A stretch of 18,660 bases of DNA, from the IMG/VR virus record IMGVR_UViG_2648501500_000009; one strand, given 5' to 3'. Numbering within the stretch: the stretch's first letter is position 1; every line of letters starts with the position of its first letter. A program made the position numbers and the translations under genes. Source of the stretch: a virus. Lineage: Duplodnaviria; Heunggongvirae; Uroviricota; Caudoviricetes. The notes under the pieces are model-generated. The model did not search any database. It had not been told where the DNA came from and saw only the letters and a list, made by a program, of their open reading frames with translations. This document shows, piece by piece, positions 1 through 18,660 of the stretch.

Positions 1-293
1 CCCCGGCAGACCAGCCACCAGGACAGTGCACTTTTTATCTGCAGCCGCCGGTCGGCCTCGCTCAGCCAGGGCAGACCACCGGGATGACTGTGGACCAGTG
101 CCACAATCTCCCCCTGCATCTCTGCCCGCAGCCAGTCTTCCGGTGCAATACGAAAATACGCCTCCGGCTCTGCAGAGATATTCACACAAGGGATATACCG
201 CTCCCCCTCCGGCGTTCTCACCACGAAGCCGCACGACTCCGCAGGCACACACCGCCGGGCATGCGCCAGAATCGCTGATTCAGTCTGTGTCAT
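1..293 (-). CDS. K: Tail assembly protein K (JAB/MPN + NlpC/P60 family), N-terminal ~97 codons only; C-terminus beyond window edge
   Basis: Minus-strand translation from ATG at 293 reads MTQTESAILAHARRCAPAESCGFVV...VALVHSHPGGLPWLSEADRRLQ, which I recognise as very close to lambda gpK and carries a JAMM-type H-x-H-x7-S-x2-D motif (HSHPGGLPWLSEAD). Not in the ORF track because it is truncated. Confidence 0.85.
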   Translation of the reverse strand, partial: MTQTESAILAHARRCVPAESCGFVVRTPEGERYIPCVNISAEPEAYFRIAPEDWLRAEMQGEIVALVHSHPGGLPWLSEADRRLQIKSALSWWLVCR

Positions 294-303
294 AAACCGG
301 GAT

Positions 304-1002
304 TTACTGCGAAAGTTTATTAATGGAAAGGAAACCGCCAAAATTAGCCACCATGCCGCGCATCTCACACCCGCGCATGCACTTGCTGCATCTGTCCTTA
401 CGGATATCGGTGGTGGGTTTATCGAACTCATCCGCCACAGCCCCGCCCGTGTAACCACACTCATCAGAGCGGTAGGTCCACATACAGGTGTTCGCCAGCA
501 TGATGCGACCGGGAAACAGCGCCCCGTCCGTCTCGGTCGGTGTGGCCAGCACAAACGAGGCCGTCATGGCCGTCAGCGATGACATCTGCTCCACCACCCA
601 CCGGTCAGTCAGCTCCTGCTCCGGGTCGGCCTCCGGATTGCCTGCCACAAAGTTCACCGCATCCAGAAAACGCGCATACACCCGGCGGCGGACCACCGTG
701 GCACCCACCAGGCTCTGCAAATCCTCCGCCATCCCGGTGACAAGACCGAACAGATTGGACACCGTCAGCGACGGGCGGGCACTGCTGCCCTTTCCGTTCA
801 TCTCAAAGCCACTGCCCTCAATCGGGTACGCCTGATATTGCCGCCCCTGCCAGGTCACCGGCTCCCTTTTTTCATTCAGCTCATTGCAGAAAAAATACCG
901 CTCACCGCCCTGCACCGTCAGGTCGATTTCCCAGAGCACCACCCGCGGTGACTGCTCTGACTTAACCGACTCGTTCAGGCTTTCTTCGTGAATATCCTGC
1001 AT
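304..1002 (-). CDS. L: Minor tail protein L (tail tip complex)
   Basis: 232 aa, same length as lambda gpL and alignable along its length from memory (MQDI...WEIDLT..GGERYFFCNE...GFLSINKLSQ); start overlaps M stop (TGATG). Confidence 0.9.
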   Translation of the reverse strand: MQDIHEESLNESVKSEQSPRVVLWEIDLTVQGGERYFFCNELNEKREPVTWQGRQYQAYPIEGSGFEMNGKGSSARPSLTVSNLFGLVTGMAEDLQSLVGATVVRRRVYARFLDAVNFVAGNPEADPEQELTDRWVVEQMSSLTAMTASFVLATPTETDGALFPGRIMLANTCMWTYRSDECGYTGGAVADEFDKPTTDIRKDRCSKCMRGCEMRGMVANFGGFLSINKLSQ

Positions 1003-1343
1003 CAGTTCACCACCTGCTCAATCGTACAGCTGAAATCACTGTACCGGGCATTATCCGTGACACTCCACTCACGGCACACAACCCTCACCGTCCGGTTATG
1101 TTTCGGCGGTCGCCACAAAAAGGCACGGTAACCACCATGCCACGATAAAAACTCTTCCAGCCAGCGCCGGGTTGACTCATCCGTCACCCGGAACACCGCC
1201 TGAAACGTCTTCAGTTGAGGATTCAGCCCTGTGGGGCGGCGCTGTTCATAACCGTCACCAAACCGCACCCTCACCACCGACGGCTTCTCACTCACCTGCA
1301 TCCCTTCACGCGGGACCAGATGCAGCGTTTTTATCTCAGCCAC
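1002..1343 (-). CDS. M: Minor tail protein M
   Basis: 113 aa, positioned between tape measure and L as in lambda; start overlaps the 3' end of H. Confidence 0.85.
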   Translation of the reverse strand: MAEIKTLHLVPREGMQVSEKPSVVRVRFGDGYEQRRPTGLNPQLKTFQAVFRVTDESTRRWLEEFLSWHGGYRAFLWRPPKHNRTVRVVCREWSVTDNARYSDFSCTIEQVVN

Positions 1344-4300
1344 TCAGCATTCCTCCGTCACGTCGCATGGACAGCATCACCGCCTGCACCCGCTGGTCAA
1401 TCAGCTGCACAAGACTGCCTGCCGCCTCCGGCCCTATCTGGCCATTAGTCCCGTCATTCTGAATGGCGATATGGTAGACCGGGGAATACACCAGACCCGC
1501 ACTGCCGTTCATACTACCCACCGCGCGCACACCCAGCGAGCCATCCGCCGCCCGCGTCAGAGGCATAATGGCTTCAGGTCCGGCCTCCCCCATCAGCCCG
1601 GCCCCTTTTGCAAAGGCAAAGTACGTGGGCGTATCCACAATACTGTTGCTGTACGCACTCAGGTTTGCCGAGGTATACACGCCGCCTTTTGCATTGGCCA
1701 CCGCTCCGCCCAGCCAGTCACCAATGCTGCCGAGAAATCCTCCCGCACCGGACATACCGTTTGCCGCCGTCTTAATTCCGTTGACAATCGCGGCATTCAT
1801 AAGAACTTTTGATATTTCCTGCAGCACTGATGAGGCCCAGCTGCGCCATTCCACTTTATTTCCGTTCAGCATCTCCGTGATGTTATTCACCATCCCTGAG
1901 ATACCCTCCGTCGCAAGCTGTGCTGCCTGTGAGGCGTAATCGGACGCATTATCCACCCAGTTACTGAATCCCTCCTGCAGCCCTTTCTGCCAGTCCGCAC
2001 GCTGCGCATCCGATTCGGCATAAAAGGCTTCCTGCTCTTTCAGACGTTCACTCAGATACTGTGCATTCTGCGCCAGAGCCTGTCTGTAAAAATCCTCACT
2101 GATATCCCCGGTCTGATACTGAGACTGAAGGTCCGCATCCTTCTGGCGGAAGCTGTCGCGGATCTGCTGCAACTCCCGCATGCGTTCTCTGGCTCGTTCC
2201 CCCTGCCCGTACCCCAGCAGTTCAGCATCATTCGACGCACGCGCAGCCGCATTCTCATTCTTCAGTGTCTCTTCCCGGGATCGCAACTGTTCCCGGATTT
2301 TTTGCTGGTCAATCAGGGCCGCATTACGCAGCAGCTCCTGCTTCTGCATCTCCGTCAGGGTTTTCAGTTCGCCCTGCGCAGTCTGGTATTTCAGCTTCGC
2401 CAGCTCTGTATTCTGCCCCACCAGTGCCAGTTGCTCTTTCTGCTGCTTCAGCAGCCGGGAAAAACTGTCTTCCGCTTTTTCCGTCTCTGATTTTCCACCC
2501 CGGGATTTGGGTTTATTCGCCTCGTTATTGCGCCAGGCTTCCAGGGCATTACTGATATAACGTTGTCTCGCCTCCTGATACGGATCACCCACAAAACCGA
2601 GGTCATCCGCCGCATACCCCAGCCGGACACGCTCTTTTTCTTCCCCTTTCAGTCTGGACAGGGCCAGCTCACGCTCTGTTTTTGTCAGGGCACTCTGCTG
2701 TTTATCATCCAGGGTGGCCTGTGGCAGCCGTAACGGCACATTCACCAGTCCCTGCCGCTGCTGAAGCAGTTCATTCCCCAGCCCCAGCAGACGGTTAAAT
2801 TCCGTATGCTGAACATTCATCTGCAGCAATGCCTGGTATGCTCTGTTCTGCTCTGCTGCCTCCTCGCGTATCCTCGCCACACGGTTGTATTCCAGTGACG
2901 CCAGAGCTTCCTGTACAGACTTCGCCTTTTCCTGCATCTGTGTCAGTCGTGACTGTTCAACCGCCAGTTTGCCAGTTGCCTCCGCAAGGCCGTGGGTTAT
3001 AATCTCCACACCTGAACCACCCTGTGGATTTTCCTGCAGCCAGCGCTGATAGTCAGCAATCTGTGTTTTCAGTCCCCGGACTTTACTTTCCTGCTCAGCA
3101 ATCAGACGATTCTGCTCTTCCAGTGCCTCGCGAGTTTTACCCTCATTATCAGCCAGTTCCGGAAGGGTCATTCCCGGTACCTTTGCCCGGATTTCATCAA
3201 TCGTCGATGCATACTGACGGGCGGACTCCCTGGCCTGTTCCTGATTCTGGTACACCGTGTACCAGGCACCGGCTCCCAGCATCAGTAAACCGGGTATCCC
3301 GCCGACAAGCGAAAGCAGGGATGCCGCGCCACTTTTCAGCATTCCCGTAACCGACGTGGCATTCTCCAGCGCCTTCCTCGAGGCCGCCACCGCCTGATTC
3401 GACTGTACCAGTGCGGCATTGGCCACAATCATGGCCCGGCGTTTTGCGACGGCATTCTGTGTGGCCAGCGCCTCCGCACTGCTATTTCTGGCCAGTGCAA
3501 GTTCAGCCTGTGCCAGTTGCCAGGCACGTTCTGCCGCCAGCGCGTCAGCTGCCGCCTTACGCTGCACCTGAACAGCCGCATCTGCCTGTGCGGCTGCAAG
3601 GGCAACCGTCCCGGACTTCGCCGCGATCAGCTCTGTGGTGGCCTTTCCCACGCCTGCGGCCATATTGCCAAAGTACCGGGCCACCCCGACGGCAACCAGC
3701 GCCCCCGCGGCTGTTGCCACATTATCAATATTACCGGCAACACCGTTCAGCACGCCGGAGAGCGTTTTCGTCGCTCCGCTGGCTTCATTCGCGCCACCCA
3801 CCCAGGCCATAAAGGCGTTTTCCACCTTTGTGATCCCGTCAGAGACCGTTTCCGGCATGGCGGCATATTCATCACGCAATACCCCCAGCTGGCTGATTAA
3901 CGCAGGAACGACTTTATCCGCCGTCAGTTTGCCGTCGTCCGCCATCGCCTTAAGGTCTTTACGGGCCACGCCCATACCCGCAGCCAGTGCACGTATGATC
4001 CGGTCTCCGCTTTCATTGACCGAATTAAATTCCTCACCCCGTAACACACCCTGTGCCAGCGCCTGGCTGAACTGGGTGATCACCGAGCCCGCCTCTGCCG
4101 TACTGGCACCGGATATTTTCAGCCCTGTCGAAATGGCCTCCGTCACCTTCAGTACATCACCGGCACTGTAACCATATTCACGCATTGAGGCAGCCGAACG
4201 GGCAAACAGGGCCGCATTATCCGAAAATGCCGTGCCTGTCCGCTGGCTGATATCCATCAGCACTTTCTGTGATGACGAAAATTCATCAGATGACTGCGAC

Positions 4301-4602
4301 GCCTGTTTCAGACGGGCATTCACGGAACTCCACTCATCAGCCAGTGAAATCAGGTGTCCGGTGGCAAAGGCACCGGCAAATGCGCCAGCCATTCCGACAG
4401 CAGAACCGCGAATTTCCGTCAACTGGCTGTTCAGTTCTGCCAGGGCACGTCGCTGCTCCCGGGCTGCCGCAGCGGCCTGACGCCCGCCATTCTGCAGGGT
4501 CCGGTAATATTCACTGCCCATACGGGACGCCCGCTGGATCTCCGACTGGAATGACTGTGAATTTGCCGAAATTTTGATAATCAGTTCACGTAACGTCGCC
4601 AT
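1336..4602 (-). CDS. H: Tail tape measure protein (lambda gpH family), 1088 aa
   Basis: Long Ala/Gln/Glu-rich coiled-coil protein; C-terminus IAIQNDGTNGQIGPEAAG...MRRDGGMLSG matches the lambda gpH C-terminus (NNDGTNGQIGP...MRDGGLFSGGGR); RBS GGAGAAAGG upstream of ATG at 4602. Confidence 0.9.
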   Translation of the reverse strand: MATLRELIIKISANSQSFQSEIQRASRMGSEYYRTLQNGGRQAAAAAREQRRALAELNSQLTEIRGSAVGMAGAFAGAFATGHLISLADEWSSVNARLKQASQSSDEFSSSQKVLMDISQRTGTAFSDNAALFARSAASMREYGYSAGDVLKVTEAISTGLKISGASTAEAGSVITQFSQALAQGVLRGEEFNSVNESGDRIIRALAAGMGVARKDLKAMADDGKLTADKVVPALISQLGVLRDEYAAMPETVSDGITKVENAFMAWVGGANEASGATKTLSGVLNGVAGNIDNVATAAGALVAVGVARYFGNMAAGVGKATTELIAAKSGTVALAAAQADAAVQVQRKAAADALAAERAWQLAQAELALARNSSAEALATQNAVAKRRAMIVANAALVQSNQAVAASRKALENATSVTGMLKSGAASLLSLVGGIPGLLMLGAGAWYTVYQNQEQARESARQYASTIDEIRAKVPGMTLPELADNEGKTREALEEQNRLIAEQESKVRGLKTQIADYQRWLQENPQGGSGVEIITHGLAEATGKLAVEQSRLTQMQEKAKSVQEALASLEYNRVARIREEAAEQNRAYQALLQMNVQHTEFNRLLGLGNELLQQRQGLVNVPLRLPQATLDDKQQSALTKTERELALSRLKGEEKERVRLGYAADDLGFVGDPYQEARQRYISNALEAWRNNEANKPKSRGGKSETEKAEDSFSRLLKQQKEQLALVGQNTELAKLKYQTAQGELKTLTEMQKQELLRNAALIDQQKIREQLRSREETLKNENAAARASNDAELLGYGQGERARERMRELQQIRDSFRQKDADLQSQYQTGDISEDFYRQALAQNAQYLSERLKEQEAFYAESDAQRADWQKGLQEGFSNWVDNASDYASQAAQLATEGISGMVNNITEMLNGNKVEWRSWASSVLQEISKVLMNAAIVNGIKTAANGMSGAGGFLGSIGDWLGGAVANAKGGVYTSANLSAYSNSIVDTPTYFAFAKGAGLMGEAGPEAIMPLTRAADGSLGVRAVGSMNGSAGLVYSPVYHIAIQNDGTNGQIGPEAAGSLVQLIDQRVQAVMLSMRRDGGMLSG

Positions 4603-4616
4603 TCACCTTTCTCCGG

Positions 4617-4644
4617 GCAAAAAAAACCTGCCACAGCAGGTTTT
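4617..4644 (-). terminator. Intrinsic-terminator-like hairpin between T frame and H
   Basis: Minus strand AAAACCTGC-TGTG-GCAGGTTTT followed by a T run (plus strand A8 at 4619-4626); sits between the T-frame stop (4654) and the H RBS. Confidence 0.5.
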
Positions 4645-4653
4645 CATCATTAT

Positions 4654-4967
4654 TTATGACATTGCTGCAAGGCTCAGCGCGTCTTCCAGCGCCGCAAACG
4701 GATCCACCTCCGGCTTATCCTCATCCTCGCCCCAGCAGAGCATGGCGTCCTTCAGTGCAACATTCATCCCCTGTGCCCCGAAAACCGCTTTCACGATCTG
4801 TGCATTACGGATATCCCCGCGCTCATCACCCAGCGGGGATACCCTGTCGAACTCCATCCACATCATCGCCTCGCTCGCACTCAGGCTGTGCCGCAGTTCG
4901 GATAAGGTGCGCCCCAGACGGAGCGCAAGTCGCATCAGAAAGCGAATTTCCGGGCGGGCTACTTTTT
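4654..4967 (-). CDS. T: T portion of tail assembly chaperone fusion G-T, reached by -1 frameshift from G
   Basis: The -1 frame opens at the slippery site at the end of G and runs K-K-V-A-R-P-E-I-R-F-L-M-R-L-A-L-R-L-G... to the stop at 4654; position immediately upstream of the tape measure matches the lambda G/GT arrangement. Confidence 0.7.
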
Positions 4968-5333
4968 TCTGGCCGACTCTGCATCAGCGATCAGTTCCAG
5001 TGCCTGACGCAGCAACCGGGCATGTACCGGACCATAGACGGCCAGCACCTGCTCACGGTCGTCCGGAGTGAACACCCGTTGCAGGTCAGTATCACACAGG
5101 ACATCGCAGAACAGCGTCACATCCGCTTCCAGGTTACGGCGGGTTTTCGCCACCACCGACAGGGTATCGTCATCCTCTCCATCACCATTGAGCACTTCCT
5201 GCCACAGATACCAGGCCTCTGCCGAAGGCTCCCGCAGCACCACGCTGACATTTCTCCATTCCGGCACCTTCACCGTTTTATGACGGAACCCCGACAGTCT
5301 GGCCAGCGCCAGTGTTTTCAGATCTTTTGCCAT
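4959..5333 (-). CDS. G: Tail assembly chaperone G (124 aa, acidic)
   Basis: Position between major tail gene and tape measure; acidic small protein ending in the slippery site; start overlaps the V stop region. Confidence 0.75.
   Translation of the reverse strand: MAKDLKTLALARLSGFRHKTVKVPEWRNVSVVLREPSAEAWYLWQEVLNGDGEDDDTLSVVAKTRRNLEADVTLFCDVLCDTDLQRVFTPDDREQVLAVYGPVHARLLRQALELIADAESARKK
4962..4968 (-). promoter_or_regulatory. Programmed -1 ribosomal frameshift slippery heptamer A_AAA_AAG (G to G-T)
   Basis: The last codons of G read AGA AAA AAG TAG on the minus strand, giving X XXY YYZ = A AAA AAG (the dnaX-type slip site); the -1 frame continues open into T. Confidence 0.7.
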
Positions 5334-5338
5334 AAGCC

Positions 5339-6055
5339 TTATCCGCCCGCACCATTAACCGTTACTGTACACGCATCAGAGGTAATGCTCTGCGGCTGTT
5401 CTGCAGAATCCGTTACCTCGCAGGTATAAGCCCCCTTATCACCTGACTGCGTATTGGCTTTACTGAAAGTGTCAGTAGTCTGTCCCTCTACCGGCTGACC
5501 ATCCTTCTTCCAGGCGTGTTTATAAGGCGGCGTTCCCCCGTTGACACTGACTGACATTGTCAGCAGCGCACCGGTATTCACGGTAAGTGTCTTCTCCAGA
5601 TTTTTCACAAACGCCAGCGGTACCACATAGGACACCGGTTTACCCTTCAGGCGAAGTGAAAACGTTGCAGCCACCACGCCGTTGGTACCGGATGACCAGG
5701 TGTGCTGACGCACTTCCGCCAGGAACTTAAAGCCCTTACCGGACGGAAACTGCACCTTAAACGCATACACCGTGTCATTGTCATAGGCATCACGCAGGGC
5801 GTTCTGGGCCTGATTCAGATAAAAATTACCCGACATGGAAATCTCGGACGACGCCCCCAGACCGTTGATGTTCTCCTGCTCTGTGGAGCAGAGCGTGGTC
5901 ACATCAATATCCTGTTTCTGACCGGCGGTGAACTGGACTTCCTTGATGGTGCAGTCCAGGCGCAGATATTCCGCCTTATCCATAGTTTCAGCAGTCGCCG
6001 GGGCAGATGAAATCATCACCTGCGTCAGCTGTGAGCGTTCATACAAAGCAGACAT
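5339..6055 (-). CDS. V: Major tail protein V with C-terminal Ig-like domain (238 aa from the RBS-supported ATG)
   Basis: AGGAGG-containing RBS (tcaggaggcagaATG) precedes MSALYERSQ...; the ORF-track start at 6124 is a GTG extension that runs through a terminator hairpin. C-terminal ~80 aa (PPYKHAWKKDGQPV...GAYTCEVTDSA) has an I-set Ig-like signature as on lambda gpV. Confidence 0.8.
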   Translation of the reverse strand: MSALYERSQLTQVMISSAPATAETMDKAEYLRLDCTIKEVQFTAGQKQDIDVTTLCSTEQENINGLGASSEISMSGNFYLNQAQNALRDAYDNDTVYAFKVQFPSGKGFKFLAEVRQHTWSSGTNGVVAATFSLRLKGKPVSYVVPLAFVKNLEKTLTVNTGALLTMSVSVNGGTPPYKHAWKKDGQPVEGQTTDTFSKANTQSGDKGAYTCEVTDSAEQPQSITSDACTVTVNGAGG

Positions 6056-6068
6056 TCTGCCTCCTGAT

Positions 6069-6093
6069 AATAAAAAACCCGCACGCGGCGGGG
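6069..6093 (-). terminator. Intrinsic-terminator-like hairpin just upstream of V RBS
   Basis: Minus strand CCCGC-CGCGT-GCGGG followed by TTTTTTATT, located between the stop of the upstream gene (6121) and the V start. Confidence 0.5.
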
Positions 6094-6120
6094 TATGGGT
6101 TTTGTAGAAAAAAGAAAAAG

Positions 6121-6465
6121 TCACACCGTGACCTGAAACTCCAGGGTTGCACGGTAACAGCGGTTTTCCGGAATATAGTCCTGCATTTCACTGACGGATC
6201 CCGGGGCCAGCAGCATTATGGCTTCACGGGCGTCCTGACGTATCTGACGCGCCTGCGTCACAGTCCCGGCATAAACGTCTATCTGCACCGACACTGAGGA
6301 CTCCGCCTGCCCGCCCATCACGTCCGCCGACACCGATGAAATCAGGCTGAAAACCACCCACGGAAGCGCCACCGACGGCCTGCCATCCAGCAGGGGGACC
6401 ACATACGGGTACACCTGCCCGCCGGCAAGATGCGCCAGATGAGGATACAAATCCGCCTCCGTCAT
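6121..6465 (-). CDS. Tail terminator / tail completion-like protein (positional analogue of lambda gpU)
   Basis: 114 aa, immediately upstream of the major tail gene and translationally coupled (start overlaps the preceding stop); family assignment (DUF3168-like) is from general resemblance only. Confidence 0.55.
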   Translation of the reverse strand: MTEADLYPHLAHLAGGQVYPYVVPLLDGRPSVALPWVVFSLISSVSADVMGGQAESSVSVQIDVYAGTVTQARQIRQDAREAIMLLAPGSVSEMQDYIPENRCYRATLEFQVTV

Positions 6466-6908
6466 CGTCTCAGTACCTCATCAATGGCCCGGTTCATCCG
6501 AGCAATCGCCACCTGAGCTGCCTGTTCACTGCGCACATCAAATGCCGGGCGCACAAACGGGTGCGGTGGCATATTCACGGTCCCCATTTCCACAAACCGC
6601 CAGTAGAAAGCATTGCGCGGGTTATCCGCCTTCATGGTGTTATCGCTGTTACCGGTGTCCGGATTAACACCCCGGATATGCACACCGGATTCCATCCCGC
6701 CATCGCGGGAGCACCGGGAAAGGACCACCACATTGCGGCGCAGTTTTCCCCTGCGTACCGGTGCCCGTGACACCACTTCTTCTTTCAGCACATTCGCACC
6801 CGCACGGGTTGCCTCACGCAGCACCCGGTTATTTTCCGCACCACTCAGAAGCTGCAAATCGCGGCTGATGTCCTCCAGCCCCGAAAAATCCAGCAGGGTT
6901 TCGATCAT
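6462..6908 (-). CDS. HK97 gp10-family neck/tail component protein
   Basis: 148 aa; segment FYWRFVEMGT...HPFVRPAF resembles the conserved core of HK97-gp10-family proteins; position in the connector gene block. Confidence 0.65.
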   Translation of the reverse strand: MIETLLDFSGLEDISRDLQLLSGAENNRVLREATRAGANVLKEEVVSRAPVRRGKLRRNVVVLSRCSRDGGMESGVHIRGVNPDTGNSDNTMKADNPRNAFYWRFVEMGTVNMPPHPFVRPAFDVRSEQAAQVAIARMNRAIDEVLRR

Positions 6909-7255
6909 TTTTCCCCTCCCAGCCGACAGAGAATTTCCAGACGCCCGCCGGTCGCATCCGGCACGGGCAGCCCGACAACGTTCAGGATCCGGTCACGCCA
7001 TGGACCACTCAGCACATGAAGTCGTGACGCTGCCGTGATTTCCCGGCCGGACTGACCGCGCACCCAGATGCGGATTTCCGCCTGCGCCATTTCCGCACCG
7101 GACTGCATCCGCTCCCGGCTGCTCCTGCCACGGATATCCGCATGAATTTTCCCGCATGACACCCATTCTTCCGTCATTTCTCCGGCAGCATTACGGGTTA
7201 ACACCGGGTTCAGAACACTTATCATCTGTGTCAGACGACCTGCAGATATTGCCAT
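6905..7255 (-). CDS. Head-tail adaptor / head closure protein (SPP1 gp16 / HK97 gp7-like)
   Basis: 116 aa, position after the gp6-like connector; size and pattern typical of head closure proteins. Confidence 0.6.
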   Translation of the reverse strand: MAISAGRLTQMISVLNPVLTRNAAGEMTEEWVSCGKIHADIRGRSSRERMQSGAEMAQAEIRIWVRGQSGREITAASRLHVLSGPWRDRILNVVGLPVPDATGGRLEILCRLGGEK

Positions 7256-7265
7256 TCCTCCCTCC

Positions 7266-7592
7266 TCATAACACCGTCGGACAACGCAAATCGTAAATCA
7301 GCACGGACACAGAAAACGGCAGTTCCCCCTGCACGAGGTCTTCCCGCTCAGCAAGATCCGGATTCCGGTACAGCATCCCGGTCAGTCGCATGGCAGCCCC
7401 CTTCATCCGGGTTAATGCCTCGCCCGGGATCAGCTCACCGTCCTCACGAATCACTTTATCCCGGCTGCCCTGAATGTAGGCCAGCAGCACGGCGGTAGCC
7501 TGACGAACCTTGTCCATCAGCATGTCATCATCCGCGTCATGGTCAACACGCAGATGTGCCTTGATCTCTTCCAGTGTCAGTAATGCCGTCAT
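7266..7592 (-). CDS. Head-tail connector protein (HK97 gp6-like)
   Basis: 108 aa; N-terminus MTALLTLEEIKAHLRVDHDADDDML resembles the gp6-like connector family signature (L-x-E-x-K-x-H-L-R-V-D); start overlaps the stop of the upstream gene (ATGA). Confidence 0.7.
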   Translation of the reverse strand: MTALLTLEEIKAHLRVDHDADDDMLMDKVRQATAVLLAYIQGSRDKVIREDGELIPGEALTRMKGAAMRLTGMLYRNPDLAEREDLVQGELPFSVSVLIYDLRCPTVL

Positions 7593-15475: not shown

Positions 15476-15808
15476 TCAGGGTGCAGAAGGACTAAAGATA
15501 AACGTTTTCTTCACGCCTTTACACGGCCTGTCCTTCTCAAATCGCCATTTTGCCATCGCCTTTACAACCTGCTCATCAAACAGATGGTGCGGCTCTGAAC
15601 GAATAAACTCAATTCGGGTGACAGTACCATCAGCACCAATATCAAACCTCACATCAACCCGTCCCTTTATATAATTTGCCGCTGCATAGGCCGGATATTG
15701 TGGTAATGCCTTAACCAACTGTCGGGGCATATCTGTTTTATGTTGCGTACAGCCCATAACCAGAGAAGACAACAAAATAATTAACGGAAGATTTCTTTTC
15801 ATTTTCAT
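15476..15808 (-). CDS. Lipoprotein with TonB C-terminal-domain-like fold (moron candidate)
   Basis: Signal peptide plus lipobox-like LVMGC; YPAYAAANYIKGRVDVRFDIGADGTVTRIEFIRSEP...AMAKWRF matches the TonB-C pattern (YP..A...G.V.V.F.I...G.V). ATG starts at MKMKRNL preferred over the upstream GTG of the ORF track. Own promoter-like elements upstream; flanked by non-coding DNA. Confidence 0.65.
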   Translation of the reverse strand: MKMKRNLPLIILLSSLVMGCTQHKTDMPRQLVKALPQYPAYAAANYIKGRVDVRFDIGADGTVTRIEFIRSEPHHLFDEQVVKAMAKWRFEKDRPCKGVKKTFIFSPSAP

Positions 15809-16140
15809 TCCCCGCACAGATAAAAATAAGTCTTATTCTAACAATGCCGCCCTGTCGGTCATCAATCCTCTGCTTAATGGCAACGACAATTATCCGACTT
15901 AAATCACAAATCAGACACATGACATAACAGGGCTTGCGAGGTAACACATCGTCCTGTTTCTTCCACCATCGCACCGGACTGGCGACTATGAGGGGACAAC
16001 GCCGCGCTCCGTTAACGCGGTAAACCCCGGTGTGTATCGTTTTTGATTATCCCCGCACACTCGCGCAGAGGAGTCTCCCTGTCGGGCTGCGGTCTCTGTT
16101 AATGAGGGAATACAGCGACGATACGGCGCATCAACAAAAC

Positions 16141-16608
16141 TTATTTCAGGCACTGAGTACGGATATATTCCTGCGCCCCTTCCAGCTGCTTCTGCATTGT
16201 CATCAACCGTTCTCTGAGGATGAAATAATCCCGTTCAGCGGTGTCTGCCAGTCGGGGGCCGGTTGCATTATCCACGCCGGAGGTGCCGGTGGCTTCACGC
16301 ACGGTACCGGAGCAGGTGGCGTTGATCCGCAGGCGCTTACGACCAGCGGCAACATCAGCACGCAGAGTTTCATTTTCAGCTCTCGCATCGGCTAATTCCC
16401 TCGAGTATTTTGCATCGAGCGCAGCAACATCGCGCTGGCGCACCTGCATATCAGTAATGGTTGCGTTCGCCAGCTTCAGTTCACTGGCTTTTTTATCGCG
16501 CTGCGCTTTGTAAGTGATGGCGTTATCGCGGTAATGATTCAGCCCCAGACTAAGCGCACCACAGGCCACCAGCAGAGCAATGATGACCACACACAGAACG
16601 CGGTTCAT
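16141..16608 (-). CDS. Rz: Rz i-spanin (155 aa from MNRVLCVV)
   Basis: Near-colinear with lambda Rz ([16 protein letters not shown]...[15 protein letters not shown]...[30 protein letters not shown]); the ORF-track N-terminal extension is rejected. Confidence 0.9.
16203..16388 (-). CDS. Rz1: Rz1 o-spanin lipoprotein, embedded in the +1 frame of Rz
   Basis: [22 protein letters not shown]...[27 protein letters not shown] closely matches lambda Rz1 (lipobox plus Pro-rich periplasmic segment); entirely inside Rz. Confidence 0.85.
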
Positions 16609-16707
16609 TTCACCACCAACGGATTGCCCAGACCAGAACAGCAATGGCCACAATACGAATGGCAAATGCCATTGCCCGAATAAGTTCAGCACTCATCTTT
16701 TTAAAGT

Positions 16708-16830
16708 TCACGATTTCAGCGCAATGACCAGTTTTGCCAGCCCATATAGCATCGGAGACACAGCAATACCAACAGCCACCCACTTAATAGCAAAAGCCAG
16801 CGCTCTGCTGATGTCATCAGTCACTGTCAC
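16708..16830 (-). CDS. Candidate small hydrophobic peptide ORF-c (40 aa, GTG start overlapping ORF-b stop as GTGA)
   Basis: VTVTDDISRALAFAIKWVAVGIAVSPMLYGLAKLVIALKS; frame open from further upstream (90-codon ORF in track); real start uncertain. Confidence 0.25.
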   Translation of the reverse strand: MTVTDDISRALAFAIKWVAVGIAVSPMLYGLAKLVIALKS

Positions 16831-16958
16831 CCCAGCAGCCCCGACGAAGACAACATCACCCAGGCGAGGGACAGAAAAAGAGCAACCAGCATTAGTGAAA
16901 ATGAAATACCGACAATCACACAGAGGACCTTTGCCGGCGTTATGAGTTTGTCTGACAT
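16827..16958 (-). CDS. Candidate small membrane peptide ORF-b (43 aa)
   Basis: MSDKLITPAKVLCVIVGISFSLMLVALFLSLAWVMLSSSGLLG; ATG 2 nt after the ORF-a stop (TAGctATG); one predicted TM helix; below the 60-aa cutoff of the ORF track. Confidence 0.35.
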   Translation of the reverse strand: MSDKLITPAKVLCVIVGISFSLMLVALFLSLAWVMLSSSGLLG

Positions 16959-16960
16959 AG

Positions 16961-17056
16961 CTACCCCTTAATTGCCACAATTAACTGGGATACTACCCAT
17001 AAAAAAGGGATGCTCCAGACCAGCAAAAATTTCCAGTTTGGTAATTGACTAATCAT
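16961..17056 (-). CDS. Candidate small membrane peptide ORF-a (31 aa)
   Basis: MISQLPNWKFLLVWSIPFLWVVSQLIVAIKG; ATG preceded by GGGAG 9 nt upstream; the longer GTG-initiated ORF in the track runs through the terminator hairpin and is rejected. Confidence 0.3.
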   Translation of the reverse strand: MISQLPNWKFLLVWSIPFLWVVSQLIVAIKG

Positions 17057-17121
17057 GAGTCGCAACTCCCTAATCAGTTTGCTAAAATCAATCAAGGCAG
17101 CCTCCCATAGCTTACTGCCAT

Positions 17122-17174
17122 AAAAACAAAACCCCGCTTGCTGCCAACAAACGGGGTTTTTACTTTTATTCACT
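17122..17174. terminator. Bidirectional intrinsic-terminator-like hairpin just downstream of the endolysin gene
   Basis: ACCCCGCTTG-ctgcca-CAAACGGGGT (9-bp stem, one mismatch) flanked by an A run on the left and TTTTTACTTTTATT on the right, so a U-tract follows the stem on either strand. Confidence 0.6.
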
Positions 17175-17250
17175 TACGTTTCGCCAGTTCGCAGGATTTC
17201 GTGTTATCCGCCCGCGTGGCCATGCCTTATTTTTCAGCAAAATATTCTGC

Positions 17251-17784
17251 TTATCTGTCGATACCCCAGCACGCCAGCGCGCTCTCCTGGTCACGACGGG
17301 ATACCTGACCGTAGCAGTTGTTTGAACGAATACGGCAGTCTCTGCCACCGTCCTTAATCCACCAGCGAATCGCCTCACACGCTCCCCTGCGATCACCTGC
17401 ATTAATTCGTCTGTAAAACGTCGACGGGAAACACTTACCGGGACCAATGTTGTACGGACAGAATGACGCGATCCCCGCTTTCTGGGGTTCGGTCAGTGGC
17501 ACTTTGATGTTTTTCTCCACCCATGCCAGCGCCTTATCACGTTCAATGGCGTTAACCTGGTCGCATTTTTCCTTCGACAACTTCATGCCCGGGAGGACAG
17601 GCTTACCATCCACCCGGGTGGCACCGCGACAGATGGTCCAGATACCCGCGCCATCACGGTATGCCGTGGTGTGGTTACCTTCCTTTTCATCCAGAAACTG
17701 GTCGAGGATTTCAGGCGCAGGCGCACCTGCGGCAATCAGCGCCAGAACGGCAGCCGACAGGCCGTATTTGATTTTTGCGTTCAT
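17251..17784 (-). CDS. R: SAR endolysin, phage-21 R-type lysozyme (GH24 / T4-lysozyme fold), 177 aa
   Basis: N-terminal Gly/Ala-rich weakly hydrophobic segment (YGLSAAVLALIAAGAPAPEIL) typical of signal-anchor-release domains; catalytic E-x8-D-x5-T triad (EGNHTTAYRDGAGIWT); C-terminal region similar to R21 as recalled. Confidence 0.85.
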   Translation of the reverse strand: MNAKIKYGLSAAVLALIAAGAPAPEILDQFLDEKEGNHTTAYRDGAGIWTICRGATRVDGKPVLPGMKLSKEKCDQVNAIERDKALAWVEKNIKVPLTEPQKAGIASFCPYNIGPGKCFPSTFYRRINAGDRRGACEAIRWWIKDGGRDCRIRSNNCYGQVSRRDQESALACWGIDR

Positions 17785-17834
17785 GGATATTTATCAGGAT
17801 TTATCGATTTCAAATCCCTGGATATGTTAAGTCT

Positions 17835-18182
17835 TCAGGCCAGCGGTGGAGTCTTCAGAGAACCAGTAATTATTCCCGGTAGTTTTCCTCTGTAGGTTAT
17901 CAACACATCCTGCGCCTCTAAAATGATGGGCCGCTTTTCCGGCAACGGACCATCCCCTTCACATAACCCGGCAGCAACATCCATGAAAAACTGCTTCGCC
18001 TGCTTTTTCGCCTCAGCTTCGTAAAACTCCAGCGTGGCACCTTCAGTACGGTCAAGACTAATCGCCACATATGGCAACAACAGTGACGGATACCCACCAA
18101 TTTCCAGTGCCACAGTAACAGTAATCTTATCCGGGTAATTATTTATCCCTTTAACAACCAGTTCGTATTTTTTATTCATCAC
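17835..18182 (-). CDS. Hypothetical protein embedded between holin and endolysin (115 aa); positional analogue of ydfR-type genes in E. coli prophage lysis cassettes
   Basis: ATG 2 nt downstream of the holin stop; soluble-looking, acidic; no family recognised with confidence. Confidence 0.6.
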   Translation of the reverse strand: MMNKKYELVVKGINNYPDKITVTVALEIGGYPSLLLPYVAISLDRTEGATLEFYEAEAKKQAKQFFMDVAAGLCEGDGPLPEKRPIILEAQDVLITYRGKLPGIITGSLKTPPLA

Positions 18183-18183
18183 T

Positions 18184-18399
18184 TTACTCTCCCCGCGCCG
18201 CCTTACGCCGGTCCTCTCTGATTTTGAAATACAGGTTAGTCAGATACGTCAGCAGGCCAAACAGCAGACTCCCCAGCACACCTATCGCCACCCACTGGGA
18301 CGGAGAGACTTTGTCCAGCAGCTGCAGTAACCAGTATCCCGTCCCCACCGCTGACGTGGTGTATGACACACCCGTTGTGATTTTTTCCATCTGGTACAT
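18184..18399 (-). CDS. S: Pinholin, phage 21 S-type, 71 aa with dual-start motif (MYQMEK)
   Basis: [71 protein letters not shown] is colinear with S21 (two TM domains, basic C-terminus, Met1/Met4 starts). The 35-codon upstream extension in the ORF track is rejected. Confidence 0.85.
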
Positions 18400-18430
18400 A
18401 CCCCGTCTCCCGTTATCCGGAAGCTGACAA

Positions 18431-18463
18431 CAATAAAAAAGCCACCAGTTAACTACTGATGGC
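18431..18463 (-). terminator. tR'-like intrinsic terminator immediately upstream of the holin gene
   Basis: Minus strand GCCATCAG-tagttaa-CTGGTGGC (8-bp stem with one G.U pair) followed by TTTTTTATTG; in lambdoid phages the Q-dependent late terminator tR' occupies this position. Confidence 0.6.
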
Positions 18464-18548
18464 TCTGATAACTCATGCAGGCGTCTCAGACGACCCACTG
18501 ACACTACCGGTGAGTTTAACGATACCTTCCATTTGACTGGCTCACTTT

Positions 18549-18660
18549 TTATGATGATGCCGGTGCATTTATCTCCAGCACCAGACTTTCTATCTCAACG
18601 CCATACGCTGCATTTTTTGTAACATCCGTCAGCGTCAGCGCATTCAGTCCCAGTGTCAGA
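18549..18660 (-). CDS. 3' end (last 36 codons) of an upstream gene entering from the right edge; possibly the late antiterminator Q
   Basis: Open minus-strand frame from the window edge: ...[40 protein letters not shown] (TAA at 18549-18551). Identity inferred only from position upstream of tR' and the lysis genes. Confidence 0.35.

Follow-up and report, generated by a model that had tools for sequence, protein, structure and literature searches.

In lambda and in the phages 21 and 82, late transcription starts from one late promoter, meets the early terminator tR' and depends on a Q protein that enables read-through of the terminators located downstream; such read-through by the Q-modified polymerase is established for these three phages, and the modified enzyme is highly terminator-resistant. 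Terminator motifs in sense orientation are also found inside the late region of lambda (D/E, J/lom and after lom). For HK97, "putative terminators" were reported in the late operon (Juhala et al. 2000), and the putative factor-independent terminators of the GenBank record NC_002167 lie at 3309-3335, 5192-5213, 6692-6719, 7443-7462, 8398-8422, 13799-13824 and 15107-15129. Morons bring their own promoter and terminator, and gp15 of HK97 is located at the T/H junction (PMC3594210); gene 15 is the founding moron, flanked by the tail chaperone gene on one side and the tape measure gene on the other.

The window considered here is a stretch of 18,660 nucleotides from an E. coli lambdoid prophage, and its gene context was taken from the PGAP annotation of a 99.8%-identical genome. 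Five hairpins were confirmed on its minus (late) strand, at the esterase/holin junction (T1), after the lysozyme gene (T2), and at the TerL/capsid (T3), tail terminator/major tail (T4) and T/tape measure (T5) junctions, all inside a region that must be transcribed as a single long late unit; stem coordinates are given from high to low, i.e. 5' to 3' on this strand. The initial annotation had proposed five late-strand hairpins with a G+C-rich stem and a U-tract, and all were recovered within a few bases of the positions claimed and in the gene context that it described, the bounds being 0-14 nt out (the worst case was the upper bound of T2, 17174 versus 17160). The stems measure 5-15 bp with loops of 3-5 nt and energies of -7.5 to -25 kcal/mol, and 6-8 U are present in the first 8-9 nt past the G+C core at T1, T3, T4 and T5 (tail scores of 4.9-5.6). 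Weak free energy had been named as what would count against these sites; geometry and energies are canonical for an intrinsic terminator at all five, with T4 at the weak end.

Using a strict scan for a hairpin followed by a U-tract, 8 sense-strand matches were obtained against 0.27 +/- 0.49 expected from 100 dinucleotide shuffles; restricting the scan to intergenic DNA gave 6 matches against 0.15 +/- 0.40, and 6 was reached in 0 of 200 shuffles. With a lenient scan the enrichment was only mild (27 versus 18.1 +/- 4.4). Over the 186 kb scanned, the ratio of sense to antisense terminator motifs was 43:12, and terminators recur ahead of the genes for tail tube, chaperone and tape measure; their stems differ, and they recur even where the tail modules are non-homologous. 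An Rfam scan of the window (E <= 1) placed a known RNA family at none of the sites, its sole match being a spurious snoRNA. Readings as RNase III sites, nut/put sites or REP elements were rejected on anatomy, because the stems are short, the U-tract abuts them directly and a boxB-type loop is absent. Further minus-strand motifs were missing from the initial annotation: a strong one within the ORF of tail gene M (1112..1141; hairpin 1141-1122, -11.8 to -13.7 kcal/mol, then U5), which is also carried by the relatives L002 and L003 and whose membership of the terminator set is uncertain, one inside the tape measure gene H (2624-2595, strict sense-strand scan), and an imperfect hairpin upstream of TerS (14586-14555, sense-strand scan).

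T1 (18431..18466) is a 12-bp hairpin (18466-18438) followed by UUUAUUG, with an energy of -16.4 to -17 kcal/mol (z = -4.1), located about 85 nt past the stop of nanS-p (SASA esterase) and 38 nt ahead of the holin ATG (18399). It was found in 67/67 relatives examined, under at least 6 distinct stem sequences. In the alignment, 95.9% of cells are paired and both sides have changed in 5 of 11 pairs, versus 0-1 in slid controls; G.U pairs are frequent and form on the late-sense strand only. These compensatory stem changes argue that T1 is under selection. T1 as a displaced tR' was unsupported, as the region upstream of it in L183, a relative without the esterase gene there, holds a truncated esterase remnant and not Q. 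PasA/PasC and PasB are prophage sRNAs (Pearl Mizrahi et al. 2021; Zhu, Shabalina & Storz 2026 preprint) which occupy the same intergenic spacers (esterase/holin and I/J, respectively) in the same prophage family as this window and which end in intrinsic terminators, but which are transcribed antisense to the late operon ("> < >", Table S6). PasA/PasC run antisense to esterase and holin with a terminator abutting the esterase stop, whereas T1 is late-sense and lies about 85 nt off; the E2348/69 PasA and PasC loci showed no similarity at T1 when aligned, and E2348/69 has PasA plus a separate late-sense T1-equivalent hairpin before holin. T1 was rejected as the terminator of a Pas sRNA for these reasons. 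The T1 DNA may possibly double as a promoter region for an antisense sRNA of the PasA/PasC kind, whose 3' end would be the plus-strand hairpin 18509-18546.

T2 (17118..17160) lies about 90 nt past the lysozyme stop (17251) and is a 15-bp hairpin (17160-17128; -20 to -25 kcal/mol, z = -4.8) with the U-tract UUUUGUUUUU. It had been described as bidirectional, which holds for the structure, since the plus strand also folds (-13.6 to -15.3 kcal/mol, T-rich tail), but a convergent plus-strand gene ending there is absent. It is conserved in most of 80 relatives, with an alternative hairpin (GGCACC..GGTGCC) at some loci, and its covariation is uninformative because the sequence is nearly invariant.

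T3 (12172..12199) lies past the stop of TerL (12224) and ahead of the start of the capsid-protease gene (12160); it is a 7-bp hairpin (12199-12182, GAACCGC/GCGGUUU) followed by U7, with -10.2 to -10.7 kcal/mol (z = -3.0). Its stem is invariant among 82 close relatives, and ACCCGC-N4-GCGGGU with a U-tract occupies the site in 13/13 Enterobacterales relatives (TerL 59-83% amino acid identity), with one compensatory change from A-U to C-G. Retention across about 30-40% protein divergence, while the remainder of the spacer diverges, points to selection on T3.

T4 (6068..6103) follows the stop of the tail terminator gene (6121) and precedes the ATG of the major tail gene (6055); it consists of a 5-bp all-G/C stem (6092-6078) followed by U6, with an extended fold at 6103-6074. 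It is the weakest of the five, at -7.5 to -8.5 kcal/mol (-9.3 for the extended fold; z = -1.15), and its stem is kept at 79/80 relative loci. The U/V element of HK97 (6692-6719) is visibly homologous to it, with AACCCGCC..GGCGGGUU, a U-tract, then CAGGAG.CAG..ATGTCTGC. Next to it lies T4' (6118..6134, minus strand), likewise missing from the initial annotation, whose weak hairpin spans the stop codon of the tail terminator gene and has a U/C-rich tract after it (-6.3 kcal/mol, z = -1.45); it is not significant alone and is possibly a tandem partner of T4.

T5 (4619..4645) is flanked by the stop of T (4654) and by the ATG of the tape measure gene (4602); it is a 10-bp hairpin (4645-4622) within a run of 8 U, with -10.7 to -12.5 kcal/mol. 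Two unrelated stem alleles were found among 77 relatives. In 4 of these 77 (IMG/VR), an insert of about 490 nt with a lipoprotein-like ORF ends at a T5-type hairpin, which closes the inserted gene at its 3' end as a moron's own terminator would; this ORF is unrelated to gp15 and gave no Pfam match. T5 stands at exactly the junction that holds gene 15 in HK97, where the gp15 moron terminator is the site 8398-8422, and distant relatives also carry a terminator there. In the window, unlike in a moron cassette, the T/H spacer is 51 nt long without an ORF, and the terminator is found alone, without moron ORF and without promoter. The suggestion that the hairpins insulate morons fits T5, given the inserted gene of the 4 relatives and the gp15 terminator at the same junction (PMC3594210). 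T5 is likely to be, or to derive from, the 3' end of a moron cassette, and T2 may well have a like origin.

Taken over the whole operon, the annotated HK97 sites are of the same motif kind, on the same strand and in the same operon as those of the window, and are predictions in both phages. Two junctions are in common, tail terminator/major tail (T4) and before tape measure (T5). The gene order of HK97, TerL-portal-protease-capsid, leaves it without an equivalent of T3, and its sites after the capsid and after the tube genes are absent from the window. Scanning HK97 gave strong terminators after Q and after Rz, and none directly before holin. Scanning lambda gave no sites at the U/V and T/H junctions, so a lambdoid late operon can do without them. 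The feature is sound but ordinary: the concept dates from the HK97/HK022 genome paper (2000) and the understanding of it is unchanged. With regard to Q, prophages 98-99.8% identical to the window have, outside its limits, a gene after rusA at the Q position which belongs to DUF1133 (E = 6e-103) and gives a near-threshold match to PF06530 Phage_antitermQ, the Q21 antiterminator family (28.4 bits versus a cutoff of 26); a PDB sequence search with the protein found no match to a solved structure. A candidate tR' follows about 410 nt past the stop of this gene in L003 (33044-33019, -7.7 kcal/mol, also outside the window). The arrangement of a Q21-family-like gene and then a candidate tR' would be of the lambda type; unlike in lambda, about 5 kb of accessory genes separate the Q candidate from holin in this prophage family, and T1-T5, unlike tR', are internal sites.

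Direct observation covers the motifs, the fact that they are not placed at random, and their conservation; from these we infer with moderate confidence that T1-T5 are Rho-independent terminators at late-operon gene junctions, stopping ordinary polymerase in the lysogen and read through with Q. In the lysogen, polymerase without Q would come from leak-through at tR', from promoters of morons and accessory genes (esterase, tRNA genes, inserted genes) and from stray promoters; the hairpin would form at the U-tract and the transcript would be released. In this way T1 and T2 would keep the lethal lysis genes silent, T3-T5 would do the same for the structural genes, and the accessory transcription units would be confined. 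Upon induction, Q would load onto polymerase at pR' and hairpin-dependent termination would be resisted, so that the Q-loaded polymerase would pass every site and produce a single long late transcript. A literature search for direct termination or read-through at internal late-operon sites returned no report.

As an observation apart, insulation by itself would not call for a fixed hairpin-to-start distance of about 24 nt, which hints at a further role. The same units might act as RNA elements in the read-through late transcript, with the hairpin protecting a 5' or 3' end left by endonucleolytic processing and the U-rich tract before the Shine-Dalgarno sequence loading ribosomes (protein S1) or enhancing the translation of capsid, tube and tape measure; we regard this as rather unlikely. 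In E. coli, U-rich tracts ahead of the Shine-Dalgarno sequence are established enhancers, the layout of the window is also present in lambda ahead of the major capsid gene E (6097-6118), and termination would be counterproductive at T3 and T4, ahead of the two most abundant virion proteins. The G+C core stands at a median of 24 nt from the next start codon (IQR 22-25; 35/39 sites within 15-35 nt), but this tightness is partly shared ancestry and genome compaction, because many of the 39 points are orthologous T3 copies, and it does not extend to T1 (38 nt) or to T2, which has no nearby start codon. Moreover, the motifs are textbook terminators with the U-tract abutting the stem, and moron cassettes, where termination is required, are closed by the same motif. 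Both roles could be joined in dual-purpose modules, terminators in the lysogen and also elements about 22-25 nt upstream that stabilise or boost the capsid, tube and tape measure cistrons in the Q-antiterminated transcript; this tentative reading, to which we give a low probability, would explain why the hairpins lie close against the next ribosome-binding site and are retained before the most abundant proteins.

Another reading takes the hairpins as leftovers, i.e. scars of moron insertion or deletion or recombination patches at module boundaries, with no selected transcriptional role here. Homology with many phages does stop at the 5' edge of T1 (query_to 18468), relatives differ in the gene module that starts directly past T2 (at least 4 kinds), and T5, which ends an inserted gene in 4 relatives, is alone in the window; however, T3 and T4 are not at junctions of variable content, and the compensatory changes of T1, the retention of T3 in a diverging spacer and the independent stem sequences at the same junctions argue for selection on structure rather than neutral remnants, which makes this reading improbable. 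It is very unlikely that the sites are partial attenuators in lytic growth, where Q antitermination would be incomplete and each site would shed polymerases in a descending gradient of expression. Such a gradient agrees with the terminators just past the tube gene in HK97 and distant relatives and with the position of T5, between the high-copy tube and chaperone genes and the low-copy tape measure, and to this extent the earlier proposal that the hairpins set relative expression levels fits T5 (tube protein copies greatly exceed tape measure); T3 and T4 show the opposite order, with the low-copy terminase and tail terminator encoded before them and the most abundant proteins after them, and Q-modified polymerase is known for its high resistance to terminators.

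T1-T5 are specific positions to be inspected in existing Term-seq data; a data set for EHEC Sakai is public (GSE143631), and the paper itself reports tR' only (PMC7547250). In practical terms the gain is modest: the conserved sites are good landmarks for late-operon annotation and for moron insertion points. The region comes from the family of lambdoid prophages on which pathogenic E. coli carries Shiga toxin along with many accessory genes. In this family, internal terminators would help to explain how the lysogen can live with accessory genes and sRNAs that are transcribed constitutively beside lethal lysis genes, and why the expression of the toxin and of the late genes depends so completely on Q.

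The 18.7-kb window showed 96-99.8% identity to lambdoid Stx-converting phages and E. coli prophages. A gene map was built from the PGAP annotation of near-identical genomes combined with the ORF list, and all late genes of the window were located on the minus strand. In the order of late transcription (descending coordinates), this strand carries the 3' end of a nanS-p-type SASA esterase (stop at ~18550, 18550-18552), a class II holin (18184-18399), YdfR/DUF1327 (17835-18179), lysozyme (17251-17784), small ORFs with an Rz-like lysis gene (16141-~16608), a TonB-like gene (15476-~15802), an HNH endonuclease (14737-15102), TerS (13882-14445), TerL (12224-13885), a fused S78 protease-capsid protein of 645 aa (10223-12160), the portal (8647-10011), a 353-aa ORF overlapping it (7589-8650), four head-tail genes (6121-7592), the major tail protein V (5339-6055), G (4959-5333), T (4654-4935), the tape measure H (1336-4602), M (1002-1343), L (304-1002) and the start of K (up to 293); YlcI/YnfO (15144-15344) lies on the plus strand. 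The portal region (7589-10011, minus strand) is labelled by PGAP as a "frameshifted" portal pseudogene. A complete Phage_portal domain was found in the 454-aa ORF and none in the overlapping 353-aa ORF, and relatives down to ~47% identity (L249-L287) retain this two-ORF layout and shift frame in the same position; the pair probably represents two genuine genes, or else a programmed shift, rather than a pseudogene.

Terminator-like hairpins followed by U-tracts had been proposed by the initial annotation at five junctions of the late operon (T1 to T5), and all five were present on the late strand when folded as RNA. T1, between esterase and holin (18466-18438, minus strand, as for the following), reached -17 kcal/mol (z = -4.1) with UUUAUUG after the stem, and T2, after the lysozyme gene (17160-17128), -25 kcal/mol (z = -4.8); the description of T2 as bidirectional also held, the plus strand folding at -15.3 kcal/mol with a T-rich tail. 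T3, between TerL and capsid genes (12199-12182), has -10.7 kcal/mol (z = -3.0) and a U7 tail, and T5, between T and H (4645-4622), -12.5 kcal/mol (z = -2.1) inside a run of eight U. T4, between the tail terminator and V genes (6092-6078), is by a clear margin the weakest in both folding energy and z-score (-8.5 kcal/mol, z = -1.15), with a 5-bp all-G/C stem and U6.

A lenient scan gave only a mild overall enrichment (27 sites versus 18.1 +/- 4.4). With strict settings (a compact hairpin of -7.5 kcal/mol or lower whose tail, scored from the G+C core, reaches 3.5 or more), the window yielded 8 sense-strand and 3 antisense hits, the former versus 0.27 +/- 0.49 expected from 100 dinucleotide-preserving shuffles. 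The AT-richer intergenic segments (1918 of 18660 nt) were also shuffled separately, giving 6 observed hits versus 0.15 +/- 0.40, a number reached in none of 200 shuffles. Four minus-strand motifs had not been listed initially: a sense-strand hit inside H (2624-2595), a weak hairpin at 6134-6118 spanning the tail terminator stop codon, an imperfect hairpin ahead of TerS (14586-14555) and a good motif within M (1141-1122). The last (1112-1141) consists of an 8-bp stem of -11.8 kcal/mol followed by U5 within coding sequence, and also occurs in two relatives (L002 and the near-identical genome L003).

A hairpin with a U-rich tract precedes the holin gene in 67 IMG/VR relatives regardless of what lies upstream, be it an esterase with one of two C-terminal types or a truncated remnant of the gene, and at least 6 different stem sequences occur among them. 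In an alignment of 16 distinct T1 variants, pairing was conserved in 95.9% of cells versus 26-71% when partners were slid by 1-3 columns, both sides had changed in 5 of 11 pairs versus 0-1 in the slid controls, and the observed covariation score was reached in none of 500 shuffles. On the late strand G.U predominates at several pairs; the opposite strand would have C.A at these positions, which places the constraint on the late-sense RNA. The Hfq-bound sRNAs PasA and PasC are encoded between esterase and holin genes and PasB within the tail operon, all antisense to phage genes (Table S6, Pearl Mizrahi et al.). In the E2348/69 loci, PasA and PasC are directly adjacent to the esterase stop in antisense orientation, and a further, late-sense hairpin occurs ~58 nt ahead of the holin gene; T1 was therefore rejected as a PasA/PasC terminator and regarded as the positional equivalent of that late-sense hairpin. 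On the plus strand of the window, another hairpin (18509-18546, GGTGAG...CTCAC then TTTTTAT) abuts the esterase stop codon (18550-18552), in the position and orientation of the E2348/69 PasA/PasC terminators; its region could not be aligned to PasA or PasC. A PasA/PasC-like sRNA may be encoded there, in which case its promoter would overlap the DNA of T1. The PasB position corresponds to the I/J spacer, outside the window; just past window coordinate 1, this spacer carries in L003 (5732-5763, plus strand of the locus, antisense to late genes) a strong terminator motif of -23.3 kcal/mol, at the E2348/69 PasB position and different in sequence from the PasB probe.

Among 82 close relatives, T3 varies only in its loop and keeps its stem unchanged. 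A distant set was obtained by a portal-protein scan keeping one genome per species, which gave 13 Enterobacterales prophages (Kosakonia, Pantoea, Phytobacter, Atlantibacter, Citrobacter, Erwinia, Enterobacter, Buttiauxella and others) with 59-83% identity to the window for TerL and 67-76% for the capsid protein. The 5' half of the TerL/capsid spacer has diverged across these prophages, and all 13 carry ACCCGC-N4-GCGGGU then a U-tract, 24-25 nt ahead of the capsid start. Compared with the window (AACCGC/GCGGUU), this stem displays one compensatory change from A-U to C-G. The alphaproteobacterial relatives searched for terminators have spacers of 4-40 nt and no T3-like element; the one exception in length is Chelativorans (L282), with a 185-nt spacer.

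At the tail junctions, the T4 stem is retained in 79 of 80 close-relative loci, and the HK97 GenBank record (Juhala et al. 2000), which contains seven "putative terminator" features inside the late operon, includes one at 6692-6719, at the tail terminator/major tail junction, that is visibly homologous to T4. In the distant set, the eight loci with an identified downstream ORF have a strong terminator motif 20-23 nt upstream of the tail tube gene, built on at least 5 different stems and persisting where the tube protein belongs to PF16460, a different family from V; further motifs lie ahead of the chaperone and tape measure genes (PF16462, PF09718), and strong hits amount to 43 sense versus 12 antisense over 186 kb. 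The V/G junction is uninterrupted in the window; in the 99.8%-identical CAU16175, ISEc22 (IS66-family) lies between the major tail gene and chaperone gene G (L003 12420-14755) and a second copy interrupts J, so that this prophage is defective. At the T5 site, either of two unrelated stems (CCUGC/GCAGG or ACCGC/GCGGU) is present in close relatives. In 4 of 77 loci (among L004-L083), the T/H spacer extends to 540 nt, with a ~490-nt moron-like insert between the tail chaperone gene T and a T5-type hairpin; it encodes a ~137-aa protein with a lipoprotein-like signal (MKKLMPLIFSAVFFLTGC...) and no Pfam match. The insertion point is that of the HK97 gp15 moron, which is followed by a putative terminator just ahead of the tape measure gene (8398-8422). 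[quoted passage not shown] Since a T5-type hairpin closes the insert in these four relatives, T5 represents the putative terminator of a moron site with no occupant in the window. In lambda, sense terminator motifs were found at D/E, J/lom and after lom, and none at U/V or T/H.

The T2 hairpin is nearly invariant in sequence among relatives and marks a mosaic junction, at least 4 different gene modules starting just downstream; some relatives have a different hairpin at this position, and one has a classical R-Rz overlap without spacer. In the window, the gap of ~640 nt between the lysozyme and Rz-like genes (16609-17250, minus strand) holds T2 and several tiny ORFs instead of the usual overlap. 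Relatives have other genes there, such as an antirepressor in Stx2_EH1910, and the lysis cassette thus contains, at this gap, a variable slot for accessory genes.

The gene for the late antiterminator Q is outside the window. In 98-99.8%-identical prophages, the gene after rusA is annotated as DUF1133 and reaches 28.4 bits with PF06530, the model of the Q21 family (cutoff 26); a sequence search of solved structures with the Q-position protein gave no match. A weak late-sense motif ~410 nt downstream of this gene is a candidate tR', the early late-operon terminator. Q and T1 are ~5 kb apart, the interval being taken up by accessory genes for a methyltransferase, two tRNAs, a DUF3927 protein and the esterase, with iraM in the opposite orientation, and the near-identical prophage has more sense motifs at I/J, J/lom and after lom.

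A purely neutral origin of the hairpins, as scars or recombination linkers, is contradicted by their covariation and deep conservation. Graded attenuation, by which the hairpins would set relative expression levels as proposed initially, suits T5; it does not suit T3 or T4, which precede the most abundant virion proteins. This placement does not follow from a pure insulator role, nor does the close packing of the hairpins against the following ribosome-binding site (median of 24 nt from G+C core to start codon, IQR 22-25, for 39 sites including many orthologous copies). Because both features are unexplained by insulation, a second role of the hairpin or U-tract in the stability or translation of the read-through mRNA is retained as an alternative, although we consider it unlikely.

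The best-supported reading is still the classical one, in which T1 to T5 would be intrinsic terminators that halt polymerase lacking Q and are ignored by the Q-modified enzyme. The anatomy of the hairpins, their non-random placement and the selection on their structure are shown by these data; the initial interpretation, Q-dependent read-through included, is partly supported, in that it is structurally sound and agrees with the literature, and both read-through and termination at T1 to T5 would follow from established Q biology. T1 to T5 are further members of the kind described for HK97 and HK022 in 2000. In the lysogen, polymerase without Q would stop at the hairpins, confining transcription from a leaky tR', from accessory-gene or moron promoters and from stray promoters, with T1 especially guarding the lysis genes; after induction, Q-modified polymerase would pass them all.

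What the first reader, a model, noticed from the sequence alone, without database searches (positions are those of the whole stretch)
4950..4975. Programmed -1 frameshift site A_AAA_AAG at the end of G, producing the G-T chaperone fusion
The last two sense codons of G and its stop read AGA AAA AAG TAG. Slipping -1 on A_AAA_AAG reads K-K-V-A-R-P-E-I-R-F-L-M-R-L... and continues for about 100 codons to a stop at 4654, just before the tape measure gene. This is the conserved siphovirus tail-chaperone frameshift, but with the dnaX-type heptamer rather than the lambda G_GGA_AAG, and the slip site sits on the final codons of G.
Basis: partly seen in the sequence, partly recalled or inferred. Interest (0 to 1): 0.45.

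Follow-up and report, generated by a model that had tools for sequence, protein, structure and literature searches.

The report
Known phage tail-chaperone G-T frameshift site

Summary
On the minus strand, gene G (5333..4959, 124 aa) ends AGA AAA AAG TAG. The heptamer A_AAA_AAG is 4968..4962. The -1 frame reads KKVARPEIRFLMRL… and stays open for 102 codons to TAA 4656..4654, 52 nt before the tape-measure ATG (4602).

G belongs to the HK97 gp13 chaperone family (Pfam PF06222, PDB 2OB9). The -1 ORF is a lambda T domain (PF06223). A PHROG profile of fused 224-aa G-T proteins covers both parts contiguously.

T lies in the -1 frame with a shift-prone site at the same alignment position in 77 of 80 species-level relatives and 79 of 80 IMG/VR relatives. 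In 31 of the 80 the site is A_AAA_AAG directly followed by a stop.

No downstream RNA structure or upstream Shine-Dalgarno stimulator is supported. The ATG used to annotate T separately has the weakest ribosome-binding site of 14 gene starts.

The site is already known. The 75-nt insert tested by Antonov et al. 2013 (PMC3711429, Table S2, "Phage_TAC") is identical to window 4988..4914 and gave 7% ± 0.79 -1 frameshifting in E. coli. Sharma et al. 2014 list the same gene (ECs1801) as a "true" case.

What remains is an annotation gap: databases list G and T as separate proteins.

The parts
4959..5333 (-). Gene G: tail assembly chaperone, 124 aa, zero-frame product (14.1 kDa)
   Evidence: ORF list and translation. 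Pfam PF06222 Phage_TAC_1 E=2.3e-61 over the full length. PHROG 344 'tail assembly chaperone'. The A1 profile matches PDB 2OB9 'Tail assembly chaperone' at E=4e-53. 63% identical to the HK446/HK97 gp13 type. 100% identical to Sakai ECs1801.
4962..4968 (-). Slippery heptamer A_AAA_AAG (the last base of AGA, then the Lys-Lys codons AAA AAG)
   Evidence: Sequence. It is the only one of six coding-strand AAAAAAG copies in the X_XXY_YYZ phase. The same heptamer is at the same alignment position in 46 of 80 species-level relatives. Measured at 7% -1 frameshifting in E. coli for the identical 75-nt context (PMC3711429 Table S2).
4959..4961 (-). Zero-frame stop codon TAG of G, directly abutting the heptamer. 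Its TA also belongs to the -1-frame Val codon GTA.
   Evidence: Sequence. A stop directly follows the shift site in 48 of 77 relatives with the -1 arrangement, including all 13 that have only an A_AAG tetramer. Any stimulatory role is inferred, not shown.
4654..4968 (-). -1 frame extension (T domain): 104 codons from the slip site plus TAA. It is expressed only as the C-terminal part of the 226-aa G-T fusion.
   Evidence: Translation. Pfam PF06223 Phage_tail_T E=6.2e-19. PHROG 14766 (a 224-position profile of fused proteins) matches G at positions 1-122 and this product at 123-222. Residues upstream of the first Met are conserved: P128 invariant, F132 and L133 at least 90%.
4933..4935 (-). ATG that database records use as the start of a separate 93-aa 'tail assembly protein T'. 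Most likely an internal Met codon of G-T, not a start.
   Evidence: Records annotate T as a separate CDS from this ATG. Its anti-SD pairing is -3.5 kcal/mol. That is the weakest of 14 gene starts in the operon (-5.8 to -12.8) and weaker than the background mean of -4.46. Burkholderia phage KS9 lacks this Met and has an annotated joined CDS.
5339..6124 (-). Major tail (tube) protein with a C-terminal Ig-like domain. By analogy with lambda it is the partner bound by the T domain.
   Evidence: Pfam Phage_tail_2 passes its curated cut-off; Phage_TTP_11 matches just below its cut-off. Ig_2 and I-set also match. The gene is immediately upstream of G. The binding role comes from lambda work summarised in PMC5009743 and was not tested here.
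1336..4602 (-). Tape measure protein (1088 aa). By analogy with lambda it is the partner coated by G and the G part of G-T.
   Evidence: Pfam Phage_HK97_TLTM 1.9e-75, TMP_3 2.9e-57 and Tape_meas_lam_C 5.5e-18. It starts 52 nt after the T stop.

Best explanation
This is the programmed -1 ribosomal frameshift site of the tail assembly chaperone pair G / G-T in a lambda-like, long-tailed Shiga-toxin-converting phage or prophage of E. coli.

Most ribosomes read AGA AAA AAG, stop at TAG and release the 124-aa chaperone G. A few percent slip back one base on A_AAA_AAG: the single E. coli tRNA-Lys re-pairs AAA to AAA and AAG to AAA. These ribosomes then read GTA GCC CGC… in the -1 frame and add a 102-residue lambda-T-like domain, giving a 226-aa, 25.4-kDa G-T fusion.

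By analogy with lambda, many G molecules and a few G-T molecules coat the tape measure protein. The T domain recruits the major tail protein so that the tube polymerises to the right length. Neither protein ends up in the virion.

The slip needs no RNA structure or Shine-Dalgarno stimulator here.

Shown: sequence, frames, homologies, conservation, and a published 7% reporter measurement on this exact sequence.
Inferred: the binding partners, the requirement for tail assembly, and which tRNA movement occurs.
For: - Sequence and frames are as described.
- G matches Phage_TAC_1 (2e-61) and the -1 product matches Phage_tail_T (6e-19). They lie between the tube gene and the tape-measure gene.
- PHROG 14766, a profile of fused 224-aa proteins, aligns G to positions 1-122 and the -1 product to 123-222.
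- PDB 2OB9 'Tail assembly chaperone' matches the G part of the A1 G-T profile at 4e-53.
- HK97, HK446 and KS9 homologues are annotated as joined CDS 'translated due to a -1 frameshift'.
- In 77 of 80 species-level loci and 79 of 80 IMG/VR loci, T is in the -1 frame with a shift-prone site at the same column. The sites are A_AAA_AAG, A_AAA_AAC, G_GGA_AAG, G_GGA_AAC, G_GAA_AAG or xxA_AAG.
- Residues before the first Met of the T frame are conserved.
- ATG 4935 has no usable ribosome-binding site.
- One relative (L013) carries G and T fused in one frame, with the junction KKKV that the slip predicts.
- Direct experiment by others: window 4988..4914 is identical to the 'Phage_TAC' insert that gave 7% ± 0.79 -1 frameshifting in an E. 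coli GST-MBP reporter (PMC3711429 Table S2).
- Sharma et al. 2014 list cluster A_AAA_AAG_25 (ECs1801, 100% identical G) as a '[true]' case.
Against: - No mass-spectrometric or western evidence for the native 25-kDa protein from an induced lysogen was found.
- The 7% figure comes from a reporter carrying a short insert.
- The requirement of G-T for tail assembly is extrapolated from lambda.
- Public annotation (PGAP, RefSeq phage records) treats T as an independent gene. The fused sequence is absent from a collection of about 15 billion proteins. This reflects gene callers, not evidence against the fusion.
Confidence: 0.95

Rival explanations
1. Same fusion product, different tRNA movement. The slip happens after translocation, when tRNA-Lys on AAG is in the P site and the slowly decoded stop UAG is in the A site (a 'shifty stop', single-tRNA slip on A_AAG). 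This would replace a tandem slip of both Lys tRNAs. The abutting stop codon would then be the stimulator that raises the level above that of a bare heptamer.
For: - The stop directly follows the shift site in 48 of 77 relatives. It does so in all 13 relatives that have only the tetramer A_AAG with a non-slippery P-site codon such as GCA.
- Bare A_AAA_AAG gave 0.29% in one reporter (PMC4066793 Table S3). This sequence, with its stop, gave 7% in another (PMC3711429).
- No RNA structure or SD is available to explain the difference.
- 'Shifty stops' are an established concept (Weiss et al. 1987, cited in PMC5009743).
Against: - The two reporter systems are not comparable.
- The mEp390-type site G_GGA_AAG CCG TAA, with one sense codon between site and stop, gave almost the same value, 6%.
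- 15 relatives have the heptamer 8-10 codons before the stop, and lambda has it 5 codons before.
- Lineages are not independent, so the counts are not a statistical test.
- G has to stop somewhere close to the junction anyway.
Confidence: 0.3
2. T is made as a free 93-aa protein by independent initiation at ATG 4935, as the databases annotate it. The heptamer would be incidental.
For: - An ATG exists 9 codons into the -1 frame, and the Met is at least 90% conserved.
- PGAP and the phage records annotate a separate 'tail assembly protein T'.
- In Klebsiella-type relatives an ATG lies 3 nt after the G stop (TAAAAATG), which could allow re-initiation.
Against: - Anti-SD pairing upstream of ATG 4935 is -3.5 kcal/mol, the weakest of 14 starts and below the background mean.
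- The -1-frame residues upstream of this Met are conserved (P128 invariant, F132 and L133).
- KS9 has no Met there.
- The frame relation and a shifty site are conserved in 77 of 80 species.
- Frameshifting on this sequence was measured at 7%.
- In lambda, T is made only as G-T (PMC5009743).
Confidence: 0.04
3. The fusion arises by transcriptional slippage. RNA polymerase would add an extra A in the A6 run, producing an mRNA in which G and T are in frame.
For: - Homopolymeric A runs can cause RNA polymerase slippage.
- The 733R4-type relatives have A8 (TT AAA AAA AAG).
- Three of 160 relatives differ by one A in the run, which shows that the tract is indel-prone at some level.
Against: - The run here is only six A.
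- Antonov et al. describe transcriptional realignment for runs of more than seven A and ribosomal frameshifting for A_AAA_AAG.
- Relatives use G_GGA_AAG, G_GAA_AAG or GCA_AAG, which have no long homopolymer, at the same position with the same frame relation.
- The phase of the heptamer relative to the G frame is conserved. That matters for ribosomes and not for RNA polymerase.
Confidence: 0.03

Closest known systems
Phage lambda G / G-T programmed -1 frameshift (Levin et al. 1993; Xu et al. 2004, 2013, 2014, as summarised in PMC5009743)
   Same: - Two ORFs lie between the major tail gene and the tape-measure gene.
- The downstream ORF is in the -1 frame and has a lambda T domain (Pfam Phage_tail_T).
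- The slip is on an X_XXA_AAG heptamer using tRNA-Lys.
- The level is low (a few percent).
- No strong RNA stimulator is present.
   Different: - The heptamer is A_AAA_AAG instead of G_GGA_AAG.
- The site abuts the stop instead of lying five codons before it.
- The G part belongs to a different Pfam family: Phage_TAC_1, with no hit to lambda's G family in the scan.
- The measured level is 7%, against a G:G-T molar ratio of about 30:1 (about 3%) in lambda. The assays differ.
HK97 gp13 / gp14 (also HK446 and HK022-like phages); structure PDB 2OB9
   Same: - Same G family (63% identity to the HK446 homologue) and same T family.
- The fusion is the same length class (224 aa against 226 aa).
- The homologue is annotated 'translated due to a -1 frameshift'.
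- A terminator-like hairpin lies just upstream of the tape-measure gene in both.
   Different: - The HK97 site is the non-canonical G_GAA_AAG, five codons before the stop.
- HK97 carries a moron gene (gp15) between G-T and H, which this phage lacks.
GeneTack 'Phage_TAC' cluster (Antonov et al. 2013, PMC3711429), which is cluster A_AAA_AAG_25 / ECs1801 of Sharma et al. 2014 (PMC4066793)
   Same: It is the same thing. The tested 75-nt insert is identical to window 4988..4914, and ECs1801 is 100% identical to this G.
   Different: Nothing differs at the site. The window comes from another copy or strain; the surrounding DNA is about 95-96% identical to Sakai Sp9.
E. coli dnaX gamma/tau frameshift signal
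   Same: Identical heptamer A_AAA_AAG, read by the same single tRNA-Lys.
   Different: - There is no SD-like element upstream (-3.0 kcal/mol).
- There is no hairpin 5-6 nt downstream.
- No Rfam frameshift element matches.
- The level is 7% rather than about 50% (the dnaX figure as cited in PMC3711429).
- The shifted product is longer, not shorter.

Membership tests
Siphovirus G / G-T tail assembly chaperone frameshift (lambda/HK97 type) | Two ORFs located between the major tail (tube) protein gene and the tape measure gene | tested here: met
   The minus-strand order is tube protein 6124..5339, G 5333..4959, T frame 4968..4654, tape measure 4602..1336.
Siphovirus G / G-T tail assembly chaperone frameshift (lambda/HK97 type) | The downstream ORF is in the -1 frame relative to the upstream one, open across the junction, and this relation is conserved in relatives | tested here: met
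   The -1 frame is open from 22 nt before the G stop to 102 codons after it. The relation holds in 77 of 80 species-level and 79 of 80 IMG/VR loci.
Siphovirus G / G-T tail assembly chaperone frameshift (lambda/HK97 type) | A slippery sequence in the correct phase inside the overlap, conserved in position | tested here: met
   A_AAA_AAG at 4968..4962 is in the X_XXY_YYZ phase. A shift-prone site is at the same position in every one of the 77 relatives that have the -1 arrangement; it falls in the same alignment column in the 10-sequence alignment.
Siphovirus G / G-T tail assembly chaperone frameshift (lambda/HK97 type) | Sequence homology of the two parts to known chaperone and T families | tested here: met
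   PF06222 at 2.3e-61 and PF06223 at 6.2e-19. PHROG 14766 fused profile. PDB 2OB9 at 4e-53.
Siphovirus G / G-T tail assembly chaperone frameshift (lambda/HK97 type) | The downstream ORF lacks its own translation start signal | tested here: met
   ATG 4935 has the weakest anti-SD pairing of 14 starts, -3.5 kcal/mol, below the background mean. Residues upstream of it are conserved in the -1 frame.
Siphovirus G / G-T tail assembly chaperone frameshift (lambda/HK97 type) | A fusion protein is actually produced at a low, fixed percentage | not testable with these tools
   Published for the identical sequence: 7% ± 0.79 in an E. coli GST-MBP reporter (PMC3711429 Table S2). The native protein in induced lysogens was not found in the literature searched.
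Siphovirus G / G-T tail assembly chaperone frameshift (lambda/HK97 type) | G and G-T are both required, in a balanced ratio, for tail assembly and are absent from virions | not testable with these tools
   Known for lambda (PMC5009743). Inferred here.
dnaX-type frameshift signal | Heptamer A_AAA_AAG | tested here: met
dnaX-type frameshift signal | Shine-Dalgarno-like stimulator about 10 nt upstream of the heptamer | tested here: not met
   The best anti-SD duplex in the 20 nt upstream is -3.0 kcal/mol, weaker than the background mean of -4.46. Sharma et al. Table S8 lists no conserved SD for this cluster.
dnaX-type frameshift signal | Stable stem-loop 5-6 nt downstream of the heptamer | tested here: not met
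   - Fold z-scores are +0.21 (47 nt) and -1.11 (82 nt).
- RNAalifold finds no consensus pairs in 26 diverse relatives.
- The only local hairpin starts 35 nt downstream and shows 0 compensatory changes.
- No Rfam frameshift element matches.
- Sharma et al. report ΔΔG 0.020 ± 0.023 for this cluster.

The most novel reading that the evidence does not exclude
In this chaperone family the zero-frame stop codon that directly abuts the shift site may be the stimulatory element. It would replace RNA structure by pausing the ribosome with tRNA-Lys on A_AAG in the P site. It would thereby set the G:G-T ratio, and it might couple that ratio to release-factor availability late in infection. This would explain three observations: relatives with only an A_AAG tetramer always have the stop adjacent (13 of 13); 48 of 77 relatives have it adjacent; and this sequence gives 7% while a bare heptamer gives about 0.3% in another reporter.
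Probability: 0.3. Interest if true: 0.3.

Novelty: already known. Interest (0 to 1): 0.07.

Why it matters
There is little new biology here. G-T frameshifting is a textbook case of recoding, and this exact site has been catalogued and measured.

The practical point is annotation.
- This G/T pair is present in 1246 of 5426 complete E. coli genomes, with up to 7 copies per genome.
- It is also in at least 92 phage records.
- Everywhere it is annotated as two separate proteins.
- The real 226-aa product is absent from a collection of about 15 billion proteins.

Proteomics searches and structure or interaction predictions for EHEC prophage tails will therefore miss the G-T fusion unless it is added by hand.

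Tried and rejected
- **Downstream stimulatory structure.** Single-sequence folds of 47 and 82 nt were not better than shuffles. RNAalifold on 26 diverse relatives gave no pairs. I tested the one conserved-looking hairpin by hand (GCGCUCC-GUCU-GGGGCGC, 35 nt downstream). It is 81% paired but has 0 compensatory changes, and it sits in the strongly conserved ALRLGR coding stretch. Rejected.
- **Rfam scan of 4300..5600 at E ≤ 1.** The only result was a chance rsmX hit over the terminator-like hairpin.
- **Upstream SD-like stimulator.** None found.
- **NCBIfam scan of G and T.** No family matched.
- **Exact look-up of the fused protein.** Not in the collection.
- **Independent T initiation and transcriptional slippage.** Both considered as main routes and rejected; see the rival explanations.
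- **Counting the codon before the Lys-Lys pair as evidence for nucleotide-level selection**. Dropped, because those sequences had been selected for the heptamer, so the count is circular.
- **Literature searches for a native G-T protein in Stx phages.** No specific paper found.

Full report
**1. The observation**

Reading the minus strand and translating it confirms every detail.
- The ORF 5333..4959 encodes a 124-aa protein ending …ADAESARKK.
- Its last codons are AGA AAA AAG followed by TAG (4961..4959).
- The heptamer A_AAA_AAG lies at 4968..4962, in the X_XXY_YYZ phase.
- From the heptamer, the -1 frame reads KKVARPEIRFLMRLALRLGRT….
- That frame stays open for 102 codons beyond the G stop, to TAA at 4656..4654. 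This is 52 nt upstream of the ATG (4602) of a 1088-aa ORF.
- The conceptual fusion is 226 aa and 25.4 kDa; G alone is 14.1 kDa.

The motif AAAAAAG occurs 9 times in the window against 2.5 expected. Of the six copies inside long coding-strand ORFs, only this one is in the shift-prone phase. It also falls in the only 22 nt where both frames are open.

**2. What the genes are**

The window is the late (morphogenesis) region of a lambda-like, long-tailed Shiga-toxin-converting phage or prophage.
- The 1-kb region around the site is 99.9-100% identical to Stx2a_1447, BP-4795, Stx2 phage 1717 and many others.
- The G/T region occurs in 1246 of 5426 complete E. coli genomes, with up to 7 copies per genome.
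- Pfam assigns the neighbours to terminase, a protease-capsid fusion, portal, connectors, a tube protein with an Ig-like domain, tape measure, and M- and L-type minor tail proteins.

For the two ORFs of the finding:
- G is a full-length member of PF06222 Phage_TAC_1 (E = 2.3e-61).
- The -1 product carries PF06223 Phage_tail_T, the lambda T domain (E = 6.2e-19).
- A profile of G-T relatives matches the solved 'Tail assembly chaperone' 2OB9 over the G part at E = 4e-53.
- PHROG 14766 is a 224-position family of fused proteins. It aligns G to positions 1-122 and the -1 product to positions 123-222. The join predicted by the slip is therefore the join seen in annotated fusions.

**3. Relatives**

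I fetched 11 annotated phage loci, 80 loci from one genome per species (GTDB), and 80 IMG/VR loci. For each I located the G and T frames with tblastn.

T is in the -1 frame of G in 77 of 80 species-level loci and 79 of 80 IMG/VR loci.

| Shift site in the 80 species-level loci | Loci |
|---|---|
| A_AAA_AAG directly followed by TAG or TAA | 31 |
| A_AAA_AAG, 8-10 codons before TGA | 15 |
| A_AAA_AAC + TGA | 4 |
| G_GGA_AAG + 1 codon + TAA | 5 |
| G_GGA_AAC | 1 |
| Non-canonical G_GAA_AAG (HK97 type) | 8 |
| A_AAG tetramer only, abutting TAA | 13 |
| T not in the -1 frame | 3 |

The exceptions do not contradict the pattern.
- L012 has an indel upstream in G, but its junction is intact.
- L055 and L158 have an A-run one base shorter.
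- L013 (a Symbiopectobacterium symbiont) has G and T fused in one frame, with the junction …AKKKVTQPGMQFLM…. That is the product the slip would give.

HK97, HK446 and Burkholderia phage KS9 homologues are already annotated as joined CDS made by a -1 frameshift.

In an alignment of 10 conceptual fusions the slip site falls in one column. Residues in the -1 frame before the first Met are conserved: P128 is invariant, and F132 and L133 are at least 90% conserved. KS9 has no Met at that position.

It is not met.

**4. Stimulators**

- Folds of 47 and 82 nt downstream are no more stable than shuffles (z = +0.21 and -1.11).
- RNAalifold on 26 diverse relatives with the same heptamer-plus-stop arrangement predicts no pair at all.
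- The one locally conserved hairpin starts 35 nt downstream. It has no compensatory change and lies in the conserved ALRLGR codons.
- No Rfam frameshift element matches.
- The 20 nt upstream of the heptamer pair with the anti-SD at only -3.0 kcal/mol, weaker than the window's background mean of -4.46.
- Sharma et al. reached the same conclusion for this cluster: no conserved SD, and hairpin ΔΔG of 0.020 ± 0.023.

So 'dnaX-type' describes the heptamer only.

**5. Rivals**

*Independent initiation of T at ATG 4935.* This is how PGAP and the phage records annotate it. It is unlikely. That ATG has the weakest ribosome-binding site of 14 starts in the operon (-3.5 against -5.8 to -12.8 kcal/mol), and conservation extends upstream of it.

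*Transcriptional slippage.* This is unlikely for a run of six A. It also cannot explain the relatives that use G_GGA_AAG, G_GAA_AAG or GCA_AAG at the same place with the same phase.

*Which tRNA movement occurs.* It is undecided whether both Lys tRNAs slip together or only the P-site tRNA slips while the stop codon waits in the A site. Both give K-K-V.
- In favour of a role for the stop: it is adjacent in 48 of 77 relatives and in all 13 tetramer-only relatives. The measured values also differ: 7% here against 0.29% for a bare heptamer in another system.
- Against: the mEp390-type site, with one sense codon before the stop, gave 6%. Many relatives have the site 5-10 codons from the stop.

**6. 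Comparison with what is known**

Lambda has G_GGA_AAG five codons before the G stop, and HK97 has G_GAA_AAG five codons before its stop. [quoted passage not shown] The change of heptamer therefore has no evident functional consequence.

The site itself is already published.
- Sharma et al. 2014 list cluster A_AAA_AAG_25, 'ECs1801, tail assembly chaperone; [true]', and equate it with GeneTack cluster #10.
- ECs1801 of Sakai prophage Sp9 is 100% identical to this G, with the same junction sequence.
- Antonov et al. 2013 cloned two members of that 'Phage_TAC' cluster between GST and MBP. [quoted passage not shown] It gave 7% ± 0.79 frameshifting in E. coli.

**7. Verdict**

The novelty rating is 'already known' and interest is low.

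What remains is an annotation gap. The 226-aa product is not in a collection of about 15 billion proteins, while G and the 93-aa 'T' are each seen on 1000 or more contigs.

The only open mechanistic question is whether the abutting stop codon is the stimulator. I give this a probability of about 0.3; it would be of modest interest if true.

Noticed in passing
window 8647..8665 (minus strand), the junction of ORFs 10011..8647 and 8650..7589: The portal gene is split at a G-run.
- The window has TTC AGG GGG ATA (G5), so the 454-aa portal ORF stops at TGA. A 353-aa ORF follows in the -1 frame with an ATGA overlap.
- Sakai Sp9 has G6 and a single 859-aa ORF (ECs_1795).
- Both alleles are common in IMG/VR exact-pattern scans: 23 contigs with G5 and 37 with G6.
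- The sequenced phage BP-4795 has the split form.
- PHROGs holds both an 859-position fused family and a 331-position separate family.
- A -1 slip of tRNA-Gly on G_GGG would recreate the Sp9-type fusion (…FRG-DTEKMT…).

This could be a hypermutable homopolymer, a defect, or a second recoding site.
   Followed up: partly
window 4619..4644 (minus strand): A terminator-like hairpin with a U-run, AAAACCTGC-TGTG-GCAGGTTTTTTTT, lies between the T stop (4654) and the tape-measure ATG (4602), inside the late operon. 'Putative terminator' features are annotated at the same place in HK97 and HK446, where they follow a moron gene that is absent here. The automatic scan listed the site only on the plus strand. 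The weak Rfam rsmX hit (E = 0.61) overlaps this hairpin.
   Followed up: partly
L013 1201-1782 (Candidatus Symbiopectobacterium endolongispinus); L055 and L158: The A-run at the slip site has natural length variants.
- L013 has G and T fused in a single frame (…DAEIAKKKVTQPGMQFLM…).
- L055 (Serratia sp. L9) and L158 (IMG/VR) have one A fewer, which puts T in the +1 frame.

These could be mutations in decaying prophages or homopolymer sequencing errors.
   Followed up: partly
L006, L032-L034, L039-L041, L053, L054, L069, L071, L079 (Klebsiella, Raoultella, Pantoea, Erwinia and other prophages): Thirteen species-level relatives (11 GCA_AAG, 2 A_GAA_AAG), plus the phage-record locus L006, have no heptamer. 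They have only GCA_AAG or GAA_AAG followed at once by TAA, a single-tRNA A_AAG site with a stop in the next codon. In the Klebsiella type an in-frame ATG lies 3 nt after the stop (TAAAAATG), so termination and re-initiation is an alternative there.
   Followed up: partly
window 4654..5333, and public records: This is an annotation gap. RefSeq/PGAP and GenBank phage records annotate 'phage tail assembly chaperone' and a 93-aa 'phage tail assembly protein T' as separate CDS. One cluster member is even named 'preprotein translocase subunit SecA'. The 226-aa fusion is absent from a collection of about 15 billion proteins.
   Followed up: yes
window 5339..6124 (minus strand): The major tail (tube) protein carries a C-terminal Ig-like domain in frame (Pfam Ig_2, Ig_3 and I-set over residues about 172-256). 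Records disagree on its start: 846 nt in BP-4795, overlapping the upstream gene, against 717 nt in Sakai and the 786-nt GTG ORF here.
   Followed up: no
window 7592..8459 (minus strand): The ORF downstream of the portal contains an internal repeated stretch (about 8058..8459). It aligns at two offsets to Sakai Sp9, and it differs in length between records: 353 aa here and 461 aa in BP-4795 ORF59. There is also a weak, sub-threshold CBM_5_12 match.
   Followed up: no

What the first reader, a model, noticed from the sequence alone, without database searches (positions are those of the whole stretch)
15476..15808. Prophage moron encoding a TonB C-terminal-domain-like lipoprotein
Between the lysis and packaging modules, flanked by non-coding DNA on both sides (about 320 bp upstream, about 130 bp downstream), is a secreted lipoprotein whose mature part looks like the C-terminal domain of TonB. 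TonB-C binds the TonB box of outer-membrane receptors (FhuA, BtuB, etc.). A periplasmic lipoprotein mimic could block TonB-dependent phages or colicins, functionally like the known FhuA-inactivating lipoproteins Llp (T5) and Cor (phi80/N15), or alter iron uptake. I could not match it to the known lysis-region morons Bor or Lom.
Basis: inference. Interest (0 to 1): 0.6.

Follow-up and report, generated by a model that had tools for sequence, protein, structure and literature searches.

The report
Prophage lipoprotein copy of TonB's tip
A 604-bp add-on gene in an E. coli lambdoid prophage encodes a small outer-membrane lipoprotein that is a copy of the receptor-docking end of TonB; about 30% of complete E. 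coli genomes carry it, it probably jams TonB-dependent import, and nobody seems to have tested it.

Summary
Its mature part is a complete TonB C-terminal domain: Pfam TonB_C E=9e-15, and an AlphaFold model that superposes on TonB from the BtuB complex at 1.1 A. Related prophages with an empty site show it sits in a 604-bp, AT-rich moron (15352-15955). The gene is in 1616 of 5426 complete E. coli genomes as two alleles, is under purifying selection (dN/dS 0.12), and keeps all seven functionally important TonB residues. RefSeq and the phage 21 record already annotate it ("TonB family protein"), but I found no functional study.

The decoy idea is plausible but untested. Two results complicate it. 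The carrier phages have lambda-type J tail tips, so this is not Cor/Llp-style self-exclusion. Non-phage homologues in Klebsiella, Raoultella, Serratia, Pantoea and Erwinia carry strong Fur boxes, which places the family in the iron-starvation regulon.

In passing: a conserved, covarying RNA-like element lies downstream of Rz in many lambdoid phages, lambda included, and the moron is inserted into it.

The parts
15476..15802 (-). CDS of the TonB-C lipoprotein. It is 108 aa from the ATG at 15802; an in-frame ATG at 15808 would give 110 aa. The stop codon is 15476-15478.
   Evidence: ORF list. Matches RefSeq WP_000828072.1 'TonB family protein' at 100% identity. The first ATG is ATA in phage 21. 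Shine-Dalgarno spacing read.
15749..15802 (-). Lipoprotein signal peptide MKRNLPLIILLSSLVMG plus the lipid-modified Cys (codon 15749-15751). The +2 residue is Thr, so Lol sorting to the outer membrane is predicted.
   Evidence: PS51257-like pattern match and +2 residues across the family. The lipobox is conserved in alignments A1, A2 and A3.
15491..15727 (-). TonB C-terminal domain (residues 28-106 in 110-aa numbering, equivalent to E. coli TonB 153-231). It includes the PQYP motif and the beta3 strand.
   Evidence: Pfam and NCBIfam. PDB sequence alignment. AlphaFold2 model. Foldseek against PDB.
15352..15955 (-). The moron cassette (604 bp, 42.9% G+C against 55.7% for the window). It comprises a 153-bp 5' region, the gene, and a 124-bp 3' region.
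   Evidence: Filled versus empty site comparison with L039, L053, L056, L096 and L147. Junctions read ...GGTGGAAGAAAC|cassette|CGAACGTTCATTT.... Composition.
15835..15862 (-). Promoter-like site ATGACC-16-TAGAAT with an extended -10 (TGTTAGAAT, 15835-15843).
   Evidence: Consensus scan, not above chance on its own. However, the block ATTGTyAGAATAAGAC is conserved between the two diverged alleles.
15819..15837 (-). Weak Fur-box-like sequence AATAAGACTTATTTTTATC (13 of 19), at the place where homologues in other genera have strong Fur boxes.
   Evidence: The shuffle p is about 0.03 to 0.06, so this is borderline. It is absent in phage 21.
15956..16131 (-). Conserved non-coding element directly downstream of Rz (context, not part of the moron). 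The moron is inserted in the 3' arm of its last hairpin.
16141..16692 (-). Rz (i-spanin), with Rz1 (o-spanin, 16203-16388) embedded in it. This is the end of the lysis cassette, on the same strand as the moron.
   Evidence: Pfam Phage_lysis E=4e-50. ORF list. Annotation.
15144..15344 (+). YlcI/YnfO (DUF3950) gene, convergent with the moron. It is the downstream border of the insertion site.

Best explanation
The gene encodes a decoy TonB tip.

Proposed mechanism:
- A tether of about 8 residues holds a complete TonB C-terminal domain just beneath the TonB-dependent transporters.
- There it can pair its beta3 strand with the TonB boxes of transporters. It may also capture TonB boxes of incoming group B colicins.
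- It has no link to ExbB/ExbD, so it cannot deliver force. Occupied transporters would therefore be uncoupled.
- The expected phenotype is reduced sensitivity to TonB-dependent phages, colicins and microcins, at some cost in siderophore and B12 uptake.

Expression:
- The gene is transcribed at least as part of the Q-antiterminated late operon, because it lies on the same strand between Rz and terS.
- It is probably also transcribed from its own extended -10 promoter in the lysogen.

Shown here: the ORF, lipobox, fold, retained functional residues, moron structure, prevalence and purifying selection. Inferred: outer-membrane location, TonB-box binding, inhibition, and timing of expression.
For: - The TonB_C domain is complete, spanning the equivalent of TonB 153-231.
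- The model superposes best on TonB taken from the BtuB complex, TM 0.93, rmsd 1.1 A.
- All seven TonB C-terminal residues found to be functionally important (Y163, F180, G186, F202, W213, Y215, F230; PMC3005593) are kept as Y38, F55, G61, F77, W88, F90 and F105. They are invariant or conservatively replaced across the lipoprotein family. That paper reports W213, Y215 and F230 as only 22-26% conserved among TonBs in general.
- The lipobox is conserved and no member has Asp at +2.
- dN/dS is 0.12 between two alleles whose synonymous sites are near saturation.
- The gene is in 1616 of 5426 complete E. coli genomes.
- A homologue sits at the same place, after the lysis genes and before HNH/terS, in a Klebsiella phage at only 41% identity.
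[quoted passage not shown] Over-expression of the periplasmic TonB domain inhibits transporter-mediated iron import (PMC9841981 citing Howard et al. 2001).
- The phage 21-type prophage also carries sitABCD, annotated as an iron/manganese ABC transporter. From my own knowledge it is TonB-independent, so it could offset a cost in iron uptake. This is a correlation only.
Against: - There is no experiment, and I found no paper on this protein.
- Side chains that make specific contacts in TonB complexes are not conserved: R158, Q160, Q162 and R166 correspond to K33, L35, Q37 and Y41, and vary in the family.
- The carrier phages have lambda-J-like tail tips, so the protein does not exclude its own phage type.
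- Ten of 14 homologues outside E. coli have strong Fur boxes at the promoter. They would be induced exactly when TonB-dependent uptake is most needed, which fits an inhibitor poorly unless it acts as a guard.
- The gene is common in EHEC and ST131, which rely on TonB.
- PADLOC has no match.
- No intrinsic terminator was found, and the promoter-like site is not above chance on its own.
Confidence: 0.4

Rival explanations
1. It is an accessory component of iron-starvation physiology, not an inhibitor. A Fur-regulated outer-membrane lipoprotein would use a TonB-like domain to bind transporters or incoming substrates. It might hold or organise ligand-loaded transporters, hand off cargo as the TonB homologue FusB binds ferredoxin, or tune signalling. 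The phage copy would be a fitness moron that helps the lysogen acquire iron.
For: - Fur-box matches of 14 to 17 out of 19 lie 9-45 nt upstream of the start codon in 10 of 14 homologues from Raoultella, Klebsiella, Serratia, Pantoea and Erwinia. The shuffle p is at most 0.009 for each.
- These homologues are single genes in ordinary chromosomal contexts.
- TonB-like C-terminal domains can bind cargo directly: FusB-ferredoxin structures are among the fold hits.
- The gene is co-carried with sitABCD and iss in the phage 21-type ExPEC prophage.
Against: - A domain anchored in the outer membrane cannot transmit force, so a positive role needs a mechanism with no precedent.
- The E. coli phage alleles have a weak Fur box (13 of 19, window type) or none (10 of 19, phage 21), as shown.
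- The only experimental precedent for a free TonB C-terminal domain is inhibitory.
Confidence: 0.2
2. It is a late lytic-cycle function. The protein would be made from the late transcript together with the lysis proteins. It would act at the outer membrane during or after lysis, for example by protecting progeny from adsorbing to debris (as proposed for T5 Llp) or by assisting envelope disruption.
For: - The gene is on the same strand as, and directly downstream of, Rz/Rz1 and upstream of terS. No terminator lies between them.
- The same position is occupied in phage 21 and in a Klebsiella phage.
- PHROG 1267, which the protein matches over its full length (E=1e-42), is filed under 'lysis'.
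Against: - A complete Rz/Rz1 spanin pair is already present.
- Closely related phages lack the cassette entirely, so it is not needed for lysis.
- The 'Rz-like spanin' label has no support in the sequence, which is a globular TonB_C domain.
- The carrier phages have lambda-type J, so protecting progeny from a TonB-dependent receptor has no obvious use.
- Chromosomal, non-phage homologues exist.
Confidence: 0.1
3. It is an envelope-stabilising or surface-conversion lipoprotein that uses the TonB/TolA-like fold to bind something other than TonB boxes. Candidates are peptidoglycan or another periplasmic beta-strand ligand. Its role would resemble that of the neighbouring Bor/Iss moron in serum or stress resistance.
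For: - In phage 21 and ST131 prophages it sits next to bor/iss at the same moron site.
- TolA domain III structures are weaker fold hits.
- TonB-specific contact side chains are not conserved.
Against: - The seven functionally important TonB residues are retained.
- The best structural matches by far are TonB domains, E=4e-8, against TolA at E of about 0.03 or worse.
- There is no evidence here for peptidoglycan binding.
Confidence: 0.1
4. It is a non-functional remnant of tonB. The old EDL933 annotation, quoted in a phage record, called it a 'partial tonB-like membrane protein'. On this view it hitch-hikes in prophages.
For: The old annotation wording, as carried over in the ev017 record. No phenotype is known.
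Against: - dN/dS is 0.12.
- A lipoprotein signal peptide has been acquired and is conserved.
- The domain boundaries are complete.
- The ORF is full length in 1611 of 1616 genomes that carry it.
- Homologues occur in five other genera.
Confidence: 0.03

Closest known systems
E. coli TonB C-terminal domain (PDB 1U07, 1XX3, 2GSK with BtuB, 2GRX with FhuA)
   Same: Same fold and same domain boundaries, with 36-38% identity over about 80 residues. The YP motif and the seven functionally important residues are retained.
   Different: It has no N-terminal membrane anchor, no proline-rich rod and no possible link to ExbB/ExbD. Instead it has a lipoprotein signal peptide and a tether of about 8 residues. 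It ends four residues before the end of TonB. It scores far below the NCBIfam TonB equivalog cut-offs (73.6 bits against 315).
Engineered periplasmic TonB fragments (Howard, Herrmann, Stratilo and Braun 2001, J Bacteriol 183:5885)
   Same: Both are a TonB C-terminal domain placed in the periplasm without its energy-coupling N-terminus. The engineered fragments are reported to inhibit TonB-dependent iron import (cited in PMC9841981).
   Different: The fragments were soluble, over-expressed laboratory constructs. This is a natural gene, lipid-anchored, diverged to about 38% identity, and spread by phages. I could not read the original paper.
Llp (T5) and Cor (phi80, N15, HK022, mEp167) superinfection-exclusion lipoproteins
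   Same: All are small phage-encoded outer-membrane lipoproteins that act, or are proposed to act, on the periplasmic face of a TonB-dependent transporter.
   Different: Llp and Cor form one structural family unrelated to TonB. Llp binds inside the FhuA barrel, and TonB binding competes with it. They are specific for FhuA and are carried by phages that use FhuA. The carriers here have lambda-type J, and a TonB box binder would be generic for all such transporters.
Bor / Iss moron of lambda and phage 21
   Same: Both are small lipoprotein morons at the same genomic site between Rz and the packaging genes. Bor/Iss is adjacent to this gene in phage 21 and ST131 prophages.
   Different: There is no sequence relation (no Bor hit). 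The orientation is opposite: bor is antisense to the late operon, whereas this gene is sense.
Phage 21 gp73 'TonB C-terminal domain protein' (UMO75484.1) and RefSeq 'TonB family protein' WP_000828072.1 / WP_000830178.1
   Same: These are the same gene family. The window protein is identical to WP_000828072.1 and 71% identical to phage 21 gp73.
   Different: None in kind. These are annotation labels only, and the phage 21 genome paper does not mention the protein.

Membership tests
TonB_C domain (Pfam PF03544 / TIGR01352) | Profile score above the curated cut-off | tested here: met
   PF03544 scores 55.3 bits against 24.6. TIGR01352 scores 55.1 against 27.1.
TonB_C domain (Pfam PF03544 / TIGR01352) | [quoted passage not shown] | tested here: met
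   The model has pLDDT >93 over residues 30-105. Foldseek gives 2gsk_B at TM 0.93 and rmsd 1.1 A, and the top 11 hits are all TonB or FusB C-terminal domains.
TonB_C domain (Pfam PF03544 / TIGR01352) | Conserved YP motif and the functionally important aromatic and Gly residues | tested here: met
   Y38-P39, F55, G61, F77, W88, F90 and F105 correspond to Y163-P164, F180, G186, F202, W213, Y215 and F230.
TonB energy transducer (bona fide TonB) | N-terminal uncleaved membrane anchor that couples to ExbB/ExbD | tested here: not met
   The N-terminus is a cleavable lipoprotein signal peptide. All NCBIfam TonB equivalog scores fall below their cut-offs, for example 73.6 against 315.
TonB energy transducer (bona fide TonB) | Proline-rich periplasm-spanning spacer | tested here: not met
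   The mature protein is 91 residues. Only about 8 residues separate the Cys from the start of the domain.
Bacterial outer-membrane lipoprotein | Lipobox with Cys after a hydrophobic signal peptide, and no Asp at +2 | tested here: met
   LVMG|C-T matches a PS51257-like pattern. The +2 residue is S, T or A in all family members. Lipidation and localisation themselves were not testable.
Phage moron | Present or absent as a discrete insertion between genes that are adjacent in related phages | tested here: met
   The 604-bp cassette is absent from L039, L053, L056, L096 and L147, which otherwise share Rz-element/YlcI/HNH/terS. The junctions were mapped to the base.
Phage moron | Base composition unlike its surroundings | tested here: met
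   42.9% G+C against 55.7% for the window. GC3 is 0.40 against 0.58 for Rz.
Phage moron | Own promoter and terminator | tested here: inconclusive
   An extended -10 (TGTTAGAAT) is conserved between alleles, but the scan is not above chance. No intrinsic terminator was found. No transcript data are available.
Llp / Cor superinfection-exclusion lipoproteins | Sequence or fold relation to Llp/Cor | tested here: not met
   Only TonB_C families match. Llp and Cor share a different fold.
Llp / Cor superinfection-exclusion lipoproteins | Carried by phages that use the receptor being blocked (FhuA) | tested here: not met
   The C-terminal 258 aa of phage 21 J are 57.5% identical to lambda J. The J protein of Lys8385Vzw, which carries the window-type allele, is 78% identical to that of phage 21. 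The mEp213, mEp234 and mEp235 J proteins match only the first ~57 residues; I recall mEp phages as FhuA-dependent, and no tool result here shows it. The receptor itself was not determined.
Llp / Cor superinfection-exclusion lipoproteins | Blocks infection by phages that use a TonB-dependent transporter | not testable with these tools
   This needs plating assays.
Bor / Iss (Lambda_Bor) | Profile match to the Bor family | tested here: not met
   No hit at E<=1. Genuine bor/iss is a separate neighbouring gene in phage 21 and ST131 prophages.
Rz1-type o-spanin (the PHROG 1267 label 'Rz-like spanin') | Short proline-rich lipoprotein embedded in or next to its i-spanin partner and needed for lysis | tested here: not met
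   A genuine Rz/Rz1 pair lies upstream. This protein is a globular TonB_C domain. Related phages lack it. The label looks like an annotation error.
Known anti-phage defence systems (PADLOC) | Match to a catalogued defence protein | tested here: not met
   No credible hit; the best is E=0.04 to an unrelated cyclase.
Fur regulon | Fur box at the promoter | tested here: inconclusive
   It is strong in 10 of 14 non-E. coli homologues (14-17 of 19 matches, p<=0.009). The window allele has 13 of 19 at the homologous place (p about 0.03). Phage 21 has none. Fur binding was not tested.

The most novel reading that the evidence does not exclude
A family of outer-membrane-tethered TonB decoys exists in Enterobacterales. 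In chromosomal copies it is switched on by iron starvation through Fur, which is when TonB-dependent transporters are most abundant. It intercepts TonB boxes at the periplasmic mouth of those transporters, possibly preferring the TonB boxes of invading colicins and phage proteins. This would give broad protection against TonB-dependent killers. In E. coli, lambdoid phages have captured it as a moron and spread it to about 30% of strains, including EHEC and ST131.
Probability: 0.3. Interest if true: 0.75.

Novelty: new variant of a known kind. Interest (0 to 1): 0.55.

Why it matters
If the decoy model holds, this would be a generic, host-derived way for prophages to shut a whole class of entry routes, not just one receptor as Llp and Cor do. 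Those routes are all the TonB-dependent transporters.

It would then bear on three practical matters:
- the host range of therapeutic phages that need TonB;
- the efficacy of colicins and microcins;
- the efficacy of siderophore-conjugated antibiotics in the roughly 30% of E. coli that carry the gene, among them O157, O26, O111 and ST131.

The Fur boxes on the chromosomal homologues make the family a candidate uncharacterised member of the iron-starvation regulon. The experiments needed are simple: one small gene and standard plating and uptake assays.

Tried and rejected
- **Bor/Lom identity.** No profile match.
- **Known defence system.** PADLOC gave nothing.
- **Spanin, as PHROG 1267 is labelled.** Rejected because a real Rz/Rz1 pair is present, the protein is a globular TonB_C domain, and related phages lack it.
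- **Functional Fur box in the window allele.** Only 13 of 19 matches, p about 0.03-0.06, and none in phage 21. I left this as borderline.
- **AgvB/AsxR-type prophage sRNAs as the identity of the element downstream of Rz.** Those lie at the pR' moron site, not here, and Rfam finds nothing.
- **The conserved upstream element as a small protein.** Rejected because of stops, frameshifts and mostly non-synonymous changes.
- **Single-sequence RNA stability of that element.** Unremarkable, z = -0.76.
- **Viral structure library BFVD.** No significant match to the fold.
- **The search for related loci with the broad alignment A2.** Failed for lack of a conserved stretch; the narrower A3 worked.
- **Literature.** Nine searches found no functional study. 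Howard et al. 2001 is not held. EHEC proteome and RpoS papers do not mention the gene.
Full report
**What is there**

The window is a lambdoid E. coli prophage. It matches many E. coli chromosomes at 96-99.8% identity over its whole length.

On the - strand the order is holin, YdfR, lysozyme (17251-17784), Rz (16141-16692) with Rz1 embedded (16203-16388). Then come the gene in question, a convergent YlcI/YnfO (DUF3950) gene on the + strand (15144-15344), HNH endonuclease (14737-15102), terS (13882-14445), terL, and the head and tail genes.

The ORF at 15476-15817 has two in-frame ATGs, at 15808 and 15802. The second is the likely start for three reasons:
- The first is ATA in the phage 21 allele.
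- The GGGG run at 15813-15810 is correctly spaced only for 15802.
- RefSeq and the phage 21 annotators both aa.

The stated non-coding flanks are also correct: 338 bp upstream and 131 bp downstream.

**What the protein is**

Residues 1-19 (110-aa numbering) form a basic n-region, a hydrophobic core and the lipobox LVMG|C. This matches a PS51257-style pattern, and Thr follows the Cys.

The remaining 91 residues are a complete TonB C-terminal domain:
- Pfam TonB_C, E=9e-15.
- TIGR01352, E=7e-15.
- phmmer E about 1e-15 to the solved E. coli and Salmonella TonB domains. Residues 28-106 align without gaps to TonB 153-231, including PQYP.

An AlphaFold2 model built on 15 relatives has pLDDT above 93 from residue 30 to 105. 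Its best match in the PDB is TonB from the BtuB complex: 2gsk_B, TM 0.93, rmsd 1.1 A over 81 residues. Other TonB and FusB domains follow, and TolA domains are far weaker.

It is not a TonB. It lacks the membrane anchor and the proline-rich spacer, and it falls far below every NCBIfam TonB equivalog cut-off. It has no Bor, Lom, Llp/Cor or PADLOC match. PHROG 1267 matches it over its full length and is labelled 'Rz-like spanin'. That label is not credible, because a real Rz/Rz1 pair lies upstream and this is a globular domain.

**It is a moron, and the borders can be mapped**

A conserved 176-nt element directly follows Rz (window 16131-15956). I used a pattern from that element to fetch 120 phage contigs holding 121 copies.
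- 22 copies are followed by this gene.
- Five loci (L039, L053, L056, L096, L147) go straight from the element to YlcI, HNH and terS.

Aligning filled and empty sites gives the junctions ...GGTGGAAGAAAC | cassette | CGAACGTTCATTT.... The cassette is therefore window 15955-15352, 604 bp. It has 42.9% G+C against 55.7% for the window. GC3 is 0.40 against 0.58 for Rz.

Inside the cassette:
- A promoter-like site with an extended -10 (TGTTAGAAT, 15843-15835) lies 33 nt upstream of the start. The scan is not above chance. However, the block ATTGTyAGAATAAGAC is conserved between alleles whose coding sequences are only 72% identical.
- A second motif, AAGTCrGATAATnG, lies about 85 nt upstream in all four E. 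coli alleles.
- No intrinsic terminator was found.

The gene is on the same strand as the late operon. By standard lambda biology it should therefore be read through from pR' during lytic growth. Expression in the lysogen is inferred, not shown.

**Distribution and selection**

blastn finds the gene in 1616 of 5426 complete E. coli genomes, nearly always at full length. About 414 genomes carry the window-type allele (>=95% identity), including EDL933 and many non-O157 STEC. About 1201 carry a 73%-identical allele.

That second allele is the one in phage 21 (gp73, annotated 'TonB C-terminal domain protein') and in the icd-integrated prophage of ST131. There it sits beside bor/iss, and the same prophage carries sitABCD.

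Between the two alleles pS is 0.66 and pN is 0.17, giving dN/dS of 0.12. The protein is clearly under selection.

A Klebsiella phage has a 41%-identical homologue in the same position, after the lysis genes and before HNH/terS.

An exhaustive HMMER search and a genome scan found short lipoprotein homologues at 33-51% identity in Raoultella, Klebsiella, Serratia, Pantoea and Erwinia. These are single genes in ordinary chromosomal settings: lacZ-lacI and DUF1440, dsbB-nhaB, araA, and panE. One sits next to a pore-forming colicin gene and an integrase fragment.

**Residues that matter**

Cysteine scanning of TonB 150-239 found only seven functionally important residues: Y163, F180, G186, F202, W213, Y215 and F230. 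The same study reports W213, Y215 and F230 as only 22-26% conserved among TonBs in general (PMC3005593).

All seven are kept here as Y38, F55, G61, F77, W88, F90 and F105. Across the lipoprotein family they are invariant or conservatively replaced.

Positions that make specific side-chain contacts in the complexes are not conserved (R158, Q160, Q162 and R166, from my own knowledge of 2GSK and 2GRX). The TonB box pairs with beta3 as a beta strand (PMC11658791), and in my understanding that pairing is mainly through the backbone. The beta3 strand is present in the model at residues 96-105.

The protein ends four residues before TonB does, with a Pro-rich tail.

**How it most likely works**

The anatomy fits an outer-membrane-tethered TonB tip that can dock on TonB boxes but cannot pull. 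In the complexes the N-terminal part of the domain (the Q160 region) lies next to the TonB box at the periplasmic rim of the barrel. A lipid anchor 15 residues upstream is therefore geometrically reasonable. This step is inference.

Over-expressed periplasmic TonB domain is reported to inhibit transporter-mediated iron import (Howard et al. 2001, as cited in PMC9841981). I could not read the original.

I therefore rank the decoy model first, at about 0.4.

**What complicates it**

1. The C-terminal 258 residues of phage 21 J are 57.5% identical to lambda J. The J protein of a phage with the window-type allele is 78% identical to phage 21's. The J proteins of mEp213, mEp234 and mEp235, which I recall as FhuA-dependent phages, match only the first ~57 residues. 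Unlike Cor and Llp, this protein would therefore not exclude its carrier's own kind.

2. Llp and Cor are a separate structural family. Llp binds inside the FhuA barrel and TonB binding competes with it. The resemblance is in concept, not in ancestry.

3. Ten of 14 homologues outside E. coli have a 14-17 of 19 match to the Fur box GATAATGATAATCATTATC, 9-45 nt upstream of the start codon. Each has a shuffle p of at most 0.009. Across about 1300 background windows in the same loci, only 12 reach 14 of 19.
   - The window allele has 13 of 19 at the homologous place (15837-15819, p about 0.03).
   - Phage 21 has none.
   - The family therefore looks iron-regulated. This suits either a guard that scales with transporter abundance or a positive role in iron acquisition.

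4. The gene is common in pathogens that depend on TonB.

These points support the rival explanations listed, chiefly an iron-starvation accessory role (0.2).

**Comparison with what is known, and novelty**

The gene is already annotated in RefSeq, UniProt and the phage 21 record. Its existence and domain content are therefore not new. Nine literature searches found no functional work and no use of terms such as TonB decoy or TonB-like lipoprotein. The phage 21 genome paper does not mention it.

As far as I can tell, the following are new here:
- the base-level moron borders;
- the prevalence figure and the two-allele structure;
- the selection estimate;
- retention of the seven functional residues;
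- the chromosomal homologues and their Fur boxes;
- the lambda-type J of the carrier phages.

I class the finding as a new variant of a known kind. It is a phage outer-membrane lipoprotein aimed at TonB-dependent transporters, but built from a host TonB domain and potentially generic for all such transporters.

**Seen in passing**

The element between Rz and the moron is not coding. It has stops and frameshifts in phage 21 and Salmonella phage S107, and most changes are non-synonymous.

On 42 distinct copies RNAalifold gives nested helices of 43 pairs. Pair counts on that structure:

| Measure | Observed | Controls |
|---|---|---|
| Cells that pair | 98.2% | 33-58% when partners are slid |
| Pairs with compensatory changes | 10 | 1-7 when slid |
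| Shuffles reaching the observed values | 0 of 500 | n/a |

Most variation is U-G, U-A or C-G on the late-transcript strand, which points to RNA rather than DNA.

blastn found the element in 398 phage records. It is in lambda itself at 46868-46981, between bor and lambdap78. No Rfam family matches.

Caveats: the copies were fetched with a pattern inside the element, the structure was derived from the same alignment, and the single-sequence folding energy is ordinary.

The moron is inserted in the 3' arm of the element's last hairpin.

Separately, the portal gene of this prophage is split into two reading frames near 8650, whereas a close relative has one ORF.

Noticed in passing
window 15956-16131 (- strand); also phage lambda 46868-46981 (L152:1469-1582): A conserved non-coding element of about 180 nt lies directly downstream of Rz (after bor in lambda and phage 21). 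blastn finds it in 398 phage records. It has nested helices with wobble-compatible and compensatory changes on the late-transcript strand: 98.2% of cells pair against 33-58% for slid controls, and 10 pairs covary. No Rfam family matches. It may be an undescribed structured RNA of the lambdoid late transcript. The TonB-C moron is inserted in its last hairpin.
   Followed up: partly
L012, L013, L016, L008, L003-L007, L009 (upstream of the homologous genes); window 15819-15837: Homologues of the lipoprotein in Serratia, Pantoea, Erwinia, Klebsiella and Raoultella have strong Fur-box matches (14-17 of 19) 9-45 nt upstream of the start codon. The window allele keeps only 13 of 19 at the same place, and phage 21 has none.
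   Followed up: yes
L150:8968-11001 (phage 21) and L151:19707-23156 (ST131 prophage at icd): The phage 21-type prophage that carries the second allele of this gene also carries bor/iss next to it and the sitABCD iron/manganese ABC transporter after the tail-fibre genes. As far as I know that route does not depend on TonB, so it could offset a cost of a TonB decoy.
   Followed up: partly
window 7589-10011 (- strand): The portal (portal-protease) gene is split into two ORFs in different frames (8647-10011 and 7589-8650). Strain 97-3250 has a single 860-aa ORF. The C-terminal part is only 75% identical and the region contains an internal repeat (8043-8272). This could be a frameshift, in which case the prophage would be defective.
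   Followed up: partly
window 15880-15890 region; L001, L153, L154 upstream regions: A second conserved motif, AAGTCrGATAATnG, lies about 85 nt upstream of the start codon in all four E. coli alleles of the gene. It could be an alternative -10 element or half a Fur box.
   Followed up: no
L024:1277-1903 (Klebsiella phage ST13-OXA48phi12.4) and L003:6744-7307, L004:6749-7312, L006:6733-7296: A DUF1440 (YagU-like) membrane protein gene lies next to the chromosomal homologue in Raoultella and Klebsiella. One is also present, upstream of the lysis genes, in the Klebsiella phage that carries a homologue. This may be coincidence.
   Followed up: no
L013:3196-5733 (Pantoea MAG): One chromosomal homologue sits beside a pore-forming colicin gene, whose product starts with a glycine-rich stretch containing GDGTGWSSE, and an integrase fragment. 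From memory that stretch resembles the TolB box of E-type colicins; no tool result here tests it. This is a single case of linkage to a bacteriocin island.
   Followed up: partly
window 16693-17250: Between the lysozyme and Rz genes there is about 560 bp holding only small ORFs. EDL933 and VT2-Sakai have an antirepressor (ant) gene at this place, so this is another variable insertion site within the lysis cassette.
   Followed up: no
PHROG 1267; VT2-Sakai orf48 (L027:1488-1748): The label 'Rz-like spanin' is attached both to the PHROG that holds this TonB-C lipoprotein and to a VT2-Sakai ORF that overlaps the non-coding element downstream of Rz. Both look like annotation errors spread by position next to Rz.
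   Followed up: partly

What the first reader, a model, noticed from the sequence alone, without database searches (positions are those of the whole stretch)
16708..17056. Cassette of two or three tandem tiny hydrophobic ORFs inserted between SAR endolysin and Rz/Rz1
In phage 21 and lambda the endolysin gene is followed directly by Rz/Rz1. Here about 640 bp intervene, holding a bidirectional terminator hairpin and then closely packed small ORFs on the late strand: ORF-a (31 aa), ORF-b (43 aa, ATG 2 nt after the ORF-a stop) and possibly ORF-c (40 aa, GTG overlapping the ORF-b stop as GTGA). Each is dominated by a single hydrophobic helix-length stretch. Possible roles are lysis-timing regulators (antiholin-like), small membrane toxins or a superinfection-exclusion module, or alternatively one frameshifted, decayed membrane-protein gene. 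I do not recognise these peptides as any named family.
Basis: partly seen in the sequence, partly recalled or inferred. Interest (0 to 1): 0.72.

Follow-up and report, generated by a model that had tools for sequence, protein, structure and literature searches.

The report
Tiny membrane-peptide genes before phage spanin
Between the cell-wall-cutting enzyme gene and the outer-membrane-disrupting (spanin) genes of this E. coli prophage sit four real, conserved but uncharacterised micro-genes, each coding for one membrane-spanning helix; they are shuffled like cassettes among related prophages and are common in databases as 'hypothetical proteins', so the finding is genuine but only moderately new.

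Summary
The 642 bp between the SAR endolysin (17251-17784, minus strand) and Rz (16141-16608) hold a conserved terminator-type hairpin, a leader with a strong Shine-Dalgarno site, and four tightly chained ORFs:
- a: 44 aa from TTG 17095, not 31 aa.
- b: 43 aa.
- c': 38-40 aa.

Each has one helix-length hydrophobic stretch. They belong to three families that PHROGs lists as 'unknown function'. None matches Pfam, NCBIfam, PADLOC or PDB.

They are not one decayed gene. Family c/d shows strong purifying selection (dN/dS 0.14), and a and b show weaker selection. However, c' is a 5'-truncated copy of a 60-aa gene.

In 82 related loci the R-Rz interval has eight architectures built from these same modules, and each holds at least one such ORF directly before Rz. 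Family a travels with its hairpin and leader across Enterobacterales and into Pseudomonas phages. It usually lies between unrelated endolysins and spanins, and sometimes in tail modules.

Function is untested. My best guess is late-expressed accessory inner-membrane peptides that tune lysis. A moron or exclusion role is nearly as likely.

The parts
17128..17160 (-). Terminator-type hairpin (AAAACCCCG...CGGGGTTTT plus T-run), symmetric so it could act in both directions. It is the first element of the module.
   Evidence: 15 pairs, 6 GC. (-33.3 kcal/mol, z -4.1); conserved in 8 loci from 5 genera, with 4 pairs showing compensatory changes; it stays with the a-family ORF behind unrelated upstream genes.
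17096..17127 (-). Leader with Shine-Dalgarno GGGAGG (17101-17106), 5 nt before the TTG of ORF-a.
   Evidence: No sigma-70-like promoter was found on the late strand between the hairpin and Rz.
16961..17095 (-). ORF-a, 44 aa from TTG (31 aa if started at ATG 17056): MIDFSKLIRELRLMISQLPNWKFLLVWSIPFLWVVSQLIVAIKG. It has an N-terminal amphipathic basic segment and one TM helix. Family phrog_6632.
   Evidence: E 1.3e-12; 44-51-aa homologues in Escherichia, Salmonella, Enterobacter, Citrobacter, Klebsiella, Providencia and Pseudomonas phage; dN/dS 0.37 overall and 0.23 in the TM part. KD 2.19.
16827..16958 (-). ORF-b, 43 aa: MSDKLITPAKVLCVIVGISFSLMLVALFLSLAWVMLSSSGLLG. One TM helix. Family phrog_4906. 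Found in Escherichia only.
   Evidence: E 4.5e-21. PGAP WP_001280935.1.; dN/dS 0.26 in the N-half and 0.63 in the C-half, with fixed length in 23 alleles; frameshift allele in 8 loci.
16708..16824 (-). ORF-c', 38 aa from the second GTG (40 aa from GTG 16830, which overlaps the ORF-b stop; PGAP aa from a TTG inside b). It is the C-terminal 38 residues, including the TM helix, of a 60-aa protein. Families phrog_1115/3246/4493.
   Evidence: all 36 truncated copies have GTG where all 88 full-length copies have GTA; variable sites 16/7/33 at codon positions 1/2/3, dN/dS 0.14 in this frame against 1.13 and 7.63 in the other two.
16610..16696 (-). ORF-d, 28 aa: [28 protein letters not shown]. It is a paralogue of c. 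Its stop lies 1 nt before the Rz ATG.
   Evidence: phrog_4493, E 3.8e-6; PGAP WP_032140280.1; natural c/d hybrids P0113 and P0117; dN/dS 0.38 from 5 variants.
17251..17784 (-). Upstream flank: SAR-type endolysin R (177 aa, rrrQ-like).
   Evidence: (PF00959).
16141..16608 (-). Downstream flank: i-spanin Rz, with the embedded o-spanin Rz1 at 16203-16388.
   Evidence: (PF03245; PF06085).

Best explanation
The interval is a recombination-built array of four independently mobile micro-genes from three families: a, b and c/d. Each encodes a single-pass inner-membrane peptide, probably N-in, with almost no periplasmic part. The array sits in a 'slot' defined by a conserved hairpin plus leader after the endolysin gene and by the start of the i-spanin gene.

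Shown:
- The ORFs are conserved.
- Family c/d is under strong purifying selection, and families a and b under weaker selection.
- The modules occur alone and in different orders in related prophages.
- Every sampled cassette of this type keeps at least one of them directly in front of Rz.
- c' is a truncated copy that has acquired a GTG start.

Inferred:
- No promoter-like site follows the hairpin on the late strand, and the ORFs are chained with gaps of 2, -4/+2, 11 and 1 nt into Rz. I therefore expect them to be made only from the Q-antiterminated late transcript, together with holin, endolysin and spanin.
- Once in the inner membrane they would act as non-essential accessory modulators of the membrane steps of lysis: the timing or efficiency of pinholin triggering, or i-spanin function.
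For: Reality and conservation:
- PHROG matches.
- PGAP annotates b, c and d in the identical E. coli CAU16175 prophage.
- The full cassette is present in 587 of 5426 complete E. coli genomes.
- Frame-specific selection.

Modularity:
- Eight architectures in 82 loci, all with at least one micro-TM ORF abutting Rz.

Link to lysis:
- Family a lies between endolysin and i-spanin with three unrelated endolysin types (SAR lysozyme, soluble GH19, CHAP) and three unrelated i-spanins.
- Family c lies before Rz with both pinholin/lysozyme and lambda-S-type holin/GH19 cassettes.
- No late-strand promoter was found after the hairpin.
- The ORFs are spaced tightly enough for translational coupling.

Precedents for small TM accessory lysis proteins:
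- Lcc6 of LambdaSo (bioRxiv 10.1101/2024.01.23.576932).
- Mu gp25 releasin (PMC9239132).
- P1 LydD (PMC9025707).
- P2 LysA, which lies between endolysin K and spanin lysB (recalled from memory).
Against: - There are no functional data of any kind.
- Cassettes without such ORFs exist: K-12 Qin has rrrQ overlapping rzpQ, and lambda from general knowledge. The peptides therefore cannot be core lysis proteins.
- Family a also sits in baseplate or tail modules of SEN34-like and Pseudomonas phages and near TA or defence genes.
- Family c also occurs after tail-fibre genes and in prophage remnants.
- Frameshifted b alleles, the truncated c' and an in-frame stop in the N-terminal extension of some a copies show dispensability.
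- The partners are neither SAR-specific nor spanin-family-specific, so no particular target is indicated.
Confidence: 0.4

Rival explanations
1. These are morons: small cargo genes unrelated to lysis that have lodged at a permissive module junction. The peptides would act on host or incoming-phage membrane functions, for example superinfection exclusion of DNA entry as HK97 gp15 does, or modulation of a host membrane protein.
For: - They lie between genes that are adjacent or overlapping in relatives.
- GC is lower (41-50%) than in R and Rz (51-58%).
- The same hairpin-leader-ORF unit is found in tail or baseplate modules and other sites in other phages.
- Turnover, shuffling, tandem paralogues and pseudogenised alleles are frequent, as is typical of accessory or conflict genes.
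Against: - No promoter-like site lies between the hairpin and the ORFs, and the hairpin should block non-antiterminated transcription. Lysogen expression, which exclusion needs, is therefore unsupported.
- No PADLOC match.
- The slot before Rz is occupied in every sampled cassette of this type, which is unexpected for dispensable cargo.
Confidence: 0.3
2. The act of translating the ORFs matters more than the peptides. They would be coupling ORFs that carry ribosomes from the hairpin and leader into Rz. c' and d would be recombination relics kept only because they keep the Rz ribosome-binding site open.
For: - The last ORF always ends 1-10 nt from the Rz ATG, and the codons for ...RWW* supply GGTGGTGA just before it.
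- c' and d are N-terminally truncated forms.
- b tolerates a variable C-half and frameshifts.
Against: - Amino-acid-level purifying selection on the c core (dN/dS 0.14) and on the a TM part (0.23).
- The RWW end and the whole a protein are conserved where no Rz abuts, in Enterobacter, Klebsiella and Pseudomonas.
- Short natural forms such as P0113 recur on many contigs.
Confidence: 0.12
3. The peptides are small membrane-depolarising toxins of the type I toxin-antitoxin kind. An antisense RNA would start inside or after ORF-a and end at the bidirectional hairpin.
For: - Size and hydrophobicity resemble type I toxins.
- The hairpin is symmetric.
- Promoter-like antisense sites occur at window 16952-16981 and at roughly comparable places in L012, L178, L188 and L190.
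Against: - The hits are weak (9 of 12 matches) and at about the chance rate.
- They are absent in L180 and L181, and their positions are not conserved.
- No Pfam type I toxin family matches at E <= 1. No Rfam hit reaches any family's gathering score, and the only sub-threshold match in the region is a chance-level one at the hairpin (E 0.78).
Confidence: 0.07
4. The ORFs are fragments of a single decayed, frameshifted membrane-protein gene, or chance ORFs in T-rich DNA.
For: - An alternative-frame 33-aa hydrophobic ORF exists in the c region.
- A 90-aa ORF spans b and c in another frame and has its own PHROG (phrog_3246).
- Rare b-c fusions exist (P0091).
Against: - The families occur separately and in different orders.
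- The other frames show dN/dS of 0.55 or more, mostly near or above 1.
- The alternative-frame ORF is broken in L066.
- No relative restores one long gene.
Confidence: 0.03

Closest known systems
PHROG families phrog_6632 (a), phrog_4906 (b), phrog_1115/phrog_4493/phrog_3246 (c, d); RefSeq WP_001280935.1, WP_042004856.1, WP_032140280.1
   Same: Direct sequence membership. The identical proteins are annotated in E. coli CAU16175.
   Different: These families carry no function ('unknown function' or 'hypothetical protein'). phrog_3246 (90 aa) appears to be built on the wrong-frame ORF that spans b and c.
Phage P2 LysA (membrane protein gene between endolysin K and spanin genes lysB/lysC; a non-essential lysis-timing factor). 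Recalled from memory.
   Same: Same position in the cassette (endolysin, membrane protein, then i-spanin). Non-essential, membrane-embedded and late-expressed.
   Different: As I recall, LysA is about 140 aa with several TM segments. No PHROG annotated as holin/anti-holin and no Pfam family matched.
Lcc6 of Shewanella phage LambdaSo (65-aa single-TM protein required for pinholin/SAR-endolysin lysis)
   Same: A tiny single-pass inner-membrane protein that works with a pinholin/SAR-endolysin/Rz-Rz1 system.
   Different: Lcc6 is encoded far from the lysis cassette, has a 43-aa cytoplasmic tail after an N-terminal TM, and is essential. I had no Lcc6 sequence, so homology was not tested.
Mu gp25 'releasin' (DUF2730) and P1 LydD pinholin
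   Same: Extra small membrane proteins, encoded near or in the same operon as a SAR endolysin, that control its release (PMC9239132, PMC9025707).
   Different: No DUF2730 or holin family match. Families a and c also accompany soluble GH19 endolysins, so they are not SAR-specific.
Morons such as HK97 gp15 (a small inner-membrane exclusion protein inserted in a late operon). Recalled from memory.
   Same: Extra DNA between genes that are adjacent in relatives, atypical composition, a small membrane protein, and the same unit seen at different late-operon sites in different phages.
   Different: Classical morons carry their own promoter upstream and terminator downstream, and are expressed in the lysogen. 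Here the hairpin is upstream and no promoter was found.

Membership tests
phrog_6632 (ORF-a) | Significant match to the family HMM over most of its length | tested here: met
   E 1.3e-12 with profile positions 2-43 of 45 for the extended frame, and 6e-5 for the 31-aa form. Searches give 44-51-aa homologues.
phrog_4906 (ORF-b) | Significant match to the family HMM | tested here: met
   E 4.5e-21, profile positions 7-49 of 49.
phrog_1115 / phrog_4493 (ORF-c', ORF-d) | Significant match to the family HMM over its full length | tested here: inconclusive
   c' matches only the C-terminal 38 positions (30-67 of 67; E 6e-25), and d matches positions 24-54 of 56 (E 4e-6). Both lack the N-terminal KYKRILLRL...MKNG part.
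Holins / antiholins (Pfam and PHROG lysis families) | Sequence membership in a holin or antiholin family | tested here: not met
   no holin or anti-holin family at E <= 1 for a, b, c or d. The true holin at 18184-18399 hits PF04971.
Holins / antiholins | At least one TM domain, late expression and location in the lysis cassette | tested here: met
   (KD 1.9-2.9). (position).
Holins / antiholins | Controls lysis timing, or gives lethal membrane permeabilisation | not testable with these tools
   Needs deletion or induction experiments.
Mu-type releasin (DUF2730) | DUF2730 domain | tested here: not met
   no Pfam match.
Spanins (i-, o-, u-) | Periplasmic coiled-coil domain after the TM (i-spanin), or a lipobox signal (o- and u-spanin) | tested here: not met
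   The peptides end 2-14 residues after the 19-residue window of highest hydrophobicity and have no lipobox. Spanin PHROGs hit only Rz and Rz1.
Type I toxin-antitoxin toxins (Hok, Ldr, TisB, Ibs, ShoB and similar) | Sequence family membership | tested here: not met
   no Pfam match at E <= 1.
Type I toxin-antitoxin toxins | Overlapping antisense RNA gene with its own promoter | tested here: inconclusive
   Weak antisense promoter-like hits at non-conserved positions, at about the chance rate. No Rfam family.
Moron (Hendrix-type extra gene) | Lies between genes that are adjacent in related phages | tested here: met
   rrrQ and rzpQ overlap in Qin. For lambda, R/Rz adjacency is from general knowledge.
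Moron | Own promoter and downstream terminator; expressed from the prophage | tested here: inconclusive
   no late-strand promoter-like site after the hairpin. The hairpin is upstream, not downstream. Expression cannot be tested here.
Moron | Composition differs from the neighbouring genes | tested here: met
   GC 0.41-0.50 against 0.51-0.58 in R and Rz.
Known anti-phage defence / exclusion proteins (PADLOC) | Match to a defence-system model | tested here: not met
   no family at E <= 1.
Lcc6-like lysis factor | Sequence similarity to LambdaSo Lcc6 (SO_4795) | not tested
Only the description was read.

The most novel reading that the evidence does not exclude
The hairpin, leader and interchangeable micro-TM ORF form a portable unit that fills an obligatory slot directly upstream of the i-spanin gene in many Enterobacterales lysis cassettes. 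The peptides would then be an unrecognised fourth class of lysis protein: a co-factor or brake for the holin or the i-spanin in the inner membrane, comparable to Lcc6. The nucleotide-level conservation of the hairpin, the leader and the first ~40 nt of the a-family ORF would reflect an RNA-level control element rather than only a recombination linker.
Probability: 0.2. Interest if true: 0.75.

Novelty: new member of a known kind. Interest (0 to 1): 0.42.

Why it matters
Lysis cassettes of lambdoid and Shiga-toxin phages are usually drawn as S-R-Rz/Rz1. In fact the R-Rz junction of a very common E. coli cassette type always carries one to four conserved single-helix peptides. About 11% of complete E. 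coli genomes carry exactly this array, and many more carry relatives, including the classical Stx1 phage H-19B, where the ORF is unannotated.

If the peptides tune lysis timing, they would affect burst size and, in Stx phages, the timing of toxin release. If they are exclusion or host-targeting morons, they add to the small-protein repertoire of prophages.

The work also corrects annotation: the ORF-a start, the c' truncation, and the wrong-frame 90-aa calls behind phrog_3246. It also points to an unexplained conserved hairpin-leader unit shared between Enterobacterales and Pseudomonas phages.

Tried and rejected
- Pfam, NCBIfam, PADLOC and PDB sequence searches of a-d and of the family profiles found nothing.
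- Rfam on the whole window at gathering threshold found nothing. On 16500-17400 at E <= 1 it gave only a chance-level hit to a Brucella sRNA at the hairpin.
- A literature search for the peptide strings found no paper. Searches on lysis cassettes and Stx phages found no treatment of these ORFs. The DUF1327/YdfR search returned mostly unrelated melanoma papers.
- A genome-contig scan with the c/d profile returned no confirmed locus. The viral-contig scan with the same profile returned only near-identical copies.
- The type I toxin/antisense idea rests only on weak, non-conserved promoter-like hits.
- A SAR-endolysin-specific regulator is rejected, because families a and c also accompany soluble GH19 endolysins.
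- A single decayed gene is rejected.
- The remote a-family members P0273, P0279 and P0285 sit in contexts I could not interpret.
- Structure prediction was not run. A single helix would not discriminate between the hypotheses.
Full report
**1. What is in the window**

The late strand is the minus strand. Reading 5'->3' on it:

| Feature | Coordinates | Notes |
|---|---|---|
| Holin | 18184-18399 | S21-type class II, PF04971 |
| DUF1327/YdfR gene | 17835-18182 | |
| Endolysin R | 17251-17784 | 177-aa SAR-type lysozyme, PF00959 |
| Non-coding stretch | ~90 nt | conserved |
| Hairpin | 17128-17160 | 15 pairs, T-run, symmetric |
| Leader | 17096-17127 | GGGAGG at 17101-17106 |
| ORF-a | 16961-17095 | |
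| ORF-b | 16827-16958 | |
| ORF-c' | 16708-16824/16830 | |
| ORF-d | 16610-16696 | |
| Rz | 16141-16608 | PF03245, with embedded Rz1 at 16203-16388 (PF06085) |

The spacers between the small ORFs are:
- 2 nt between a and b.
- An overlap (GTGA) or a 2-nt spacer between b and c', depending on which GTG is the c' start.
- 11 nt between c' and d.
- 1 nt between d and Rz.

The window is 100% identical to a prophage of E. coli CAU16175. There PGAP annotates b, a 51-aa version of c, and d as hypothetical proteins, and does not annotate a.

**2. Check of the observation**

Each peptide has a 19-residue Kyte-Doolittle window between 1.9 and 2.9, above the usual 1.6 threshold.

In 2000 dinucleotide-preserving shuffles of the 519 nt between the hairpin and Rz, hydrophobic same-strand ORFs cover as much sequence in 11 shuffles and are as numerous in 21.

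Three corrections follow from comparison with relatives; they are detailed in sections 3 and 5:
- ORF-a is longer than called.
- ORF-c is a truncated copy of a 60-aa gene.
- There is a fourth ORF, d.

**3. Three families, not one decayed gene**

Sequence matches. PHROG HMMs match a (phrog_6632), b (phrog_4906) and c and d (phrog_1115, 4493, 3246). All are annotated 'unknown function'. Pfam, NCBIfam, PADLOC and PDB give nothing.

Family c/d:
- In other E. coli and Salmonella prophages it is a 55-66-aa protein. It has a variable basic N-terminus (MEKYKRILLRLTMKNGLELKAP), then the core VTDDISRALAFAIKWVAVGIAVSPMLYGLAKLVIALKS.
- The window's c' keeps only that core.
- d ([28 protein letters not shown]) is a shorter paralogue.
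- Natural c/d hybrids exist (P0113, P0117).
- Across 22 DNA variants of the core, variable sites fall 16/7/33 on codon positions 1/2/3. Pooled dN/dS is 0.14 in the c frame, against 1.13 and 7.63 in the other two frames. By my arithmetic the chi-square against equal use of the three positions is about 18.7 (p ~1e-4).
- The alternative-frame 33-aa hydrophobic ORF and the 90-aa frame that spans b are therefore not the selected frames.

Family b:
- It is confined to Escherichia.
- Its N-half (SDKLITLAKILCVIVGISFSLMLVA) is nearly invariant, with dN/dS 0.26.
- Its C-half is variable (dN/dS 0.63) but always hydrophobic.
- Length is fixed in 23 alleles.
- Eight loci carry a frameshift allele.

Family a:
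- It has 44-51-aa members in Escherichia, Salmonella, Enterobacter, Citrobacter, Klebsiella, Providencia and Pseudomonas phages.
- The shared pattern is x-DFSKLIRE-L/I-R-x-M-x-E-K-L-P-x-W-K/R-F, then a TM helix, often ending in RWW.
- Overall dN/dS is 0.37, and 0.23 in the TM part.
- These homologues start at GTG, TTG or ATG at the position of the window's TTG 17095, which follows GGGAGG by 5 nt. The 44-aa form is therefore the likely product.
- A subset of E. coli copies has an in-frame stop in the N-terminal extension and can only use the internal ATG.

**4. The R-Rz interval is a shuffling site**

I fetched 80 IMG/VR loci by their Rz gene. Together with the loci already fetched, this gave 82 complete R-Rz intervals.

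| Interval length | Content | Loci |
|---|---|---|
| 303-304 bp | a-type ORF alone (MAEKLSTWKFILIW...IRWW) | 20 |
| 341-342 bp | d-like 37-aa ORF alone | 19 |
| 444 bp | c60 + d | 1 |
| 493-497 bp | c60 + b | 5 |
| 648 bp | a + b + c' + d, as in the window | 33 |
| ~1000 bp | ant + b (49-aa form) | 2 |
| 1203 bp | second ant type + a' + b | 1 |
| 1419 bp | second ant type + a' + b + c' + d | 1 |

Every interval starts with the same hairpin and ends with a micro-TM ORF a few nucleotides from the Rz ATG. None is empty. Two further E. coli genomes, checked because only the hairpin region had matched, also carry the a-type ORF.

The window's array looks like a join of an a'+b unit with a c60+d unit:
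- The junction lies immediately after the b stop.
- The first 22 codons of c60 are missing.
- The valine codon GTA, present in all 88 full-length copies, is GTG in all 36 truncated copies. This creates a start codon 5 nt after GGGG.
- That is one lineage, so it shows c' can be translated. It does not show that the change was selected.

The exact array is common: 587 of 5426 complete E. coli genomes have at least 80% of the 671-nt query, and 2082 have some part of it.

**5. Context in other genera**

Family a lies between endolysin and i-spanin in several unrelated combinations:
- Salmonella: a, then 1 nt, then PF03245 Rz.
- Enterobacter: soluble GH19 endolysin, then a, then a phrog_1026 i-spanin with a phrog_1275 o-spanin.
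- Providencia: CHAP-domain lysin, then a, then an ORF that looks like an i-spanin by eye (N-terminal hydrophobic stretch followed by a charged, helical-looking region); it had no PHROG match.
- Phage H-19B: R and Rz are annotated 297 nt apart, and the a-type ORF between them is unannotated.

Family c lies before Rz in Salmonella with either a class II holin plus lysozyme plus Ant, or a lambda-S-type holin plus soluble GH19 endolysin. The peptides are therefore not specific to SAR endolysins or to one spanin family.

Both families also occur outside lysis cassettes:
- Family a sits in the baseplate module of SEN34-like myoviruses (Klebsiella L181, SEN34).
- Family a sits in the tail region of Pseudomonas phage YMC11/02/R656, where a second tiny TM ORF follows it.
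- Family a sits near toxin-antitoxin or SIR2 genes in remote members.
- Family c sits after tail-fibre genes (L173), and as tandem paralogue pairs in Salmonella prophage remnants (L175, L176).

**6. The hairpin and leader travel with ORF-a**

In all these genera the a-family ORF is preceded by the same kind of hairpin, whatever gene lies upstream. About 35 nt of similar leader follow it (TTTCT.CACCT.GA..AGGCA.GGAGAA).

Four stem pairs show compensatory double changes.

Synonymous divergence in the first 19 codons of the ORF (pS 0.25) is much lower than in the TM part (0.65).

In E. coli the same hairpin and leader are also followed by c60 or the 37-aa d form in place of a.

I cannot explain this nucleotide-level conservation. 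Possible explanations are an RNA element, a recombination linker between modules, or a cryptic promoter. Rfam has no family for it.

**7. How it most likely works**

Shown:
- The genes are real and conserved, and encode single-helix hydrophobic peptides.
- They are modular.
- They sit in the late operon, chained into Rz.

Inferred:
- The consensus scan finds no promoter-like site on the late strand between the hairpin and Rz. Transcription should therefore come only from Q-antiterminated polymerase, at the same time as the lysis proteins.
- The charge distribution suggests an N-in orientation with a minimal periplasmic end.
- Given their position and the precedents (LambdaSo Lcc6, Mu gp25, P1 LydD; P2 LysA from memory), I rate 'non-essential inner-membrane modulators of lysis timing or efficiency' as the most likely function, at about 0.4.
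- The moron reading (exclusion or host targeting, unrelated to lysis) is close behind, at about 0.3. It rests on the non-lysis contexts, the lower GC and the high turnover.
- Translational-coupling relics rate about 0.12.
- Type I-like toxins rate about 0.07.
- A decayed gene or chance ORFs rate about 0.03.

**8. Novelty and verdict**

The ORFs are already in RefSeq and PHROGs as hypothetical proteins. No function and no literature were found. As a kind of thing, extra small membrane proteins in phage late or lysis operons are known.

What this analysis adds:
- The slot before Rz is always occupied in this cassette type.
- The same few modules are shuffled among prophages.
- c' is a truncated copy, and ORF-a is longer than called.
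- A hairpin-leader-ORF unit is shared between Enterobacterales and Pseudomonas phages.

I file it as a new member of a known kind, of moderate interest (0.42).

Caveats:
- The dN/dS values are pooled pairwise estimates on short, recombining, non-independent sequences.
- The promoter and terminator scans are consensus matches only.
- No expression or phenotype data were available.

Noticed in passing
window 17835-18182 (-): A 115-aa DUF1327/YdfR-family gene sits between the holin and the endolysin, as in K-12 Qin (essQ-ydfR-rrrQ). It is another uncharacterised insert in the lysis cassette (phrog_406, PF07041).
   Followed up: partly
window 18184-18399 (-): The S21-type holin has a dual-start-like N-terminus, [10 protein letters not shown] (Met1 and Met4). 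The extension carries no lysine, unlike the MKSM of S21 as I recall it. Whether the longer form can act as an antiholin is unclear.
   Followed up: no
window 15476-15817 (-): Downstream of Rz, where lambda has bor, lies a 113-aa protein with a lipoprotein-like signal (LSSLVMGC). PGAP names it 'TonB family protein'. It is probably a moron.
   Followed up: no
window 17128-17160 and 17050-17127; L178, L180, L181, L182, L188, L190: The hairpin, a ~35-nt leader and the first ~40 nt of the a-family ORF are conserved at nucleotide level across Enterobacterales and a Pseudomonas phage, behind unrelated upstream genes. Synonymous sites there are far less diverged than in the TM part. This is unexplained.
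   Followed up: partly
window 17096-17119 (-): In the window variant only, a second small stem (GGCAG...CUGCC) encloses the GGGAGG Shine-Dalgarno site of ORF-a in the predicted fold. It could damp initiation at the TTG.
   Followed up: no
window 16952-16981 (+): A promoter-like site lies antisense to the ORF-a/ORF-b boundary (CTGACA-18-CACAAT with TG) and points towards the bidirectional hairpin. Similar weak antisense hits occur in L012, L178, L188 and L190 but not in L180 or L181, and their positions are not conserved.
   Followed up: partly
window 16716-16817 (-) and 16708-16980 (-): A 33-aa hydrophobic ORF in another frame lies inside c', and a 90-aa ORF spans b and c. Neither frame shows purifying selection. 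phrog_3246 (90 aa) seems to be built from such wrong-frame gene calls. ON470597 labels the 70-aa over-extended ORF-a as a 'TPR_REGION domain-containing protein'.
   Followed up: yes
L188 2671-2787 (Pseudomonas phage YMC11/02/R656); L175 2356-2668 and L176 165-528 (Salmonella): Tandem pairs of tiny TM ORFs recur elsewhere. In the Pseudomonas phage an a-homologue is followed by a 38-aa hydrophobic ORF in a tail region. In Salmonella prophage remnants two c-family paralogues lie side by side.
   Followed up: partly
L189 1501-1635 (phage H-19B, AF034975.3 17551-17685): The classical Stx1 phage H-19B carries an unannotated 45-aa a-family ORF in the 297-bp gap between its annotated R and Rz genes.
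   Followed up: yes
window 15144-15344 (+) and 14737-15102 (-): A YlcI/YnfO (DUF3950) gene lies on the opposite strand, and an HNH endonuclease gene sits just upstream of the terminase small subunit gene. The HNH-terminase pairing is, as I recall, typical of HK97-like cos packaging modules.
   Followed up: no

Follow-up and report, generated by a model that had tools for sequence, protein, structure and literature searches.

Pinholin lysis can be reconstituted by S21, R21, Rz and Rz1 by themselves. Antiholins and other lysis regulators, such as S21-71, lambda S107, T4 RI and P1 LydB, are found inside the lysis cassette beside the holin, as is the gene analyzed here. A second group of genes with which this gene can be compared is that of the lambdoid morons (lambda bor and lom, the HK97 and HK022 morons), a concept that reportedly goes back to Hendrix and Juhala. 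Like the gene described below, lambdoid morons are present or absent between homologous neighbours, deviate in composition and lie at late-operon junctions. Furthermore, the T4 Srd, T7 gp0.7 and phiKZ Dip proteins are phage modulators of RNase E and provide a precedent for phage manipulation of this enzyme.

The closest described relative is YdfR of E. coli K-12 (P76160, b1555), a small, soluble and acidic protein encoded by the Qin cryptic prophage. Previously, amino acids 1-72 of YdfR were recovered in a two-hybrid screen, and the full-length protein gave a two-hybrid signal with Rne(1-597), a signal that was seen with one Rne construct only (PMC13232886). In the same study, Strep-YdfR was found to co-elute Rne(1-598)-FLAG expressed from the chromosome, the YdfR eluate was rich in DNase-resistant nucleic acid, and overexpression of YdfR was non-toxic and altered few transcripts (PMC13232886). 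Because the eluate was RNA-rich, the co-elution of YdfR and Rne could conceivably be bridged by RNA. The association of K-12 YdfR with Rne(1-597/598) and with RNA resembles that of RapZ, the adaptor for GlmZ, which binds the RNase E catalytic half; the RNase E lead for K-12 YdfR is recent and testable. In the literature, we found no paper on the "YdfR family" and none giving the S-R insert of Stx phages a function.

We analyzed a stretch of 18,660 nucleotides from a virus of the Caudoviricetes (IMG/VR record IMGVR_UViG_2648501500_000009), the whole of which is called the window here (Table 1). The initial annotation had described an ORF between the pinholin and SAR endolysin genes, 50 nt short of the latter, had guessed that it might be of the ydfR type and had proposed a DUF1327 HMM search as a check. 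Its position was correct, and the search bore out the guess: the window protein matched Pfam DUF1327 (PF07041) with 149.6 bits (E=2.9e-44; cut-off 25) over model positions 1-92 of 93, as well as phrog_406 in PHROGs (E=3e-63), while an NCBIfam search with the same protein matched no model. All 31 aligned relatives score above the PF07041 gathering threshold. The order essQ-ydfR-rrrQ-rzpQ of the Qin prophage matches that of the window, and the flanking genes are close to their K-12 counterparts (holin versus EssQ, 79% identity; endolysin versus RrrQ, 89%). Moreover, E. coli 97-3250 has a prophage with 100% identity to the window, in which the gene product is WP_021569237.1, named "YdfR family protein" by PGAP. 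It is thus practically certain that the ORF belongs to YdfR/DUF1327, which is a known family, and the window gene is already annotated in RefSeq.

The family is small: a profile search run exhaustively against 1.84 billion representatives yielded only 90 clusters. Its source-named members come from Escherichia, Shigella and Yersinia. Within E. coli, the gene with its junctions was matched in 3021 of 5426 complete genomes, near-full-length in 2172, at a median of two and a maximum of ten places per genome. It is also common in Stx1a phages and occurs in BP-4795 and Stx2 phage 86. In Shiga-toxin-producing strains the gene is often multicopy, and it lies on the late transcript from which toxin release and lysis are driven.

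Table 1. Coordinates of the YdfR-family gene, its modules and the surrounding lysis region in the window.
Feature	Position	Strand	Evidence
YdfR-family (DUF1327) gene	17835..18179 (ATG, 114 aa); 17835..18182 (GTG, 115 aa)	minus	PF07041, phrog_406, RefSeq
N core, aa 1-74, conserved DUF1327 domain	17958..18179	minus	alignments, AF2, K-12 identity
M module, aa 75-114, GDGPLPEKRP...KTPPLA	17838..17957	minus	alignment, low-confidence structure
S21-type (class II) pinholin, 71 aa, dual start MYQM	18184..18399	minus	PF04971 E=1e-32
GGAGAG Shine-Dalgarno, within the end of the holin gene	18187..18192	minus	direct sequence reading, junction alignment
50-nt leader ahead of the endolysin	17785..17834	minus	conserved right-hand end of the inserted cassette; kept in 2H10 and Evi
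SAR endolysin (R21 type), 177 aa	17251..17784	minus	PF00959 E=5e-25; N-terminal hydrophobic segment
Rz spanin	16141..16608	minus	PF03245 E=2.5e-50
Rz1 lipoprotein ORF, embedded in Rz	16203..16373		reading frame and coordinates
Terminator-like hairpin (12-bp stem) and T-run, just upstream of the holin	18438..18466	minus	5' side of the S-ydfR-R block
Terminator-like hairpin (15-bp stem) and T-run, just past the endolysin	17128..17160	minus	stem and T-run

Two start codons are available to the gene. The ATG at 18179 lies 4 nt past the end of the holin gene and the GTG at 18182 lies 1 nt past it. We consider ATG the likelier start, because it stands 7 nt from the GGAGAG, whereas the GTG has a spacing of just 4 nt, because ATG is the RefSeq/PGAP choice for WP_021569237.1, and because the N-termini of YdfR-family homologues read M-N/T-K. 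The resulting protein is cytoplasmic, with a pI of 5.4 and a mass of 12.4 kDa. That it has no TM segment, as had been noticed at the outset, was confirmed by its highest 19-residue Kyte-Doolittle mean of 1.29, compared to maxima of 1.83 in the holin and, in the SAR domain of the endolysin, 1.74. No sigma-70-like promoter was found on the minus strand of the ORF, and no terminator was found straight after it. With no promoter of its own on this strand, the window gene must use the late transcript, like its relatives, in agreement with the initial view that it is expressed with the lysis genes. Classical morons differ in this respect, as each comes with a promoter and a terminator and is expressed in the prophage state, while on the strand of the window gene both elements are missing and its expression is late.

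The two hairpins of Table 1 flank the S-ydfR-R block, and Q-modified polymerase presumably reads through them. The region 16000-18660 contains nine terminator-like sites versus 2.3 expected from shuffles, and Rfam gave no match in this region.

The junctions of the block were compared with those of 933W, 2H10 and Qin. In 933W, S and R genes of the same type lie 4 nt apart with no insert, and R is served by GGAGAG; in the window, this GGAGAG serves the DUF1327 ATG instead. The 50-nt leader before R in the window has no obvious Shine-Dalgarno sequence, and the hairpin found in it is weak and no better than in shuffles (folding z-score 0.75). Relative to phage 2H10, the window lacks ~486 bp, which comprise a C module and an antisense 86-aa ORF, and it is at this deletion junction that the stop codon of the 114-aa form and the two residues before it arise. 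K-12 YdfR ends differently, with 103 aa, an unrelated helical tail and a stop codon that overlaps the endolysin start, where the window has the M module and a 50-nt gap. In Qin, the overlap of the ydfR stop with the rrrQ start (ATGA; L001:6055-6058) implies translational coupling.

The window pinholin starts with MYQM (18388-18399, minus strand) without Lys2, which is the source of the extra positive charge in the longer S21-71 form; the N-terminus of 933W S is identical. The holin N-terminus (MYQM versus MKSM) did not correlate with the presence of the gene, as MYQM is found in 933W, where the gene is absent, and MKSM in Qin, where it is present.

Our alignments showed that the gene is modular. 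Distant members of the family are stand-alone cores of 72-76 aa that align without gaps, and neither these 72-aa forms nor K-12 YdfR have the M module, which in the alignment covers aa 75-112 (GDGPLPEKRP...KTPP). An optional C module, a coiled coil of ~65 aa, is found in forms of 176 and 183 aa, e.g. in phage 2H10. The N core occurs in two allelic types, INNYPDK... and IRNFENK.... Y53-E54 is invariant in both alignments, and Y5 is invariant in the 31-sequence alignment. AlphaFold2, run with the 31-sequence alignment, predicted three strands (residues 5-14, 18-27 and 37-43), followed by a helix that spans residues 50-73 (pLDDT 68-91 by 10-residue block), and residues 74-114 had a pLDDT below 50. 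According to this model, the conserved unit of the family is a core of ~72 aa with three predicted strands and one long helix. A sequence search of the PDB with the family profile gave chance matches only (E 0.45). A dsRNA-binding domain (PF00035, dsrm) was considered and rejected, as the combination of an alpha-beta-beta-beta-alpha fold and a dsrm profile match was not found.

Several recombinant forms reflect frequent module shuffling in the S-R slot. P0156 has the M module and a C-like coiled coil without the N core, P0038 has the DUF1327 core fused to the C-terminus of Ant (KilAC), and P0122, at 287 aa, is extended at its C-terminus by a long additional region.

The selection data distinguish the core from the rest of the gene. 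The dN/dS of the core was 0.17-0.24 between divergent alleles (0.17 for K-12 YdfR versus 2H10), and the M module, with a dN/dS of 0.63 versus 2H10, is less constrained. Among close alleles, pN/pS was 0.30-0.49 versus 0.08-0.11 for S and R, i.e. the flanking lysis genes gave values 3-5 times lower, and the constraint on the gene at this level is modest. Nevertheless, of the 64 close copies in IMG/VR that are full-length, 63 are intact; the PF07041 score of the gene, these intact copies and the dN/dS of the core show that it is not a chance ORF.

The presence and composition of the gene set it apart from its neighbours. A query with S-ydfR-R matched 369 phage records at the DNA level, a count that takes in S/R-only matches, and 106 of these hold DUF1327 or a C-module relative; at least about 263 of the 369 have the cassette without DUF1327. 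When the opening word in the name of the organism was used to assign records, gene and cassette records numbered 41 versus 47 for Stx1a phages and 7 versus 124 for Stx2a phages. The GC content of the gene is 46.7% versus 54.6-55.6% in its neighbours, and its GC3 is 47% versus 58-69%; similarly, the Yersinia copies have a GC content of 0.32-0.42 versus 0.42-0.54 in their surroundings.

In Yersinia prophages, the core gene lies between tail genes M and L or I and J in the same orientation as these genes, and a small convergent ORF comes after it. Both slots contain an identical low-GC cassette of ~750 bp with the same ends. In the E. coli phage Evi, a 72-aa core and a convergent 98-aa ORF occupy the S-R slot. 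The Evi partner ORF is 61% identical to a Yersinia partner (L005; E=2e-46), and the Evi and Yersinia cassettes align as DNA, including the hairpin between the convergent genes. Thus, the core and its convergent partner are one mobile cassette that occupies at least three late-operon slots, and the window copy is a derivative in which the core was kept, a 40-aa M module was gained and the partner ORF was lost. The stand-alone proteins of Evi and Yersinia have a homologous core, 38-43% identical to that of the window, and share its co-oriented late-operon position and low GC content; they differ in consisting of the core alone, in the presence of the partner and, for those of Yersinia, in lying outside the lysis cassette. 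Among all these loci, the look of an autonomous unit comes only from the convergent partner in other phages; partner and intergenic hairpin may form such a unit, deleted in the window.

The cassette is seen at M-L, I-J and S-R in Yersinia contigs L005, L006, L008 and L011 (~2960-3725) and in Evi (L092:2440-3180). It contains the 72-aa DUF1327 core, the hairpin (AAAGCGGC..GCCGCTT) and a convergent ORF of ~98 aa (phrog_25324), and its right end provides the ribosome-binding region of the next phage gene. Differing convergent small helical ORFs (phrog_2572 and others) are found in 2H10 (L004:3000-3266, minus strand), L093:2458-2718 and L094:2621-2935, where they follow longer DUF1327 or C-module proteins in the S-R slot; forward and antisense genes seem to accumulate as pairs at this junction, which would make it a hot spot.

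Because 933W and most Stx2a phages are without the gene, its GC content is low and the cassette also occupies tail-gene slots, the gene is very probably an accessory, moron-like passenger of the late operon. The S-R location reflects the site at which the cassette inserted in E. coli lambdoids, among which it spread, and since the same cassette sits among tail genes, this location is no evidence of a lysis function. The lesson for annotation is that a position in the lysis cassette should not be taken as a function in lysis. What is added here to the known family is its N/M/C modular architecture, the deletion origin of the 114-aa form, and the finding that the DUF1327 core and its convergent partner travel together, in the manner of a moron, as a cassette that occupies lysis as well as tail slots.

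The explanation that best fits these results overall, which we put forward tentatively, is that the YdfR/DUF1327 protein is a moron-like passenger with a late role that involves RNase E or RNA and that lies outside core lysis. The RNase E part of this explanation was drawn because the interacting part of K-12 YdfR (aa 1-72) is the counterpart of the conserved core of the window protein; the functional data are those for K-12 YdfR, to which the window allele is 46% identical, and this identity is confined to residues 1-74. The protein is small and soluble, and the strong ribosome-binding site with which the pinholin gene ends serves its translation; by analogy with K-12 YdfR, late in lytic growth its core might bind the catalytic N-terminal half of host RNase E, RNA or both. 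The consequence would be a shift in the decay or processing of particular transcripts, with the protein acting as a modulator or adaptor and not as a global inhibitor. For the window allele, such an RNase E/RNA mechanism is possible though somewhat doubtful. A secondary effect in cis may be predicted from the junctions, as the insert takes the holin-proximal Shine-Dalgarno sequence and R would be left with the leader that lacks one. If the phage copies share this link, temperate phages would provide a further example of the manipulation of RNA decay, and the link could affect the stability of late transcripts, stx included.

A bolder version of this idea, which we regard as improbable, is that the core is a phage-borne adaptor resembling RapZ: a minimal RNA-binding domain, reminiscent of a dsRBD, would dock on the RNase E catalytic half late in infection and direct or protect a specific transcript of the phage or the host, and a mobile cassette of two genes, able to insert at several late-operon junctions, would have carried it through the prophages of Enterobacterales.

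The loss of the partner raises the question of whether the window copy is the orphaned half of a two-gene cassette, i.e. that the core needs its convergent partner, for example as regulator or antidote of a moron gene expressed in the lysogen, and that the partner-less copy is a functionless, drifting remnant. A convergent small ORF lies beside the gene in Yersinia, Evi, 2H10, PhiR12_2_star and one Stx2a phage, the ~486 bp missing relative to 2H10 include the partner ORF, and the relaxed selection seen in the overall pN/pS and in the M module would be expected of a remnant. However, the partner-less 114-aa form, recognized by its 50-nt gap, is the commonest, being found in 63 of the 80 closest IMG/VR loci, nearly all full-length copies are intact, and K-12 YdfR is also partner-less and its core is still conserved. 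Furthermore, homology among the partner ORFs was detected only between Evi and Yersinia L005, and the others belong to separate PHROG families. We therefore consider it rather unlikely that the window gene is such a remnant.

We likewise give a low probability to another cytoplasmic function in host takeover or in competition between phages, e.g. superinfection exclusion or anti-defence, in which case the RNase E signal of K-12 YdfR would be an artefact of overexpression. The moron-like features of the gene, its copy number, which reaches 10 per genome in poly-lysogenic STEC, and its two divergent core alleles and rapid module shuffling, as often seen in conflict genes, are consistent with this possibility, as is the limitation of the two-hybrid signal to one Rne construct. 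On the other hand, the window protein matched no PADLOC defence model, comparison of its fold gave no informative match, and, because its expression is that of a late-operon gene, the protein would be made only minutes before lysis, a poor fit to defence of the lysogen.

The initial annotation had suggested that the protein modulates the timing of pinholin and SAR endolysin action. In that case, a cytoplasmic protein would act on the pinholin tail or on the tethered SAR endolysin and so delay or sharpen lysis. The constancy of the arrangement speaks for this suggestion, as the order holin-ydfR-endolysin was found in all 78 evaluable loci among the 80 closest (E. coli-type), the gap after the holin stop is exactly 4 nt in 78 of the 79 loci with the holin present, Qin has the same order, and the gene is co-transcribed with the lysis genes. 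In addition, the Keio ydfR deletion is listed as CPRG-positive, i.e. as having a leaky envelope, in the supplement of a genome-wide envelope screen, in which essQ, rrrQ and rzpQ are not listed (Paradis-Bleau 2014); however, this result is a screen listing and may have arisen because the kan promoter had a polar effect on rrrQ. S and R of the same type function without the gene in 933W, where they are adjacent, and in most Stx2a phages, so that, together with the copies in tail operons, the gene has no obligate association with a cognate holin/endolysin pair. The protein also bears no likeness to the known antiholins: it is encoded by a separate ORF with no holin similarity and is not a holin isoform, it has no TM or periplasmic part, and its family is not confined to lysis cassettes. 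Most decisively, the finding of the core-plus-partner cassette in both lysis and tail slots, the latter in Yersinia, argues against a lysis-specific role. Homology to a moron family unrelated to lysis had been named at the outset as part of the evidence that would speak against the timing idea, and on the sequence side this is essentially what we observed. A role in lysis timing is thus unlikely, and less in keeping with these data than a moron-like passenger with a late RNase E/RNA role.

Finally, it is highly improbable that the insert is purely a spacer in cis, which would uncouple endolysin translation from the ribosome-binding site of the holin and lower the R:S ratio with the protein irrelevant, since the shift of GGAGAG from R to the insert and the SD-less leader of R fit such a role, but the conservation at the protein level (Pfam match and core dN/dS) and the occurrence of the gene in non-lysis slots do not.

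Other features of the window lie downstream of the endolysin gene. The stretch of ~640 bp between the endolysin and Rz genes (16708-17173, minus strand) contains three small, hydrophobic and overlapping ORFs (70, 43 and 33-90 aa), for which a Pfam search gave no match. RefSeq has hypothetical proteins of 28, 51 and 43 aa in this stretch, and at the corresponding position 933W carries an ant gene. Between the lysis cassette and the terminase genes, a 113-aa ORF (15476-15817, minus strand) contains a TonB C-terminal domain (PF03544, E=1e-14), is named "TonB family protein" in RefSeq and looks like another moron. An HNH endonuclease ORF (PF01844; 14737-15102, minus strand) is located just upstream of the small terminase subunit gene, an order that is the usual arrangement in cos phages.
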